Below are positions 1 through 64,000 of a stretch of DNA of 64,000 nt, piece by piece. Location of the stretch: the NCBI GenBank assembly GCA_016789405.1, contig JAEUPQ010000034.1:1-64000 (forward strand). Direction: 5' to 3'. This DNA is from Lysobacteraceae bacterium (GTDB lineage: Bacteria; Pseudomonadota; Gammaproteobacteria; Xanthomonadales; Xanthomonadaceae). The notes beneath the pieces are model-generated. The model saw nothing but the letters and a program-made list of their open reading frames with translations. It was not told the DNA's origin and made no database searches. How positions within the stretch are numbered: position 1 is the stretch's first letter; every line of letters starts with the position of its first letter. Both the position numbers and the translations under genes were made by a program.

Positions 1-1
1 G

Positions 2-184
2 ATCGCGCCGGACGGCTCGGTCTACGTGCTGCACAACCGTTCGGGCGGCGGCACCGACAACATCAACCAGACCTACACGGTCAACCTGTCGGGCGAAGCG
101 CTGAACGGCACGTGGAAGCTCCGCGTGAACGACAACGCCAATGCCGATACCGGCTACATCAACAGCTGGAGCGTCACGTTCTGA
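2..184 (+). CDS. 3' end of a secreted protease-type protein: C-terminal P-domain (proprotein-convertase / pre-peptidase C-terminal beta-sandwich). Gene is 5'-truncated by the window edge
   Basis: Frame-2 translation IAPDGSVYVLHNRSGGGTDNINQTYTVNLSGEALNGTWKLRVNDNANADTGYINSWSVTF then stop. The G-x-W-x-L-x-V-x-D ... G-x-L-x-x-W-x-L pattern is typical of P-domains at the C-termini of secreted S8/M-family proteases. No start codon in window. Confidence 0.5.
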   Translation: MAPDGSVYVLHNRSGGGTDNINQTYTVNLSGEALNGTWKLRVNDNANADTGYINSWSVTF

Positions 185-246
185 TCGGAAGGATTCGATC
201 TGGGTGACGCGTTTCGAGCCGCGGATCGCAAGATCCGCGGCTCTTT

Positions 247-1914
247 TCATTGCCGGCCCACGCGCGACGCGGCCCACGCCGCCAGCTTTTCCCGGCCGAT
301 CTTCGCGTTGTGGCGGATGTCGACCGGGAATGCCGCAGGGTGATGCAGGAAGGCATCGACCTTCGCCGTGTGCACGAATCCATCGCCGAGGTGGCGCAGT
401 TCCTCTTCGATGCGCGGCCATTCCTGTGCGGACACGCCCGCACGCAGCTCCACGCACAGCACCGCCCGCTGCGCACCGAAGGCGCCAACGCCGACCAGCG
501 CGGTGCGCCGAACCTCGCGATGGGTGTTGAACACCGGTTCGACCTGCTCGGTGCACAGCGTCGTCGTCGCGGTCACCACGCGCTGCGATTTCCGGCCGCA
601 GAACCACAGTCGGCCCTCGGCATCGAAATAACCGAGGTCGCCCATGCGATGCACGATGCGTTCGCCGCCATCGGCCAGCGTCTCGCGGATCTTCGCCAGG
701 CGGGTCTGCGCGTCGCGATTGAAGTACAGGTCGGTGGCGCTGGGGCCCGCGACCGTGATCTCGCCGACGATGCCGCCCTTCACAACCAGATCGTCGGACC
801 AGCCTTCAATCGCGTCGTCGGTGACGCGGATCAGGCGCACCTCGTTCGGCGGCACCGCGCGGCCGACGCAGGTGCCTGCGCCCTGCTCGGTGCGCTCGCG
901 CAGCGTGAGCAGCTCGCGTCCCTCGATGATCGCCACCGGCAGGCATTCGGTCGCACCGTAGGGCGTCCAGAAGCGTCCGTCCGGTGGCAACAACGACTGG
1001 ATCTTCGCGACGACGTCCGCCGGTACCGGCGCACCGGCCGACATCACCGTCTTGACCGTCTTCAGCGATTCGCCGTGATCGGCGAGCACGCGCATCAGGG
1101 CCGGCGAGCCGAACAACTGGTCCACGCCGAAACGTTCGATCGCCGCGTGCAGCTTGCGCGGGTTCGCTTTCGCCGGCCGCGTCGGGTCCATGTCGGGGAT
1201 GATCGACGTCGTGCCCAATGCCGGATCGAACAGCGCGAACGGCGGAAACGTCGGCAGGTTCACGCCGCCCGGCGCGATGCCGAAGGCCGCGCCCATCATT
1301 TCGATCTGCGCCACGAAATGGCGGTGCCGGTACACCACGCCCTTGGGCACGCCTGTCGAGCCGCTGGTGAACAGGATCGCGGCCACGTCGTCGGGCCGGG
1401 TATCGGCAAGCTGTGGCCCGGCGCCGGCGCCACTGGCTTCGACGTCCGCCAGCGTTGCATCCGCGAGGATCGCCCGCGCACCGGTGGTCACGCGAATGCG
1501 CGCGCTGCGCGCCCAGCGCAGCAGCACCCGCGCGAACTGCGCCAGCGGAATGCCGATGAAGGCCTCGGGTTTCGCCTCGTCCAGGCATTGCCGCAGCGCA
1601 CGCTTGTCGATGCCCGGATCCACCAGCACCGGCACGGCACCGGCCTTGAACAGGGCGAACATCAGCAGGAAGAACTCCGGCGTCGGCCGCACCATCACCA
1701 CCGTGCGCGTGCCCCGCGCGATGCCGCGCCTTGCCAGCCCGGCGGCGATCGCATCGCTGCGCGCGTCGAGCTGGGCATAGGTCAGGGCCACGTCGTAGCG
1801 GCCGGACGACCCGGGGCAGCGCATCGCCACCTGGTCGGGGCGCTCGCGGGCCAGGCGCGGCAGGCTGGCGGCGATGTTGCAGGCGGCGGCGGGCGTGTCG
1901 GACGATGGATTCAT
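247..1914 (-). CDS. oleC: AMP-dependent synthetase/ligase, OleC-like (olefin beta-lactone synthetase family)
   Basis: 555-aa ORF. Adenylate-forming enzyme motifs: TSGSTGVPKG (P-loop), YGATE, and a GDLGYxDxxGxLxxxGRK hinge. It lies next to an OleB-like hydrolase, with an OleA-like thiolase 11 kb upstream. High third-position GC. Confidence 0.75.
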   Translation of the reverse strand: MNPSSDTPAAACNIAASLPRLARERPDQVAMRCPGSSGRYDVALTYAQLDARSDAIAAGLARRGIARGTRTVVMVRPTPEFFLLMFALFKAGAVPVLVDPGIDKRALRQCLDEAKPEAFIGIPLAQFARVLLRWARSARIRVTTGARAILADATLADVEASGAGAGPQLADTRPDDVAAILFTSGSTGVPKGVVYRHRHFVAQIEMMGAAFGIAPGGVNLPTFPPFALFDPALGTTSIIPDMDPTRPAKANPRKLHAAIERFGVDQLFGSPALMRVLADHGESLKTVKTVMSAGAPVPADVVAKIQSLLPPDGRFWTPYGATECLPVAIIEGRELLTLRERTEQGAGTCVGRAVPPNEVRLIRVTDDAIEGWSDDLVVKGGIVGEITVAGPSATDLYFNRDAQTRLAKIRETLADGGERIVHRMGDLGYFDAEGRLWFCGRKSQRVVTATTTLCTEQVEPVFNTHREVRRTALVGVGAFGAQRAVLCVELRAGVSAQEWPRIEEELRHLGDGFVHTAKVDAFLHHPAAFPVDIRHNAKIGREKLAAWAASRVGRQ

Positions 1915-2018
1915 GCCTGCATTCTCTCGCGACCGGCGCGGTGCTTGCCAATCACGGCCGGAAGCGCAGAATCCCCGACCCGTCCCTGTCCTCGTGTCAT
2001 CGCCCCGGTTCGCCGCGC

Positions 2019-2378
2019 ATGTCGCATCCCTGCCTGTCCTGCGGCGCCTGCTGCGCCGCCTACCGCGTCAGTTTCCACTGGTCGGAGGCCGACCCGGCGC
2101 TGGGCGGCGTCGTGCCCGTGGAACTGACCGAAACCCTCGGCGCGCACCAGCGCTGCATGCGCGGCACATGGTCGGACCAGCCGCATTGCGTCGCACTGGC
2201 AGGCACGGTCGGCGAGGCCGCGCACTGCACCATCTACGAAGCGCGACCGTCGCCGTGCCGCGAACTGCGGATGTCGTGGGAAGACGGCTCGCCCAACCCG
2301 CAGTGCGACCGCGCACGCGCGCGCTACGGATTGGCGCCACTCACGCCGGAAGAGGCCGCGCGGGCGCGGGACCACTGA
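2019..2378 (+). CDS. YkgJ-family (UPF0153) cysteine-cluster protein, putative Fe-S/Zn-binding
   Basis: 119 aa starting MSHPCLSCGACCAAYRV, i.e. the CxxCGxCC signature of the YkgJ/UPF0153 family. The ORF track shows a longer 1731..2378 ORF, but the family-typical N-terminus begins at the ATG near 2019. It lies opposite-strand between the oleC- and oleB-like genes. Confidence 0.55.
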   Translation: MSHPCLSCGACCAAYRVSFHWSEADPALGGVVPVELTETLGAHQRCMRGTWSDQPHCVALAGTVGEAAHCTIYEARPSPCRELRMSWEDGSPNPQCDRARARYGLAPLTPEEAARARDH

Positions 2379-2412
2379 CTCGCCATCGACGCCACTCGGG
2401 GCGTCTGCGCCA

Positions 2413-3309
2413 TCAGACCGGATTGGCGTCCAGGAAGCGACGGATCGCCGGCACCAGCACCTCGTGCTTGTCTTCCAGCACGTAGTGGTGCGCATCGTGG
2501 AAGGCATGCACCTCGGCATTCGGCAGCGCGCGCTGGAAGCCTTCGAGGAAGTGCTGGTCGAACACGAAGTCCTGGAGCCCCCAGGCGATGAACGCCGGGC
2601 GGTCCGCATACGTCGGCAGGCGCTGTTCCGATGCCTTCAGCAATGCCCAGGCGGGATCGCCCTCGGCGAGCGGGATGTCCTGGACGAAACGCAGCGTGGA
2701 AATGCGGTTCGCCCACGAATCGTAGGGCGCGACGTAGCCGCGATAGACGTCCTTCGACAGCTTGCGCGACACGCAGTCGCGCGCGGTGCCGGCGGCGAAG
2801 GCATTGAACGCGCGGATCAGGAGCGCACCCAGCATCGTGTTGCGGCACAGGTTCAACTGCCACGGCATCGGCTTGGCCGCAGGCAGCGGGAACGCGGCGG
2901 TGTTGGTGATCACCAGTCGGCGCACCTGCGCCTGGTGCGACAGCGCCCAGCCGAAGCCGATCATGCCGCCCCAGTCGTGCACCGCCAGCGTCACCGGCCC
3001 GTCGATGCCCAGGTGTTCGAGCAGCCGCGACACGTCGTCGACGCGCGACTGCAGGGTGTAGGTGTAGCGGTCGTCGCCGGGTTTGTCCGACAAGCCCATG
3101 CCGACGTGGTCCGGCACGATGCAGCGGTACCGATCGCTCAAGCCCGACACCAGGTGCCGCCACAGGAAGCTCCACGAGGGATTGCCATGCAGCATGACGA
3201 CCACCTCGCCATCGCGCGGCCCCTCGTCGAGGTACGACATCGCGATGCCGGGGCGAACCTCGAAGCGGTTCGGTGTGAAGGGGTAATCCGGGAAAGTCTG
3301 CGGGGTCAT
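2413..3309 (-). CDS. oleB: alpha/beta-hydrolase, haloalkane-dehalogenase-like (OleB-like)
   Basis: The ORF track gives 518 aa, but the first 220 codons are an Arg/Pro-rich run typical of GC artefact. The real protein starts MTPQTFPDYPF at 3309, giving 298 aa. It has the HGNPSWSF (HGxP) oxyanion motif, a VHDWGG nucleophile elbow (Asp nucleophile, dehalogenase-type) and a C-terminal His. It is adjacent to oleC. Confidence 0.75.
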   Translation of the reverse strand: MTPQTFPDYPFTPNRFEVRPGIAMSYLDEGPRDGEVVVMLHGNPSWSFLWRHLVSGLSDRYRCIVPDHVGMGLSDKPGDDRYTYTLQSRVDDVSRLLEHLGIDGPVTLAVHDWGGMIGFGWALSHQAQVRRLVITNTAAFPLPAAKPMPWQLNLCRNTMLGALLIRAFNAFAAGTARDCVSRKLSKDVYRGYVAPYDSWANRISTLRFVQDIPLAEGDPAWALLKASEQRLPTYADRPAFIAWGLQDFVFDQHFLEGFQRALPNAEVHAFHDAHHYVLEDKHEVLVPAIRRFLDANPV

Positions 3310-3364
3310 GTCGGGGTCCGGGCCGGCACCGTGGACGGCGGCAGCCTTGCGAAACGAGGCCGCC

Positions 3365-3434
3365 AAGAATAAGGCCTGTGCCGGTTTTTGGCACCGAAAC
3401 CGCACCGAAAAGCGCCGAAAACGCGACTTCGGCC
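3365..3434 (-). repeat. three degenerate 11-bp tandem repeats GCGTTTTCGGC / GCTTTTCGGT / GCGGTTTCGGT (minus-strand reading) followed by a short GTGCC-N7-GGCAC hairpin; possible weak terminator or RNA element after the PLD gene
   Basis: Plus strand reads ...gcctgtgccggtttttggcaccgaaaccgcaccgaaaagcgccgaaaacgcg... The TTTTCGG-type unit occurs three times at about 11-bp period. The stem is 5 bp only, so this is weak as a terminator. Coordinates approximate. Confidence 0.3.
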
Positions 3435-4145
3435 TCAGCGATCTCCGCCGTATGCGGCCCACAGGCGCTCGAAGCGCTCGGCGAAGGCCCGGACCAGGCG
3501 GACGTCGTCGGTGACGATCAGGTTTTCCTCGTTGCCTTCGGTGGCGCTGCGGGTCCAGTTGAAGCTGCCGGTGGCCAGGCGGCGTCCGTCGAACAGGGCG
3601 AACTTGTGGTGCATGTGGAAGGCGCTGGCGTCCAGCCTCACGGGCAAGCCGTGGTCGCGCAGGCGCAGCATGTCGCTGCCGGCATCGTGGACCTTGTGGT
3701 CGTCGCCGATGATGCGTACCGCGACGCCGCGCGCGTGGGCGTCGGTGAGCGCCGAGGTGAGCCGGTCGTCGGAGACGGTATAGACGCAGACATCGATCGC
3801 GCGCTTCGCGCCGAGGCACAGCTCGCGCAGCTTGCGCAGGCAGTCCTCGCCCGGCGAGAACCAGGCATTGGCATCCACCGGCGGCGGATCGGCGACTGCA
3901 TCGAGGGTGCGCACGACCTGCTCCAGCCATCGCAGCAGGTCCATCGGTGCGAACGCCGGATCCGACCACCGCTCGCGCACCAGGTCGAAGGCACGATTGC
4001 GCAGATACCGGACGCGGTCGCGCGCGAGCCCGGCGCCGAGCTGTCGCAGCTCGAGTTTCTCGTCATCGTCCAGCACCGCGTCCGCCGCGCTTTCGCGCAG
4101 CAGGCGATCCAGTTCGGCGAAATCGATCCGGGCCGCGTCGCTCAC
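3435..4145 (-). CDS. phospholipase D-family protein with a single HKD motif (Nuc-like endonuclease or single-HKD phospholipase / cardiolipin-synthase-like), with an N-terminal ~100-aa helical extension
   Basis: 236 aa. It contains HMHHKFALFDGRRLATGSFNWT, i.e. HxK(x)4D(x)6GSxN, the canonical HKD catalytic motif, present once. Single-HKD proteins act as dimers. The GTG start overlaps the stop of the upstream giant gene (GTGA), implying translational coupling. Confidence 0.75.
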   Translation of the reverse strand: MSDAARIDFAELDRLLRESAADAVLDDDEKLELRQLGAGLARDRVRYLRNRAFDLVRERWSDPAFAPMDLLRWLEQVVRTLDAVADPPPVDANAWFSPGEDCLRKLRELCLGAKRAIDVCVYTVSDDRLTSALTDAHARGVAVRIIGDDHKVHDAGSDMLRLRDHGLPVRLDASAFHMHHKFALFDGRRLATGSFNWTRSATEGNEENLIVTDDVRLVRAFAERFERLWAAYGGDR

Positions 4146-7100
4146 CGCGGCGTCCGTCCGAGCAGGCGGTCCGAGAATTCCTCCAGCGCCTTCTGCAACT
4201 GCACTTCGCGTTCGCCCGGCGGCACCAGGGCCTCTTCGCCCGGGGCCCGACGACGACGCGTGCCTGCGGCCGGTGCCGCCTTCATCGCTTCGGTCTGCGC
4301 GGTGATCCGTTCGGCGATCAGCGCCATGACCTGCTGCAACTGCACCTGCTGTTCGGCATGCCGCTCATACCACTCCGGCATGGGCGGCTGCGCAGCCGGC
4401 GGCGCGGCTTCGGGTGAGACCACGCGCGGTGCGGCCATCGCTTCGGACAACCGCTCCAGCGATGCGAGGATCTGCGCCCACGGTGCCGGCTCGGGAGGTG
4501 CAGCAGGCGTTGCGGGCGCACGTTCGCCCAGCTTCTCGAGACCGCGTACGCCTTCGACCAGGTCGGCCAGCTGCGCGACCACGCGCGGGCCGACCTCGGC
4601 ATCGTCGGACCCCATCGCCTTGTTGCGCAGGAAGTCGCGCTTGATCTGCGCCCAGCGCGCAGCCTGGGTTTCGCTCATCACTTCGCGCAGTTCCGCGAGC
4701 TTGAGCAGGTTCTCCTCGGCGCCGGTGGTGAGCAGCTGCGATTCGCCCTGGTAGTGGTCCGCGATGAGCTGCTGCAACTCCGCGGCATTCATCACCGGCG
4801 AGATCTTCTCGGCGAGCTTGTTCATGTTGCGGTAGCTGCCCTGCAGCTTGAACGACGGCTCGGTGCGGTACTTGTCGGCCTGCGCGGCGCTGGCGATGTA
4901 CTGCTGGTTGACGCGGTAGACCACTTCGCGCACCTGCATGAGACGCTCCAGTGTCGCGGTGATCTCGTTGATCTCGGCCGCGCTGTAGGCATGGCTGAGG
5001 CTGTTCGCCGAGAAAGGCTTGCCCGCGATCTTGTCGACCAGCTTGTAGAGATCGCCGAGGTCGCGCGTGGCCAGCGGCGCCAGCACGGCATTGGAGGTCA
5101 GGCAGTTCTCGACATAGCTCAGCTTGAAGGCCTCTTCCATGCCGCCCAGCACGTCGCCGAGGTTGTAGATGTCGGCACGGTTGGCCAGCATGTCCGGGAT
5201 CTTGAAGACCTCGCCGGACTCGGTGTACGGGTTGCCGGCCATGACCACGCAGAATTTCTTGCCGCGCAGGTCGTAGGTGCGGGTGCGTCCCTGCCACACG
5301 CCTTCGATGCGGCGGGTGCCGTCGCACAGCGAGATGAACTTCTGCAGGAACTCCGGGTGCGTGTGCTGGATGTCGTCGACGTACAGCATCACGTTGTTGC
5401 CCATCTCCAGCGCGAGGTTGAGCTTTTCAAGCTCCTGTCGCGCGGCGGCATCGGGTGCCTGTGCCGGGTCGAGCGAACGCACTTCGTGGCCCAGCGCCGG
5501 GCCATTGATCTTCATGAAGATCAGGCCGAGCCGGTGCGCAACGTACTCCATCAGCGTGGTCTTGCCGTAGCCCGGTGGCGAGATCAGCATCAGCATGCCC
5601 ATCAGGTCGCTGCGCTTGCTCTCGCCGACCGTGCCCATCTGCTTGGCCAGGTTGTCGCCGATCACGCCCAGGTAGACATCGTTGATGAGCTTGTTGCGCA
5701 CGAACGAACTCAGCGGACGCGCCTTGAATTCCGACAGGCGCAACGCCTCGCGCTCGCGCGCGACCAGCGCCTGGCGCAACGCATGGCAGCGCCGGAACTT
5801 CGGCAGGAAATCCGAACGATGCCGGCGCAACCGCTCGGCGATATCGTCGACGCCCAGATGGATCGTGCCCGCCGCGATGCGCGGATGCTCGCCGAGCAGG
5901 CCGGCGACGCTCGCGCGCAGGTCGACCTCGACCACCTTCGACAAGGCCTCATCGCCGAGCAGCAGCAGGGCCACCGCTTCCGGCAGATAGTCGATGAGCG
6001 ACGCCTGCGCGGGATCCTGCGCCAGCGCATCGAACCAGTGCCGCGCCAGGTGCCAGCGCGCGGCAGGCTGCTCGCGCAGCGCGTTGAGGGATGCCTGCAG
6101 GTCGTCCCAGAGTCGTTCGGCGACCAGGCGCTGCCGCAAGGCCTCGTGCAGCTGTCGAGCATACTTGCTGAATGCGAAGGACTGGTGCTGCGTGGCGATC
6201 ACGGCGATCAGGTAGTCGGCAGCCGGCGCGCACAGCGCTTCGTCCACGGGCAAACCCTGCGCCTGTGCTTCGGCGTGCATCGCGAGGGCGATCTCGTCGC
6301 GCAGGCTGACCAGTCCGCCACGGTGCGAAAACACGCGATCGATGCTCGTGGCATTGCGCGCACGGTCCGCCCAGAGCCCGGCGTCCTCGCGATCACGGAC
6401 GCTCGACCAGAACAGGCTCGCCCACGCGCGCGCCGCTGGTGCATGCACCAGCAAGCCGGCGCTGTCGCGCAGCGGCAGCAGCGCCGCCAGCAGCAGGGCG
6501 GCATCGTGGTCGTGGATGCCTTTCTCGTACCCGTCGCGATAGCGCGACGCGGAGAATTCGCGGATCGTCTTCGACAGCAGCTCCGGCTGCTTCGCCTGCT
6601 GGCGCAGCAGGTCGAGACTCAGTCCTTCGCGGCCGGCCTCGGCCGCATCGATGACTTCGCCCAGCAGGTACTCGGCGCGATAGAGCTGCGGCGACTCCGA
6701 CTCCAGGCCCAGCGACCAGAAGTCGCGCAGCGCGTCGAGTTCCGCGTCGCGCACCGGCGAGAAGAACTCGGTACCGGTCAGGTGCAGGGCAAGGCCATCC
6801 TCGCGCGGCAGCACCGTGAGATCGAGCTCCTGGGTGTTGACGCTGAAGCGGTGTCGAGGGCCGAGCTTGATGACGTTGCCGCCTTCCTCGAACAGCTCGG
6901 TGCGGTCGCGCAACGCGCGCACGGCCTGGTCGCGCACGCCCTTGAGGCGCGCGTCGATGTCGTCGGCCTTCACCGAATCCTTGAGCGCGCGCAGGCGATC
7001 GGCCAGGTCGCGCAGCTTCAGGATCAGCGCATCGCCGGCGAAGAAGGCATTGAGTTCGTCCATGCCCGAGAGCCGCGCAGTGCGCCTGCCGAGTCCGTCG

Positions 7101-9481
7101 AGGATGCGCGATGCCGCGTCGGCCAGCGACTGGGTCTTGCGCTGGCGCTCGTCGAGCAGCGATTGCTTGTGCGTCTCGAAGGTGTCGAGCAGTTCGTCGC
7201 GCTTGGCGACGATGTCGCCGAGGAACTGCTCGTGCTCGCCGAACTGGCTTTCGAGTTCCTCCAGCTGGATCATCAGCCGCGACAGTTCCTGGTCGCAGCG
7301 CTCCGGGTCCCGCGAAGAAGCCAGCGCACTGGCGATGCTCTGTCCGAACAGCGTGAACTGCGCGCCGAACTGGGCCACGGCTTCGCTCGATCCCAGAGCC
7401 TTGCGGCGCTGGTCCGCGCGCGCCTTGGCCTGGTTGAGCTTCGCGTAGATCTCGGAGATGGTCTCGACGATCCGCGTGCGCCGGGTCGCGTCGTCCACCT
7501 TCAACGTCGCCATCAACTCAGACAGCACGTCCAGGTCCGTGGACAGCGCCTGCATTCCCTGCAGCGGCGTCTGCAGCGCAGTCACGCTGGCCGCCTTCTG
7601 CGCTTCGCCATCAAGCGACTGCAGGCGTTCCGAGAACGGATGCAGCGCCTTGTCTCCCGCGAGGAATCCACTCGTGGCCTCGCCGACCTGCGTCTGCGCG
7701 GCGAGCAACTCCGCCTCCATCGCGTCGACGGCGGCCACGTCGACATAGCGCTGCTCGCGAAGCGTCAGCAGGCGCCCGCGCTGCGCAGTGATCGCGTTGA
7801 GTGCATCGACGCAATCCTGGACCTTTTCCCAGCTGTCCGGATGCAAGCCGCCCAGCAGCGTCTTCTGTCGCTCGGACGCGTCGCGCATCGCGTCCGCGGA
7901 CTGGCGACGGATGCTCTCGACCTTTTCGTACTCGTCGAGCACGGCCTCGCTGCTGGCGACGATCTCGCGCAGCAGCGGCGCCAATCCATCGCAATGCCGG
8001 TCCTCGATCCAGTGGTACTGGTCGAACAGGCGACGTGTGGTCTGGGTGAGCAACTGGTAGCGCTGCGCCGACACGTCGGCGGTGTCGATCTCGCGCGCGA
8101 GACTCAGCAGGTCGGAGATGCCGCGCACCAGTTCAGGGTTGCCGATGCGCCCCATGAACGTATTCGCCGCGGGCGCCTTCGCCACATGGTCGTCGAAGGC
8201 GAACGGCGTCTGCCACACCTGCATCGGATGGATCTTCGTCGGCTCGCTGCTCTGGGCCGTGAAGATCACCATGCGCCCGTCTTCCAGCCGCGCATAGCCA
8301 TGACCGATGATCGGCGGCTGCATGCCCCGCTGGATCGTGTTGTAGACGAACAGCGCGACGCGGCCATCCTGCGGCTCGTAGAACAGGTACAGCACGTCCT
8401 CGCCATTGGGCGAGCGGATCTTGCGCTTGAAGCGCATGCCTTCGACGGCCTGGTCGAACGTGCGGGTCTCGCCATTCTGCAGCATGTAGCCACCGGGAAA
8501 GACGATGCCGTGGTCGTCCGGCAACTGCACGCAGGCCTGGCCGATGGCATCGATGCGATGCACCTTGCCTGAAATCGTGTTGTAGGCCAGGTGGCGCCAC
8601 TGCTGTTCCCGGTACGGCAGGACCTTCAGCAGCACGAGACTGCCGACCCGCGCGAAGTCGACCTGCGCGTCGTCGAGCGACTGGGTCTTGTCCTCCACCG
8701 GCTCGCGGTAGATGCCCAGTCCATCCTCGGTGTTGTTCTCGACCTTGATCGTCAGGTCGCCATTGACCGTCTCGACGAACAAGGTATCGAGGATGTTGAG
8801 GTGCGGGTGCCGGCCGTTGACGGCCATGTCGCGCGTCGCGCGCATCCATTCGAAGTCGTAGGGCGCCGGCAGGGCGATGTCGCGCTCACCCCGGTTGTCG
8901 ATGTAGCGCACGCCGCTGCCGTCGACATGCCAGCGGAAGACGCGCATGTCCTCGATGCGCTCGCCGATCTGGAACGCCGCCAGCAACTTGTCGTCGCGCA
9001 CCACCAGCTGCAGGAGCTTCGTGTCCTTGTAGTAGGCGTGCAGCTCGGTGAAGTCCTTCACGAACGCGGCTTCGCCGAGGAAACTCGCCGACGCGGCGAC
9101 GGGCGTCACGTCGTAGCCATCGGCGCCTTCGACCAGACGGTACAGCGAGAACACGTCCTCGATCCGGGTCTCCTTCTTGAGCCCGATGAAGACGTTGTAG
9201 CCGAAGAGCAGGCAATCGCCGACCTGCACGATGTCGCGTGCGACGCAGTTGTGCTCGGTGCGGATGCGCAGGCGCCCGACGACCTCCATCCGGCTGCTGC
9301 CGAACTCCTGCAGCCGCTGCGTGTTCAGGCCCTCGGCGAGGACACGAAGTTGCGCGCCCTGGTCGCCGAGACGCTTGCGCAGCACGTCATAGGCGCCGCC
9401 TTCGGCGACGGCCTTGTCGACTTGCGACACAGCGAGAGCTGCACCGTCCGTATTCGCACTTGTCGTGGTGTTTTCCGCCAT
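4142..9481 (-). CDS. giant (1779 aa) cytoplasmic protein: N-terminal beta-rich region (~450 aa), ~600 aa of predicted coiled coil, a helical region, one AAA+ ATPase module (Walker A at about residue 1305), and a Pro/Ala/Gln-rich coiled-coil tail; family not recognised
   Basis: ATG start with GGAAG upstream. AAA+ motifs appear in canonical order and spacing: Walker A ISPPGYGKTT; Walker B VMLYVDDIQ about 55 aa later; sensor-1 and arginine finger CVVMAGNPYTESGEVFKIPDMLANRADIY about 45 aa after that. Heptad-like charged repeats (for example ELLAAQTQVGEATS..., LEELESQFGEHEQFLGDIVAKRDELLDTFETHKQSLLDERQRK). No TM segments seen. High third-position GC throughout. Confidence 0.8.
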   Translation of the reverse strand: MAENTTTSANTDGAALAVSQVDKAVAEGGAYDVLRKRLGDQGAQLRVLAEGLNTQRLQEFGSSRMEVVGRLRIRTEHNCVARDIVQVGDCLLFGYNVFIGLKKETRIEDVFSLYRLVEGADGYDVTPVAASASFLGEAAFVKDFTELHAYYKDTKLLQLVVRDDKLLAAFQIGERIEDMRVFRWHVDGSGVRYIDNRGERDIALPAPYDFEWMRATRDMAVNGRHPHLNILDTLFVETVNGDLTIKVENNTEDGLGIYREPVEDKTQSLDDAQVDFARVGSLVLLKVLPYREQQWRHLAYNTISGKVHRIDAIGQACVQLPDDHGIVFPGGYMLQNGETRTFDQAVEGMRFKRKIRSPNGEDVLYLFYEPQDGRVALFVYNTIQRGMQPPIIGHGYARLEDGRMVIFTAQSSEPTKIHPMQVWQTPFAFDDHVAKAPAANTFMGRIGNPELVRGISDLLSLAREIDTADVSAQRYQLLTQTTRRLFDQYHWIEDRHCDGLAPLLREIVASSEAVLDEYEKVESIRRQSADAMRDASERQKTLLGGLHPDSWEKVQDCVDALNAITAQRGRLLTLREQRYVDVAAVDAMEAELLAAQTQVGEATSGFLAGDKALHPFSERLQSLDGEAQKAASVTALQTPLQGMQALSTDLDVLSELMATLKVDDATRRTRIVETISEIYAKLNQAKARADQRRKALGSSEAVAQFGAQFTLFGQSIASALASSRDPERCDQELSRLMIQLEELESQFGEHEQFLGDIVAKRDELLDTFETHKQSLLDERQRKTQSLADAASRILDGLGRRTARLSGMDELNAFFAGDALILKLRDLADRLRALKDSVKADDIDARLKGVRDQAVRALRDRTELFEEGGNVIKLGPRHRFSVNTQELDLTVLPREDGLALHLTGTEFFSPVRDAELDALRDFWSLGLESESPQLYRAEYLLGEVIDAAEAGREGLSLDLLRQQAKQPELLSKTIREFSASRYRDGYEKGIHDHDAALLLAALLPLRDSAGLLVHAPAARAWASLFWSSVRDREDAGLWADRARNATSIDRVFSHRGGLVSLRDEIALAMHAEAQAQGLPVDEALCAPAADYLIAVIATQHQSFAFSKYARQLHEALRQRLVAERLWDDLQASLNALREQPAARWHLARHWFDALAQDPAQASLIDYLPEAVALLLLGDEALSKVVEVDLRASVAGLLGEHPRIAAGTIHLGVDDIAERLRRHRSDFLPKFRRCHALRQALVAREREALRLSEFKARPLSSFVRNKLINDVYLGVIGDNLAKQMGTVGESKRSDLMGMLMLISPPGYGKTTLMEYVAHRLGLIFMKINGPALGHEVRSLDPAQAPDAAARQELEKLNLALEMGNNVMLYVDDIQHTHPEFLQKFISLCDGTRRIEGVWQGRTRTYDLRGKKFCVVMAGNPYTESGEVFKIPDMLANRADIYNLGDVLGGMEEAFKLSYVENCLTSNAVLAPLATRDLGDLYKLVDKIAGKPFSANSLSHAYSAAEINEITATLERLMQVREVVYRVNQQYIASAAQADKYRTEPSFKLQGSYRNMNKLAEKISPVMNAAELQQLIADHYQGESQLLTTGAEENLLKLAELREVMSETQAARWAQIKRDFLRNKAMGSDDAEVGPRVVAQLADLVEGVRGLEKLGERAPATPAAPPEPAPWAQILASLERLSEAMAAPRVVSPEAAPPAAQPPMPEWYERHAEQQVQLQQVMALIAERITAQTEAMKAAPAAGTRRRRAPGEEALVPPGEREVQLQKALEEFSDRLLGRTPR
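5130..5615 (-). other. AAA+ ATPase module inside the giant protein (Walker A GYGKTT at about 5548-5580)
   Basis: By-eye motif mapping: PPGYGKTT ... LYVDDIQ ... VMAGNPYT ... DMLANRADIY. Coordinates approximate (plus or minus a few nt). Confidence 0.6.
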
Positions 9482-9699
9482 GTCTTCCGATCGTCGCTGT
9501 CAGTGGCGCGGCGACTACGACCCCGCGCCGATTTCAAGGGAAATGCTTGTTGCCTGTCGGCACTGCAACCATGACGGGTTCGAACGCCATCGATTTCCAC
9601 CGTCTTCGACGGCCATCGTCTGCTCGGAACCGTTCACCAACGGTACGCAGGAACCCTGGCGCCGATCCACCCGGCATTGCATTTTCGATGCTCTGCGCG

Positions 9700-10287
9700 T
9701 CACGCACCCGTGCTGACCGCTGCCATTTTGTCGCATGGCCCGGACACACCCTGCTTCCGCCTGATCTCATCCGGCCCCATGGCCGCTGCCGTGCCTGATT
9801 GGTGGGATGCTGGAACCCATTCACGCACCTTCTGCTCTTTCAAGACAACGGCATCGACGTACGTGACGGCTTTCGATTTCGTGCAGATGATCACGAGTGC
9901 GAATCGCCCGCCCCCCATGTCCAGCGCACTGGCGTCCATGGCTTCTGCAGATGCGACCTTGCGGACGTCGACGGAGCCCATCGCATCCTTCCTGGCAGCA
10001 AGGCGTGCTTCGAAGTCCCGGTACTCGTTCGCGTCTCGATAGGCTTTCAGCATCCCGGTCCAGAGCTGCTCGTACATGGCCCGGTCGGCCATTTCCACAT
10101 AGCGCATCGCCGCGAGTGTCGCTCCTTCCCGCTCGACTGCTCTCAGTGCGACCACCGTTCCTTCGAAGTCAAGCGATTCCTCCTGCCCTGCATGGACTTC
10201 GCCTGCAAGGACTTCGCCTGCATCGCCGCATCCCGAGACCAGCATCGTCGCTCCCAGCACCATCGCCATCATTGCGGTACGAATCAT
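9700..10287 (-). CDS. putative lipoprotein of unknown function
   Basis: The ORF track gives 9700..10317 from a TTG. The in-frame ATG at 10287 (MIRTAMMAMVLGATMLVSGCGDAG) gives a typical lipoprotein signal peptide with lipobox LVSGC and a GAGGAA RBS about 10 nt upstream. The C-terminal part is low-complexity, so the true stop and extent are uncertain. Confidence 0.45.
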   Translation of the reverse strand: MIRTAMMAMVLGATMLVSGCGDAGEVLAGEVHAGQEESLDFEGTVVALRAVEREGATLAAMRYVEMADRAMYEQLWTGMLKAYRDANEYRDFEARLAARKDAMGSVDVRKVASAEAMDASALDMGGGRFALVIICTKSKAVTYVDAVVLKEQKVREWVPASHQSGTAAAMGPDEIRRKQGVSGPCDKMAAVSTGA

Positions 10288-10415
10288 GTTTGCCAATTCC
10301 TCATGAGATCTGTTCAACGGGGGATGGAGCGGACAACACGGATCTCGACCGAATCATCGCCGCGCTCGGCGACGACGATCCGCGCGGAGCCTCGCATCGA
10401 CCGCCGGGAGCTGGA

Positions 10416-12404
10416 TCAAGCTTCTTCCGGTTCCACGGCCTTCTTCCCACCCACCTGCATCGACAGCAGCTTCTGCAGCACTTCCTGCACGATCGGACTC
10501 TTGCCGGCGACGCCTTCCACCGCCTTGCCGACCGACAGCGCCTTGGCGAACGAGTCGAAGAACGCACCTTCGCCGCCGACGATGTCGATGTTCGCCTTGG
10601 CCAGCGCGGTGGACAGCACCTCGGCCTGCTCGCGCGCGATCTCCTTGTTCGCTTCGATCGAGGCCAGCGCCTGCTCGAAGTTCTTTTCCAGCTGCATGCG
10701 GAACTCCTCGTGCGCACGCGCCTGGTCGCTGAGCGAGCCCAGCGCGCCGAACTTCTCGGTCAGACCCTCGGCCTCCGAGCGGTACTTCTGGCGCATCACT
10801 TCGGCCTCGCTGAAGCCGACGTCCTTGGTGACCTTCGCCTGCGCCTCGCCCAGCTGCGTTTCGCCGCGCGCCTTCGCTGCCAGGTTCTCTTCGAGTACCT
10901 TCGCGTCGGCGAGGCCCTTGTCCTGCGTGCCGCGCGCTTCCGCGGCCAGGGTTTCGGCGACCACGCGCGCCTTGGCCAGGCCTTCCTTCTCGAGCGCCGC
11001 CGCGGTGATCTCGCGCACGCGCGCATCGGCCAGACCGGGCGCCGCGCGCTCGGCTTCGATACCTTCCGCCATGCGCTTCTTCGCCTCGGCCTGCTTCGCA
11101 GCCGCTTCCAGTTCGGCCTGCGCGATCACGGTCAGCTCGACCGCCTTGTGCTTCGATGCCTGCTCGTCGGCTTCGGCCTGCTTGACCTGGCGCACCAGCT
11201 CTTCTTCGGCCTTGGCCTGCGCGGCGAGGATCGTCACCTGCTTCTTGCGATCGGCCTCGGACACTTCACGCACTTCCTTGATGCGCTCCTGCTCCAGCGC
11301 CACGGTCTTGTCGACGGCGACGCGCTCGCGGACCACGTTGGCGATGTCCTTGCGCTGGATCTCCAGCGCCTTTTCCTTCTCGATCTTCTGCAGCTCGACC
11401 TCGCGCTCGCGAGACACGATCTCGAGTTCCTTGGCGCGCGTGACCTTCTCGACCTCGATCACGACGGCACGCTGGCGATTCTGCTCGGCCACTTCGACTT
11501 CGCGCAGCCTGTTCTGGTCGCGGATGTCGAGCTGCTCCTGGGTCGCCAGGCGCGCCTGCTCGGCCTTGAGGCGCTCTTCTTCCTGCACCTTCAGCGTTTC
11601 GGCTTCTTCGCGCGCACGAATCGTTGCGATCTCGCGCTTCTGGCGCGCCTCGGCATCGGCCTGCTGGCGCTCCAGCGCGAGCATCGCCTCGCGCGTCTCG
11701 ACGTTCTTCTTGGTGATCGCAAGTTCCTCGTTGCGCGCCAGCTCGTTGGTGATGACGTTCTGCGCGGCGGTGAGCTCGGTGATCTTGCGGATGCCTTCGG
11801 CGTCGAGGATGTTGCTCGGGTCGAGCGAGTTCTTCGGCGTCTGCTCCAGGTAGTCGATCGCGACGTCTTCCAGCACGTAGCCGTTGAGGTCGTTGCCGAT
11901 GACCTGGATGATGCGGTCGCGGAACTCCTGGCGGTTCTCGAACAGCTTCACGAAGTCGATCTGCTTGCCGACCGTCTTCAGCGCTTCGGAGAACTTCGCG
12001 TTGAACAGCTCGTTGACCGCGACCTTGTCGGACGCGCGGTCGACGCCGATCGCCTTGGCCACCTTCAGCACGTCCTGCGCGGTCTCGTTGACGCGCAGGT
12101 AGAACGCGACGGTGATGTCGGCACGCATGTTGTCCTGGCAGATCAGTCCGTCCTTGCCGCGGCGATCCACTTCGAGGGTGATCAGCGAGATCCGCATGAA
12201 CTCCTTCTTGTAGATCACCGGATAGACCAGCGCACCAGTGAAATGCACCTTCGGCGTCGACGACATGTCGTTGACGATCAGCGCCGTGCCCTGCGGCACC
12301 TTGATGTAGAAGGCCTTGAAGAGGCCGACGATGCCGAGCAGCATCACGATGATGGCGCCCGTGATTGTTAGGAGCATCATGACGTTCGGACCCAGGTCGT
12401 TCAT
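10416..12404 (-). CDS. flotillin-like SPFH/band-7 protein (YqiK family)
   Basis: 662 aa from ATG at 12404, with a strong AGGAGGAA RBS 7 nt upstream. It has an N-terminal TM helix, then an SPFH domain (KVPQGTALIVNDMSS...ITLEVDRRGKDGLICQDNMRADITVAFYLRV), then a very long EA/K-rich coiled-coil/flotillin region. The extra N-terminal codons in the track ORF (GTG at 12455) are rejected. Confidence 0.85.
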   Translation of the reverse strand: MNDLGPNVMMLLTITGAIIVMLLGIVGLFKAFYIKVPQGTALIVNDMSSTPKVHFTGALVYPVIYKKEFMRISLITLEVDRRGKDGLICQDNMRADITVAFYLRVNETAQDVLKVAKAIGVDRASDKVAVNELFNAKFSEALKTVGKQIDFVKLFENRQEFRDRIIQVIGNDLNGYVLEDVAIDYLEQTPKNSLDPSNILDAEGIRKITELTAAQNVITNELARNEELAITKKNVETREAMLALERQQADAEARQKREIATIRAREEAETLKVQEEERLKAEQARLATQEQLDIRDQNRLREVEVAEQNRQRAVVIEVEKVTRAKELEIVSREREVELQKIEKEKALEIQRKDIANVVRERVAVDKTVALEQERIKEVREVSEADRKKQVTILAAQAKAEEELVRQVKQAEADEQASKHKAVELTVIAQAELEAAAKQAEAKKRMAEGIEAERAAPGLADARVREITAAALEKEGLAKARVVAETLAAEARGTQDKGLADAKVLEENLAAKARGETQLGEAQAKVTKDVGFSEAEVMRQKYRSEAEGLTEKFGALGSLSDQARAHEEFRMQLEKNFEQALASIEANKEIAREQAEVLSTALAKANIDIVGGEGAFFDSFAKALSVGKAVEGVAGKSPIVQEVLQKLLSMQVGGKKAVEPEEA

Positions 12405-12480
12405 TGCGTTTCCTCCTGATCTCTCATTGCATTGTTCGTTCGCTGCACCGCCCACGGAATCCGGGCATCGGCACAGATGG

Positions 12481-13176
12481 TCATATTTCTTCGAATTCCG
12501 TCGTCGACGTCACCCGATAGGCGTTCTGTTCATCCAGGTATTCGATCAGCACGACGCGATCGCCCCTCACGAAACGGCCTGGTACGTCGCAACGCACCTG
12601 CAGGATCAATCCGGCGCCGCCGTCATCGACCCAGGCGGTACCGTGCGTGTGCGTGATCTCCGGGCTGCGCACCTCGGCATAGCGGCCGAGCAACGGGCGC
12701 TGCGTGACCGGTTCGTAGCGGCGCAGCAGCCTGCGCACCGGGGCCAGCACCATGCGCCCGACCGGGATCGACAACAGCAGGCCACCGAACATCGTCGCGA
12801 TCGCGGCCAGCGTGGCGCCGATGCCTTCGGGCATCGCACTGATCACATGCAGGTCGACCATGAAGCAGAACGACCAGCCGACGATGGCGATGATCGTGAA
12901 GACCACCATCACCGGTACGCCGTGCAGACCGAACTTCATCAGGAAGCCGCCGAAGCTGCCATGGTCGCCGTGCGCATCGTGCGAACCGTGCGCGCCATGC
13001 GCTCCGTGGGCACCGTGCATGGCATCGGCGCCGATGTCGTCCGGCAGCAGGCCATCCAGCGCGTCGAGCTCGAGGATGCCCAGCGCCGACAGCAGCCAGT
13101 GCACGGTCACCACCAGCAGCAGCACGCTGTACACGACGGTCGGGAACGATGTCACGACCTTCAGGAACACTTCCAT
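12481..13176 (-). CDS. YqiJ/NfeD-like inner-membrane protein (partner of flotillin), with a His-Gly repeat loop
   Basis: 231 aa. Two TM segments. A C-terminal OB-fold-like region (GRYAEVRSPEITHTHGTAWVDDGGAGLILQVRCD...GDRVVLIEY) as in NfeD/YqiJ proteins. GGAGG RBS upstream. Contains HGAHGAHGAHGSHDAHGDHG. Confidence 0.7.
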   Translation of the reverse strand: MEVFLKVVTSFPTVVYSVLLLVVTVHWLLSALGILELDALDGLLPDDIGADAMHGAHGAHGAHGSHDAHGDHGSFGGFLMKFGLHGVPVMVVFTIIAIVGWSFCFMVDLHVISAMPEGIGATLAAIATMFGGLLLSIPVGRMVLAPVRRLLRRYEPVTQRPLLGRYAEVRSPEITHTHGTAWVDDGGAGLILQVRCDVPGRFVRGDRVVLIEYLDEQNAYRVTSTTEFEEI

Positions 13177-13249
13177 CTCGCCTCCCCTCTTCTCGCGGCG
13201 CGTTTCATCGCCGCCTGCCCCTTGCCGAAAACTACGCCTTGCTCGTCCG

Positions 13250-14011
13250 TCATTCGTCCTGCCGATCCTTCAGGCGCGACAGCACGGCCTCGGTGCGATC
13301 CTCTTCCGCGATGATGCCGGCGCGTCGCAGCCGTGCTTCGAGCGATGCGTCGAGTTCGTCGCCCGCCTCGACCTTCAGCGCATCCAGTGTCACGCCACGT
13401 TCGGCCTGCCTGCGCTTGATGCGCTCGAGCGAATCCAGCGCGGTCCGCACGCGACCATCCGAATCGCGACGCCGCTGCGCCATCGCGACCTGCGCGCGCT
13501 GCACGGTTTCCGTCGCGCGCACGGTGTCGACCTGCTGCTTGAGTCGACCGATGTTCGCCTCGAAGTTCGCCGCGACCTTGCGCAGCTGCGCGATGCCGTC
13601 GGTGAATTCCCGCACCTGTGCGGCGTGGCCGTCGCGCTCGATCTCCAGCAGGGCGATGTGTCCCGCGACGTCGCGGGCCAGCGCGTCCTCGCCGGACTTC
13701 AGCGCCTTCAGCGCATAGCCCTCGTATTCCTCCAGCCTGGCGTTCGCCGAGGCGAGGCGCTCCTGCGCGACCTTGCAGCGCGCCATGGTCTCGGCCAGCG
13801 TCGTGCGCACGCGGCGCAGTTCGGCGTCGTTGTCGCGGATCTCCTCGTCGAGGATGCGCAGCGCCTGGCTGTCGGCAATGACATCGCCCAGCCCGTCGAC
13901 ACCGCCACGCACCGCCGCGACCAGGCGGCGCCACAGCGCGGACGGCTCCGGCACGTCCGTCGTTTCGATTTGCGGCTTCGACTTGCGTCCGCCCTGCGCC
14001 TTCGTGCTCAT
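13250..14011 (-). CDS. PspA/IM30/Vipp1-family protein (ESCRT-III-like; YjfJ-type paralog)
   Basis: The track ORF is 462 aa, but the real start is MSTKAQGGRKS at 14011, giving 253 aa. The ATG overlaps the yjfI-like stop (ATGA). The protein is all-helical with charged heptads, for example MARCKVAQERLASANARLEEYEGYALKALKSGEDALARDVAGHIALLEIERDGHAAQ. Confidence 0.85.
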   Translation of the reverse strand: MSTKAQGGRKSKPQIETTDVPEPSALWRRLVAAVRGGVDGLGDVIADSQALRILDEEIRDNDAELRRVRTTLAETMARCKVAQERLASANARLEEYEGYALKALKSGEDALARDVAGHIALLEIERDGHAAQVREFTDGIAQLRKVAANFEANIGRLKQQVDTVRATETVQRAQVAMAQRRRDSDGRVRTALDSLERIKRRQAERGVTLDALKVEAGDELDASLEARLRRAGIIAEEDRTEAVLSRLKDRQDE

Positions 14012-14448
14012 GCGGCCTCCCGCAGGTGCCATTCGTAGGCTTCGGTGGCGCGGATGACGTTGTCGGCGAGCGTTTCCATCTCGAACAGCACGTCGGCGAG
14101 CGAGGACGCCGAGCTGAGCGCGCCGAACATGATGTAGACCGCTTCGCCGTCGATCGTCTCGATGCCGAGCGTCGACAGCGGGAACAACTTGTGGGTCCGC
14201 AGCAGCTCTTCGTTGAAACCGGCGGCATCGCGGACCTGGGACACAGGCCAGAGCATCGCTTCGACGACGATCTGCCGACCGACCACGGCCATGTACAGCG
14301 GCAGGTCGCCGTAATCGTGCATGGTCAGGTACAGGCCGGGCTCGGCGCCGTCGATCAGCTCGGCCGTGATCACGCCAAGGCGCGCGCCATCGCTGGCGAC
14401 CAGGGCGTCGTGCAGGGCCTTCGCGGTCCACAGGGTCTTGTCGGGCAT
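14008..14448 (-). CDS. YjfI-like protein (DUF2170), conserved partner of PspA-family yjfJ
   Basis: 146 aa from MPDKTLW, preceded by a strong GGAAGGAGAG RBS. LLRTHKLFPLSTLGIETIDGEAVYIMFGALSSAS matches E. coli YjfI LLQTHKLVPLSTVGINTLNGEEYYIAFGALSSQS. The track's extension to 14670 starts at a TTG that is actually a TTGACA -35-like hexamer. An in-frame upstream ATG at about 14634 cannot be fully excluded. Confidence 0.7.
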   Translation of the reverse strand: MPDKTLWTAKALHDALVASDGARLGVITAELIDGAEPGLYLTMHDYGDLPLYMAVVGRQIVVEAMLWPVSQVRDAAGFNEELLRTHKLFPLSTLGIETIDGEAVYIMFGALSSASSLADVLFEMETLADNVIRATEAYEWHLREAA

Positions 14449-14639
14449 GGCGAGCTCTCCTTCCGTCGGCGCCGCCGGCGAGGGCCCGCCTCGCGGCAGG
14501 CGCATCCGCCGCTCCACGGCCGCCAGTTCGTCGGCGTATTCGGGCAACACCCACAACTCCTTCTTCACCAGGCCCTGCTCGCGCAGGCGGTCGCGATGTC
14601 GTCGCTGGTAGAAGGCGGAGCTGCGGCGTTCCATGCATC

Positions 14640-14700
14640 GATCATGAATGTCACATGTGAGGACTGTCAATCCATCACATGTAACGTCCGGACGAACGGC
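14640..14700 (-). promoter_or_regulatory. putative promoter/operator of the yjfI-pspA-flotillin block: TTGACA -35-like hexamer flanked by two copies of TCACATGT(G/A)A (the first a perfect 10-bp palindrome)
   Basis: Minus-strand reading: ttacatgtgatggaTTGACAgtccTCACATGTGAcattcatgatc. A repeated palindromic element overlapping -35/-10 suggests a repressor operator. Coordinates approximate. Confidence 0.35.
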
Positions 14701-14717
14701 AACGCCGACCCTCAGGC

Positions 14718-14750
14718 AAAGAAAAACCCCGGCCGGGGCCGGGGTTTCGG
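14718..14750 (-). terminator. rho-independent terminator downstream of the oleA-like gene (GC hairpin CCCCGGCC..GGCCGGGG followed by TTTTTCTTTG on the minus strand)
   Basis: Plus strand reads caaagaaaaaccccggccggggccggggtttcgg. A perfect 8-bp GC stem, then a T-run in the gene's direction. It separates oleA from the downstream co-directional block. Confidence 0.5.
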
Positions 14751-14779
14751 GTGCCGCGAGAACGCATGAGGCCGGGGAA

Positions 14780-15802
14780 TTACCAGACCACTTCCGCCAT
14801 CGAGCAGTTCAGGCCCGAGCCGATGCCCAGCAGGGCGACGCGGTCGCCCTTCTTGAGGCGGCCCATCTCGCGCAGCTTGCTGAGCACGATCGGTACCGAG
14901 GCCGGGCCGATGTTGCCGTGTTCGCCGAAGATGGTCAGGACCTTCTTGGGGTCGATGCCGAAAGCCTGGATGAAGGCCTGGGTGTGGACCTTGCTGACCT
15001 GGTGGATGACGAACTCGTCCATCTCGTCGACCGCCCAGCCCAGCGCCTGCTTGGCGGCGATGAAGGTCTTCTGCGCCAGCTTCAGGCCCTCGGTGAGCAG
15101 CATCTTGGTGTCGGTGACCATGCGGTCGAGGTTGCCGCGGCAGAGGGTGTTCCACTGCGTGGCGGCGCGCGTGACGCCGCCGCGATAGCGCGGCGCGCCC
15201 GGGGCCAGCTCGGCGCGGGCCAGGACCATGGCGGCGGCGCCGCAGCCCAGGGTCAGGGTCGCCATTTCGTTGCGGAACTCTTCCTCGGTCGCATCCGGGC
15301 GAGTCATGCGCTCGATGGTCTTCTCGTAGGCGAGGTTCGCGGTTTCGCCATCGACGATCAGCGCGTAGTCGATCTCGCCGCGCTCGATCATGCGGCTGGC
15401 GATGTCCATGCCGTTGAGGAAGGCGAGACAGGCGTTGGCCACGTCGAAGTTCTGGCAGGTATCGGGCAGGCCGAGGTTGCCGCTGACGATGCTGGCCGTG
15501 GACGGCTCCAGGTAGTCGCGGCTGACCGAGGTGTTGACCAGCAGGCCGATGCGCGAGGGGTCGATGCCGGCGTCCGCCAGCGCCTTCACGCCGGCGAGGG
15601 TGGCGGCGTCGGACGCCTGCACCTCGTCGTCCCAGAGGCGACGGGAATGAATGCCGGCGACGTCTTCCAGGACGTTGGCCTTGATGCCGAGGCGATCCAG
15701 AGTCGGCTTGAGACGGGCGTTGATCTCGGCACTGGTGAGCTGACGCGGAGCGTCGATGTGGGCCAGGCCGGCGATAGCGACGTGTTGGAACAGCATGGGC
15801 AA
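14780..15802 (-). CDS. oleA: FabH-like thiolase, OleA-like (olefin biosynthesis head-to-head Claisen condensing enzyme)
   Basis: 340 aa. Thiolase/KAS-III fold with an active-site Cys in NACLAF, a later His in IHQVS, and GNIGPASVP (the Asn region). The N-terminus MPMLFQHVAIAGLAHIDAPRQLTSAEINARL resembles Xanthomonas OleA. The oleB/oleC-like genes are 11 kb downstream. Confidence 0.75.
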   Translation of the reverse strand: MPMLFQHVAIAGLAHIDAPRQLTSAEINARLKPTLDRLGIKANVLEDVAGIHSRRLWDDEVQASDAATLAGVKALADAGIDPSRIGLLVNTSVSRDYLEPSTASIVSGNLGLPDTCQNFDVANACLAFLNGMDIASRMIERGEIDYALIVDGETANLAYEKTIERMTRPDATEEEFRNEMATLTLGCGAAAMVLARAELAPGAPRYRGGVTRAATQWNTLCRGNLDRMVTDTKMLLTEGLKLAQKTFIAAKQALGWAVDEMDEFVIHQVSKVHTQAFIQAFGIDPKKVLTIFGEHGNIGPASVPIVLSKLREMGRLKKGDRVALLGIGSGLNCSMAEVVW

Positions 15803-15966
15803 AGGGCCATGAGACAGTCAGGAACCGTATAGGTTACCGCCTTCGATACCCGGCCGCATGCAAAAAGGGCCCCGGCTGTCGCATTTTTGACCACCGGTCC
15901 CGAAATCGGCCGCCCCGGACAAGCCTCCAGGGCCACGGCAGGCCTGCGGAGACCGCCCGTCGGCGG

Positions 15967-16284
15967 TCATTTCCGGCAGCGCCAGGCCGCGAAACGCTGG
16001 GCGCCGTCGGCCGGCGGGGACAGCGGATGGACGCTGTCGGCGCCGATGCCCGGGGCCTCGTTGCGGGCCAGGGTCTCCAGTTCATCGCGTACCCGCACCG
16101 GGTTGCGCTCGTAGGGCCCGAGGCTGTCCTTGACCGAGACCTCGACCTCGCCGCGCTTCTCGCAGCCGGACGGCGGCTGGGCCAGGACACGTACCTGGCT
16201 GGCGCCGGGCGCCATGTGCACCCAGGTGCAGGCGCCGAGGAGCAGGCTGAAGGGCAGGACGGACCACGCACGCGAAAAGGACAT
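15967..16284 (-). CDS. small lipoprotein (105 aa), unknown function
   Basis: MSFSRAWSVLPFSLLLGACTWV signal peptide with lipobox LLGAC. Strong third-position GC. Other ORFs overlapping this region in the track are GC artefacts. Confidence 0.55.
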   Translation of the reverse strand: MSFSRAWSVLPFSLLLGACTWVHMAPGASQVRVLAQPPSGCEKRGEVEVSVKDSLGPYERNPVRVRDELETLARNEAPGIGADSVHPLSPPADGAQRFAAWRCRK

Positions 16285-16442
16285 CGGGAACTCCGTGAGG
16301 ACGACGAACGGACTGGCAGAAACACGATGCCCGCCATGATGGCGGGCATCGCGTGAACGTCACAAGGCGCGAAGCGATCAAAACACTGTCGATTCACCGA
16401 TATCAGCCGCCCGCGCGGCCTTGACGCCGTCGGCGCTCATGG

Positions 16443-19337
16443 TCACTTGCGGGCGGGCTTTCCATCGGCATCGACGATCGAGACTTCGCCGAACTTCAGC
16501 TCGCGCACCGGCTTCTCGATCTGCTTCAGGTCGCCGACCACCACCCAGGTCAGCGCATCGGGATCGATCGTCGAGGCCGCAGCCTTGATCTGTTCGACCG
16601 TCAGGCCCTCGATCTCCGCCTTGCGCTGGAACACGTAGTCATCCGGGCGATCGAAACGGACGATGCCGCCGAGCGTGCCGAGCACGGCGCTGGCGGTTTC
16701 GTACGAACCGGGCAGGCCGCGGATTTCGGTGGCCTGGATCTTGGCCACTTCCTCCGGCTTCGGCGGCGCCTTGCCGGTGGCGTACTCGCTGATCTCGCGA
16801 CGCAGTTCCTTCAGCGAATCCGCGGTCTTGTCGATCTGCACGGCGGCGAACGCCATCCACGGACGCTGGCCCAGCGCGCTGCTGGCCGAGCTGTACGAGC
16901 CGTAGGCCCAGTGCTTGTCCTCGCGCAGGTTCATGTTCAGGCGCGAGGAGAATTCGCCGCCCAGCACCGAGTTGGCGATGTCGAACTTCACTGCTCCGGC
17001 ATCCTTGCTGGACGGGGCGAGCTGGCCGACGTAGATGTTGGCCTGCACGGCGCCGGGCTGGTCGATCAGGAACACGCGCGGCTTCTTCGGCAGGGCCACG
17101 GCCGGGATCGCGGCGTTGCTGCGGCCTTCGCCCTCGCCCTTCCAGTCGCCCAGGTGCTTCTCGAGCACCGGCACGATCTCGGCCAGGGTGGTGTCGCCGA
17201 CGATCACCAGCGTGGCGCCTTCCGGGCGCACCCAGCGCGCGTGGTAGGCGCGCAGGTCTGCGGCCGACAGCGAGGCGATGGACGCCTCGGTGCCGGTGCC
17301 GCTGAACGGGATCGCGTACGGATGGCCTTCGCCGTACAGCAGCGGCGGCAGCACGCGCATCGCGGCACCGTTGGGCCGCGCCTTTTCCTGCTTGATGCCG
17401 GCGATCCAGGTGGCCTTCACGCGATCGATTTCCGCCTGTTCGAAGCGCGGGCGACGCAGCATGTCGGCGAACAGCGCGACCGACGGATCGAGGTTCTGCT
17501 TGAGCGCGGACAGCCCGGCGCTGGTGCCGTCGAGGCTGGCACCGGCGCCCAGGTTGGCGCCCAGCACTTCGGCGCGGTTGCCGAACGCGATGGCGTCGTA
17601 CTCGCCCGCGCCTTCGTCGAGCATGCCCATGGCGAAGCCGGAGGTGCCGAGCTTGCCGCCCTGGTCGGCGACATAGCCGCCGCCGAAGAGGTAGCTCATC
17701 TGGATCACGGGCACGCCCGGGCGCTCGGCGAGGATGACCTGCGTGCCGTTCTTGAGGGTGGCGCGCTGCAGCGAGGGGAACTTCAGGTCGGGGAATTCGC
17801 TGGGCACCTGCACGCCCTTCGAGCGATCGACGCTGGTCTCGACCGTGCGGTACTTCTTGTCGACCGGCGGCAGGTTCAGCGGGGCCGGAACGGCGGCGGG
17901 CTCTTCGGCCAGCGGGGTGCGCTCGCCGGGCGTGACGGTCAGCGTGTGGCTGCCCTTGCCGCTGCCCAGCCAGGTGGCGCCGACGGCCTTGACCTGCGCC
18001 GGCGTCGCGGACTCCATGGTCTTGAGGCTGGTGCGGAAGCAGCCCGGGTTGCCGGTGTAGACGGTGCACTCCGCGAGGACGTCGGCCTTGCCGCCGAAGC
18101 CGCCGATGCGTTCGACGCCGCGGATGAAGCCCGCCTGGATCACCGAGCGCGCCTGGTCGAGCTCGACCTGGGTCGGGCCTTCGGCAAGCAGCTTCTTCAG
18201 TTCCTCGTCGATCACGGCTTCGACCTTCGCCGGGTCGACGCCGTTCTTCACGGTCGCGACGATCAGGAAGTTGGAGCTGAGCTGCGAGTATTCGGCGCTG
18301 GCGGACACGCTGTCGACCAGCTTGTCGTTGAAGAACAGGCGCTGGTCCAGGCGCGACGCGCGGCTGCCGCCGAGCACCTGCGCGAACAGCTGCAGGCGGT
18401 CGATGTCGACGCTGCCGGCCTGCGCCACGTTCCACACGCGATAGATGCGCGTCTGCGGCACCTTGTCGCTGAGCGTGGCGCGCGAGTCGGCCTTCAGCGG
18501 GGCCACGTCGACCTTCGGCTGGGCCATCGTCGGGCCGGCCGGGATGTGACCGAAGTACTGCGTGACCTTCTGCTTCGCGGTGGCCAGGTCGATGTCGCCG
18601 GCCAGCACCAGCACGGCGTTGTTCGGGCCGTACCAGGTGCGGAACCAGTTCTTCACGTCATCGAGCGAGGCGGCATTGAGGTCGGCCATCGAACCGATGA
18701 CCGTGTGGCCGTAGGGATGGGTCTTGGGATACATCGCCTTGCCGATCATGTCCCAGACCTGGCCGTACGGCTGGTTCTCGCCCTGGCGCTTCTCGTTCTG
18801 GACCACGCCGCGCTGTTCGTCCAGGGTCTTCTGGTCGATCGCGCCGAGCAGGTGGCCCATGCGGTCGGACTCCATCCACAGCGCCATGTCCAGCGCGGTG
18901 GTCGGCACGTTCTGGAAGTAGTTGGTGCGGTCCTGGTTGGTGGTGCCGTTCTGGTCGGTCGCGCCGACCATTTCGAACGGCTCGAAGAACTCGCCCGGGT
19001 GGTTCTCCGAACCGTTGAACATCAGATGCTCGAACAGGTGCGCGAAGCCGCTGCGTCCCGCCGGTTCGTCCTTGCTGCCCACGTGGTACCAGACGTTCAC
19101 CGCCACGATCGGCGCCTTGCGGTCGGTGTGGACCACCACGCGCAGGCCGTTGGGCAGGGTGAAGCTCTCGTAGGGAATGTCGACGCGGGGGCCGGCGGCA
19201 GTCTTGGCCAGGGCCGGGGTGGGCATCAGCGAGGCGGTGCCGCCGAGGGCGGTGGCGAGCGCGAAGGCGAGCAGGCCGGCGCGGAACGGACGGGCGCCGG
19301 TCTTGGATGCCGGCTTGAGGGAACGGGCGAGGGACAT
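16443..19337 (-). CDS. secreted M16-family zinc metallopeptidase (pitrilysin/insulinase-like, two M16 units)
   Basis: 964 aa. Signal peptide. Inverted zinc motif HLFEHLMFNGS (HxxEH) in the first half, with a second inactive-type M16 unit in the C-terminal half. Confidence 0.9.
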   Translation of the reverse strand: MSLARSLKPASKTGARPFRAGLLAFALATALGGTASLMPTPALAKTAAGPRVDIPYESFTLPNGLRVVVHTDRKAPIVAVNVWYHVGSKDEPAGRSGFAHLFEHLMFNGSENHPGEFFEPFEMVGATDQNGTTNQDRTNYFQNVPTTALDMALWMESDRMGHLLGAIDQKTLDEQRGVVQNEKRQGENQPYGQVWDMIGKAMYPKTHPYGHTVIGSMADLNAASLDDVKNWFRTWYGPNNAVLVLAGDIDLATAKQKVTQYFGHIPAGPTMAQPKVDVAPLKADSRATLSDKVPQTRIYRVWNVAQAGSVDIDRLQLFAQVLGGSRASRLDQRLFFNDKLVDSVSASAEYSQLSSNFLIVATVKNGVDPAKVEAVIDEELKKLLAEGPTQVELDQARSVIQAGFIRGVERIGGFGGKADVLAECTVYTGNPGCFRTSLKTMESATPAQVKAVGATWLGSGKGSHTLTVTPGERTPLAEEPAAVPAPLNLPPVDKKYRTVETSVDRSKGVQVPSEFPDLKFPSLQRATLKNGTQVILAERPGVPVIQMSYLFGGGYVADQGGKLGTSGFAMGMLDEGAGEYDAIAFGNRAEVLGANLGAGASLDGTSAGLSALKQNLDPSVALFADMLRRPRFEQAEIDRVKATWIAGIKQEKARPNGAAMRVLPPLLYGEGHPYAIPFSGTGTEASIASLSAADLRAYHARWVRPEGATLVIVGDTTLAEIVPVLEKHLGDWKGEGEGRSNAAIPAVALPKKPRVFLIDQPGAVQANIYVGQLAPSSKDAGAVKFDIANSVLGGEFSSRLNMNLREDKHWAYGSYSSASSALGQRPWMAFAAVQIDKTADSLKELRREISEYATGKAPPKPEEVAKIQATEIRGLPGSYETASAVLGTLGGIVRFDRPDDYVFQRKAEIEGLTVEQIKAAASTIDPDALTWVVVGDLKQIEKPVRELKFGEVSIVDADGKPARK

Positions 19338-19549
19338 GCGGAATCTCCTGCGAAGGTGATCTGGGCGGCCGTGTCGTGCCAGGGCGGCCCGGGGACGGCG
19401 GCAACGGACAAATCGCCGGTCGGCCGTGGCCCGGGCGGGCTTTGGACAGACTTCAGCGAGCGTTGCATGCTAGCGACGCCCCCCCCGGCTGGCACTAGGC
19501 CACAAGTCCCGGTCGGGCCTTCCGACCGCATTCCGCCAAGGAGCCCCGC

Positions 19550-20245
19550 ATGGCACGACACGCCCTCGTCACCGGCGCCAACCGGGGCATCGGCCTCGAA
19601 TTCGTCCGCCAGCTGCTGGCCCGCGGCGACCGTGTGGTCGCCACCTGTCGCCAGCCGGGCAAGGCCACGGCCCTGAACACCCTGACCGGCGAGTACCCAG
19701 GCCGCCTGCGGGTACTGCCGCTGGACGTGGCCCGGGAAAAGTCCCGCGCCGAACTGGTCCGCGAACTGCCGCTGGTCTGCGAGCACCTGGACCTGCTGGT
19801 CAACAACGCCGGCGTCCTGCACTCCGGCGAACGTTTCGGCCATCTGTCGCAGCCCCTGCTGGAAGACAGCCTGGCCGTGAACGCACTCGGCCCGCTGCTG
19901 GTGACCGAAGCCCTGGCGCCGACGCTGGCCGACGGCGCGCGCGTGGCGAACGTCTCGTCGATGATGTCCTCGCTGGCGACCCGCCACGAGTACCGCTCCC
20001 CTGGCTACTGCATGGGCAAGGCCGCGCAGAACATGGCCACGGTGCAGCTGGCGCATGCGCTGCGTCCGCGCGGGATCGTGGTCCTGGCCCTGTGTCCGGG
20101 CTGGGTGCAGACGGACATGGGCGGCGAAGGCGCGCAGATCAGCCCGACGCAGTCCGTGCAGGGACTGCTGCGCGTCATCGATGGGGCCGGCATCGAGGAC
20201 AGTGGCCGCTTCATCGACTGGCAGGGCGAGGCAATGGCCTGGTAG
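19550..20245 (+). CDS. short-chain dehydrogenase/reductase (SDR), CsgA/C-factor-like
   Basis: 231 aa. TGANRGIG cofactor motif, NNAG, and a YxxxK catalytic dyad (YCMGK). AAGGAG RBS upstream. Confidence 0.85.
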   Translation: MARHALVTGANRGIGLEFVRQLLARGDRVVATCRQPGKATALNTLTGEYPGRLRVLPLDVAREKSRAELVRELPLVCEHLDLLVNNAGVLHSGERFGHLSQPLLEDSLAVNALGPLLVTEALAPTLADGARVANVSSMMSSLATRHEYRSPGYCMGKAAQNMATVQLAHALRPRGIVVLALCPGWVQTDMGGEGAQISPTQSVQGLLRVIDGAGIEDSGRFIDWQGEAMAW

Positions 20246-20282
20246 CGCATCCGCGCATGCCGGCATGCCCGTACCCATGGGC

Positions 20283-21059
20283 ATGAACCGGACATCCCGC
20301 CACGCACTGCGCCTCGCCCCCTGCGTTTTCGCATTCTGCCTGCTCGCACCGCTTCACGCCCGCGCGACCCTGCTGGCCGTGGACGGCGACGCGCGATCGC
20401 CCGACCATGCCCGCCTGCTCTACCGCGAAAGCCACCTGATCCGGCAGGACGGCGACCGCCCCCTGGAGCGACTCGTGCTGTATCGCTGCCCGGATGGACG
20501 GGCGTTCGCGCGCAAGCGGATCGACTACCGCACGTCGGCGCTGGCGCCGGAATTCGAGATGGTGGATGCCCGGGGACATCGCGAAGGCCTGCGCCGGCAG
20601 GGCGGCCGCATCCTGGTGTGGAGCGGCGACGACGCGCCGCGCGCGCTGTCGCCCCCGGGCGGTCCGCTGGTCGCGGATGCCGGTTTCGACGAATACCTGC
20701 GCCGCCACTGGACCACCGCGACATCGGGCAAGCCCCAGGTCATCGCGTTCGCGGTGCCGTCCTACGGCCGCAGTCTCTCGTTCAAGGTGCGTGGCCAGCC
20801 CGCGCGCGATGCGGCAGGACCGCACCGATTCGAACTGCGCCTCGACGGCCTGCTCGGGCGGCTGGCGCCTCCGATCCAGGTCGAGTACGACGAGCAGCGC
20901 CGGCTGCGCCGCTTCATCGGCCTCACCAACATCCGCGACGCCCGCGGCGACCAGATCGAAGCGGAGATCGTGTTCGCCGACGCGCCGCGCCAGGTCGATC
21001 CGGGCCAATGGCAGGCGGCGTCCGGAACGGCACTGACGAACTGCACGCTGGGCCGATGA
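20283..21059 (+). CDS. secreted protein of unknown function
   Basis: The track ORF is 20055..21059; the likely start is MNRTSRHALRLAPCVFAFCLLAPLHARA (signal peptide) at 20283. No recognisable catalytic motif. Confidence 0.5.
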   Translation: MNRTSRHALRLAPCVFAFCLLAPLHARATLLAVDGDARSPDHARLLYRESHLIRQDGDRPLERLVLYRCPDGRAFARKRIDYRTSALAPEFEMVDARGHREGLRRQGGRILVWSGDDAPRALSPPGGPLVADAGFDEYLRRHWTTATSGKPQVIAFAVPSYGRSLSFKVRGQPARDAAGPHRFELRLDGLLGRLAPPIQVEYDEQRRLRRFIGLTNIRDARGDQIEAEIVFADAPRQVDPGQWQAASGTALTNCTLGR

Positions 21060-21152
21060 GCCGCCCGAACGCCAGCTGACCCCGCGACGCAACCGCACTG
21101 GCCGACAGCGGCACGCACGGCGATGCTCGGGCTTTCCCCAAGGATGCCTGCC

Positions 21153-21395
21153 ATGCGCCGCCTGCCCCTGTTTTCGCTGTCGCTCGCCCTTGCCGTGCTC
21201 GCCAGCGCCTGCGGTTCGATGGAGATGCGCGACACCAATGCCATCGTGGATGCCGACCCGCTGTGCACCAGCCAGCCGAGCCAGCCGAACGAACCGACCG
21301 CGGCGCGCTGCGAACGCAAGACCGAGGTGAAGTACCAGCGAAAGAACGAACCGCTGGACCTGGGCGGCAAGTCGCGCGGCGACCATCCCGAGTAA
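21153..21395 (+). CDS. small lipoprotein (80 aa)
   Basis: MRRLPLFSLSLALAVLASACGS with lipobox LASAC. AAGGAT RBS about 7 nt upstream of this ATG. Confidence 0.45.
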   Translation: MRRLPLFSLSLALAVLASACGSMEMRDTNAIVDADPLCTSQPSQPNEPTAARCERKTEVKYQRKNEPLDLGGKSRGDHPE

Positions 21396-21489
21396 CCGGA
21401 TCGGATCGTGGCAGAGGCGATGCGACGCGTGATGCGACGTGTAGCATGGCGCGACCTGTCGCCACTCGTCGCGCGCGTTCGACATCGCC

Positions 21490-21957
21490 ATGTTCCACGT
21501 CCTGCTCTACCAGCCCGAGATCCCGCCGAATACCGGCAATGTCATTCGCCTGTGCGCGAACACCGGTGCGTGCCTGCACCTGATCCGCCCGCTGGGGTTC
21601 GAGATCGACGACAAGCACCTGCGTCGCGCCGGACTGGACTACCACGAGTACGCGCGGATGCAGGTGCATGACTCGCTGGACGCGGCGCTCGCCGCGATTT
21701 CCCCGAAGAGGCTCTTCGCACTGAGCACGCGCAACTCGACGCGCTACGACCGCGTGGCGTTCTCGCCCGGCGATGCATTCCTCTTCGGTCGCGAAACCAG
21801 CGGCCTGCCGGACGCGGTACTCGCGACGATTCCCGACGAACACCGGCTGCGCTTGCCGATGCAGCCAGGCAACCGCAGCCTCAATCTTTCGAACGCAGTG
21901 GCCGTCGTCGTATTCGAAGCATGGCGGCAATCGGGATTCGACGGCGCATCGGACTGA
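21490..21957 (+). CDS. trmL: tRNA (cytidine/uridine-2'-O)-methyltransferase TrmL (SpoU/TrmH family)
   Basis: 155 aa. MFHVLLYQPEIPPNTGNVIRLCANTGACLHLIRPLGF ... FLFGRETSGLP ... NLSNAVAVVVFE are the SPOUT motifs of TrmL/YibK. Confidence 0.85.
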   Translation: MFHVLLYQPEIPPNTGNVIRLCANTGACLHLIRPLGFEIDDKHLRRAGLDYHEYARMQVHDSLDAALAAISPKRLFALSTRNSTRYDRVAFSPGDAFLFGRETSGLPDAVLATIPDEHRLRLPMQPGNRSLNLSNAVAVVVFEAWRQSGFDGASD

Positions 21958-21985
21958 TCCTTCGATGGCGCGCCCGCAAAACCGC

Positions 21986-22027
21986 GACGGGCGGGCACCG
22001 CTGAAGGTGCCCGCCCGTCGTTTCATC
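21986..22027. terminator. bidirectional rho-independent terminator between convergent trmL and the EF-hand gene (perfect 14-bp stem GACGGGCGGGCACC / GGTGCCCGCCCGTC with a 6-nt loop, T-runs on both sides)
   Basis: gcgacgggcgggcaccgctgaaggtgcccgcccgtcgtttcat on the plus strand. The minus-strand reading is followed by GCGGTTTTGCGGG. Confidence 0.6.
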
Positions 22028-22126
22028 CGGCTTCGCAGCGGCGAAGCCATCTTGCGCCACGTCGCGTGGCGACGGCGGTGCGCGCTCTGCCCGCCGGTGA
22101 ATCAGTCAACGCGATGCAGTGCGTGA

Positions 22127-22477
22127 TCAGCGCTGGGTATCGGCCTTCGGCTGGCCCTTGCCGTTGGATGCGAGGTAGGTCTTGTACTCCTCGCCGGTCA
22201 GGGCGCCATCGGCATTGCTGTCGGCCTGGTCGAAAACGGCCTGCAGCGACGGGATGTTGCCCGCCTCTTCCTTGCTCAAGGAACCGTTCTTGTCGGTGTC
22301 GAGTTCGGACCAGGTCTTCTTCGCCGGTGCTGCGGCCGGGGTAGCGGCATCGGTGCTCTGCTGCGGCTGCGCGCCGGTTTCGCTGGTGGGCGGCGGCGTC
22401 TGCTGCGCGAACGCCAGCGGCATGGCAGCGGACAGGATCAGCAGGGCGGAGGTGGTGGCGAGATTGCGTCGGGTCAT
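22127..22477 (-). CDS. periplasmic EF-hand calcium-binding protein
   Basis: 116 aa. Signal peptide. Two canonical EF-hand loops, DTDKNGSLSKEE and DSNADGALTGEE. Confidence 0.7.
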   Translation of the reverse strand: MTRRNLATTSALLILSAAMPLAFAQQTPPPTSETGAQPQQSTDAATPAAAPAKKTWSELDTDKNGSLSKEEAGNIPSLQAVFDQADSNADGALTGEEYKTYLASNGKGQPKADTQR

Positions 22478-22726
22478 TGCGTCTTCTCCATTCAGGGGTC
22501 ATGTCGAGCGGTTCGTGGATCGGGGGAAGAACCGTTCGGGACACACCATGCGAGCCCCGCGATGAATCGATTCCATGACGCGAACATGAACGCAACGCGG
22601 CCTTAACCACCACGTTGCCGATCCATGCAAGACACCGCCTCGAATCGTGATCAAGCGCAGGAAAATGTGCATCTTTCACGCGTTCATCACACTGAATCGA
22701 ACACAACCTTCACGAGAAGGCGCGAA

Positions 22727-23053
22727 TCAACCCGCCTGCGCGAGCAGCGCGTCGACATCCGCCTGCACCGTCGGCCGCACCACGCGCCCCAGTTCTTCGC
22801 CATCGCGCAGCAGCACCAGCGTCGGCCACAGCTTGATGCGGAACGAACGTCCGAGCGGACGCCCCGGGCCGTCCTCGATCTTGATGTGGCGGATGTCGTC
22901 GCGCACGGCGAGCGCGGTTTCGAACAGCGGCTGCGCGCCGATGCAGTGCGGGCACCATGGCGCACCGAATTCGATGGCGGTCAGTCCGGACCAGGCGTCG
23001 ACCTCGACGCGTGCGGGTTCGTTGATTGCAAAGTCGGCGACGTAGGGCATCAA
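22727..23053 (-). CDS. thioredoxin-family protein (WCPHC active site)
   Basis: 108 aa. FGAPWCPHCIGAQP is the CxxC motif in thioredoxin context. Confidence 0.7.
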   Translation of the reverse strand: MMPYVADFAINEPARVEVDAWSGLTAIEFGAPWCPHCIGAQPLFETALAVRDDIRHIKIEDGPGRPLGRSFRIKLWPTLVLLRDGEELGRVVRPTVQADVDALLAQAG

Positions 23054-23114
23054 TGCGCGTTCGCGTGAAGTGGACGAGCATGATGGCGCAAGTCGCCGTG
23101 CGTCGGCACGACCT

Positions 23115-24608
23115 TCAGCGACGCGGCACGGTGCGCGGCGGCCGTGCGTCCTGTGCCGGTCGCGCCAGCGGCGGCGGAACGGCGGTCGGTCGCGGGCGCA
23201 CCAGCGGCTTCGAGCCGGGCAGTTCGAACGGACCGATCAGGCTGTCGATGTCCACGTCTTCCAGCGCGCCGATGTCCATCGTGAAGTAGCCCTGCGGAAT
23301 CCGTGCGCGATGATCGCCCGGCGCGAGCTTCGCGCGCTGCGGCGCATCGTAGCGGACCAGCGGCAGGGACCACGGCATCGGGAACGCCTGCGGCGATGGC
23401 GGCTTGTTCGCGCCTGCGTTGCGCAGCGGACTGTCCGGCGACGGGCGGAGGTTGCGCTGTGCGATGTCGCGGAACCGGGGATCGGTGCCGGTGAGGGTCG
23501 ACGTCCATTCCGGCGGTACGGAGGTCGCGTTCGACTGCACCCAGTTGCGCGTGCCGGAAACGCTGCGCACGCCGCTCCATGGCGCCGTGGTGAAGGGCGC
23601 GCACACCGGCGATGACGCAGTCGTGTTCTCGCGCAGGATCGCCGGCGCCGCGCCGCCGGTCTGGAAGATCGCGTTGTTGTGCATCTCCACGCTGCCCGCG
23701 CCGAGCTGCACGTACACAGCGGTCGCCGCGCCGGGGCGATCGAACAGGATGGTGTTGCCGACCATGCGCACGCGGCCATCGCTGGATCCATTGAGGTCGC
23801 CACCGATGCGGATCGCATTCGGCCAGCTCGTCGAGGTGTGCACGATCACGTTGTCGAGCAGTTCGGCATCCTCGCGTTTCGTCGCGCGCGTCCAGCCGCT
23901 GGCCTGGGTTTCGCAGTCGGGGCCGATCAGCTCCAGCTCCTGGTAAACCGAACCCTCGAACCAGTTGGAATGGATCTCGGCGCGCTCGTGCCTGTTCTTC
24001 AGCAGGTTGCCGCCGTTGCCGCTGTGCACGTAGTTGAAACGCATGCGGAAGACCGAGCCCGGATACGCCATCTCGTCGGATTGCATGTAGATCGGGTGCC
24101 GCGTGCTGCCGCTGCCTGCGTCGTACACTTCGCTGTATTCCAGCGTGAAGCTGCCCGAGTTCAGGTCGGCGCCGAGGATGCCGTGGCCCGGGCAGGCGTG
24201 GATCACGGCATCACGGACCGTGATGTCGTGCGCTTCGCTGAAGACGCAGGTGTTCGTGCCGCCGCGCACCTCGAAGCCTTCGAACACCACGTGGTTCGAT
24301 CGCTGGAACTTGATGCTGTGCGTGCCGCCCGAGATCACCGGCCGGCTGGCGCCGGCCACGCGCCGCCAGCGGATCACCACCGGGTTGCCTGGCGCGCCGC
24401 CGTCGTCTTCACCGACGATCACGCTGTTGTAGGTGGCATTGCCATCCACTTCGACGATGTCGCCGGGCGCGAGGTCGTTGCCGTTGAACAGGGTCGACAG
24501 CTGGGTGTATTCGCGCCCGCTCGGGCCAACGGTGTAGGTCCTTGCGGATACCGGCGCGGCGAGGCACGCCAGCATCAGGCATGACGCGATGGCGAGGGAC
24601 TTGGACAT
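23115..24608 (-). CDS. secreted right-handed parallel beta-helix protein (pectin-lyase fold; possible polysaccharide lyase or hydrolase), with a Pro-rich C-terminal tail
   Basis: The track ORF is 579 aa, but the real start is MSKSLAIASCLMLACLAAPVSA (signal peptide) at 24608 with GGAG 6 nt upstream. Repetitive Gly/Asn/Thr/Val beta-helix rungs, for example NSVIVGEDDGG...ISGGTHSIKFQRSNHVVFEGFEVRGGTNTCVF. Confidence 0.65.
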   Translation of the reverse strand: MSKSLAIASCLMLACLAAPVSARTYTVGPSGREYTQLSTLFNGNDLAPGDIVEVDGNATYNSVIVGEDDGGAPGNPVVIRWRRVAGASRPVISGGTHSIKFQRSNHVVFEGFEVRGGTNTCVFSEAHDITVRDAVIHACPGHGILGADLNSGSFTLEYSEVYDAGSGSTRHPIYMQSDEMAYPGSVFRMRFNYVHSGNGGNLLKNRHERAEIHSNWFEGSVYQELELIGPDCETQASGWTRATKREDAELLDNVIVHTSTSWPNAIRIGGDLNGSSDGRVRMVGNTILFDRPGAATAVYVQLGAGSVEMHNNAIFQTGGAAPAILRENTTASSPVCAPFTTAPWSGVRSVSGTRNWVQSNATSVPPEWTSTLTGTDPRFRDIAQRNLRPSPDSPLRNAGANKPPSPQAFPMPWSLPLVRYDAPQRAKLAPGDHRARIPQGYFTMDIGALEDVDIDSLIGPFELPGSKPLVRPRPTAVPPPLARPAQDARPPRTVPRR

Positions 24609-24750
24609 GACATCTCCGGGACATGTTCGACGAAGGCTGGCGCCCCCCGCGCCGTCGATCGCAAGGATGGCACAGCCGACAACCGCGTCCGTGAGGCGTA
24701 TCACGTCGCTGGCAGCGTATCCTGTGCGCCGTCGACGGAGGAGCATCTGC

Positions 24751-25173
24751 ATGGACTCGGAACGCCCCCCGGATTCCCCCGACCCGCAGCCGGCATATCG
24801 ACTGTCGTTCGCCCAGGCGGACGGCTTCCTGCGCGTGCAGGTCTCCGGCGACATCGATGCGCAGCAGGTGCGGATCGCCTACTGGCGCGAGATCGTCGCC
24901 GTGGCGCGCACCCGCGGCGAGCGCAAGCTGCTGGTGTTCGACCGCAAGAAGGGCGTGCCGGCCACGCCGGACGAACTGGCCGAGATGGCGAGGCTGTTCA
25001 GCGTCGATGCCGTGCATTTCGATCGCGTCGCGGTGGTGGAGCCGACGCCGACCTTCCTGCAGGCCATGGAGCACGCCGAGATCCACGGGCGCAGCCTCGG
25101 CATCAACGTCCGCATCTTCGCAGACGAATCCAGCGCCGAGCGCTGGCTCCTGTTCGGCAGCGCCGACGACTGA
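24751..25173 (+). CDS. hypothetical protein (140 aa)
   Basis: GGAGGAG RBS about 10 nt upstream of ATG MDSERPPDSPDP. No recognisable motif. Placed upstream of the ABC transporter operon. Confidence 0.4.
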   Translation: MDSERPPDSPDPQPAYRLSFAQADGFLRVQVSGDIDAQQVRIAYWREIVAVARTRGERKLLVFDRKKGVPATPDELAEMARLFSVDAVHFDRVAVVEPTPTFLQAMEHAEIHGRSLGINVRIFADESSAERWLLFGSADD

Positions 25174-25241
25174 GCCTTCGCGCCGATCCCGACGGCCCGT
25201 TCGGAGACCGCCCCTGTCTTCCGGCCTATGTGGCTAGGTGT

Positions 25242-25255
25242 TGTAGTTAACTACA
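25242..25255. promoter_or_regulatory. perfect 14-bp palindrome TGTAGTTAACTACA in the promoter region of the ABC transporter operon (candidate repressor operator)
   Basis: ...ggctaggtgTTGTAGTTAACTACActacctactcacttgggg... lies 60-75 bp upstream of the ATPase ATG at 25319. It overlaps a TTGTAG -35-like hexamer. Confidence 0.4.
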
Positions 25256-25318
25256 CTACCTACTCACTTGGGGATGAAGGCTTGCCGTCGGCAGGCCGTC
25301 CGTATGGGGATCGGGGTC

Positions 25319-26200
25319 ATGTCGCACTGCAATCTTTCACTGGAATCAGTGACTTATCGGTATTCGAAGCAACAGGCGGCGGTCAGCGGGCTGGCGCTGG
25401 ACCTCGGGCCGGGCATCCTCGGCCTGCTTGGCCCGAACGGCGCCGGCAAGTCCACCTTGATGCGGATGCTCGCCACGATGACCCGCCCGAGCGAGGGACG
25501 GATCACCTGGAACGGCACCGACATCGCCCGTGAGCCGAACGTCCTCCGCGCCACGCTGGGCTATCTGCCGCAGGATTTCGGCGTCTACCCGGCACTGAGC
25601 GCCCGCGAGTTCCTCGGCTTCGTCGCGGCCGTGAAGGGCCTCCCCGGCGCGAAGGCGCGTGCGCGGGTGGACGAGTGCCTGTCGATGGTCGGCCTCAGCG
25701 ATGCCGCCGATCGCCGCCTCGGCGACTTTTCCGGCGGCATGCGCCAGCGCGTCGGCATCGCCCAGGCCCTGCTCAACGACCCGGCCCTGCTGATCGTCGA
25801 CGAACCGACGGTCGGCCTGGATCCCGAAGAACGCATGCGTTTCCGGCATCTGCTGACCGACCTCGCCGGCGAGCGCCTGGTGATCCTGTCGACCCACATC
25901 GTGTCGGACGTGGAAGCCAGCGCCACCAGCATCGCGGTGATGACCGCCGGCCAGCTGCGTTTCCACGGCACGCCCGAGCAGCTGATCGCGCGCGCCGAGG
26001 GCCACGTCTGGGAATGGACGATCGCGCCGGAGCGACTGGCCGACGTGCGCCAGCGCCACAAACTCTGCGGTTCGCTGCGCCGGCCGGACGGCATCCGCGT
26101 GCGGGTGATCGCCGACGCCGCGCCGGACGCGGACGCGCAATGCGTCGCGCCCGAGCTGGAAGACGCCTACACCTGGCTGACCGGCGCGGAGGCGCACTGA
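25319..26200 (+). CDS. ABC transporter ATP-binding protein (ABC-2/DrrA-like)
   Basis: Walker A GPNGAGKST. ABC signature FSGGMRQRVGIAQAL. Walker B LLIVDEPTVGLD. H-loop present. The start is chosen at MSHCNLSLESVTYRY; the track's longer N-terminus is rejected. Confidence 0.85.
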   Translation: MSHCNLSLESVTYRYSKQQAAVSGLALDLGPGILGLLGPNGAGKSTLMRMLATMTRPSEGRITWNGTDIAREPNVLRATLGYLPQDFGVYPALSAREFLGFVAAVKGLPGAKARARVDECLSMVGLSDAADRRLGDFSGGMRQRVGIAQALLNDPALLIVDEPTVGLDPEERMRFRHLLTDLAGERLVILSTHIVSDVEASATSIAVMTAGQLRFHGTPEQLIARAEGHVWEWTIAPERLADVRQRHKLCGSLRRPDGIRVRVIADAAPDADAQCVAPELEDAYTWLTGAEAH

Positions 26201-26201
26201 C

Positions 26202-27779
26202 ATGGATCTGCTCCACATGGGCACGCTCCAGCGCGTCCTCGCGATCCTGATGGCGGACCTGCGCGAACGCATGCGCACGCCGCGGTTCTGGGTGGTGCTC
26301 GGCATCATGACCGCCGCCACGTGGTGGTGCTTCCCACCGGCGGATGCGGGCTACAGCACCCTGTCGCTGCTGGATGGCTCGCGCGGCCGCTATTCCAGCG
26401 GCTGGATAGGCATGGGTTTGGGCCTGATCTACAGCAGCCTGCTGCTCAACCTCGTCGGCTTCTACCTCGTGCGCGGCACCTTGACCCGCGACTTCGATAC
26501 CCGCGTCTGGCAGCTGCTGGTGGCGACGCCGATGACGCGCGGCGGCTACCTGCTGGCGAAATGGGCCAGCCACATGGTGGTGTTCGGCGCGATCATGCTG
26601 ACCGGTGTCGTCGTTGCGCTCGTCGCGCAGTGGGTGCGCGCGGAGGACCGCCACATCGACCTGATCGAGCTGCTCAAGCCGCTGCTGCTGCTCAGCGTGC
26701 CCAGCCTCGCGCTGACCGCGATGTTCGCGATCTGGTTCGACATGGTGCCGTGGCTGCGACGCACCGCCGGCAACGTGCTGTTCTTCATCGTGTGGACGAC
26801 GATGCTGACGATGTCGGTCGCCGGCCAGGAAGGCGATGCGCACCCCGAACCGCAGGGCTGGACCAGCGATCCCAGCGGCATGATCGTCGCCGCGCGCGAA
26901 TTCCATCGCGTTCGTTTCGAACAGACGGGCAAGGCGCAGCCATTCGGCTTCAACCTCGGTGGCGATCGGGTGACCGTCGACTCCACTTTCTTCGACTGGC
27001 CGGAATGGAAGCCGGACGCCAGGCTCGTGGCGAGTCGCGCCCTGTGGCTGCTGCTCGCGATGCTGGGCACGCTCGCCGCAGCGCCGCTGCTGGACTGGGC
27101 CGCCTCGCGCGGGCTTGGCAAGACGAAGGCGCGCAGCGGTGGCGGACGCGCGATGCGTTGGCTGCACCGTCTGTTCGATCGCGTGCTCGATCCCTTCGCG
27201 CGCGGGTCACTGGGCATCCTGACGATCGCCGAACTCAAGCTGGTGCTGCGCCAGCGCGCCTGGTGGTGGTGGGCGGCGGCACTGGGCGTGATGGGCGCGC
27301 AGTTCGGCGCACCGGAAGGCCTGCGCGTGGGCCTGTTGCTGGCCTGGATGCTGCCGCTGGACGTGCTGGCGCGCGGCGTGCTGCGCGAACGCGACCACGA
27401 CACCGGCGCACTGGTGTTCACCGCGCCGAACGCACTGCTGCGCCTGCTCGCCGCGCGTTTCCTCGTCGGCTTCATCCTGCTGTTCGGGCTGAGCCTGCCG
27501 GCGCTGGTGCGCATGATCGCCAGCGAACCTCTGCAGGCACTCGCGGCGGTGACCGCGATGGCGTCGATCGCCAGCTGGGGCCTGTGCATGGGCGCGCTGT
27601 GCCGGAATTCGCGGCCGTTCGAACTGCTGATGGTGTGCACCGCCTATGTCTGCCTGCAGGGCGCCGCGATCTTCGCGGTCATCAGCGAACCGGCCTGGAC
27701 GCTCACCGTGCATGCGATCGGACTGCTGCCGGCCTGGATGCTGCTGGCCTGGGCCTGGCCGCGACTGGCACGACGCTGA
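26202..27779 (+). CDS. ABC-2-type transporter permease (large, multi-TM)
   Basis: 525 aa. The start is 1 nt after the ATPase stop. Multiple hydrophobic helices. No other recognisable motifs. Confidence 0.7.
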   Translation: MDLLHMGTLQRVLAILMADLRERMRTPRFWVVLGIMTAATWWCFPPADAGYSTLSLLDGSRGRYSSGWIGMGLGLIYSSLLLNLVGFYLVRGTLTRDFDTRVWQLLVATPMTRGGYLLAKWASHMVVFGAIMLTGVVVALVAQWVRAEDRHIDLIELLKPLLLLSVPSLALTAMFAIWFDMVPWLRRTAGNVLFFIVWTTMLTMSVAGQEGDAHPEPQGWTSDPSGMIVAAREFHRVRFEQTGKAQPFGFNLGGDRVTVDSTFFDWPEWKPDARLVASRALWLLLAMLGTLAAAPLLDWAASRGLGKTKARSGGGRAMRWLHRLFDRVLDPFARGSLGILTIAELKLVLRQRAWWWWAAALGVMGAQFGAPEGLRVGLLLAWMLPLDVLARGVLRERDHDTGALVFTAPNALLRLLAARFLVGFILLFGLSLPALVRMIASEPLQALAAVTAMASIASWGLCMGALCRNSRPFELLMVCTAYVCLQGAAIFAVISEPAWTLTVHAIGLLPAWMLLAWAWPRLARR

Positions 27780-27792
27780 GGGCACCGCTGGA

Positions 27793-28260
27793 TCAGTCCG
27801 ATGGGCCTGGCCCGTCGGCCAGGTCATCAAGGATCGGGCACTCCGGCCGATCGTCGCCGTGGCAGCGGGTCGCCAGCGCATCGAGCGTGCGCTGCATCGC
27901 CTGCATCTGCGCGATCTTCTCGCCCAGCTCGCGCGAATGCTCGCGCGCCATCGCCTTCACTTCGGCGCTGGCGCGCGAGCGGTCGTCCCACAGGCCCAGC
28001 AGGGATTCGATCTGCCGGATCGAAAACCCGAGGTCACGCGCGCGCTTGATGAAGCGCAATCGATGCAGGTCGGCTTCGGCGTAGAGACGATAGCCCGCGA
28101 AGGTGCGGCCCACCTCGGGCAGCAGGCCGATGCTTTCGTAGTGACGGATCATCTTCTGGCTGACGCCCGTCGATGCTGCGGCTTCGCCGATGTTGTGCAG
28201 GCCCTGGTCGCGTGCCTCGGCGAGTTCAGGGCGCGGCGTGCGGGACATTCGATGCGGCAT
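27793..28260 (-). CDS. cueR: MerR-family Cu(I)-responsive transcriptional regulator (CueR/HmrR-like)
   Basis: N-terminal HTH (GEAAASTGVSQKMIRHYESIGLL), a dimerisation helix, and a C-terminal metal-binding loop CHGDDRPECP. Downstream of copA on the same strand. Confidence 0.8.
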   Translation of the reverse strand: MPHRMSRTPRPELAEARDQGLHNIGEAAASTGVSQKMIRHYESIGLLPEVGRTFAGYRLYAEADLHRLRFIKRARDLGFSIRQIESLLGLWDDRSRASAEVKAMAREHSRELGEKIAQMQAMQRTLDALATRCHGDDRPECPILDDLADGPGPSD

Positions 28261-28271
28261 GACAGGCGACC

Positions 28272-30725
<2,454 letters not shown>

Positions 30726-30750
30726 GGCGGTCTCCGGTTCGGGTCCGCGA

Positions 30751-30832
30751 CCAGCGTCGACCCTGCCATCATGGCAAGGTCAAGCGTGGCATGCGACCGC
30801 TTGACCCTGACACAGGGGCAGGGTCGACGCTG
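30751..30832. promoter_or_regulatory. divergent copA/copZ promoter region with two near-identical about 35-bp MerR-type operator/promoter elements in inverted orientation (TTGACC -35 followed by a dyad GACCyTG-N9-CAGGGTC)
   Basis: copZ side (plus strand): cgCTTGACCCTGACACAGGGGCAGGGTCGACGCTG. copA side (minus-strand reading): cgCTTGACCTTGCCATGATGGCAGGGTCGACGCTG. The dyad overlaps the -35 with an extended spacer, as in CueR/MerR-regulated promoters. Coordinates approximate. Confidence 0.5.
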
Positions 30833-30882
30833 CCCTGGCCGGCAAGCGGCCGGCGTCCGTTCACACTCCCAGCGAGGACACC

Positions 30883-31086
30883 ATGAAATTCGACGTCGAA
30901 GGCATGACCTGCGGACACTGCGTCCGCGCCATCACCCGCGCGATCCACACCCTCGACCCCGACGCCCGCGTCGATGTCGATCTCGCCGCAGGCGTCGTGA
31001 CCGTCGAGGGCCAGCTCCTCGCCGACGCCGCCGCCGACGCGATCACGCGCGAGGGCTACACCGTGCGCGGGCGTGGGCCGGGGTGA
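30883..31086 (+). CDS. copZ: CopZ-like heavy-metal-associated (HMA) copper chaperone
   Basis: 67 aa with the GMTCGHC metal-binding motif. GAGGA RBS. Divergent from copA. Confidence 0.8.
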   Translation: MKFDVEGMTCGHCVRAITRAIHTLDPDARVDVDLAAGVVTVEGQLLADAAADAITREGYTVRGRGPG

Positions 31087-31094
31087 GCTTTTTT

Positions 31095-32360
31095 CACAAA
31101 GGGACACCCACTTTCTCTTTTTTAAAGGGACACCCACAAATCAGATTTCCCCGACACCTCATCGGGAACTTCCCCGACATGCCGCTGCCCGGGAATACGC
31201 CACGCTTTCCGCATGGCCCGTCCCCGATCCCAGATCGCACCCCCTGATGCCGCTGGCGCGTATCACTGCGTCCAGCGCTGCGTGCGGCGTGCGTTCCTCT
31301 GCGGCGTCGACCGGTACACCGGGCAGAACTTCGAGCATCGCAAGGCCTGGATCGAATCCCGCATCCGGCTGATCGGCGAATGCTTCGCGGTCGCGATCGA
31401 CGCGTATGCGGTCATGAGCAACCACTTGCACCTCGTGCTGCGCATCGATCCCGCTTCCGCCGCGACATGGAGCGATGAGGACGTCGCGGCGCGATGGGTC
31501 CGACTCTTCCCGCCACGCGAGGATGACGATGCGGCCGTGGAACGCAAACGCCAGCGGCTGCTCTCGGATCCAGAACGCGTCGACCTCGTACGACGACGCC
31601 TCGGCAGTCTGTCATGGCTGATGCGCTGCCTGGTCGAACCCATCGCCCGGCGTGCCAATCGCGAAGATGGCTGCAAGGGACGATTCTGGGAAGGCCGCTA
31701 CAAATGCCAGGCACTCTGCAATGAGCGGGCCCTGCTCGCCGCCATGGCCTATGTCGACCTCAATCCGATCCGCGCGGGCATGGCGGACACGCTCGAAGAC
31801 TCCACGCATACGAGCATCGCCGAACGCATCGCAGCCGCGACCATCGAACCGACTCATCTCTCGCAGCTAATCAGGCCGATCATCGGCAATCTGCCCCCAT
31901 CACTCGCACTGACGACTGCCGACTATCTGCAAATCGTCGATTGGACAGGTCGTCAGCTCGTCCCGGGGAAACGTGGACGCATCACGGGCGATACACCCGC
32001 GATCCTCGAAGTCATCGACACGGACGCGAAACGCTGGGCAGCACGGGTCGGTGCCTTCGGCAGCGGCTGGCATCGCGCTGCTGGTTCCGCGCAGGACCTC
32101 ATCGCGCTTGCGCAGCGGCTCGGGCAGCGGTGGATGAAGGGTCTGCGGCTGGCAATGACACTGGGCTGATAGATCACGGCAGGCGACCTTGGCCCGAAAG
32201 GGAGGATGGCGCCTGCGCGTGGTGTTTTCGGGCGGTGGGGGGATACCGAAAACCCTGGTTAAAAAGGCTTGGAATTCAAACTGCGGATGCCTGACCGAGA
32301 CACCGATGAGGCGATGAGGAATTGTGGGTGTCCCGGTCTTCCCCTCCGGGTGTCCATTCT
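31095..32360 (+). mobile_element. IS-like element (~1.27 kb) carrying a HUH/Y1 (RAYT/IS200-like) transposase-like gene; bounded by duplicated subterminal repeats GGGACACCCAC (two direct copies at the left end, two inverted copies at the right end); markedly lower GC than its surroundings
   Basis: Left end: ...cacaAAGGGACACCCACtttctcttttttAAAGGGACACCCACAAatcag at about 31098-31140. Right end: aattGTGGGTGTCCCggtcttcccctccGGGTGTCCat at about 32324-32355 (reverse complement GGGACACCCACAA, an exact 13-bp match to left copy 2). AT-rich flanks contrast with about 70% GC context. I looked for target-site duplication and did not find one. Confidence 0.4.
31213..32169 (+). CDS. HUH-type Y1 transposase-like protein (REP-associated tyrosine transposase / IS200-like fold) with a ~150-aa C-terminal extension
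   Basis: 318 aa. HUH motif in VMSNHLHLVLRI. Catalytic-Tyr region AMAYVDLNPIRAGMA resembles the RAYT motif YIxxNPVRAGL. Lower GC than neighbours. Sits inside the repeat-bounded element. Confidence 0.55.
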   Translation: MARPRSQIAPPDAAGAYHCVQRCVRRAFLCGVDRYTGQNFEHRKAWIESRIRLIGECFAVAIDAYAVMSNHLHLVLRIDPASAATWSDEDVAARWVRLFPPREDDDAAVERKRQRLLSDPERVDLVRRRLGSLSWLMRCLVEPIARRANREDGCKGRFWEGRYKCQALCNERALLAAMAYVDLNPIRAGMADTLEDSTHTSIAERIAAATIEPTHLSQLIRPIIGNLPPSLALTTADYLQIVDWTGRQLVPGKRGRITGDTPAILEVIDTDAKRWAARVGAFGSGWHRAAGSAQDLIALAQRLGQRWMKGLRLAMTLG

Positions 32361-32465
32361 GGTTATCAACGCACCCAGCAATCAGCAATCAGCAACACAA
32401 AAAATGGCACGGCAAGTGGCAGGCAACCCATTTTCATAACATCTTTCTTCATGTCCGGTCTTTCG

Positions 32466-32939
32466 TCACTGCCATGTCATCAGATCGAGGAGAGTCATAT
32501 CAGACGGACTCAATACCACAATGTAAAAGAGACCATCTCCAGAGAAGTGAACCTCAACCCCTCTTGCAATCTGATCCTCCCCGTACGCGATAAAAAAAGG
32601 CTGCCCCCCCGCCTCGATCAGCTTCACCAGTTCCATTTCGCCCCGTCCTTTCGCGAACTGAGCAACAGCATTCCGACCATCGCCCGCCCACCAAGTGACA
32701 AGATTCCTTAAAACCGCATCATCGCCAATATATGAAACGTAAGGGCCCGCGTACTTGGAGCAATGGCCTGATACCTCCAATGAAATCTGACGATCTCGGC
32801 CGCCTTCAGTTCTTCTGTAGCAAAAGTCAGCCGCTTCGGTGCTCGACACCTTCTCATTCGCCTCGCTCTCCGTTACAGAGCACGCGTTGCAGGCGAGCAT
32901 CAGCGAGGACGTTGCCACGATGAGACATTTTCGCTTCAT
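32466..32939 (-). CDS. low-GC lipoprotein of unknown function (157 aa)
   Basis: MKRKCLIVATSSLMLACNAC signal peptide with lipobox LMLAC. About 50% GC versus about 70% background. The ATG overlaps the stop of the upstream small ORF (ATGA). Confidence 0.5.
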   Translation of the reverse strand: MKRKCLIVATSSLMLACNACSVTESEANEKVSSTEAADFCYRRTEGGRDRQISLEVSGHCSKYAGPYVSYIGDDAVLRNLVTWWAGDGRNAVAQFAKGRGEMELVKLIEAGGQPFFIAYGEDQIARGVEVHFSGDGLFYIVVLSPSDMTLLDLMTWQ

Positions 32940-33214
32940 CGTTTTCCTCGACCATGTCGATCTTTCAATGAGCATCCCAGTCTTCCACAGATACGAGGTT
33001 CGGCAGGGTACGCCCCGTGAGCGTTCCTATTTTCATTGGCTGACTTCGCTTGAGACCATTCGAGCACCCACTCCTCCAACGCCTGCCGGGAGCTGAAGGT
33101 TGCCCCAGCCTCTGGCTGCCCATCCTCTGCGAAGGAGTTCCAGAACTCGACCCAGAACCCGCCGTCTTGATGCCGTGACACTTCGACGAACGCGCAACAG
33201 CTGATGGCGTACAT
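32936..33214 (-). CDS. small hypothetical protein (92 aa), translationally coupled to the low-GC lipoprotein
   Basis: MYAISCCAFVEVSRHQDGGFWVEFWNSFAEDGQPEAGATFSSRQALEEWVLEW... The stop overlaps the lipoprotein ATG. Intermediate GC. No homology recognised. Confidence 0.3.
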   Translation of the reverse strand: MYAISCCAFVEVSRHQDGGFWVEFWNSFAEDGQPEAGATFSSRQALEEWVLEWSQAKSANENRNAHGAYPAEPRICGRLGCSLKDRHGRGKR

Positions 33215-33226
33215 GACCTGAATCTC

Positions 33227-33643
33227 CTACCCCATCCACCCAGCGAACACCCCCAGCGGATGATGCGCGCGGGCGACGGAAACCATGAACAGGAAGGTGG
33301 CGACGGCACCGACGAAGCACAGTGCGCGCGTTCGCTGGGTGCGTGCGCGCTTGAGCGCGAACGTGCCGAGCGCGATGTAGGCCAGGAGCAGCACGATCTT
33401 CGCGGTCAGCCAGCCGTTGGCGAACAAGGCGACCGGCAGGATCGCGGCCAGTGCCAGCGCCGCTGCCAGCAGGACGCTGTCGATGGCGTAGCTGGTGAGG
33501 CGCACCGGCTTGCGCATCGGCCATGACGCGCCGGCAAGCACGCTGGTGCCGCGCGCGAAGAACAGCGCGCCGCTGAGCAGCACGCAGGCGATGTGCAGGG
33601 TGCGCAACTCGGGGTAGTACGCCAGCAGTCCGGTGGGATCCAC
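33227..33643 (-). CDS. SirB2/YchQ-family small inner-membrane protein
   Basis: 4-TM pattern LRTLHIACVLLSGALFFARG ... LTSYAIDSVLLAAALALAA ... KIVLLLAYIALGTFALKRAR, as in E. coli YchQ. The start is uncertain (GTG near 33643, or a TTG a few codons later); the track's longer ORF is rejected. Confidence 0.45.
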   Translation of the reverse strand: MDPTGLLAYYPELRTLHIACVLLSGALFFARGTSVLAGASWPMRKPVRLTSYAIDSVLLAAALALAAILPVALFANGWLTAKIVLLLAYIALGTFALKRARTQRTRALCFVGAVATFLFMVSVARAHHPLGVFAGWMG

Positions 33644-33701
33644 GCTCGAAACCTCGTCAAGTCGATGTCGTCGCCCGCACGCGCGGGCGGCCGGCATGGT
33701 C

Positions 33702-34919
33702 TCACGTCGCGGGCGCGGCGACGATCCGGTTCGGGCCGACGCGCTTGGCGTCGTACATCGCGTGGTCGGCGCGCGCGAGCAGCGCGTCGAAGTCGTCGCC
33801 CGAACCGCAGGCGATGCCGATGCTCAGGCAGACGGACACTTCCAGGCCGTCCAGCGGCACGGTGGTCTGCAGCGCGAGCGTGCGGATCTTTTCCGCGACG
33901 GCATGCGCGGCCTCCGGCGTTGCATTCGGCAACAGCACGGCGAACTCGTCGCCGCCGAGGCGTCCGCAGATGTCCGAACGGCGCAGCGCGGCGCGCATCA
34001 GGTCCGCCACGTGCGCCAGCATCGCGTCGCCGACCGAGTGGCCGTGGCCGTCGTTGATGTCCTTGAAGTGGTCCAGGTCGATGAGCAGGATCGCGACGCG
34101 GCTGTTCTCGCGCGTGGCCAGCTGCATCAGCGCACGCGCGGCGGAGGTGAAGGCACGACGATTGTTCAAGCCGGTCAGCACATCGGTTTCGGCGTGCCAT
34201 TGCGCGATGCGGTTGGCTTCGCGCAGGCGATGGGTCTGGCGGACGCTTTCGTCCATCCGGGCGCCATAGGCGAACACGCTGCGCGAGGTGCTGATCGCGA
34301 ACAGCGCGCCGGCCAGTGCCGCCCACTGCGCAACGCTGTCGCCGGAGGACAGCAGCAACAATTCGATCGGCAGCAGCAGCAGGCCGATCACCAGCAGCGT
34401 GTAGCGCGGAAACAGGCCGTAGGCGACCAGCGAGGCGCCGGCGAGGCCGATGAGGAAGGAAAAGGTCACCAGCATCTGAAGCAGCGGCGCGCCCAGCACG
34501 AGCAGCGGCGCGCCGAGTCCCCACATGAGCGACGACACGAGAACCGTGAGCGCATAACGCCTGAACCACGTCGCCATCGCGCCTGCATCCGCGCGCCGGC
34601 GACGATAGACGAGGACCAGCGACAGCCGCAGCAGCATGGCCATCGCGAAGATCGCCAGCCACGACAGCAGCAGGCCATGCGCCGCACTTCCCCAGACCGC
34701 GCAAACCCAGAGCACGCCGGCAATCAGCGAGCCAGCGAAGCTGTGGCTGGCTTCGCGGTGCAGGACCCGGATCTTGTCGATCCCCACTTCGCGCTCGATG
34801 TCGAGCTGGGACGGCGGCGGCCCGTGTTCCGTTCCCCTGCCGGCAGGCGCGCCCGGCGCAGCCACGGGCGAGGCGTGCGTTTCCATCGGAGGCAGCTCGT
34901 TGGCGAGCGGGGACGACAT
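33702..34919 (-). CDS. diguanylate cyclase (GGDEF) with N-terminal multi-TM sensor domain
   Basis: RLGGDEF active site with RxxD I-site context upstream. About 200 aa of hydrophobic helices N-terminal. Start chosen at MSSPLANELPPMETH. Confidence 0.8.
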   Translation of the reverse strand: MSSPLANELPPMETHASPVAAPGAPAGRGTEHGPPPSQLDIEREVGIDKIRVLHREASHSFAGSLIAGVLWVCAVWGSAAHGLLLSWLAIFAMAMLLRLSLVLVYRRRRADAGAMATWFRRYALTVLVSSLMWGLGAPLLVLGAPLLQMLVTFSFLIGLAGASLVAYGLFPRYTLLVIGLLLLPIELLLLSSGDSVAQWAALAGALFAISTSRSVFAYGARMDESVRQTHRLREANRIAQWHAETDVLTGLNNRRAFTSAARALMQLATRENSRVAILLIDLDHFKDINDGHGHSVGDAMLAHVADLMRAALRRSDICGRLGGDEFAVLLPNATPEAAHAVAEKIRTLALQTTVPLDGLEVSVCLSIGIACGSGDDFDALLARADHAMYDAKRVGPNRIVAAPAT

Positions 34920-35104
34920 GTTCGGGGATGGGGTGGACCGTGAAGGGCCTTCTCCATCAAGCAAGAAGCAGGCCATCGCGACCGCAAGCACATGATTCCG
35001 ACATCGGATCAATCACTTGCATACGACAGGCATGCGCGAAAACCGTGGTATTCGCAGCCCCTGGCGACCGAATGCGACGCGAACGTCGCGCCCGTGACCC
35101 GCCC

Positions 35105-36496
35105 TCAGATCGCGCGGGAAAAACGGGGCCGCTCGGCCGGCTTCTGCAGATAGTGGTCGAAGCACATGGCGACATTGCGCAGCAGCAGGCGACCGCGCGC
35201 GGAGACCTCGATGCGATCCCTGTCGATCCGGACCAGGCCGTCGGCCGCCAGCGGCGCCAGCTGCGTCAGCGCATCGGCGAAATAGGTGCGGAAATCGATG
35301 CCGTAGCGTCGCTGCAGCGCCGACACGGGGATGTCGCCCTGGCACATCAGGTGCTGGATGAGGTCCGCCCGCAGCTGGTCGTCGTCGCTCAGGAACATGC
35401 CGCGGAAGACCGGCAGCCGGCCTTCGTCCAGCGCCGCCTGCCAGGCAGGAAGATCACGCGGGTTCTGGCTGAAACTGGTGCCGATGTGGCTGATCGCGCT
35501 CACGCCGAGGCCGACGAGGTCGCTGTCGGCATGGGTGGTGTAACCCATGAAGTTGCGATGCAGGCCGCCGCGCGCCTGTGCCTGCGCGAGTTCGTCGTCG
35601 GGCAAGGCGAAATGGTCCATCCCGATGTAGTCGTATCCCGCGGCCGTGAGGGTTTCGATCGCCAGTTGCAGCAGGGCGAGCTTGGTCTCGGCGTCGGGCA
35701 ACAGGCTCGCATCGAGCTGGCGCTGCGCCTTGAACATGTCCGGCAAGTGCGCGTAGCTGTACACCGCGAGCCGGTCGGGACGCATCGCGATGACCGTCTC
35801 GAGCGTACGCCGGAAGCCTTCGACGGTCTGGTTCGGCAGGCCGTAGATCAGGTCGATGTTGACCGAGCGGAAGCCGTGCTCGCGGCATGCGTCGACGACC
35901 GCGCGCGTCTGTTCCACGCCCTGGATGCGGTTCACCGCTTCCTGCACCGCGGGATCGAAATCCTGCACGCCCAGGCTGGCCCGGTTGAAGCCGGCCTGCG
36001 CCAGTTCGCCGATGTCGCGCGGCAGCACCGTACGCGGATCCAGTTCGATGGAGATGTCGCGGTCGCTCGCGTCGCTGAAACGGAAATACCGTCGCATCAC
36101 GTCGACGGTGCAGCGCAACTGCGTCGCGCTGAGGAAGTTCGGCGTGCCGCCGCCGAAATGCAGCTGGATGACCTCCCGATCCCGATCGAACAGCGGCGCG
36201 ATCATCGCGATCTCGCGGCACAGATGGGTCAGGTAGTCGTCGCCGCGGCTGTGGTCCCGGGTGATGACTCGGTTGCAGCCACAGTAGAAACACGGACTGA
36301 GGCAGAACGGCACGTGCACGTACAGCGACAGCCGGCGCGGGATCGGGTCGCCGTTGCTGTCCTGGATGGCACGTCGCAATTCGGCTTCGCCGAAGTCGGC
36401 GCCGAACTGCGGCGCCGTCGGATACGACGTGTAGCGCGGGCCGGGCCGGTCGTAGCGGCGCAGCAGATCGGGATCGAAGGTCAGTCGCGGCATCAT
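35105..36496 (-). CDS. hemN: oxygen-independent coproporphyrinogen III oxidase HemN (radical SAM)
   Basis: 463 aa from MMPRLTFDPDLLRRYDRPGPRYTSYPTAPQF. CLSPCFYCGC is the CxxxCxxC radical-SAM cluster. Matches E. coli HemN along its length. The track's 81-codon N-terminal extension is rejected. Confidence 0.85.
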   Translation of the reverse strand: MMPRLTFDPDLLRRYDRPGPRYTSYPTAPQFGADFGEAELRRAIQDSNGDPIPRRLSLYVHVPFCLSPCFYCGCNRVITRDHSRGDDYLTHLCREIAMIAPLFDRDREVIQLHFGGGTPNFLSATQLRCTVDVMRRYFRFSDASDRDISIELDPRTVLPRDIGELAQAGFNRASLGVQDFDPAVQEAVNRIQGVEQTRAVVDACREHGFRSVNIDLIYGLPNQTVEGFRRTLETVIAMRPDRLAVYSYAHLPDMFKAQRQLDASLLPDAETKLALLQLAIETLTAAGYDYIGMDHFALPDDELAQAQARGGLHRNFMGYTTHADSDLVGLGVSAISHIGTSFSQNPRDLPAWQAALDEGRLPVFRGMFLSDDDQLRADLIQHLMCQGDIPVSALQRRYGIDFRTYFADALTQLAPLAADGLVRIDRDRIEVSARGRLLLRNVAMCFDHYLQKPAERPRFSRAI

Positions 36497-36540
36497 GGCC
36501 GCAAGGTACGCACCGGGCGCAGGCCCGGCTTTGACCCAGA

Positions 36541-37410
36541 TCAACCTGCGGCCGATCCCGCCACGGCGAACTCGCGGGGCAGCACGCTGGACGGCACGTC
36601 CAGTTCGACCGACAGCGCCAGGTGGTCCGACCAGGCGGCCGGAACGGCACGCATGCCGGCGCAGCTCAGGCCATCGGACAGCAGCACGTGGTCGATCGCG
36701 CGCTGCGGTCGCCAGCTGGGGAACGTATGCACGGCACACGCGGGCGGCTGCAGCCGCGTGCGCTGGAACAGCAGCGACATCTCGGGCTGGTCCACGGTGC
36801 AGTTGAAATCGCCCATCAGCACGCTGTGCGGATGGTCCTGGAGCAGTTCGCCGATGAAGGCCAGCTGCGAACGCCGGGAGCCGGCGCCCAGCGACAGGTG
36901 CGCGACCGCGATGGTCAGGCTGTCGCGGTCGCGTCCGAAGCGCGCGACCAGGACGCCACGTCCGGCGATCCGCCCGGGCAAAGGATGGTCGCTGACTTCG
37001 ACGGGTTCGATGCGCGACAGCAGCGCGTTCGCGCTGGAGGCGACCACGCCCATCCGTCGACCGTGCGCGGCGGTGCCGTTGCCGATGACGCCCACGCTGC
37101 GGTTGGGCTGGTGGGTCCAGAAGTCGAACCCCGCGCGCTCGGCCAGGTAATGGGTCTGGTTGGTGAAGCCCGAACGCCAGCTGCCCGGATCGCTTTCCTG
37201 CAGGCCGACGATGTCGTGGCCTGCAGCGAGCGCGGCGATGGCGTCGAGCGATGCACGCTTGTTGCCGGCCGGCAGCACGTGCGACCAGCTGCGGGTGGCG
37301 TAATCGGTGTAGCGCCGGGTGCTGGCCCCGGCCTGGATGTTGGCGCTGAGCAGCCTGAGCCGCCGCAATGCGCTCGCGGCGGCGTGGGCCGCGGCCGGTG
37401 TCGATGTCAT
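36541..37410 (-). CDS. endonuclease/exonuclease/phosphatase (EEP) family protein
   Basis: 289 aa from MTSTPAAAHAAASALRRLRLLSANIQAG. EEP motifs LLSANIQ, GLQE, GDFN and SDH. Confidence 0.7.
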   Translation of the reverse strand: MTSTPAAAHAAASALRRLRLLSANIQAGASTRRYTDYATRSWSHVLPAGNKRASLDAIAALAAGHDIVGLQESDPGSWRSGFTNQTHYLAERAGFDFWTHQPNRSVGVIGNGTAAHGRRMGVVASSANALLSRIEPVEVSDHPLPGRIAGRGVLVARFGRDRDSLTIAVAHLSLGAGSRRSQLAFIGELLQDHPHSVLMGDFNCTVDQPEMSLLFQRTRLQPPACAVHTFPSWRPQRAIDHVLLSDGLSCAGMRAVPAAWSDHLALSVELDVPSSVLPREFAVAGSAAG

Positions 37411-37450
37411 GCCCGGCCGCTCCGGTTGGGGATCACGCCTGCGACGCGGA

Positions 37451-38311
37451 TCAGGGCGTGGCCGGCGTGGCAGCGCCTGCGGCCTGTGCGCGTTCGTACG
37501 CGATGAGCGCATCGGTCACGCGCAGGCGGTCTTCGGCGCTGCGACCGAGCACGCGGTACTTGCCGTTGACGAAGATCGTCGGGGTGCTCGGCGTCGCACC
37601 GATCGACTGCGAGGCGAAGTACTGCTTGGCCTTGTTGAACTTGCCAGTGACGGCGAAGCTCTTCATGTTGCCGGCGAACGCCTTCGCGTCCACGCCGAAC
37701 TGGGCGTAGAAGGCCGAGATGTCGGCATCGCTGTCTTCGCCGCGCTCACCCTTGAGCTTGCCTTCCAGGTGGATCGCGTCGTAGACCTTCTCGTGCGCCT
37801 TTTCGGCGATGCCCATCGTCTGCGCGGCATAGAACGCCCGCACGTACTGGTCCCAGTTGCCACCGAACGCGGCCGGCACGTAGGTGAAGCGCACGTCGGC
37901 CGGAAGGGTCTTCTTCCAGTTGCCGATCAGCGGCTGGAACGAGGCGCAGGCCGGGCAGACGAAGTTGAACATCTCGACGACTTCGATCTTGCCGTTCAGG
38001 GGCTCGAACGGCTGGCCGTTCTGGACGAGTTCGTAGTCGGTGCCCAGCTTGAGGCCCGGGACCGGACCGTCGGCGGATGCCGGCGCGGCGGACGGCGTCG
38101 CGCTGGCGTCGTTGCCGGCCGCCGGATCGGCGACCACGGCGTTCGGGTCGTTGCCCGCGGCGGCGGCGATCTCCGCATCCTTCATGGTCTGCGCGTCAGT
38201 GGCGGCCGTGTCGGTCGCGGCAGGCGCGTCGGTGGTGGCAGCGTCGTCCTTGCCCGTGCACGCGGTCAGCGCGAGTGCGGCAAGCAGGGCGAAGGGCAGG
38301 TATCGCTTCAT
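37451..38311 (-). CDS. dsbA: DsbA-family thiol:disulfide oxidoreductase, lipoprotein form with a long Ala/Thr/Asp-rich linker (CPAC active site)
   Basis: Lipobox LALTAC. Active site FNFVCPACASF. DsbA-type C-terminal region with cis-Pro context (ATPSTPTIFVNGKY). Confidence 0.8.
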   Translation of the reverse strand: MKRYLPFALLAALALTACTGKDDAATTDAPAATDTAATDAQTMKDAEIAAAAGNDPNAVVADPAAGNDASATPSAAPASADGPVPGLKLGTDYELVQNGQPFEPLNGKIEVVEMFNFVCPACASFQPLIGNWKKTLPADVRFTYVPAAFGGNWDQYVRAFYAAQTMGIAEKAHEKVYDAIHLEGKLKGERGEDSDADISAFYAQFGVDAKAFAGNMKSFAVTGKFNKAKQYFASQSIGATPSTPTIFVNGKYRVLGRSAEDRLRVTDALIAYERAQAAGAATPATP

Positions 38312-38421
38312 CGGTGTGTCTCCTGTCGGAATGCGGTCGGTCTGTCGAACGATCTGTCGAAACTGCAGGCGACGCCGCGCATCGACGCGGCGTCGCGGAA
38401 ATCCGCCGGTGGCGACCCGGC

Positions 38422-39063
38422 TCAGCGCTTGGCTTTCGCCCGCTCCATCGCGACCAGGGCGTCGGCCACGCGCAGGCGGTCGGCCAGCGAAGCGCCTCGC
38501 ACCACGTACTTGCCGTTCACCACGAGGGTGGGCGTGCCCTGGATGCCATTGGCCTTCATGAAGGTCCGCACGCGCTGCATCTTCGCGGCGGTGTCCTTCG
38601 ACTCCATCAAGGCCACCATGCGGGCCTGGTTCAGACCCTTCTGCGCGAACCAGGTTCCCACCTCACCGACGGTCGGGTTGTTGCGCGGCAGGCTGCCGTC
38701 CTTGTGGATCGCATCGAACAGCGCGTTGTGCACCTTCGGCAGCGCCTTGGCCGATTCCGCCGCGAAATAGGCCAGGGCATAGGTGTCGTCCAGGTCGAAG
38801 GCTACCGGGACGTAGGTGAAGCTGACATCGGCGGCCTGCTTGGTCTTCCAGGCATCGACCATCGGCTGGAAATCGGCGCAGTGGTGGCACCAGTAGGCGA
38901 AGACTTCGGCCACTTCGATCTTGCCGTTGGCCGGCTGCCAGCGCTGTCCCTGCGGCAGCACTTCGTAGTCGCGACCGGCCTGGACCGGGCCCGAGGGCGC
39001 CTGCGCGCAAGCGGTCAGCGGAAGGACGAGCGAGAGCAACAACCAGGCAAGCAGACGCGGCAT
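38422..39063 (-). CDS. dsbA: DsbA-family thiol:disulfide oxidoreductase, second tandem paralog (CHHC active site)
   Basis: 213 aa. Signal/lipobox PLTAC. Active site FAYWCHHCADF. GTPTLVVNGKY. Confidence 0.8.
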   Translation of the reverse strand: MPRLLAWLLLSLVLPLTACAQAPSGPVQAGRDYEVLPQGQRWQPANGKIEVAEVFAYWCHHCADFQPMVDAWKTKQAADVSFTYVPVAFDLDDTYALAYFAAESAKALPKVHNALFDAIHKDGSLPRNNPTVGEVGTWFAQKGLNQARMVALMESKDTAAKMQRVRTFMKANGIQGTPTLVVNGKYVVRGASLADRLRVADALVAMERAKAKR

Positions 39064-39195
39064 GAGGGGGAACCTGTGTCGGGGGAATGAAAAACGCCGG
39101 CACAGAGGATGTCCGTGCCGGCGTCGGGATTCAAGCTGGGTTGCGCAGGTGGATCACGCGCTGTCGCGACGCCGGGCAGGCTGCCCGGCCGGCCA

Positions 39196-39987
39196 TCAGC
39201 CGCCCTTCGCCTGCGGCGCGCGGGCGTGCAGGCCCTGCATGTAGCTGGCCAGGGACTGTATTTCCTCGTCGGTCAGCGGCTTGGCCACGGCGGCCATCAC
39301 GTCGAAGTGCGCCTTCTCGGCTTCGGTCAGCGTGGTGGTGCCGGCACGGTATTCCTCGAGGCGGCGCTTGGTGTACCACGCCTGCTGGCCACCAACGTGC
39401 GGATAGGCCGGACCCGGATTGCCGGCGCCGGTGGGGCCGTGGCAGGCCATGCAGGCCGGCAGGCCGCGCTGCGGGTCGCCGCTGCGGTACAGCTTCTGGC
39501 CCACTTCGTAGAACTTCATGCCCTGGTTCGGGCCCTGCGCGATGACCGTGTCGTCGGCGATGCCTGCGCCCGACTTCTGGGTGGCGTAGTAGGCGCCGAT
39601 GTCGCGCATGTCCTGCGCGCTGAGCGCAGCGGCGAACGGCTGCATGATGGCGTTGGCGCGCTGGCCGCCCTTGAACAGCGCCAGCTGGGTGGCGACGTAG
39701 CGCTCGCTCTGGCCGGCGATGCGCGGGTAGAGGGTCGGATCCGCCGTCGAATTGCCGTCGAGGCCGTGGCAGGCGGCGCAGGCGCCAGCCTTGGCGGCGC
39801 CGGCCTTGGCGTCGCCGCCCTTGGCCTTGGCCAGTTCGGTCAGCACGGATGCGTCCAGGGGCGCGGTCTGGACCGGCGCGGCTTCGGGCACGGGAGTGAC
39901 CGTGGTCTGGGCGATGGCGGCGGCCGCCGCGACCGCGAGGACCGCAAGACCGGCAAAACCGAAGGCACGTGCGTGACGCATGCTCAA
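39196..39987 (-). CDS. dihaem cytochrome c4
   Basis: Signal peptide. Two haem-binding motifs CAACH and CMACH with downstream Met ligands. About 260 aa, typical for cytochrome c4. Divergent from engB. Confidence 0.85.
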   Translation of the reverse strand: MSMRHARAFGFAGLAVLAVAAAAAIAQTTVTPVPEAAPVQTAPLDASVLTELAKAKGGDAKAGAAKAGACAACHGLDGNSTADPTLYPRIAGQSERYVATQLALFKGGQRANAIMQPFAAALSAQDMRDIGAYYATQKSGAGIADDTVIAQGPNQGMKFYEVGQKLYRSGDPQRGLPACMACHGPTGAGNPGPAYPHVGGQQAWYTKRRLEEYRAGTTTLTEAEKAHFDVMAAVAKPLTDEEIQSLASYMQGLHARAPQAKGG

Positions 39988-40110
39988 GACTCCAAAAGGA
40001 CGGGACGCGGGGTCGGCTGGCGCCGACCGCAGGCCGAAACCGTGGAATTATCGTCGGCGTGCCGGAGCCGGTCAAACCGGGACGGGCGACCCCGCCGGTC
40101 GTGCGATGCT

Positions 40111-40746
40111 ATGCCGATGGCTACCCCACCCAACCCCTTCGTCCGCGCCAGCTACCTGCTGGCCGCCCATACCCCGCGCCAGCTGCCGCTCGATGGCGGC
40201 GCCGAGGTCGCTTTCGCCGGTCGTTCGAACGCCGGCAAGTCCAGCGCGCTCAACGCGCTCTGCCAGCAGAACGCGCTGGCCAGGGTGTCCAAGACGCCCG
40301 GCCGCACGCAGCAGCTGGTGTTCTTCGAACTGCCGCCGCACGAAGCGAAGTTCCTGGTCGACCTGCCCGGCTACGGCTACGCCAAGGTGCCGCAGGACCT
40401 GCAGGCGCACTGGCAGGCCTTCATCGACCAGTACTTCCGTACGCGCCAGGCGCTGAAGGGACTGGTCGTCGTGATGGACATCCGCCATCCGCTGAAGGAC
40501 TACGACCGGCAGATGATCGCCTATGCCGCCGAACGCGGCCTGCCTGCGCACGCCATCCTGACCAAGGCCGACAAGCTCGGCCGTGGTGCAGCCGGCAACG
40601 TGCTGCTCGCCGTGCGCAAGGATCTGCAGGCCCAGTACGGCGATACCGTGAGCGTGCAGACCTTCTCCGCCGAATCCAAGGCCGGCGTCGACGAATTGCG
40701 CAGCGTGGTCGCGGGCTGGCTCGAGATCGGCCGCCCGGCCGCTTGA
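40111..40746 (+). CDS. engB: ribosome-biogenesis GTPase EngB (YihA/YsxC)
   Basis: 211 aa from MPMATPPNPF. G1 GRSNAGKSS. G3 DLPGYG. G4 TKADK. Matches E. coli YihA. The track's longer ORF is rejected. Confidence 0.9.
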   Translation: MPMATPPNPFVRASYLLAAHTPRQLPLDGGAEVAFAGRSNAGKSSALNALCQQNALARVSKTPGRTQQLVFFELPPHEAKFLVDLPGYGYAKVPQDLQAHWQAFIDQYFRTRQALKGLVVVMDIRHPLKDYDRQMIAYAAERGLPAHAILTKADKLGRGAAGNVLLAVRKDLQAQYGDTVSVQTFSAESKAGVDELRSVVAGWLEIGRPAA

Positions 40747-40805
40747 CGCCTGTCACGACACGGCGTTAAGAAGACGAAGCCTTTTCCCCCGAAGGATCCT
40801 CAAGG

Positions 40806-41735
40806 ATGTCCCCATCCCAGCGCACCGGCAGGCGCCGTCTCGCGACGGCCGCCATGACCGCCCTGCTGTCGTTTTCGCTGACCGCCTGCGGCGGCAGCAG
40901 CGACCCGGCCGCCACGGCCACCCAGAAACAAGACAAGACCGCCCCCCGACAGGACGTTCCGCCCGTGACCACCCCAGCCCCGCCGAAGATGGCCGCGCAG
41001 CCGCCATCGCCCAGCAGCATCCTGTACCTGATCTACCAGAAGGACGGCGACGGCGCGTTGTCGTACGAAGTCGACGACGGCGCGATCGCCACCTGGTGGT
41101 TCGGCCATTCGTTCGACCTCGGCGGCAAGCACTGGTACACGGGCTTCGCCTACAACACGCCTGAAATCTACGGCCCGAAGGACGAAAGCGCCGTGCCCGC
41201 GCCCGGCGACAAGGTCAACATCACCGCCGCGACGCTGTTCAAGGACGGCGCCGGATCCGAGAAGGAATGGACCATCGACGGTGCGTTCCCGACCATCGGC
41301 GAATTCGGCGCTTACCAGCGCGCCGGCGAGATCGACAAGACGCGCAGGATCGAGAGCAAGGACACCGGTGACGGCCGCATGGTGCTGGCGGTCCCGGTCA
41401 CGTTCTTCGAGAACGGCCTGGTGACGTCATCGTACGAAGTCTTCGTGTTCGACTCGGCCAACATGGACCTCGATGTGAACTACGGACGCAAACGCTGGGC
41501 CTATGCCGGCAACGTCGTGACCGGCGAGGACAACGATGCGGATTGCGGCCAGGAAGCCGGCGATCGCGCGTGCTATGCGACCAAGGGCACGCTCAGCTTC
41601 GGCGAAGCCGGCAGCGGCGGCCTGCCCGCCATCCGCATCGCGATGAGCGGCACCGGGGCCAATGCCGAAGCGGCGAACGGGGTCACCGAGTACCGCTACG
41701 ACACCGACAAGAAGCAGTACTTGGCGTCTCCCTGA
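40806..41735 (+). CDS. periplasmic lipoprotein, candidate cognate immunity protein (X-Tfi-like) for the downstream effector
   Basis: Lipobox LSFSLTACGG. Pro/Ala-rich linker, then a globular domain. Placed immediately upstream and co-directional with an XVIPCD-type effector gene, the usual X-Tfi/X-Tfe arrangement. Confidence 0.55.
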   Translation: MSPSQRTGRRRLATAAMTALLSFSLTACGGSSDPAATATQKQDKTAPRQDVPPVTTPAPPKMAAQPPSPSSILYLIYQKDGDGALSYEVDDGAIATWWFGHSFDLGGKHWYTGFAYNTPEIYGPKDESAVPAPGDKVNITAATLFKDGAGSEKEWTIDGAFPTIGEFGAYQRAGEIDKTRRIESKDTGDGRMVLAVPVTFFENGLVTSSYEVFVFDSANMDLDVNYGRKRWAYAGNVVTGEDNDADCGQEAGDRACYATKGTLSFGEAGSGGLPAIRIAMSGTGANAEAANGVTEYRYDTDKKQYLASP

Positions 41736-42048
41736 CATCCGCGCGGCCGAGACCCGGCAGCCGATGACCGGCACAACCGGTCTCGACCGCTGCGACCCAC
41801 TCCCGGTACGATCCCGGGATTGCTAGACTTCATCCCGCGTGTCGGACCTGGTCCGGCACGCAGGCAGTTTTGTTGACTGACCGTAGAGGGCTCATGGATG
41901 AGTCCGGTCGACACCCATGCCGGGCGGCCCTTCGGGGGCGTCCGGGCGCGTTTTCATGGTCGACCACACACAGAGGGTCCACGGACGGATCCGGTTGACG
42001 CGCCGTGGCGGCGATACCGCCACCCTCAACCCTACGGAAAGCACACAC

Positions 42049-44061
42049 ATGCCACGCGATTACAGCAAGACCGAAATCCTCGACATCATCGAGAAGGAAG
42101 CCAAGGAACGCGGCATCCCGCGCGACGACTTCCTGCGCTTCGCCTACATCGAAACCGGCGGCAAGTTCGACGAGACCGCCAGCCGCGGCGAGAAGGGCGC
42201 CAAGGGCCTGTTCCAGTTCACCCCGGGCACCGCGACCGCATACGGCATCCGCGGCCGTGAATTCGACCCCGTGGCCAATACCGACGCGGCCGCCCAGCTC
42301 TACCTCGACAACCGCCAGGCATTGGTCAATCGCCATGCCAAGGATGGACGCCCCTACCTGTCGGGCTCGGCGCAGCCGGATGGCCTGGACATGTACCTCG
42401 CCCACCAGCAGGGCGCCGCCGGTTACCGTTCGATCCAGTCCGCCATCGCCACGGGCGAGTTCAGCCGCGACGACACGCGCCGCAACATCCTGAACAACAT
42501 CAGCTCGAAGGATTTCGAGAAGGTCACCGGCCACAAGTTCGCCGACGTGTCGAAGATGTCGGACCGCGATCTGGCGACCAGCTTCACGGCCTACTGGGAC
42601 AAGAAGTTCGACCGCATCCAGATTCCGGAAAAGAACATCGGCGCGGTCACGCAGGGGAACACGCAGGCGACCACGCCGGCGCAGACCACGCAGACGCCCG
42701 CACAGACACCGGCCCAGACCCAGACGCCTGCGCAGACGCCCGCACAGAGCGGCAAGGGCATCGAGCTCAACGATGCGCATGCGCTCACGCTGAAGTACGA
42801 CCACGTGAAGTACGCCATGAGCGGCAAGATCGCCGGCGTCAGCGGCAAGAATCCGGACCAGGGTTACGTCGACTGCTCCGGCTGGGCGGTGACCCTGCAG
42901 AACGCGACGATGCGCGAGATCAACCGCGAAGCGGGTCGCGAGGTCTTCAGCAAGAGCGAGATGTTCAGTCCCGGCATGGACGGCGCCGCGATGATCGTGA
43001 AGAAGGCCGAGGAACGCTCGGGCGTGATGCTGACCGGTGCGCAGGTCACGCGCGGCGCGCTCAAGGAAGGCATGATCATCGGCGAAGACAACGGCCCGAC
43101 CAAGTGGGACGGCGGCCGTTATAAGGGCATCGACCATATCGTCATGGTCGTGCGCGACCCGAAGAGCGGCGAGCTGATGGTCAGCCAGTCGCGCGGCGGC
43201 GAAGGCGTGGAACTGAGCTCGCTCGACAAGTACCTCGAACGCAAGCAGGCGAACGGCGTGAAGCTCTACGCCACCGACCCGCTGGCCGAAGCGCGCACCC
43301 TGCTGCAGGACCGCAACCAGTCGCAGACACAGGCCACGCCCGCGCAGAAGCCGGCGACCCAGGACGCGCTGGCCGACGGCGTGCTCAAGCGCGGCGAGGA
43401 CGGCGCGGCGGTGAAGCAGTTGCAGACGCAGCTGTCCGACCTGGGCTTCAAGCGCCAGGACGGCAAGCCGTTCAACGCCACCGGGCACTACGGCGACAAC
43501 ACCGTCGCTGCGGTGAAGGAATTCCAGAAAGCCAACAACCTGCCGCCGACCGGCGAAGCCGACGCGGCCACGCGCGAGAAGATCCAGGCGCAGTTGCAGC
43601 AGCGCACCGCGACGCAGGCAACGCCTGCCGAAGCGACGCCGTCGAAGCCCGCGCCGACGCAATCGAACGTGGCGCAGCCTTCGCTGGCCAGTCCGCAGCA
43701 TCCCGACCACGGGCTGTACAAGCAGGCGCTGTCGAACCTCGAACAGCTCGGGTCTTCCGGCGGCTTCAAGTCGCGCGAGCAGATGGAGCAGGCCGCGGGC
43801 GCGCTTGCCGCGGACGCCAAGGCCACCGGCCTCAACCGCATCGACCATGTCAGCCGCAGCAACAACGGGCAGGGCTTCCTGATCGCGGTGCAGGGCGTGA
43901 ATGGCGATCCGGGCCATCCGGCGGCGAAGCATGCCTACATCGACTACACCCAGGCCACGTCGCAGACGCTCGAACAGAGCACGCAGATGGCCAATGCCAA
44001 GTCGGCCGAAACGCCGCAGGTCGCGCAGCAGACGCAGGAAGCGCAGCGCCGCGGACCGTGA
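42049..44061 (+). CDS. multi-domain secreted peptidoglycan hydrolase with a C-terminal XVIPCD-like domain: candidate antibacterial T4SS effector (X-Tfe). Domains: N-terminal lytic-transglycosylase (SLT), TPAQ repeat linker, Cys-peptidase-like region, PG_binding_1 domain, XVIPCD
   Basis: Start MPRDYSKTEILDII at 42049; the track's 44-codon extension is rejected. SLT motif GAKGLFQFTPGTATAYGI. DCSGWAV putative nucleophile. PG-binding repeat LKRGEDGAAVKQLQTQLSDLGF...AVKEFQKANNLPPTG. The C-terminus has GLNRIDHV and FLIAVQG plus the Gln-rich tail QVAQQTQEAQ; motif identity is from memory of published XVIPCD alignments. Confidence 0.7.
   Translation: MPRDYSKTEILDIIEKEAKERGIPRDDFLRFAYIETGGKFDETASRGEKGAKGLFQFTPGTATAYGIRGREFDPVANTDAAAQLYLDNRQALVNRHAKDGRPYLSGSAQPDGLDMYLAHQQGAAGYRSIQSAIATGEFSRDDTRRNILNNISSKDFEKVTGHKFADVSKMSDRDLATSFTAYWDKKFDRIQIPEKNIGAVTQGNTQATTPAQTTQTPAQTPAQTQTPAQTPAQSGKGIELNDAHALTLKYDHVKYAMSGKIAGVSGKNPDQGYVDCSGWAVTLQNATMREINREAGREVFSKSEMFSPGMDGAAMIVKKAEERSGVMLTGAQVTRGALKEGMIIGEDNGPTKWDGGRYKGIDHIVMVVRDPKSGELMVSQSRGGEGVELSSLDKYLERKQANGVKLYATDPLAEARTLLQDRNQSQTQATPAQKPATQDALADGVLKRGEDGAAVKQLQTQLSDLGFKRQDGKPFNATGHYGDNTVAAVKEFQKANNLPPTGEADAATREKIQAQLQQRTATQATPAEATPSKPAPTQSNVAQPSLASPQHPDHGLYKQALSNLEQLGSSGGFKSREQMEQAAGALAADAKATGLNRIDHVSRSNNGQGFLIAVQGVNGDPGHPAAKHAYIDYTQATSQTLEQSTQMANAKSAETPQVAQQTQEAQRRGP
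42661..42752 (+). repeat. imperfect 15-bp tandem repeats encoding (T)PAQT linker repeats inside the effector gene
   Basis: acgccggcgcagaccacgcagacgcccgcacagacaccggcccagacccagacgcctgcgcagacgcccgcacagagc encodes TPAQTTQTPAQTPAQTQTPAQTPAQS. Confidence 0.5.
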
Positions 44062-44098
44062 GCACGACGTTCCCGGGCGCCAACGCGCCCGGGAACGC

Positions 44099-44470
44099 TC
44101 AACCGGCGGCGTAGTGCAGCATCATCATGTAGAGGGCGGCGCCGCCCACGGCGATCGCGACGAACAGCAGCAGCCGCTTCACCGCGACCACGCGCACCTG
44201 CGCCGGCGTCTTTTCGTCGTCTCCGACTGCGTCGAGTGATTCGTCCTCGAACCCGACCGGTTCGCTGCTTTCCCAGTCGTCGACCACCGCGCGCGCAGCT
44301 TCCACGTGTTCGTCTGGCGCAACGACGAACACTTCGGTGTTCGCCGGCAGTTCGCCGACGGCGCCCTGGAGGAATTCGCCCTGCACGAAAGCCGGGATCC
44401 CTTCGGCTTCCATCAGCTGGCGCAGCAGGTGCGCATCGCTGAGATTGGCGGCACGGTAGACGATTTGCAT
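44099..44470 (-). CDS. DUF2007-like small protein with C-terminal TM anchor
   Basis: 123 aa from MQIVYRAANLSDAHLLRQLMEAEGIPAFVQGE (DUF2007-type N-terminus) with a C-terminal hydrophobic helix LLLFVAIAVGGAALYMMML. The track's 82-codon N-terminal extension is rejected. Confidence 0.45.
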   Translation of the reverse strand: MQIVYRAANLSDAHLLRQLMEAEGIPAFVQGEFLQGAVGELPANTEVFVVAPDEHVEAARAVVDDWESSEPVGFEDESLDAVGDDEKTPAQVRVVAVKRLLLFVAIAVGGAALYMMMLHYAAG

Positions 44471-44740
44471 CGGGCTGGATCCTCCGGGAACGGGCACGCT
44501 GGATGAGCTTAGCCCAGCGGCCGCACCGATCGTGCGTGCAGGATGATCCGCTCTTCTCCCGGACTTCGCCTTCAGGGTGTGGCCGCCCCTGCAGCCACCC
44601 GGTTCCGGCGGGCGCGGTCCCGGCACGATCCGCGCACGATCCCGGCACGGACCTGCTTCCCCTTGCGCACGCCTCCGGAGAATTCGCATGGAAGCCCACC
44701 GGATCCTGCTCCACACCTGCCCATCTCCTGGCGAAGATGG

Positions 44741-45472
44741 TCAGCTCGTGCCGATGAACCGCAAACCGACACCCGGTTCCGTTGCGATGTACCTCGGGCT
44801 GGCGGCATCGTCGCCGAGCTTGTGGCGCAACTTGCCGACCAGCACGCGGAGGTAGTGCGTGTCTTCTTCGTGGTCCGGCCCCCAGAGTTCACGGAGGATC
44901 TGCGGCTGCGTGACCACGCGTCCGACGTTGCGGGCCAGCAGCGCGAGCAATGCGTATTCCTTGCGCGCCAGGAGGATCGACACGCCATCGAGCGTGACTT
45001 CCCGGCGGGCGAGGTCGATGTGCAACCGGCCATCATCGAACACCACCGAGCCCTCCAGCGGCGCCGCACGCGCACGCAGCAGGGCGCGAACGCGCGCCAT
45101 CAGTTCCTGGATACCGAAAGGCTTGGTGACGTAATCGTTGGCGCCCGCATCGAGCACCATGACCTTCTCCGCTTCTCCGGATCGCACCGTCAGCACAAGC
45201 ACGGGCGCCTGCGACCACTCGCGCAACTGCCCGAGCACTTCGCGACCTTCCATGTCCGGGAGCCCCAGATCGAGGATCACCAGGTCGGCGCCGTTGGTCG
45301 CGAGTGCGGCGAGGCCGGCCGCACCGTTCTCCGCGAGCTCGACGCGATAGCCCTGTGCACGCAGGCTGATGTCGAGGAAGCGGCGGATCTGCGGCTCGTC
45401 GTCGATCACCAGGACACGAACGGGCGATGCACCGGCAGACACGCCTGTCGTGGGTGCGGGCGCTTTCGTCAT
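44741..45472 (-). CDS. kdpE: OmpR-family response regulator KdpE
   Basis: Receiver domain VLVIDDEPQIRRFL with Asp in LVILDLGLPDMEG. C-terminal winged-helix domain. Overlaps the kdpD stop by 4 nt. Confidence 0.9.
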   Translation of the reverse strand: MTKAPAPTTGVSAGASPVRVLVIDDEPQIRRFLDISLRAQGYRVELAENGAAGLAALATNGADLVILDLGLPDMEGREVLGQLREWSQAPVLVLTVRSGEAEKVMVLDAGANDYVTKPFGIQELMARVRALLRARAAPLEGSVVFDDGRLHIDLARREVTLDGVSILLARKEYALLALLARNVGRVVTQPQILRELWGPDHEEDTHYLRVLVGKLRHKLGDDAASPRYIATEPGVGLRFIGTS

Positions 45473-48138
45473 GGACGGCGTTCGTTGTCCGGCGGCAGGA
45501 TGCGGGGAAGGGTAATACGGATGACGGTACCGCGACGATCCGCATCGACCCCATCGCCCGGCAGCGCCTCCACGCTCCCGCCGTGCGCACCGACCATGCC
45601 CTGCGTGATCGCCAGCCCCAACCCGGTGCCGTGCCCCCCGCGATCGCCACGCTCGACGCTGTAGAACATGTCGAAGATGCGCTTGCGTTCATCGTCGGGA
45701 ATGCCGGGGCCGCGATCACGGACATCGACCTGCAGCGCGCCATCGTCCAGTCGCCGCGCGGAGATCTCGACGGCTTCGCCGGCCGGGGAGAATTTCGCGG
45801 CGTTCTCGATCACGTTGAACAGCGCCTGTTCGATCAGTGCAGGATGCACCCAGATGGGTTCGACGTCGGCGTCGACCTGCACCCTGGCGACGCTGGCGGG
45901 CTGGTAGCGCTGCAGCCGCGACACCGCGGAGCCGATCAGCTCGTCCACGCCGATCCAGTCGCGATTGAGCGCGAGCCCGCCGTGGCCGAGCCGGGTCATG
46001 TCGAGCAGGTTCTGGATGTAGCGGTCCAGGCGTTCGCCTTCCAGGCGCACGGTGTCGAGCAGCGCATGGCGGTCTTCGGGACTCATGGCATCGCCGTAGG
46101 AATCCAGGCTGCCCGCGGCACCGATGATCGAGGCCAGTGGCGAACGCAGGTCGTGCGAAACCGAGGACAGCAATGCGGAACGCAGGCGTTCTGTTTCGCC
46201 GCTGAGTTTCGCGCGCTCGAGATCGGAGACCAGGCGCGTGCGCTGGACCGCGTCGGCGATGTCGGCCGTCATCGCTTCGGCCAATCGGCGCTGCTCCGCC
46301 CCCAGCCGGGACACATGTCCGGGCAGGCGCAGGCCGATCACACCGGCGGGCTTGCCGTCGATCACCAGCGGCAGGAACCACCAGTCCGCATTCGCGAGCG
46401 TGTCGGTGAAGCGACCTGCGGGCTGGCGATGCCGGCATGCCCAGTCGGCGGCGGCGCCATCCTTCTCGCTGAGCGCGAATGCGCCGCCGCGCGGCAGAGG
46501 ATCGTCGCCCACGTGCAGCAGGGCATCGCCATCGATGCAGCGCTGCAGGGCGACGCGTCCTGCTTCCACGACCTGGCCGATGTCCGCCGCGCTCGCGAGG
46601 TGACGACCGAGTGCCTGCAATGCGCCTGCATGCGCGTTGGCCGCACGCAAGGCGACGACCTGGGCGCGCAGCCTGGCCGCGAGCCGGCCGGACACCAGCG
46701 CGGCCACCAGGAACAGCAATACCGTCGCCACGCCCTGCCGTGCACCGATGTAGAGCGTGAAACGCGGCTCGATGAAGAAGAAGTTGTAGGCGAAGAAGCA
46801 CAGCGTCGCCGCAATCACCGCTGCCGCCATGCGCGTGCGCGCCGCGACCACGATGACTGCGACGATGAACACCATCGACAGGTCATCGAGGCCGGCATGC
46901 CTCTCCAGCAGCCATCCGAGGCTGATGGCTGCGGCGGCAGCGACGACCGGCAGCACGAAGTCGGCCCGGGTGAGGCCTCCGCCTGCCTCGCGCAGCGTAC
47001 GCCTGGCGCGGGCGCGGGCTTCCGGCGTGCTGATGATCGTGAGCTCGTAATGCGCACCCAGCTGCAGCAATCGCTGCGTGATCGTCCGGTTGAACATGCG
47101 CGCGATCGGGCGTTCTCGCGTCCGTCCGAGCACGATGGTCGACGCGCCGATGCGCCCGGCGTGATCCAGCAGCGCTTCAACGACGCTGGGGCCATGAAGC
47201 ACTTCGGTCTCGCCGCCGAGACGACGCGCCAGCGCGAACGCACGATCGACTTCCTGCTGCGCCTCCGCCGAGGGCGCGCCGGAGGACTGCACGGTGACCA
47301 CGGTCCATGGCGCATCGCGACGCTCGGCGATGCGGCGCGCCATGCGCACCAGGTACTCGGACTGCCCCAGCCCGTCGATGGCCACCATCACCTGCCGACG
47401 CAGCGACATGCCGGGCAGGCCGCGCGCGGCCTGCGCTTCGCGCAGGTCGCTGTCGACCCGATCGGCCGCGACCTGCATCGCCAGCTCGCGCAGTGCGGTG
47501 AGGTTCGAAGGCGAGAAGAACGCCTGCAATGCCTGCGCCGCGTGCTCGGGCACGTAGACCTTGCCTTGCTGCAGGCGCTCGATCAACTCGCGCGGCGGCA
47601 GGTCGATCAGCTTGATGTCGCGCAGCCGGTCGAACACCAGGTCGGGCACGGTCTCGCTGACGCGCACGCCGGTGATCCGGTGCACCACGTCGTTCAGGCT
47701 CTCCAGATGCTGGATGTTGATCGTGGTGTAGACATCGATGCCCGCATCCAGGAGCTCGATCACGTCCTGCCAGCGTCGTTCGTGGCGGCTGCCGGGCGCA
47801 TTGCGATGCGCAAGCTCGTCCACCAGCGCGACCTGGGGCCTCCGCGCGACGAGCGTGTCGAGATCGAGCTCATCGAGCATGCGCCCGTGATATTCGATCG
47901 ACCGCCGCGGCAGCACTTCCAGACCTTCGAGCATCGCCTGCGTGTCCGCACGGCCATGGGTCTCGACCAGGCCCACGACCACGTCGACGCCCTGTTTCTC
48001 CAAGTCGCGCGCCCGGGACAGCATGGCGCATGTCTTGCCGACGCCCGGTGCCGCGCCGAGGAAGATGGTCAGGCGACCGCCTCCCCACTTCTGCAATTCG
48101 CCGATGAGGGCGTCGGCCTGTGCGCTGCGTTCGGTCAT
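45469..48138 (-). CDS. kdpD: sensor histidine kinase KdpD (KdpD N-terminal domain + Usp + TM + HisKA/HATPase)
   Basis: 889 aa. N-terminal P-loop GAAPGVGKTCAML. Four TM helices. H-box SHDLRSPL. G-boxes DRGPGIPDDE and GTGLGLAI. Confidence 0.9.
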   Translation of the reverse strand: MTERSAQADALIGELQKWGGGRLTIFLGAAPGVGKTCAMLSRARDLEKQGVDVVVGLVETHGRADTQAMLEGLEVLPRRSIEYHGRMLDELDLDTLVARRPQVALVDELAHRNAPGSRHERRWQDVIELLDAGIDVYTTINIQHLESLNDVVHRITGVRVSETVPDLVFDRLRDIKLIDLPPRELIERLQQGKVYVPEHAAQALQAFFSPSNLTALRELAMQVAADRVDSDLREAQAARGLPGMSLRRQVMVAIDGLGQSEYLVRMARRIAERRDAPWTVVTVQSSGAPSAEAQQEVDRAFALARRLGGETEVLHGPSVVEALLDHAGRIGASTIVLGRTRERPIARMFNRTITQRLLQLGAHYELTIISTPEARARARRTLREAGGGLTRADFVLPVVAAAAAISLGWLLERHAGLDDLSMVFIVAVIVVAARTRMAAAVIAATLCFFAYNFFFIEPRFTLYIGARQGVATVLLFLVAALVSGRLAARLRAQVVALRAANAHAGALQALGRHLASAADIGQVVEAGRVALQRCIDGDALLHVGDDPLPRGGAFALSEKDGAAADWACRHRQPAGRFTDTLANADWWFLPLVIDGKPAGVIGLRLPGHVSRLGAEQRRLAEAMTADIADAVQRTRLVSDLERAKLSGETERLRSALLSSVSHDLRSPLASIIGAAGSLDSYGDAMSPEDRHALLDTVRLEGERLDRYIQNLLDMTRLGHGGLALNRDWIGVDELIGSAVSRLQRYQPASVARVQVDADVEPIWVHPALIEQALFNVIENAAKFSPAGEAVEISARRLDDGALQVDVRDRGPGIPDDERKRIFDMFYSVERGDRGGHGTGLGLAITQGMVGAHGGSVEALPGDGVDADRRGTVIRITLPRILPPDNERRP

Positions 48139-48257
48139 GGCATCGGATGGCTCGTGGCGGGCTACGCGTCCGCGCGGCCGCGGGACGAGGGTAATGTAGA
48201 ACGACGCATGCGGATCGGCGACTGTGCGCCATCAACAGCCGCATCGGCATCGCAGGG

Positions 48258-48914
48258 TCACGGTTCCGACTGCAGCGTGTCCAGGGCCAGGTTGAGTTCG
48301 AGTACGTTGACGCGCGGCTGGCCCAGCAACCCGTACTGCGGCGCTTCGACATGCGCATCCACCGCGTTCCGGACCACGGCGACATCGAGGCCGCGCGCCC
48401 GTGCCACGCGCGCCATCTGGATGCGCGCGGCGGCCGGACTGATGTGCGGATCGAGTCCGCCGCCGGATTGGGTCACCAGATCGCCGGGCACTTCGGCCGG
48501 CGAAACGCCTTCGCGTGCGGCGACCGCAGCGACGGCCTCGTTCACGCGCTTGCGCAGTTCGGGGTTGCTGCGCGCCTGATTGCTGCCGGCGGCGGCCATC
48601 GGATCGTAATTCGCTGCGGACGGTCGCGATGCGAAGTAGCGATCGTCGGTGAACGGCTGCGGCACCAGCGCCGAACCGACGACGGTTCCCTCGCGCACGA
48701 TCAGGCTTCCCTGCGCCTGTTCCGGAAACAGCACGCGACCCAGTCCGGCACCGGCGAACGAGTACAGCAGGCCGAAGCAGGCCATCACCACGCACGCGAA
48801 CACGATCGAGGCGCGCCATGCGCCGCCGGGCTGCAGGTGCTCGCCGTTGGCCGCGGATGCGTCAGGCAGGCTTGCCGCGGCAGGGCTGTGGGTGGAATTC
48901 ACGTCAGGCTCCAA
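48258..48914 (-). CDS. kdpC: potassium-transporting ATPase subunit KdpC
   Basis: 218 aa with a single N-terminal TM helix and [20 protein letters not shown] KdpC motifs. Exact start uncertain; possible N-terminal extension. Confidence 0.8.
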
Positions 48915-50979
48915 TGGCGACGAGCGCCAGGTCGATGATCTTGATGGCGATGAACGGCAGGATCACGCCGCCCATGCCGTAGACCAGCATGTTCCGGCGC
49001 AACAGCGACACGGCCGTGGCGGGTTCGAAGCGCACGCCCTTCAATGCGAGCGGGATCAGCGCAGGGATGATCAGCGCGTTGAAGATCAGCGCCGCCAGCA
49101 CGGCGTTCTGCGGATTCGACAGCTGCATGACGTTCAACGCAGCCAGCCGTGGCGCATGTCCATCGACCGCAACCGCAGCGAAGAGCGCCGGCAGGATCGC
49201 GAAGTATTTCGACACATCGTTGGCCAGCGAGAACGTGGTCAGCGCGCCACGGGTGATCAACTGCTGCTTGCCCACTTCGACCACCGCCAGCAGCTTCGCC
49301 GGATCGGAATCGAGGTCGACCATGTTGCCGGCCTCCTTCGCCGCCTGCGTGCCGGAGTTCATCGCGAGGCCGACATCGGCCTGCGCCAGTGCCGGTGCGT
49401 CGTTGGTGCCGTCGCCGACCATGGCGACCAGGCGGCCACCGGCCTGTTCGGCGCGGATGCGCGCAAGCTTGTCTTCGGGGCGGGCTTCGGCGATGTAGTC
49501 GTCGACGCCAGCCTCGGCGGCGATGGCCGCAGCCGTGAGCGGGTTGTCGCCAGTGATCATCACCGTGCGGATGCCCATGGCACGCAGGCGTGCGAAGCGT
49601 TCCTTCACGCCATGCTTGACCACGTCGGACAACTCGACCACACCGAGCACATGCCTGCCTTCCGACACCACCAGCGGCGTTGCGCCACCGCGGGCGACCT
49701 GCTCGATGCGTGCATTGAGTTCCGCCGACACCTCGCCGCCAAGCGCCAGCACATGTCGCGCGATGGCATCGCCCGCACCCTTGCGGATGACGCGTGGCGC
49801 CTGCATGTCCGCGCCGGGCAGGTCGACCCCCGACATGCGCGTCTGCGCGGTGAACTGGATGTAGTGCGCACGCTCGGGATCGGCGATGCCGCTGTGCTGC
49901 TCGCGGGCCAGGCGGACGATCGACTTGCCTTCCGGCGTGGGGTCGGCCAGTGACGACAGCAGCGCGGCATCGCGCAGCTGCTCGCGGTGGATGCCCGCCA
50001 GGGGATGGAAGGCGGTGGCCTGGCGGTCGCCATGCGTGATCGTTCCGGTCTTGTCGAGCAGCAGCACGTCGATGTCGCCGGCGATTTCCACCGCCTTGCC
50101 GGACTTGGCCAGCACGTTCGCCGCGAGCGCGCGATTCATGCCCGCGATGCCGATGGCAGGCAGCAGGCCGCCGATGGTGGTCGGGATCAGGCAGACCAGC
50201 AGGGCGATCAGCAGCAGCGGATCGAGCGCGATGCCCACGAATCCGGCCAGGAACGGCAAGGTGGCGCAGACGATGAGGAACGTCAGCGTCATCGCGGCCA
50301 GCAGCATGGTGAGCGCGATCTCGTTCGGCGTCTTCTGGCGGTTCGCGCCTTCGACGAGCGCGATCATGCGGTCCAGGAAGCTGCCGCCCGGCTCGGCGCT
50401 GACTTCGACGATGATCGTGTCCGACAGCACCCTGGTGCCGCCGATCACGCCACTGCGGTCCGTGCCGGCCTCGCGCAGCACCGGTGCGGATTCGCCGGTC
50501 ACCGCCGCTTCGTTGATGCTGGCGATGCCTTCGATGATCTCGCCGTCGGCAGGAATCAGTTCGCCCTCGCCGACGATCACACGATCGCCGCAACGCAGTT
50601 GCGTGGCGGGCACGCGGGTTTCGTTGCGTTGCGCGTCGAGCCTGCGCGCCACCAGGTCGCGGCGGGCCGCACGAAGCGTCGCCGCCTGGCCTCGGCCGCG
50701 CGCTTCGGCCACGGCCTCGGCGAAATTGGCGAACAGCACGGTCGCGAACAGGACCAGCGTCACCGCCGTTCCGAACACGACCTGCGTGCCCACGACTGCG
50801 GTGATCAGCGCGGACAGGAGCGTACCGAGCAGCACGACCGCGATCACCGGGCTCTTCAAGGCCTGGCGCGGCGCGAGCTTGCGGAATGCCTCGATCATGG
50901 CCGCACGCAGCGCCGCCGCATCCAGGCCCGCCAGCGATCGGCGTGCGGTATCCGCATGGCGGTGGGAATGGTCATTCAT
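48904..50979 (-). CDS. kdpB: potassium-transporting P-type ATPase subunit KdpB
   Basis: 691 aa from [22 protein letters not shown] phosphorylation motif. [28 protein letters not shown]. The track's 86-codon extension is rejected. Confidence 0.9.
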
Positions 50980-50990
50980 GGTTCGACATC

Positions 50991-52775
50991 TCAGTGACTG
51001 GCCAGCGAAAGGTGTTCGGCCACCGGGCCCAGCACCAGCGCAGGCGTGAATTGCAGGACGGTCAGGATCACGATCACCGCGATCAGCGTCAGCGCGAAGG
51101 TCGGCGTTTCGACGTGCAGCGTGCCGCTGCCTTCCGGCGCCGCCCGCTTCTTCGCCATCGAGCCGGCGATCATCAGCGGGATGACCAGTGCCGGATACCG
51201 GCCCAGGGCAAGGACGACGGCACAGGTCAGGTTCCACCAGGCGCTGGCATCACCCAAGCCCTCGAAACCGGAACCGTTGTTGGCGAACGCCGACGTGTAC
51301 TCGTAGAACACCTGGCTGATGCCATGGAAGCCCGGGTTCGTTGTTCCCGTTTCGAAGCCGTCCATGACACCGGGCAGCGCGAGCGTGAGCGCGGTGAAGC
51401 CGAGCACGACCAACGGCTGCAGCAGGACCAGCAGCGCCAGCAGGCGGACTTCACGCGCTTCGATCTTGCGCCCGAACAGTTCGGGCGTTCGCCCGGTCAT
51501 CAAGCCGGCAAGAAACACCGCCAGCAGCAGGTACACCAGGAACTGCTGCAAGCCGCAACCGATGCCGCCCCAGATCGCATTGACGAGCATGTTGCCGATG
51601 CTCACGCCGCTGGTGAGCGGCGCCAGCGAGTCGTGCATCGCGTTGACCGAGCCATTGCTGCTCTGCGTGGTCAGCGCGGCCCAGAGCGCCGATGCGTCCG
51701 CGCCCAGCCGGACTTCCTTGCCTTCCATCAGCGCCGGATCGAGCGCAGTGGACGAATGCCCTTCCGACCAGATCGCGACACCCGTGGATATCGTCGACAT
51801 CAGCAGCATGCTGCCGAACACCAGTGCCGTGAACCTGGGCCGGCGCGCGAGGCGGCCCGCCATGAACGTGACGGCGACCGGAATCAGGATGAGTGCAAGC
51901 GTTTCCAGCAGGTTGGACAGCGGCGTCGGGTTTTCCAGCGCGACCGTGCTGTTCGGCCCGTACCAGCCACCACCGTTGGTACCCAGCTGCTTGGCCGCCA
52001 CCATCGGCGACACAGGTCCCAGCGGGATCTTCTGCGCGTCCATGCCTGCGCTGCTGTCGATCGGCGCGACCGTCGGGCCACCCAGCAGGGTCGAAGGCAC
52101 GCCCTGCCAGGTCAGCAGCAGCGACCACAGCAGGCACAGCGGCAACATGAAGCGCAGCGTCGCGCGCGTCACATCGATCCAGAAACTGCCGACATCGCGT
52201 TCTGCATTCTCCATGCTGGCCGACTGGTGGGTCGCTTGGCGCAAGGATGTCGGCTCATGACCGACCGATGCAGAAAGTGCATCGGTCGAAAGCATGCGCG
52301 CTCGTCCACCGAACAGCCCACGCAGCGTCGCCACGACCAGCGCCAGCCCCATCATCGGCGTCACCACCTGCAGGCCGACGATGCCGACCATCTGCGAGAG
52401 ATAGCTCAGCTGCGCCTGACCCGAATAGTGCTGCTGGTTGGTGTTCGTCAGGAACGACACCATCGTGTGCAGCGCCGTGTCCCAGCGCATGTTCGGGATC
52501 TGGTCCGGGTTGAGCGGCAGCCACGCCTGGGTCATGAACAAGACCCACACCAGCGTGCCGAGCACCAGGTTGGATGACAGGAAGGCCTTGGCGTAGGACT
52601 TCCAGTCCATGCCACCGTCGGGACGGACGCCCAGGGCACGGTAGATCAGCCCTTCGACCGGCGCGAAGAACCGGTCCAGCCAGGACGACTCGGCGCGCAT
52701 GACATGCGCGAGATAGAGCCCGAGCGGCCAGCCGAGGCCGACCGCGAGCACGAAGACAAGAATGGGTTCAGCCAT
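50991..52775 (-). CDS. kdpA: potassium-transporting ATPase subunit KdpA
   Basis: 594 aa. [27 protein letters not shown]-terminus. Multiple K-channel-like selectivity loops ([20 protein letters not shown]). Confidence 0.9.
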
Positions 52776-52843
52776 GTTCGTTCACCGAAACTTGGAGCGT
52801 GGAGGTGCGCTTTCGATTCCCGCGCGACCGACGGTGCCGTCGA

Positions 52844-52936
52844 TCAGAAATCCTCGGGACGCAGCACCACGTAGAGCAGGTACGCCGCAGCCACGATCAC
52901 CGCGACACCGCAGACAAGGGACAACCAGCCAGGCAT
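52844..52936 (-). CDS. kdpF: KdpF, small hydrophobic subunit of the Kdp complex (30 aa; below the ORF-track size cutoff)
   Basis: Minus-strand ORF MPGWLSLVCGVAVIVAAAYLLYVVLRPEDF ending about 68 nt upstream of kdpA. Single TM helix, as in E. coli KdpF. Coordinates hand-indexed, plus or minus 1-2 nt. Confidence 0.55.
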   Translation of the reverse strand: MPGWLSLVCGVAVIVAAAYLLYVVLRPEDF

Positions 52937-52951
52937 CGTCGTACTCCCGGT

Positions 52952-53683
52952 TCAAAAGGACGCTTGCAGCGCCGCTTCGACGCGCGATCCTGCGAACTCG
53001 CCGCCGAAGATCGCCTTCGCGTTCGAATCGGTGTGATGTGCGGTCAGGCGCGCTTCGAACGGCGCCTTGAACGCCCACACCGCGCTGGCCAGGCCGTGTG
53101 TGTAGCCATCCCTGGCCACGACTGCGTCGTCCAGGAAGTAGTGCCCCGCCGCCACTTCGAAGCGGAACGTGTCGGTCACCGGGAACTTCGCGCCGACCAG
53201 TGCATAGGTGCCATCGGCGTCGTAGCCCAGCGCCTCGTTGGAATAACCCAGCGAGAGCCAGTAATTGCTCTTGTACGTGAGCGTGCCGTTGAGTTCGGTC
53301 CAGTCGAGGTCGACCGTGGTCGATGGATACTGGTAGCGGATCGCGTTGACATCGACCGCCCAGTCGTCGTTCAGGGCCTTGCCCCAGCCGACCGTGAAAT
53401 CCAGTTCGCTGCTGGCGTGCGTTTCAGGAGCGAATTCGACGTTCGACCCCCAGGCCGAAGCGTAGAAACCCGATGCACCTGCCACCTTGACGCCCGCCTG
53501 CACGGTGGCATCACCCTGTGTCTGGGTGGAACCGCGCCAGACGTAGTCGGTCCCCAGTGCCGCGTTGCCGGTCACCTCGGCTGCCTGGGCGTTGTAGCCC
53601 AGGACCATGAGCCCGGCTGCGGCAAGGATGGCGATGACCAGGGGGGGCAGTGCTTCGCGCACATGCTTCGAATCAAGTTGCAT
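52952..53683 (-). CDS. outer-membrane beta-barrel protein (porin-like) immediately upstream of kdpF
   Basis: 243 aa from MQLDSKHVREALPPLVIAILAAAGLMVLGYNAQAAE (signal peptide). Alternating amphipathic beta-strands. C-terminal ...LQASF ends in the aromatic residue typical of OMPs. Only about 15 nt separate its stop from kdpF. Confidence 0.6.
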   Translation of the reverse strand: MQLDSKHVREALPPLVIAILAAAGLMVLGYNAQAAEVTGNAALGTDYVWRGSTQTQGDATVQAGVKVAGASGFYASAWGSNVEFAPETHASSELDFTVGWGKALNDDWAVDVNAIRYQYPSTTVDLDWTELNGTLTYKSNYWLSLGYSNEALGYDADGTYALVGAKFPVTDTFRFEVAAGHYFLDDAVVARDGYTHGLASAVWAFKAPFEARLTAHHTDSNAKAIFGGEFAGSRVEAALQASF

Positions 53684-53857
53684 GGGACCGCTCGTGGATG
53701 TCGTCGTGGCCGGTCTGGCCACGCAGGCATTCTCGGCAGGTGCGCCGTAAAGCCTCTATTCCCGACTCGGTGCGGACGCATCAAATCCCCGTAAACAACA
53801 CTGCTTCCGGAAACGATGATGCTTCATCGGGGCGCCGGGAGGGGAATCTGGCTGACC

Positions 53858-53892
53858 CGAAAAGAACGCGGCCGGGCATGTGCCCGGCCGCG
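53858..53892 (-). terminator. rho-independent terminator after the S8 peptidase gene (GCGGCCGGGCA-CA-TGCCCGGCCGC hairpin + GTTCTTTTC on the minus strand)
   Basis: Plus strand reads gaaaagaacgcggccgggcatgtgcccggccgcgcg. An 11-bp GC stem with a T-run in the gene's direction. Coordinates approximate. Confidence 0.55.
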
Positions 53893-53972
53893 CGTGTTGC
53901 TCGATCCGCGTCGACGACCGTCGAGGTCGGCCGTCGCCGTGGATCGATCCTGGTCGATGCGTTGCCGATCGA

Positions 53973-55157
<1,185 letters not shown>

Positions 55158-55905
55158 GATCACTCCCTTTATTCGTAGTTTCGAGATGGTGGTTTCTTTT
55201 GTTCGGCGCGGCGATGCGCGCCGTGTCGGCGCGATCCCGGGATGCGTTGGCGAAGACGCGCCACTCCGCCGCAGTCGCGACTGCGTGGACGACGAATCAA
55301 TGGCTGACGGATCGGGCCTGGGTGCTCCGTGTTGCTGCAGTGCCCGATGCTTTCCCCCCTGCGGATCGCGGGCAGACACTAGGAATCGGCTTCCCGGGGT
55401 GTCAATCGCCCTCGCTGTGCCGACTTTGGCTTCGGCGGCGACTCCGTATCCGTTGAAACTTTGTCCCCAGGGGTCAAAGCAAACTTTGTCTCAGTTCGTA
55501 CCCCGTACCGGTACGGCATACCGTGGACCGCATACGACGCAAGCCCGTGATCGGTCAGGAAAAGGATGACAAAGGCAATCGCGCCGCATCGCAGCAGATT
55601 TCCTTAGGGAATATCGTCATACCGAAAAATGCATATGTAGCGCGATCTTCAACAGGTATCGCGCCAAACGTTGAAGAAACCGCACAGATACCCGACTCCT
55701 GCTGCGGCGCAGCAGGCTCATGCGGCGCGATGTGATCGTCCCTGCGCGGGAATGAGGCATCACGGCCAAGCGCCGTGATCCGGTTTCGGGCGCCACTGCG
55801 CTTACCTGTTCGAGCCGTTTCCGGTTCGCATCCGGGCGCGCCCGCATCCTCCTGCGGTCAACGGCGCCCATCCCTCATCGCATCATCTGATCCACGGACA
55901 TCCAC

Positions 55906-56388
55906 ATGACGCGCAACATCGCCCCCCTGCTCCTCGGTCTCGCATTCACCCTCACCGCTTCGGCCGCAAGTGCGGCCACGCCGCCATCGAACTATTCCGG
56001 CTACGTGAAGCTGTGCAACCTGCGCCTGCAAGCCAAGGTCGATATCACGTTCGGCCAGACAGGCACCACCGCCTCGGTGGTGGCGAAGTCCAGCCCGGTC
56101 ACGTACAACCCCGCCCTCATGACCGCAGGCGTGTATGGGTACAGCATCGTGGCGGAGACCGCCGTGAAGCCGAGCAACGCGCATCCGTGGTTCTTCACCG
56201 AGGCCGAGCAGTTCGGCAGCAGCGGCAACGCGCAGCCGGACGTCAGGACCGGCGACGTCATCTTCAAGGACCCGAATTGCGACATGCGCGGCACCGTGAC
56301 CATCACCACCCAGTGCCCGGCCATCAGCGGCATGACCAGCGATACCCGCGTCGTCGAACGCCGCTGGGTCGGCTGCGGCGTCGACTGA
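55906..56388 (+). CDS. small secreted Cys-containing protein (160 aa), unknown function
   Basis: Signal peptide MTRNIAPLLLGLAFTLTASAASAA. Five Cys residues. Divergent from the S8 peptidase across a 750-bp intergenic region. Confidence 0.5.
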   Translation: MTRNIAPLLLGLAFTLTASAASAATPPSNYSGYVKLCNLRLQAKVDITFGQTGTTASVVAKSSPVTYNPALMTAGVYGYSIVAETAVKPSNAHPWFFTEAEQFGSSGNAQPDVRTGDVIFKDPNCDMRGTVTITTQCPAISGMTSDTRVVERRWVGCGVD

Positions 56389-56447
56389 TCCGTCGATGTC
56401 GACATCCCGACGGCGCCATGCCGCCGGGATGTCGAACCAGCCTGGCC

Positions 56448-57365
56448 TCACGCCGCGTCGCGCAGTCGCGGATCCATGCCTGCCCGCAAGGCGTCGACCA
56501 GCGCATTGATCGCCACGATCAGCACACCGACCACCAGCACCACGCCGAGCACGAGGGTGTAGTCGCGATTGAGCGCACCCTGCACGAAGAATCGGCCCAT
56601 GCCGGGAATGCCGAACACCTGCTCGACCACTGCGGAACCGGTGACGATGTTGATCAAGGCCGGCGACAGCCAGGCCACCACCGGCAACAGGGCCGGCTTG
56701 AGGGCGTGGGCGAACAACAGGCTGGTTTCCGACAGTCCGCGGGCACGGGCCGCCGACAGGTATTCGGCATGACGCACGTCCAGCATCGACGCCCGGGTCA
56801 GCCGCGCGCAGTAGGCCAGGTTCGGCAGCGCCAGGGCGATGGCCGGCAACACCACGTTCGTCCAGTCGCCCCAGCCTCCGGCCGGCAGCCAGTGCAGGGT
56901 GACCGCGAACAACAGCACCAGCAGCGGCGCGACCACGAACTTCGGCACCGCCAGGCCCAGGCCGGCGAACAGCATCAGCAGGCGATCCAGCCAGGAGCCT
57001 TCGCGCTGCGCGGACCAGATTCCCAACGGGACGCCAAGCAGCAGGGCCATCAGCAGGGCAAGGCCGCCGTTGATGAGCGACACCGGCAGCGCCTGCGCGA
57101 CCAGCTGGTTGACCGTGTAGTCCGGATACTGGAACGAGGGCCCGAGGTCGCCGCGCGCGATGTCGCCGAGCCACGCGGCGTATTGCGCCGGCAGCGGACG
57201 GTCGAGCCTGTACCTGGCTTCCAGGGCAGCCTGCACTTCCGGCGGCGCGGCCTTCTCGGTGTCGAAGGGCCCTCCGGGTGCCGCACGCAGCAGCACGAAG
57301 CACAGCGTGGCCAGCAGCCAGACCGTGAGCAGCGCTTCGCCTGTGCGCGCCAGCAGTCGCCTCAT
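56448..57365 (-). CDS. ABC transporter permease, peptide/nickel family (DppB/OppB-like)
   Basis: 305 aa. Six TM. EAA-like loop ARARGLSETSLLFAHALKPALLPVV. N-terminal LLATLCFVLLRAAPGGPF, typical of DppB/OppB. Confidence 0.8.
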   Translation of the reverse strand: MRRLLARTGEALLTVWLLATLCFVLLRAAPGGPFDTEKAAPPEVQAALEARYRLDRPLPAQYAAWLGDIARGDLGPSFQYPDYTVNQLVAQALPVSLINGGLALLMALLLGVPLGIWSAQREGSWLDRLLMLFAGLGLAVPKFVVAPLLVLLFAVTLHWLPAGGWGDWTNVVLPAIALALPNLAYCARLTRASMLDVRHAEYLSAARARGLSETSLLFAHALKPALLPVVAWLSPALINIVTGSAVVEQVFGIPGMGRFFVQGALNRDYTLVLGVVLVVGVLIVAINALVDALRAGMDPRLRDAA

Positions 57366-57368
57366 CGG

Positions 57369-58064
57369 TCAGACCTGAACATCGAACAGCCGGCCGATCA
57401 CCGCCGCGGCCGCCATCGCCATCGCGCCCCAGAAACCCACGCGCAACGCGCCGCGCACGACCGCCGCGCCGCCGACCCGGGCCGCCAGCCCGCCCGACAG
57501 CAGCAGCGCCGCCACGGTCACGGCGACGACCGCCGGCTCGATGCGACCCACCGGCGCGAGCAGCACGGCGAGGATCGGCAGCACCGCGCCCGCCGCGAAG
57601 GCCGCCGCGGACGACAAGGCGGCCTGCAGCGGGCGGGCGCGCAGCGACTCGGTGATGCCGAGTTCGTCGCGGGCGTGGGCCCCCAGCGCATCATGCGCGG
57701 TCAACTGCTGCGCGACCTGCTTCGCCAGTTCAGGGCTCAAGCCGCGCTGCACGTAGATGTGCGTCAGCTCCTGCAGTTCGGCATCGGGATCCTCCGCAAG
57801 CTCGCGGGTTTCCTTCGCGATGTCGGCATGCTCGGTGTCCGCCTGCGACTGCACCGACACGTATTCGCCCGCCGCCATCGACATCGCACCTGCGACGATG
57901 CCGGCGATGCCGCTGCCCAGCACCACGCGCGCGTCCGCACCGGACGCGGCGACACCGACCACCAGGCCGGCGATGGAAATGATGCCGTCGTTGGCGCCGA
58001 GCACGGCGGCACGCAGCCAGCCGACGCGATCGGTGCGATGGGTCTCGATGTGCCAGCGGCGCAT
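57369..58064 (-). CDS. VIT1/CCC1-family iron/manganese transporter
   Basis: 231 aa from MRRWHIETHRTDRVGWLRAAVLGANDGIISIAGLVVG. VIT-family motifs ANDGIIS and MAAGEYVSV. The track's 148-codon extension is rejected. Confidence 0.7.
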   Translation of the reverse strand: MRRWHIETHRTDRVGWLRAAVLGANDGIISIAGLVVGVAASGADARVVLGSGIAGIVAGAMSMAAGEYVSVQSQADTEHADIAKETRELAEDPDAELQELTHIYVQRGLSPELAKQVAQQLTAHDALGAHARDELGITESLRARPLQAALSSAAAFAAGAVLPILAVLLAPVGRIEPAVVAVTVAALLLSGGLAARVGGAAVVRGALRVGFWGAMAMAAAAVIGRLFDVQV

Positions 58065-58096
58065 GGCGGCTCCTGAAGTGTCGTGGAAATCGATGG

Positions 58097-59683
58097 TCAG
58101 TGGTCGGCGAAGGACATCCAGCGCGACGGATGCCGGTCGAGCGGATTGGCCTCGAAACCGCGGACATCGTCGTGGACCAGATGCTTCGACGTGTAGAAAT
58201 ACAGGGGAATCGCGACATGCGCATGCAGCAGTCGCGTTTCGGCCGCGCGCAGCCATGCATTGCGGGCAGGCTCGGAGCGCGCCGCATCGGCGCGCTGCAT
58301 CGACGACCGGTAGCGATCGTCGTCGTAGCCCATCCAGTTCAACGCGCCGTCGTCGGCGAAACCGACCAGGAAGTTGCGCGCATCCGCGACATCGCCGATC
58401 CAGCCGCCGCGAAACACCTCGGTGATCGCGCGCTGGCGACGGTTCTGCACGAACACCTTCCATTCCTCGTTGCGCAGCCGGACGCGCACGCCGAGCGTGT
58501 CGCGCCACATCGCCGCCACCGCCAGCGCCATGCGCCGATGCGGTGTCGAGGTGTTGTAGCGCAGCTCGATCGTCAGCGGCCGCGCCCTGGAATAGCCGGC
58601 CGCGCGATAGAGCGCCTTCGCCCGTGCCTCGCGTTGCGCCTGGGTCCAGCCGGCCCAGTGCAGCCGCGCTGGTTCGTAGCCCGGGATCCCCGGCGGCACG
58701 ATGCCGTAGGCCGGCGTTTCGCCGAACCCGGTGATGTAGCGCGTGAGCTTGTCACGATCCACGGCCAGCGACAGCGCTTCGCGCAGCCGTGGCGCATCCT
58801 TCAACGGTGGCCGCGTGGTGTTGAGCCCCAGCCAGAACGCGCCGAGGTACGGCGACAGCCGCAGGCGCGAACCATGCCGCGCGCGCAGCTTCGCCAATGG
58901 CTGCGGCGGCACGGTTTCGGTCACGTGCAGGTCGCCGGCGACGAAACGCTGCAGTTCGGCGGCCGCGTCCTCGGTCACGTGGAAACGCACGCGCCCGATG
59001 CGCACGTCCTTCGCACCGTGGAAGTGCGGGTTCTTCTCGACGACCAGATGCGCCTGCGGCATCCAGACGCTCAGCCGATACGCACCGTTGCCCACGAGCC
59101 GGCCGGGACGCGTGTGCTGGTTGCCGTGCCGTGCCACTGCCGGGAGATACACCGGAAACGCGATCGGCAAGGTCAGCAGTGCCGGCAACGCGACATGTCG
59201 AGACGTGCGCACGCGCACCGTGCGCGCATCCGGTGCGTCGATGCCCAGGTGCTGCGGCGGCAGCGTGCCGGCGCGGACCTCGGGCACGTGCAGCACGGCA
59301 TCGAACTGCTCCGCGAACGGCGCTGCGGTCGCCGGCGTGAAGGCGCGACGGAAGCTGTCGACGACCTGCCCTGCATCCAGCGGTTCGCCGTTGCTCCAGC
59401 GCAGCCCGGCCCTGAGATGGAAGGTCCATGTGCGCCCGTCGGGCGAGACCGACCAGCGTTCGGCCATGCCCGGGATGAGCCGGCCACGGGCGTCTTCGCT
59501 CACCAGCCCTTCGTACAGATCGCGCAGCACGTTGCCGCACGCGACTTCCTGGCAGGCATGGGCATCCAGCGTCGATGGCTCCGGCCCATTGCCGCGCTCC
59601 AGCGTGCGCGGCTGCGCAAGCGACGCCGGGGCGCAGGTCGCCATGGAACACAGCGACAGCAGCAGGGCAACAATTCGGGTCAT
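58097..59683 (-). CDS. ABC transporter substrate-binding protein, family 5 (peptide/nickel/opine type)
   Basis: 528 aa. Signal peptide. Length and conserved segments (LVVEKNPHFHG, RLSPYLGAFWLGLNT) typical of SBP_bac_5. Confidence 0.8.
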   Translation of the reverse strand: MTRIVALLLSLCSMATCAPASLAQPRTLERGNGPEPSTLDAHACQEVACGNVLRDLYEGLVSEDARGRLIPGMAERWSVSPDGRTWTFHLRAGLRWSNGEPLDAGQVVDSFRRAFTPATAAPFAEQFDAVLHVPEVRAGTLPPQHLGIDAPDARTVRVRTSRHVALPALLTLPIAFPVYLPAVARHGNQHTRPGRLVGNGAYRLSVWMPQAHLVVEKNPHFHGAKDVRIGRVRFHVTEDAAAELQRFVAGDLHVTETVPPQPLAKLRARHGSRLRLSPYLGAFWLGLNTTRPPLKDAPRLREALSLAVDRDKLTRYITGFGETPAYGIVPPGIPGYEPARLHWAGWTQAQREARAKALYRAAGYSRARPLTIELRYNTSTPHRRMALAVAAMWRDTLGVRVRLRNEEWKVFVQNRRQRAITEVFRGGWIGDVADARNFLVGFADDGALNWMGYDDDRYRSSMQRADAARSEPARNAWLRAAETRLLHAHVAIPLYFYTSKHLVHDDVRGFEANPLDRHPSRWMSFADH

Positions 59684-59803
59684 CGGCGGGGGCTATAGTG
59701 TCGGCCTTGCGATGTTAGGGGACGCCCCCCATCTCGCCTACCCGCGCAACCGGATTGCCCTCGGCACCCTCGTTGCAGGCATCCCCACGCAAACGGAAGC
59801 CCC

Positions 59804-61168
59804 ATGTCGAGCCCAAGCCACGTCGCCGACACCCCCATCACCCACCGCGACGAACTGGTCGCCGTGCTGGCCTCCGGCGAAAAGCCCAAGGCCGACTGGC
59901 GCATCGGCACCGAACACGAGAAGTTCGGATTCCGCCTCGACGACCTCCACCCGCCGACCTTCGACGGTCCGCAGGGGATCGAAGCGTTGCTCGAAGGTCT
60001 CACCCGCTTCGGCTGGACGCGTGCGCAGGAGCACGGCCGGACCATCGCGCTGACCAAGGACAACGCCTCGGTCACGCTGGAACCCGCTGGCCAGCTGGAA
60101 CTCTCGGGCGCGCCGCTGGAAACGATCCACCAGACCTGCGTCGAAGTCGGCACGCACCTGAAGGAAGTGAAGACCGTCGCCGACGAACTCGGCCTGGGCT
60201 TCCTTGGCATGGGCTTCCAGCCGAAGTGGCGCCGCGACGAAATGCCGTGGATGCCGAAAGGCCGCTACAAGATCATGCGCGCCTACATGCCGAAGGTCGG
60301 CGATCTCGGCCTGGACATGATGACCCGCACCTGCACCGTGCAGGTCAATCTCGACTACGCCAGCGAAGCGGACATGGTGAAGAAGTTCCGCCTATCGCTT
60401 GCGCTGCAGCCGATCGCCACCGCCCTGTTCGCCGATTCGCCCTTCACCGAAGGCAAGCCGAACGGCTACCTGTCCTACCGCTCGCACATCTGGACCGACA
60501 CCGATCCCGATCGCACGGGCATGCTCGACTTCGTGTTCGAGGATGGTTTCGGCTACGAACGCTACGTCGACTACCTGCTCGACGTGCCGATGTATTTCTC
60601 CTACCGCAACGGCGAATACATCGACGCCAGCGGCAAGTCGTTCCGCAGGTTCATGCAGGGCGAACTCGACGTGCTGCCCGGTGCGTTGCCGACGCTGCGC
60701 GACTGGTCCGACCACATGACCACCGCATTCCCGGAAGTGCGCCTGAAGAAGTTCCTGGAAATGCGCGGCGCCGACGGCGGCCCCTGGAACCGCCTGTGCG
60801 CACTGCCGGCGTTCTGGGTCGGCCTGCTGTACGACCAGACCGCGCTCGATGCCGCATGGGACCTGGTGAAGGACTTCAGCATGGCCGAACGCAACGCGCT
60901 GCGCGACAACGTGCCGAAACAGGCGCTGCACGTACCCTTCCGCAACGGCACGCTCCGCGACCTCGCACGCGAAGCGCTGAAGATCTCCGCCGAAGGCCTG
61001 CGCCGTCGCGCCGCACTCAACAGCCAGGGCGTGGACGAAACCCGCTTCCTCGACCCCGTCATCGAAGTCGTGGAACGCGGCCAGACCGCGGCCGAACGCA
61101 AGCTCGAACTCTTCCACGGCGAGTGGAACGGTGAGATCGACCGCGTGTTCCGAGAGTTCGCGTACTGA
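59804..61168 (+). CDS. gshA: glutamate--cysteine ligase, plant/proteobacterial GCS2 type
   Basis: 454 aa. [19 protein letters not shown] and [31 protein letters not shown] are motifs of plant-type gamma-glutamylcysteine synthetase. Confidence 0.85.
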
Positions 61169-61327
61169 GCCGATCATCCCACGGCAGCCGGCACGCCGGT
61201 TGGCCACCCATGTCCCGCAGACATCGCGGGACATGGCGCTCATGCGCGACTTATGCACACGAATGCATAGCCGGCGCCGAGATTTTTTGTATACCCTTGG
61301 GAAACGCCCCCCACGCGTACCCCCATC

Positions 61328-64000
61328 ATGCGATTGCGCGAACGTCTCGAATTTGCCGAGAGCGATACCCTGCTGCGCGACGATGTCCGTCGCCTCGGCG
61401 CCATGGTCGGCCAGATGCTGGCCGAACAGGTCTCACCCGAGTTCCTCCAGCAGGTCGAAACCCTCCGCCGCGCCGCGATCGCGCGTCGCGAGCAGGGGGA
61501 AACCATCGATGACCTGGCGGCACGCCTGACGGATGTGCCGTCGGACGATGCCGACGCACTGGTCCGGGCCTTCACCGCGTATTTCAACGTCGTCAATCTC
61601 GCCGAGCGCGTGCATCGCATCCGCCGGCGCCGCGATTACCAGCGCAAGACCGACGCGCCGCAGCCGGGCGGCTTCACCGCCGTGCTGCGCACGCTGCGCG
61701 ACGACGGCGTCACCCTCGACGACCTGTGCGGCCTGCTGTCGCGCCTGCGCGTCGAGCCGGTATTCACCGCGCATCCCACCGAAGCGATCCGCCGCGCGCT
61801 GCTGCTGAAGGAGCGCACGATCACCGAGCGCCTGATCGCGGACATCGACCGCCAGCGCACGCCCGCCGAGCGTGGCGCAGACACCGCGCGCATCCGCCAG
61901 GCGCTCACTGCAGCCTGGCAGACGGCCGATGCGCCGTCGCAGCGCCCGAAGGTCTCGGACGAGGTCGAGCACATCGGCTACTACCTCGGCAACGTGCTCT
62001 ACCGGGTGCTGCCGGTGTACTACGAAGCCTTCGCCGATGCGGTGCAGGCCGTGTACGGCGAATCGCTGGAACTGCCGACGTTGCTGCGCTTCGGCACATG
62101 GGTCGGCGGCGACATGGACGGCAATCCGAAGGTCGGCGCGGACACCATTCGCGCCGCGCTCACCGCACAGCGTTCGCAGGCGCTGAACAGCTATCGCCAC
62201 GACCTGCAGGCGCTCGCCGAAACCCTGACCCAGAGCCGCGACCGCGTGCGCGCCGACGACACCGTCGAGCAACGGATCGCCGAGTACACCGCGCTGCTGC
62301 CGGCGGATGCGGCGAAGTTGAGCCCGCGCCTGGCCGACATGCCGTATCGCCAGCTCATCAACCTGATGCGCGCGCGCCTGTCGGCGACGCTCGCCGGCGG
62401 CCCCGGGGCCTATCCCGATGCCGATGCGCTGCTGTCCGACCTGCGCACCATCGACGCCAGCCTGCTCCACAATCGCGGCGAGCACGCTGGCCACTTCGCG
62501 CTGCAGCGCGTGCTCTGGCGCGTGAAGACCTTCGGCTTCCATCTCGCCACGCTCGACCTGCGCCAGGATTCCGGCACGCACGACGATGCCGTGTCCGCGC
62601 TGCTCGGCGACGGCGACTGGACGTCGCGACCGGTGTCGGAACGCGTCGAACGGCTGCACGCCATCATCGACGGCGCGATGCGCGTCGACCGCGAGGCCGC
62701 TGGCGCACGCAACACGCTCGACGTGTTCCGCACGGTGCATGAGGCGCGCGCGACCTTCGGCGCGCACGCGTTCGGCCCCTACATCATCAGCATGAGCCGC
62801 AGCGCCGCCGATGCGCTGGCCGTGCTGGCGCTGGCGCGGACCGCGGACTGCCTCGAGGACGGCGAGGTGCCGCTCGATGTCGCGCCGCTGTTCGAGACCA
62901 TCGACGACCTGCGCGCGGCGCCCGACATCATGCGCGCCCTGTTCGACGATCCCGCCTACCGCCGGCACCTGAAGGCCCGCGGCGAACGGCAGATCGTGAT
63001 GCTCGGCTATTCCGACAGCGCGAAGGACGGCGGCATCCTCGCCTCGCGCTGGTCGCTGCAGCGAACGCAGGTCGAGCTGCTGGAACTGTCGCAGCAGGCC
63101 GGCGTGCGCATCGTGTTCTTCCATGGTCGCGGCGGCTCGGTCAGCCGCGGCGGCGGCAAGACCGAGCGCGCGGTCATCGCCGCGCCGCGCGGCACCGTCG
63201 ACGGCGTGCTGCGCGTGACCGAGCAGGGCGAGGTCATCCATCGCAAGTACGCGATCCGCGCACTGGCGATGCGCAACCTCGAACAGACCACGGGCGCCGT
63301 GCTGCGCGCCAGCCTGCGTCCGCGCCCGCCCGAGCCGCGCGAGATCCGCTGGCGCGACCTCGCGGCCACGCTCGCGCAGCGTTCGCGTTCGCATTACCGG
63401 GCGCTGGTGCACGAGCATCCGGAATTCCCCGCGTACTTCCGCGCGGCAACGCCGATCGACGTGATCGAACAATTGCGCCTGGGTTCGCGTCCGTCGAAGC
63501 GGCGCGAAGGCGGCATCGAAGCGCTGCGCGCGATTCCGTGGGTCTTCGCCTGGTCGCAGAACCGCTCCGGCCTGACTGGCTGGTACGGCGTGGGCACCGC
63601 CCTGTCCAGCGCGATCGCCGAAGTGGGCCACGACACCGTCGCCGGCATGGCGCGCGACTGGCCGTTCTTCGCGGCCATGCTCGACGACATCGAAATGCTG
63701 CTGGCGAAGTCCGACATCGACATCTTCGAACGCTACTCGCGCCTCGCCGGCCCTCTGCACGACACGTTCTTCCCCGGCATCGCCGAGGAGTTCGCGCGGA
63801 CCTGCGACACGATCCTCGCGCTGCGCGACCGCGGCACGCTGCTGCAGGACGACTACAGGCTTCGCCTGTCGATCCGCCTGCGCAATCCCTATGTCGACCC
63901 GATCAGCCTGCTTCAGGTGGAACTGCTGCAGCGCTGGCGTGCGACCGACCGCAACGACGACGCGCTGCTGCAGGCGCTGGTCACGACGGTGAACGGCATT
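61328..64000 (+). CDS. ppc: phosphoenolpyruvate carboxylase, 5' part (about 890 codons; 3' end beyond the window)
   Basis: Not in the ORF track because there is no stop within the window. By-eye translation from ATG MRLRERLEFAESDTLLRDDV runs in frame to position 64000. Contains VFTAHPTE, FGTWVGGDMDGNP, GYSDSAKDGG and FHGRGGSVSRGGG, the hallmark PEPC motifs. Start coordinate hand-indexed, plus or minus 1 nt. Confidence 0.85.
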   Translation, partial: MRLRERLEFAESDTLLRDDVRRLGAMVGQMLAEQVSPEFLQQVETLRRAAIARREQGETIDDLAARLTDVPSDDADALVRAFTAYFNVVNLAERVHRIRRRRDYQRKTDAPQPGGFTAVLRTLRDDGVTLDDLCGLLSRLRVEPVFTAHPTEAIRRALLLKERTITERLIADIDRQRTPAERGADTARIRQALTAAWQTADAPSQRPKVSDEVEHIGYYLGNVLYRVLPVYYEAFADAVQAVYGESLELPTLLRFGTWVGGDMDGNPKVGADTIRAALTAQRSQALNSYRHDLQALAETLTQSRDRVRADDTVEQRIAEYTALLPADAAKLSPRLADMPYRQLINLMRARLSATLAGGPGAYPDADALLSDLRTIDASLLHNRGEHAGHFALQRVLWRVKTFGFHLATLDLRQDSGTHDDAVSALLGDGDWTSRPVSERVERLHAIIDGAMRVDREAAGARNTLDVFRTVHEARATFGAHAFGPYIISMSRSAADALAVLALARTADCLEDGEVPLDVAPLFETIDDLRAAPDIMRALFDDPAYRRHLKARGERQIVMLGYSDSAKDGGILASRWSLQRTQVELLELSQQAGVRIVFFHGRGGSVSRGGGKTERAVIAAPRGTVDGVLRVTEQGEVIHRKYAIRALAMRNLEQTTGAVLRASLRPRPPEPREIRWRDLAATLAQRSRSHYRALVHEHPEFPAYFRAATPIDVIEQLRLGSRPSKRREGGIEALRAIPWVFAWSQNRSGLTGWYGVGTALSSAIAEVGHDTVAGMARDWPFFAAMLDDIEMLLAKSDIDIFERYSRLAGPLHDTFFPGIAEEFARTCDTILALRDRGTLLQDDYRLRLSIRLRNPYVDPISLLQVELLQRWRATDRNDDALLQALVTTVNGI

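What the first reader, a model, noticed from the sequence alone, without database searches (positions are those of the whole stretch)
31090..32360. IS-like element with duplicated subterminal GGGACACCCAC repeats carrying a HUH/RAYT-like gene
The HUH motif (HLHLV) and the Tyr-NPxRAG motif (YVDLNPIRAGMA) identify a Y1 transposase/RAYT-like protein, but at 318 aa it is about twice the usual RAYT size. The element ends are unusual. Two direct copies of AAAGGGACACCCAC about 26 bp apart sit at the left, and two inverted copies (GTGGGTGTCCC, GGGTGTCC) sit at the right, with AT-rich spacers in an otherwise about 70% GC region. IS200/IS605-type HUH transposases normally lack inverted repeats. This may therefore be a different HUH element class, or a domesticated RAYT with REP-like binding sites. 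It sits immediately downstream of copZ, at the boundary of the copper locus.
Basis: seen in the sequence. Interest (0 to 1): 0.55.

Follow-up and report, generated by a model that had tools for sequence, protein, structure and literature searches.

The report
Tyrosine-transposase gene with inverted-repeat ends
This is an intact copy of a little-studied but already named kind of bacterial mobile element, a "TIRtron": one gene for a long relative of the REP-associated tyrosine transposases, bracketed by conserved inverted repeats. It is ordinary in kind but well preserved.

Summary
AAAGGGACACCCAC occurs twice on the left (31098-31111, 31124-31137). GTGGGTGTCCC (32324-32334) and a partial GGGTGTCC (32348-32355) lie inverted on the right. 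The 11-mer occurs nowhere else in the 64 kb.

The 318-aa product has HUH (H71-L-H73) and YVDLNP (Y180). Its model is closest to E. coli RAYT (4er8). It fails the curated IS200 and RAYT cut-offs. It fits TnpA-Y1 subclass 2.3 of Quentin et al. 2018, and the gene-plus-repeat layout fits the TIRYT/TIRtron of Di Nocera et al. 2013.

In about 50 related Lysobacteraceae loci the same motif sits about 86 nt before the ATG and about 138 nt after the stop. Extra copies are nearly always '+' on the left (113 vs 6) and '-' on the right (138 vs 4). Copies fade out within about 2.5 kb, so this is not a dispersed REP family.

All paralogues are under purifying selection (dN/dS 0.13-0.18). Close copies in different contexts share homology only from repeat to repeat.

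Three near-identical contigs show an empty copZ-sirB site. The window carries a 2,142-bp insert, which is the element plus 896 bp beyond its inner right repeat, 875 bp of it low-GC DNA.

Verdict: new member of a known kind. The mechanism is untested.

The parts
30883..31086 (+). copZ (67 aa, HMA domain), the left neighbour. It is not part of the element.
   Evidence: ORF. Pfam HMA on the identical protein in L081-L083.
31089..33230 (.). The 2,142-bp segment present in the window and absent from the empty allele. It comprises the TIRtron with its end copies plus 875 bp of low-GC DNA. The empty allele has GTCAG in its place. No target-site duplication is visible.
   Evidence: L081, L082 and L083 are 97-99% identical on both sides. 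They join window 31088 to 33231.
31098..31111 (+). Outer left copy of the terminal motif (AAAGGGACACCCAC). It belongs to an imperfect tandem duplication (31089-31111 and 31112-37) that the orthologous locus L001 lacks.
   Evidence: (D15).
31127..31142 (+). Left terminal inverted repeat (GGGACACCCACAAATC). This is the left boundary of homology among paralogues.
   Evidence: I7; paralogue homology begins at 31126-31128. L012/L018 homology starts exactly at GGGACACCCAC. The motif lies about 86 nt before the ATG in about 45 loci.
31147..31179 (+). Two subterminal direct repeats TTCCCCGACA (31147-31156 and 31170-31179), 23 nt apart in the window. They are conserved across paralogues while the spacer between them varies.
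   Evidence: Left-end alignment of 54 loci. Coordinates.
31213..32169 (+). Y1 HUH tyrosine-transposase gene (318 aa). HUH is H71-L-H73 (from nt 31423). The catalytic Tyr is Y180 in YVDLNP (nt 31750). A WE motif lies at residues 159-160.
32192..32231 (+). Conserved motif after the stop codon. The family consensus is GCCCRnnnGGGAGGAT...CGTGGGCGAT. The window has GCCCGAAAGGGAGGATGG...GCGCGTGGTGTTTTCGG. Its role is unknown.
   Evidence: RNAalifold finds only a 3-bp CCC/GGG stem with no covariation. No Rfam match.
32293..32338 (.). Right-end foldback. GACCGAGACACC (32293-32304) pairs with GGTGTCCCGGTC (32327-32338) across a 22-nt loop. It is present only in the window/L001/L002 subgroup.
   Evidence: both strands. 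Sequences of L001 and L002. Absent from other right ends.
32319..32340 (-). Right terminal inverted repeat (GAATTGTGGGTGTCCC) plus the semi-conserved outer flank GGTCTT.
   Evidence: (I7). The motif lies about 138 nt after the stop in related loci.
32348..32355 (-). Outer right partial copy (GGGTGTCC, 8 of 11), 24 nt outside the inner copy.
   Evidence: (8-mer scan).
32356..33230 (.). Low-GC (0.46-0.61) segment inside the indel. It has two minus-strand ORFs with no Pfam match: 32466-32975 (169 aa, lipoprotein-like N-terminus) and 32936-33214 (92 aa). There is no motif copy at its outer edge and no relative in the 80 related loci. Whether it arrived with the element is unknown.
33227..33697 (-). 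sirB-family gene, the right neighbour. In the window its last codon and stop (GGG TAG) differ from the empty allele (GGC TGA).

Best explanation
The locus is an intact TIRtron. It is a single-gene element of about 1.2 kb (31127-32334). The gene encodes a long RAYT-related Y1 HUH enzyme (a TIRYT, TnpA-Y1 subclass 2.3). The element is bounded by a conserved terminal inverted repeat, GGGACACCCACAA / TTGTGGGTGTCCC.

Shown:
- The fold and the catalytic motifs.
- The fixed position and family-wide conservation of the repeat.
- The strict outward orientation of extra end copies.
- Purifying selection on every paralogue tested.
- Homology among close copies limited to the stretch between the repeats.
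- A presence/absence polymorphism at this site.

Inferred, by analogy with IS200/IS605 TnpA and E. coli TnpA-REP:
- The enzyme uses HUH-bound metal and Tyr180 to nick and rejoin single-stranded DNA at or next to the terminal motif. It would leave a 5'-phosphotyrosine link and a free 3'-OH and make no target duplication.
- Because the ends are inverted, the same sequence is presented on the top strand at the left end and on the bottom strand at the right end.
- The extra helical insertion (about residues 80-152) and the C-terminal 130 residues replace hairpin recognition with sequence-specific recognition of the repeat and of the subterminal TTCCCCGACA repeats.
- The oriented clusters of end copies, the short tandem duplications at the termini and the truncated gene remnants are by-products of repeated end-directed cleavage and rejoining, or of insertion next to existing ends.
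- The element moves rarely. It has stayed at this site for a time equivalent to dS of about 0.43.
For: Protein:
- HLH and YVDLNPIRAG motifs.
- NCBIfam REP_Tyr_transpos E = 1e-10 and Pfam Y1_Tnp E = 0.003, both below cut-off.
- AlphaFold model with pLDDT 73. Best PDB match is 4er8_A, E. coli RAYT (E = 7e-4, probability 1.00), followed by ISDra2, IS608 and IS200 transposases.
- Agreement with Table 1 of PMC6006769 for subclass 2.3: about 325 aa, WE, YVDLNP, large insertion, several diverged copies per genome.
- Homologues of 38-47% identity in Alteromonadales, including one with NHYH.

Ends:
- The motif is at a fixed distance in about 45 loci whose proteins are 56-89% identical.
- Variants GGACATCCA, GGGGCCATCCA and TAGACACCCA flank relatives of 40-48% identity.
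- Orientation counts: 113 '+' vs 6 '-' on the left, 138 '-' vs 4 '+' on the right. Density falls to about zero by 2.5-3 kb.
- It fits the TIRYT consensus GGGGWSAS in 7 of 8 positions in the window and 8 of 8 in L001 and L002.

Mobility and turnover:
- Several paralogues per genome.
- 3' gene remnants and inverted left-end fragments in right-hand arrays.
- Tandem full copies in L030 and L034.
- A gene-less repeat doublet in L035.
- Close copies share only repeat-to-repeat homology.
- An empty site in L081-L083.
- One relative lies on a conjugative Shewanella plasmid.

Selection: dN/dS 0.13-0.18.
Against: - No biochemistry exists for any TIRYT. Only two papers in the library use the term. Cleavage at the motif, strand specificity and single-strand preference are all inferred.
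- No conserved hairpin was found at the ends, although hairpins are what the characterised Y1 enzymes recognise.
- The DNA missing from the empty allele (31089-33230) is 934 bp longer than the repeat-to-repeat unit: 38 bp on the left and 896 bp on the right, 875 bp of which is unrelated low-GC DNA. This indel therefore does not demonstrate clean transposition of the unit.
- The orthologous copy in L001 has the same synonymous divergence as copZ (0.425 vs 0.433). No near-identical paralogues were seen; the closest pair is 93% identical. This looks more like a resident gene than an active IS.
- Only 33 of 194 neighbouring end copies share 10 nt or more beyond the motif. Many copies could therefore be maintained binding sites and not duplication debris.
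Confidence: 0.7

Rival explanations
1. The gene encodes a domesticated, essentially immobile Y1 enzyme. It is kept for a host function such as processing single-stranded DNA at replication forks or local genome structuring. The flanking motif copies are its maintained binding or cleavage sites, not transposon ends.
For: - Strong purifying selection on all paralogues (dN/dS 0.13-0.18).
- The orthologue is retained at the same site with the same dS as the neighbouring copZ.
- No near-identical copies.
- Motif copies are conserved while the spacers between them are unrelated.
- RAYTs, the closest characterised relatives, are regarded as domesticated (PMC8266576; PMC5581495).
Against: - Several paralogues per genome in unrelated contexts.
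- Truncated remnants, tandem copies, a copy on a conjugative plasmid and a gene-less repeat doublet.
- Homology between 93-95% identical copies stops at the repeats.
- Presence/absence polymorphism between genomes that are 97-99% identical in the flanks.
- Quentin et al. note short branches in this subclass, suggesting recent spread.
Confidence: 0.2
2. This is a REPtron. The gene is a RAYT, and GGGACACCCAC is the core of a REP family that it spreads through the genome in hundreds of copies.
For: - IMG annotates relatives as 'REP element-mobilizing transposase RayT'.
- The closest solved structure is E. coli RAYT.
- In REPtrons, too, the gene is flanked by repeats in inverted orientation (PMC3333891; PMC8266576).
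- A gene-less inverted doublet exists in L035.
Against: - No GTAG or CGTC tag and no conserved palindrome.
- No copy in the other 62.8 kb of the window.
- About one copy in the roughly 58 kb of related loci lying 2.5-3 kb from the gene.
- The score is below the curated RAYT cut-off (41.7 vs 80 bits).
- The gene is multi-copy, unlike RAYTs.
- Quentin et al. list 'REP: no' for this subclass.
Confidence: 0.05
3. This is a decaying remnant of an IS, and the flanking repeats are chance matches or leftover fragments with no present function.
For: Three matches to an 11-mer in 64 kb are not significant on their own: 16 of 100 shuffles reach three. The outer right copy is degenerate.
Against: - The ORF is full length with intact catalytic motifs.
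- More than 7,900 homologues, nearly all 318 aa.
- dN/dS of about 0.15.
- The motif is conserved at fixed positions across about 45 loci, with extreme orientation bias.
Confidence: 0.02

Closest known systems
TIRYT / TIRtron (Di Nocera, De Gregorio & Rocco 2013, BMC Genomics 14:522; PMC3733652)
   Same: - A RAYT-like Y1 gene flanked by terminal inverted repeats instead of REP hairpins.
- The repeats lie at a roughly constant distance from the coding sequence.
- They share a GGGGWSAS-type motif. Here it is AGGGACAC in the window and GGGGACAC in L001 and L002.
- Repeat copies occur singly, as dimers or in clusters.
- Described in Xanthomonadales (S. maltophilia), among other groups.
   Different: Quentin et al. 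assign the 26 published TIRYTs to subclasses 2.1 (20), 2.2 (4) and 2.5 (2), and none to 2.3. The present protein is the long 2.3 type. I did not find the strict outward orientation of the clusters, the end-anchored micro-duplications or the gene remnants in the parts of the paper I read.
TnpA-Y1 subclass 2.3 (Quentin, Siguier, Chandler & Fichant 2018, BMC Genomics 19:475; PMC6006769)
   Same: - Length (318 vs median 325 aa).
- Y motif YVDLNP and W motif WE.
- A long insertion between HUH and Tyr (109 residues apart).
- A long C-terminal tail.
- Several diverged copies per genome (about 75% identity).
- No REP.
- Homologues in Alteromonadales.
   Different: - The HuH motif is NHLH here, against the published NHYH.
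- The host is Lysobacteraceae, whereas the paper stresses Chromatiales and Alteromonadales.
- The paper reports no REP-like flanking structure and describes no inverted repeats for this subclass. Here a conserved repeat is found, also in a Pseudoalteromonas member.
RAYT / TnpA-REP and REPtrons (Nunvar 2010; Ton-Hoang 2012, PMC3333891; structure 4er8; Corneloup 2021, PMC8266576)
   Same: - Y1 HUH fold, and the Y...NP signature of class 2.
- The gene is bracketed by its cognate repeats in inverted orientation.
- Repeats are often clustered.
   Different: - Twice the length.
- No GTAG tag and no palindromic REP.
- The repeats are local, not genome-wide.
- The gene is multi-copy.
- The score is below the curated RAYT HMM cut-off.
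IS200/IS605 family (IS608, ISDra2)
   Same: - Single-tyrosine HUH catalytic core.
- No target-site duplication visible at the one empty site.
- A single-stranded DNA mechanism is plausible.
   Different: - IS200/IS605 ends are subterminal hairpins in direct orientation, without inverted repeats.
- TnpA is about 130-150 aa, with Y...Q.
- Here the ends are inverted repeats, the Y motif is Y...NP, the IS200 HMM scores 13.5 bits against a cut-off of 55, and there is no tnpB.
Multi-site transposon ends (Tn7 and Mu, from general knowledge)
   Same: Several copies of a short binding motif in direct orientation within each end, inverted between the two ends.
   Different: Those elements use DDE transposases on double-stranded DNA and have fixed numbers of sites. 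Here the enzyme is HUH, and the number and spacing of copies vary between orthologous loci.

Membership tests
TIRYT / TIRtron | The gene encodes a RAYT-like Y1 HUH protein | tested here: met
   HUH and Y...NP motifs. Best fold match is 4er8_A. REP_Tyr_transpos E = 1e-10.
TIRYT / TIRtron | The gene is flanked by terminal inverted repeats and not by GTAG-tagged REP palindromes | tested here: met
   A 16-nt inverted repeat, 94% complementary (I7). No GTAG and no conserved hairpin.
TIRYT / TIRtron | The repeat carries the shared motif GGGGWSAS and lies at a constant distance from the coding sequence | tested here: met
   AGGGACAC in the window (7 of 8) and GGGGACAC in L001 and L002. About 86 nt before the ATG and about 138 nt after the stop in about 45 loci.
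TIRYT / TIRtron | Repeat copies also occur as dimers or clusters | tested here: met
   36 of 74 loci have 2 or more left copies and 48 of 74 have 2 or more right copies. The window has 2 left copies and 1 right copy plus a partial one.
TnpA-Y1 subclass 2.3 | Length about 325 aa with insertions in the core and a two-part C-terminal tail | tested here: met
   318 aa. HUH and Tyr are 109 residues apart. The model has helices at 80-152 between the HUH strand and the strand at 164-168, and the tail is 190-318.
TnpA-Y1 subclass 2.3 | Signature motifs NHYH, WE and YVDLNP | tested here: inconclusive
   WE and YVDLNP are exact. The HuH motif is NHLH here and in all 40 aligned relatives. NHYH is present in the Catenovulum homologue. 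The authors' HMM was not available.
TnpA-Y1 subclass 2.3 | Several diverged copies per genome (mean 3.9, about 75% identity) | tested here: met
   JAHCAU has 4 loci, CP192602 has 2, the window's own MAG has at least 2, and JAHJTB and JAZDGM have 6 each. Paralogue nucleotide identity is 73-93%.
RAYT / REPtron | Passes the curated RAYT model (NF047646, 80 bits) | tested here: not met
   41.7 bits, and only residues 146-196 are matched.
RAYT / REPtron | Cognate repeats are GTAG-tagged palindromes present genome-wide in high copy number | tested here: not met
   No tag or palindrome. No copies in the other 62.8 kb of the window. About one copy in roughly 58 kb of related loci lying 2.5-3 kb from the gene. 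A whole-genome count could not be run.
RAYT / REPtron | Single copy per genome | tested here: not met
   Several paralogues per genome.
IS200/IS605 | TnpA matches the IS200 model, with Y...Q and about 130-150 aa | tested here: not met
   NF033573 scores 13.5 bits against a cut-off of 55. Pfam Y1_Tnp scores 18 bits against 23. The Y motif is Y...NP and the protein is 318 aa.
IS200/IS605 | Subterminal hairpins in direct orientation, no inverted repeats | tested here: not met
   Inverted repeats are present. No family-wide hairpin.
IS200/IS605 | High intragenomic copy number with near-identical copies | tested here: not met
   The closest same-genome pair is 93% identical.
Any ISfinder family | Match to an ISfinder reference element | not testable with these tools
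   ISfinder is not available here. NCBIfam transposase models gave only the two sub-threshold hits.

The most novel reading that the evidence does not exclude
The Y1 enzyme and its strictly oriented arrays of GGGACACCCAC sites might form a site-specific single-strand recombination platform, loosely analogous to an integron. On this reading any segment lying between two like-oriented sites can be excised as a single-stranded circle and re-inserted at another site of the same polarity.

This would explain four things:
- why right-hand arrays contain both right-end units and inverted left-end units, all with the same polarity;
- why array content turns over much faster than the gene;
- why short duplications are anchored at the termini;
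- why unrelated DNA and genes (the 875-bp low-GC segment here, a permease, a glycosyltransferase, an RHS toxin locus) sit next to or between the arrays.
Probability: 0.1. Interest if true: 0.7.

Novelty: new member of a known kind. Interest (0 to 1): 0.35.

Why it matters
TIRtrons are a named but experimentally untouched branch of the HUH Y1 transposases. Nobody has shown what the enzyme cuts, on which strand, or whether the element moves.

This locus and its relatives supply several things an experimenter would need:
- a precisely defined repeat-to-repeat unit (31127-32334);
- a repeat conserved down to about 40% protein identity;
- subterminal direct repeats that are candidate binding sites;
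- an empty site;
- evidence that the ends are hot spots of local duplication.

The comparison also shows that subclass 2.3, listed as having no REP-like flanks, does have conserved inverted-repeat ends. This links it to the TIRYT group. None of this changes the picture of the kind of element. It fills in one family.

Tried and rejected
- Metagenome scan with the 15-mer CCGGGACACCCACAA. It returned 120 stretches. 117 were isolated chance matches in unrelated contigs, often inside genes.
- PDB sequence search. No hit. Only the fold search was informative.
- Rfam on 30700-33400. Only sub-threshold noise.
- Promoter and terminator scan. Nothing above the shuffles.
- A small ORF starting at the conserved GGGAGG...GTG after the stop codon. 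I rejected it by inspecting the sequences. The start codon is not conserved, the stops and lengths are inconsistent, and there is no amino-acid conservation across subgroups.
- A conserved hairpin in the post-stop motif. RNAalifold finds 3 invariant pairs and no covariation.
- A conserved hairpin at the ends. The 12-bp foldback in the right end is limited to the window, L001 and L002. The left-end fold on the minus strand (z = -2.1) depends on a spacer that varies between loci.
- A fixed inner boundary for the right-end array units, that is a second cleavage site. It holds for L002 and L005 but not for L010, L012, L021 or L045.
- The low-GC segment as recurrent cargo. It has no relative in any of the 80 loci or elsewhere in the window.
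- A second gene copy in the window. None.
- A whole-genome motif count.
Full report
**Observation.** AAAGGGACACCCAC lies at 31098-31111 and again at 31124-31137. The inverted GTGGGTGTCCC lies at 32324-32334, and a partial GGGTGTCC at 32348-32355. The inner pair extends to a 16-nt inverted repeat, GGGACACCCACAAATC / GAATTGTGGGTGTCCC (I7, 94%).

With one mismatch allowed, the 11-mer occurs three times in 64 kb, all at this gene. The count alone is not significant: 16 of 100 shuffles reach three. The argument therefore rests on comparison with related loci. The ORF 31213-32169 (+) encodes 318 aa with HLH at 71-73 and YVDLNP at 180.

Two details need correcting. Only the left spacer is AT-rich. 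The marked GC drop (0.46-0.55) lies to the right of the element, at 32356-33230.

**The protein.**
- Pfam Y1_Tnp (18 bits against a cut-off of 23), NCBIfam REP_Tyr_transpos (41.7 against 80) and IS200 (13.5 against 55) are all sub-threshold. There is no PDB sequence hit.
- An AlphaFold model built on 40 relatives has pLDDT 73 and is confident for residues 10-250. Its best PDB match is 4er8_A, E. coli RAYT bound to a REP hairpin (E = 7e-4, probability 1.00). ISDra2, IS608 and IS200 transposases follow. The fold is therefore Y1 HUH, nearest to RAYT.
- The protein database holds more than 7,900 homologues, nearly all exactly 318 aa, mostly from Lysobacteraceae/Xanthomonadales metagenome bins. A 100% match (P0036) places the window in a Xanthomonadaceae MAG, which also holds a 73% paralogue, P0064.
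- Forty relatives share invariant H71, H73 and Y180, and a set of Cys/His residues.

**What the literature calls this.** Quentin et al. 2018 (PMC6006769) divide TnpA-Y1 proteins into 12 subclasses. Subclass 2.3 has these properties:
- median length 325 aa;
- motifs NHYH, WE and YVDLNP;
- a 55-aa insertion between beta3 and alphaC, and a long tail;
- 3.9 copies per genome at about 75% identity;
- 'REP: no', prevalent in Chromatiales and Alteromonadales.

The window protein matches on length, on WE, on YVDLNP, on the insertion (HUH and Tyr are 109 residues apart) and on copy-number behaviour. It differs in having NHLH. A tblastn search of plasmids and chromids finds homologues of 38-47% identity in Shewanella, Pseudoalteromonas, Catenovulum, Vibrio and Aeromonas. 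One of these is on a conjugative plasmid, and the Catenovulum protein has NHYH.

Di Nocera et al. 2013 (PMC3733652) named RAYT-like genes flanked by terminal inverted repeats 'TIRYT', and the units 'TIRtrons'. Many of those repeats share GGGGWSAS, sit at a constant distance from the gene and occur in dimers or clusters. Quentin et al. place the published TIRYTs in subclasses 2.1, 2.2 and 2.5, and none in 2.3. Only these two works use the term in the library. No enzymology exists.

**Comparative anatomy.** Eighty genome loci were fetched.
- In about 45 of them, with proteins 56-89% identical, GGGACACCCAC lies about 86 nt upstream of the ATG on the + strand. Its complement lies about 138 nt downstream of the stop.
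- More distant relatives (40-48%) carry variants: GGACATCCA, GGGGCCATCCA and TAGACACCCA.
- I counted the exact 9-mer GGACACCCA in loci with one full gene. The left side has 113 '+' and 6 '-' copies. The right side has 138 '-' and 4 '+'. Most copies are within 500 nt of the gene, and the count falls to about zero at 2.5-3 kb.
- Half to two-thirds of loci have two or more copies on a side. The median spacing is 53 nt. The window's 'duplicated' repeats are thus a typical, modest instance.
- The left end is conserved as GGGACACCCACAAxTCAGAxTTyCCCGACA-N10-TTCCCCGACAy. That is, two direct TTCCCYGACA repeats about two helical turns apart, at 31147-31156 and 31170-31179 in the window.
- The right end has a conserved motif about 25 nt after the stop, GCCCRnnnGGGAGG...CGTGGGCGA. 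It has no covariation and no consistent ORF. A variable stretch follows, and then (G)AATTGTGGGTGTCCCGGTCTT.
- A 12-bp foldback in the right end is confined to the window, L001 and L002. No hairpin is conserved family-wide.

**Dynamics of the ends.**
- Right-hand arrays in L001 and L002 consist of repeated right-end segments and of inverted left-end fragments. All have the terminal motif pointing outward.
- Several arrays contain 3' remnants of the gene: L002, L005, L018, L019 and L048.
- L030 and L034 hold two full copies in tandem.
- L035 has a gene-less inverted doublet.
- Short locus-specific tandem duplications (8-37 nt) overlap or lie next to the termini in 18 of 48 left ends and 10 of 44 right ends, against 18 of 196 control segments. 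About half of them end or begin within a few nucleotides of GGA|CACCC.
- Only 33 of 194 neighbouring copies share more than the motif. Many copies are therefore old, or are kept for their own sake.
- Between the window and its orthologue L001, the arrays differ completely: 2 against 1 copy on the left, and 1 plus a partial copy against 8 on the right. The genes meanwhile are 87% identical.

**Unit boundaries and mobility.**
- Homology of other paralogues to the window begins at 31126-31128.
- Two copies in one complete genome (L012 and L018, 93% identical) are homologous from exactly GGGACACCCAC onward. L022/L023 and L023/L024 (94-95%) share only the stretch from 4-10 nt outside the left motif to 0-3 nt outside the right motif. 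The conserved or moved unit is therefore repeat to repeat, 31127-32334 here.
- dN/dS is 0.13-0.18 for every pair tested, including same-genome paralogues.
- The window-L001 pair has dS 0.425, equal to copZ (0.433). L001 has the element at the same place after copZ. The copy is therefore old at this site.

**Empty site.** Looking up the exact CopZ protein returned three contigs, L081-L083. They are 97-99% identical to the window on both sides. In them copZ is followed directly by a convergent sirB gene. They join window 31088 to 33231, with GTCAG in between.
- The window therefore carries a 2,142-bp insert, 31089-33230. This is the TIRtron with its outer copies plus 875 bp of low-GC DNA. That DNA holds two ORFs without Pfam matches and has no relatives in the other loci.
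- There is no target duplication, and the sirB stop codon differs between the two alleles.
- The empty allele looks ancestral, because both convergent stop codons are intact. The filled allele is nevertheless old. The most economical reading is a long-lived presence/absence polymorphism, or allele exchange by recombination. This indel does not show a clean transposition of the repeat-to-repeat unit.

**Interpretation.** The locus is a TIRtron whose enzyme belongs to subclass 2.3. I take the enzyme to nick and rejoin single-stranded DNA at its terminal motif through HUH and Tyr180, as its solved relatives do. I take its extra domains to read sequence instead of a hairpin. I take the oriented end clusters, the micro-duplications and the remnants as traces of that activity and of insertion beside existing ends. 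These steps are inferred.

The main rival is a domesticated, immobile enzyme with maintained binding sites. The element's age at this site and the lack of near-identical copies favour that rival. Multi-copy distribution, remnants, plasmid carriage and repeat-bounded homology argue against it. A REP/RAYT system and a dead remnant are both poorly supported.

**Novelty.** Both the kind of element and the protein subclass are published. Three things appear to be additions: the link between subclass 2.3 and a conserved inverted repeat of the TIRYT type, the strict polarity and rapid turnover of the end arrays, and a documented empty site. I rate it a new member of a known kind, of moderate-to-low interest.

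Noticed in passing
window 32356-33230: An 875-bp low-GC (0.46-0.61) segment lies inside the same indel as the element. It has a 169-aa ORF with a lipoprotein-like N-terminus (32466-32975, minus strand) and an overlapping 92-aa ORF (32936-33214, minus strand). Neither has a Pfam match, and there is no relative in the 80 related loci. L001, the orthologous locus, has a different low-GC block with an RHS-repeat gene at the same side of its array.
   Followed up: partly
window 32192-32231 and the same position in about 43 related loci: A strongly conserved motif lies about 25 nt after the stop codon: GCCCRnnnGGGAGGAT...CGTGGGCGAT. It has a variable 4-nt centre. There is no covariation, no consistent ORF and no Rfam match. 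CGTGGGCGA resembles the terminal GTGGGTGTC in the same orientation.
   Followed up: partly
residues 18, 19, 23, 30, 57, 139, 154, 165 and 169 of the protein (window 31213-32169): H18 and eight cysteines are invariant in 40 Lysobacteraceae relatives. H18, C19, C30 and C154 are also kept in Alteromonadales homologues. This suggests a metal (zinc?) site that I have not seen described for Y1 transposases.
   Followed up: no
L035 2370-2530: A gene-less mini-structure. A left terminus (GGACACCCACAAT) and an inverted terminus (TGGGTGTCC) lie 19 nt apart. Two more '-' copies follow in a 38-nt tandem repeat, with flank micro-duplications on both sides. It resembles a REPIN or a MITE.
   Followed up: partly
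L018 4073-5211: An IS3-family IS (HTH_Tnp_1 and rve ORFs) is inserted in the right end of a TIRtron. The 3' 140 nt of the TIRYT gene region is repeated on its far side.
   Followed up: partly
L005 504-1991 and L007 4096-5700: The same amino-acid permease gene is bracketed by solo motif copies in two genomes. One '-' copy lies about 90-110 nt upstream of its likely start codon in both. The TIRYT gene is on opposite sides of the permease in the two genomes.
   Followed up: no
window 30750-30835: The divergent copA-copZ intergenic region holds two imperfect palindromes: ACCCTGCCATCATGGCAAGGT and GACCCTGACACAGGGGCAGGGTC. They look like MerR/CueR-type operators. The Rfam 'mir-614' hit there is spurious (33 bits against a cut-off of 90).
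   Followed up: no
L085 (Pseudoalteromonas shioyasakiensis p1) 1228-1432: A 121-nt tandem duplication carries three motif copies each (TAGACAyCCA). This gives six '+' copies upstream of the TIRYT gene, showing that the end-array habit extends to Alteromonadales.
   Followed up: partly
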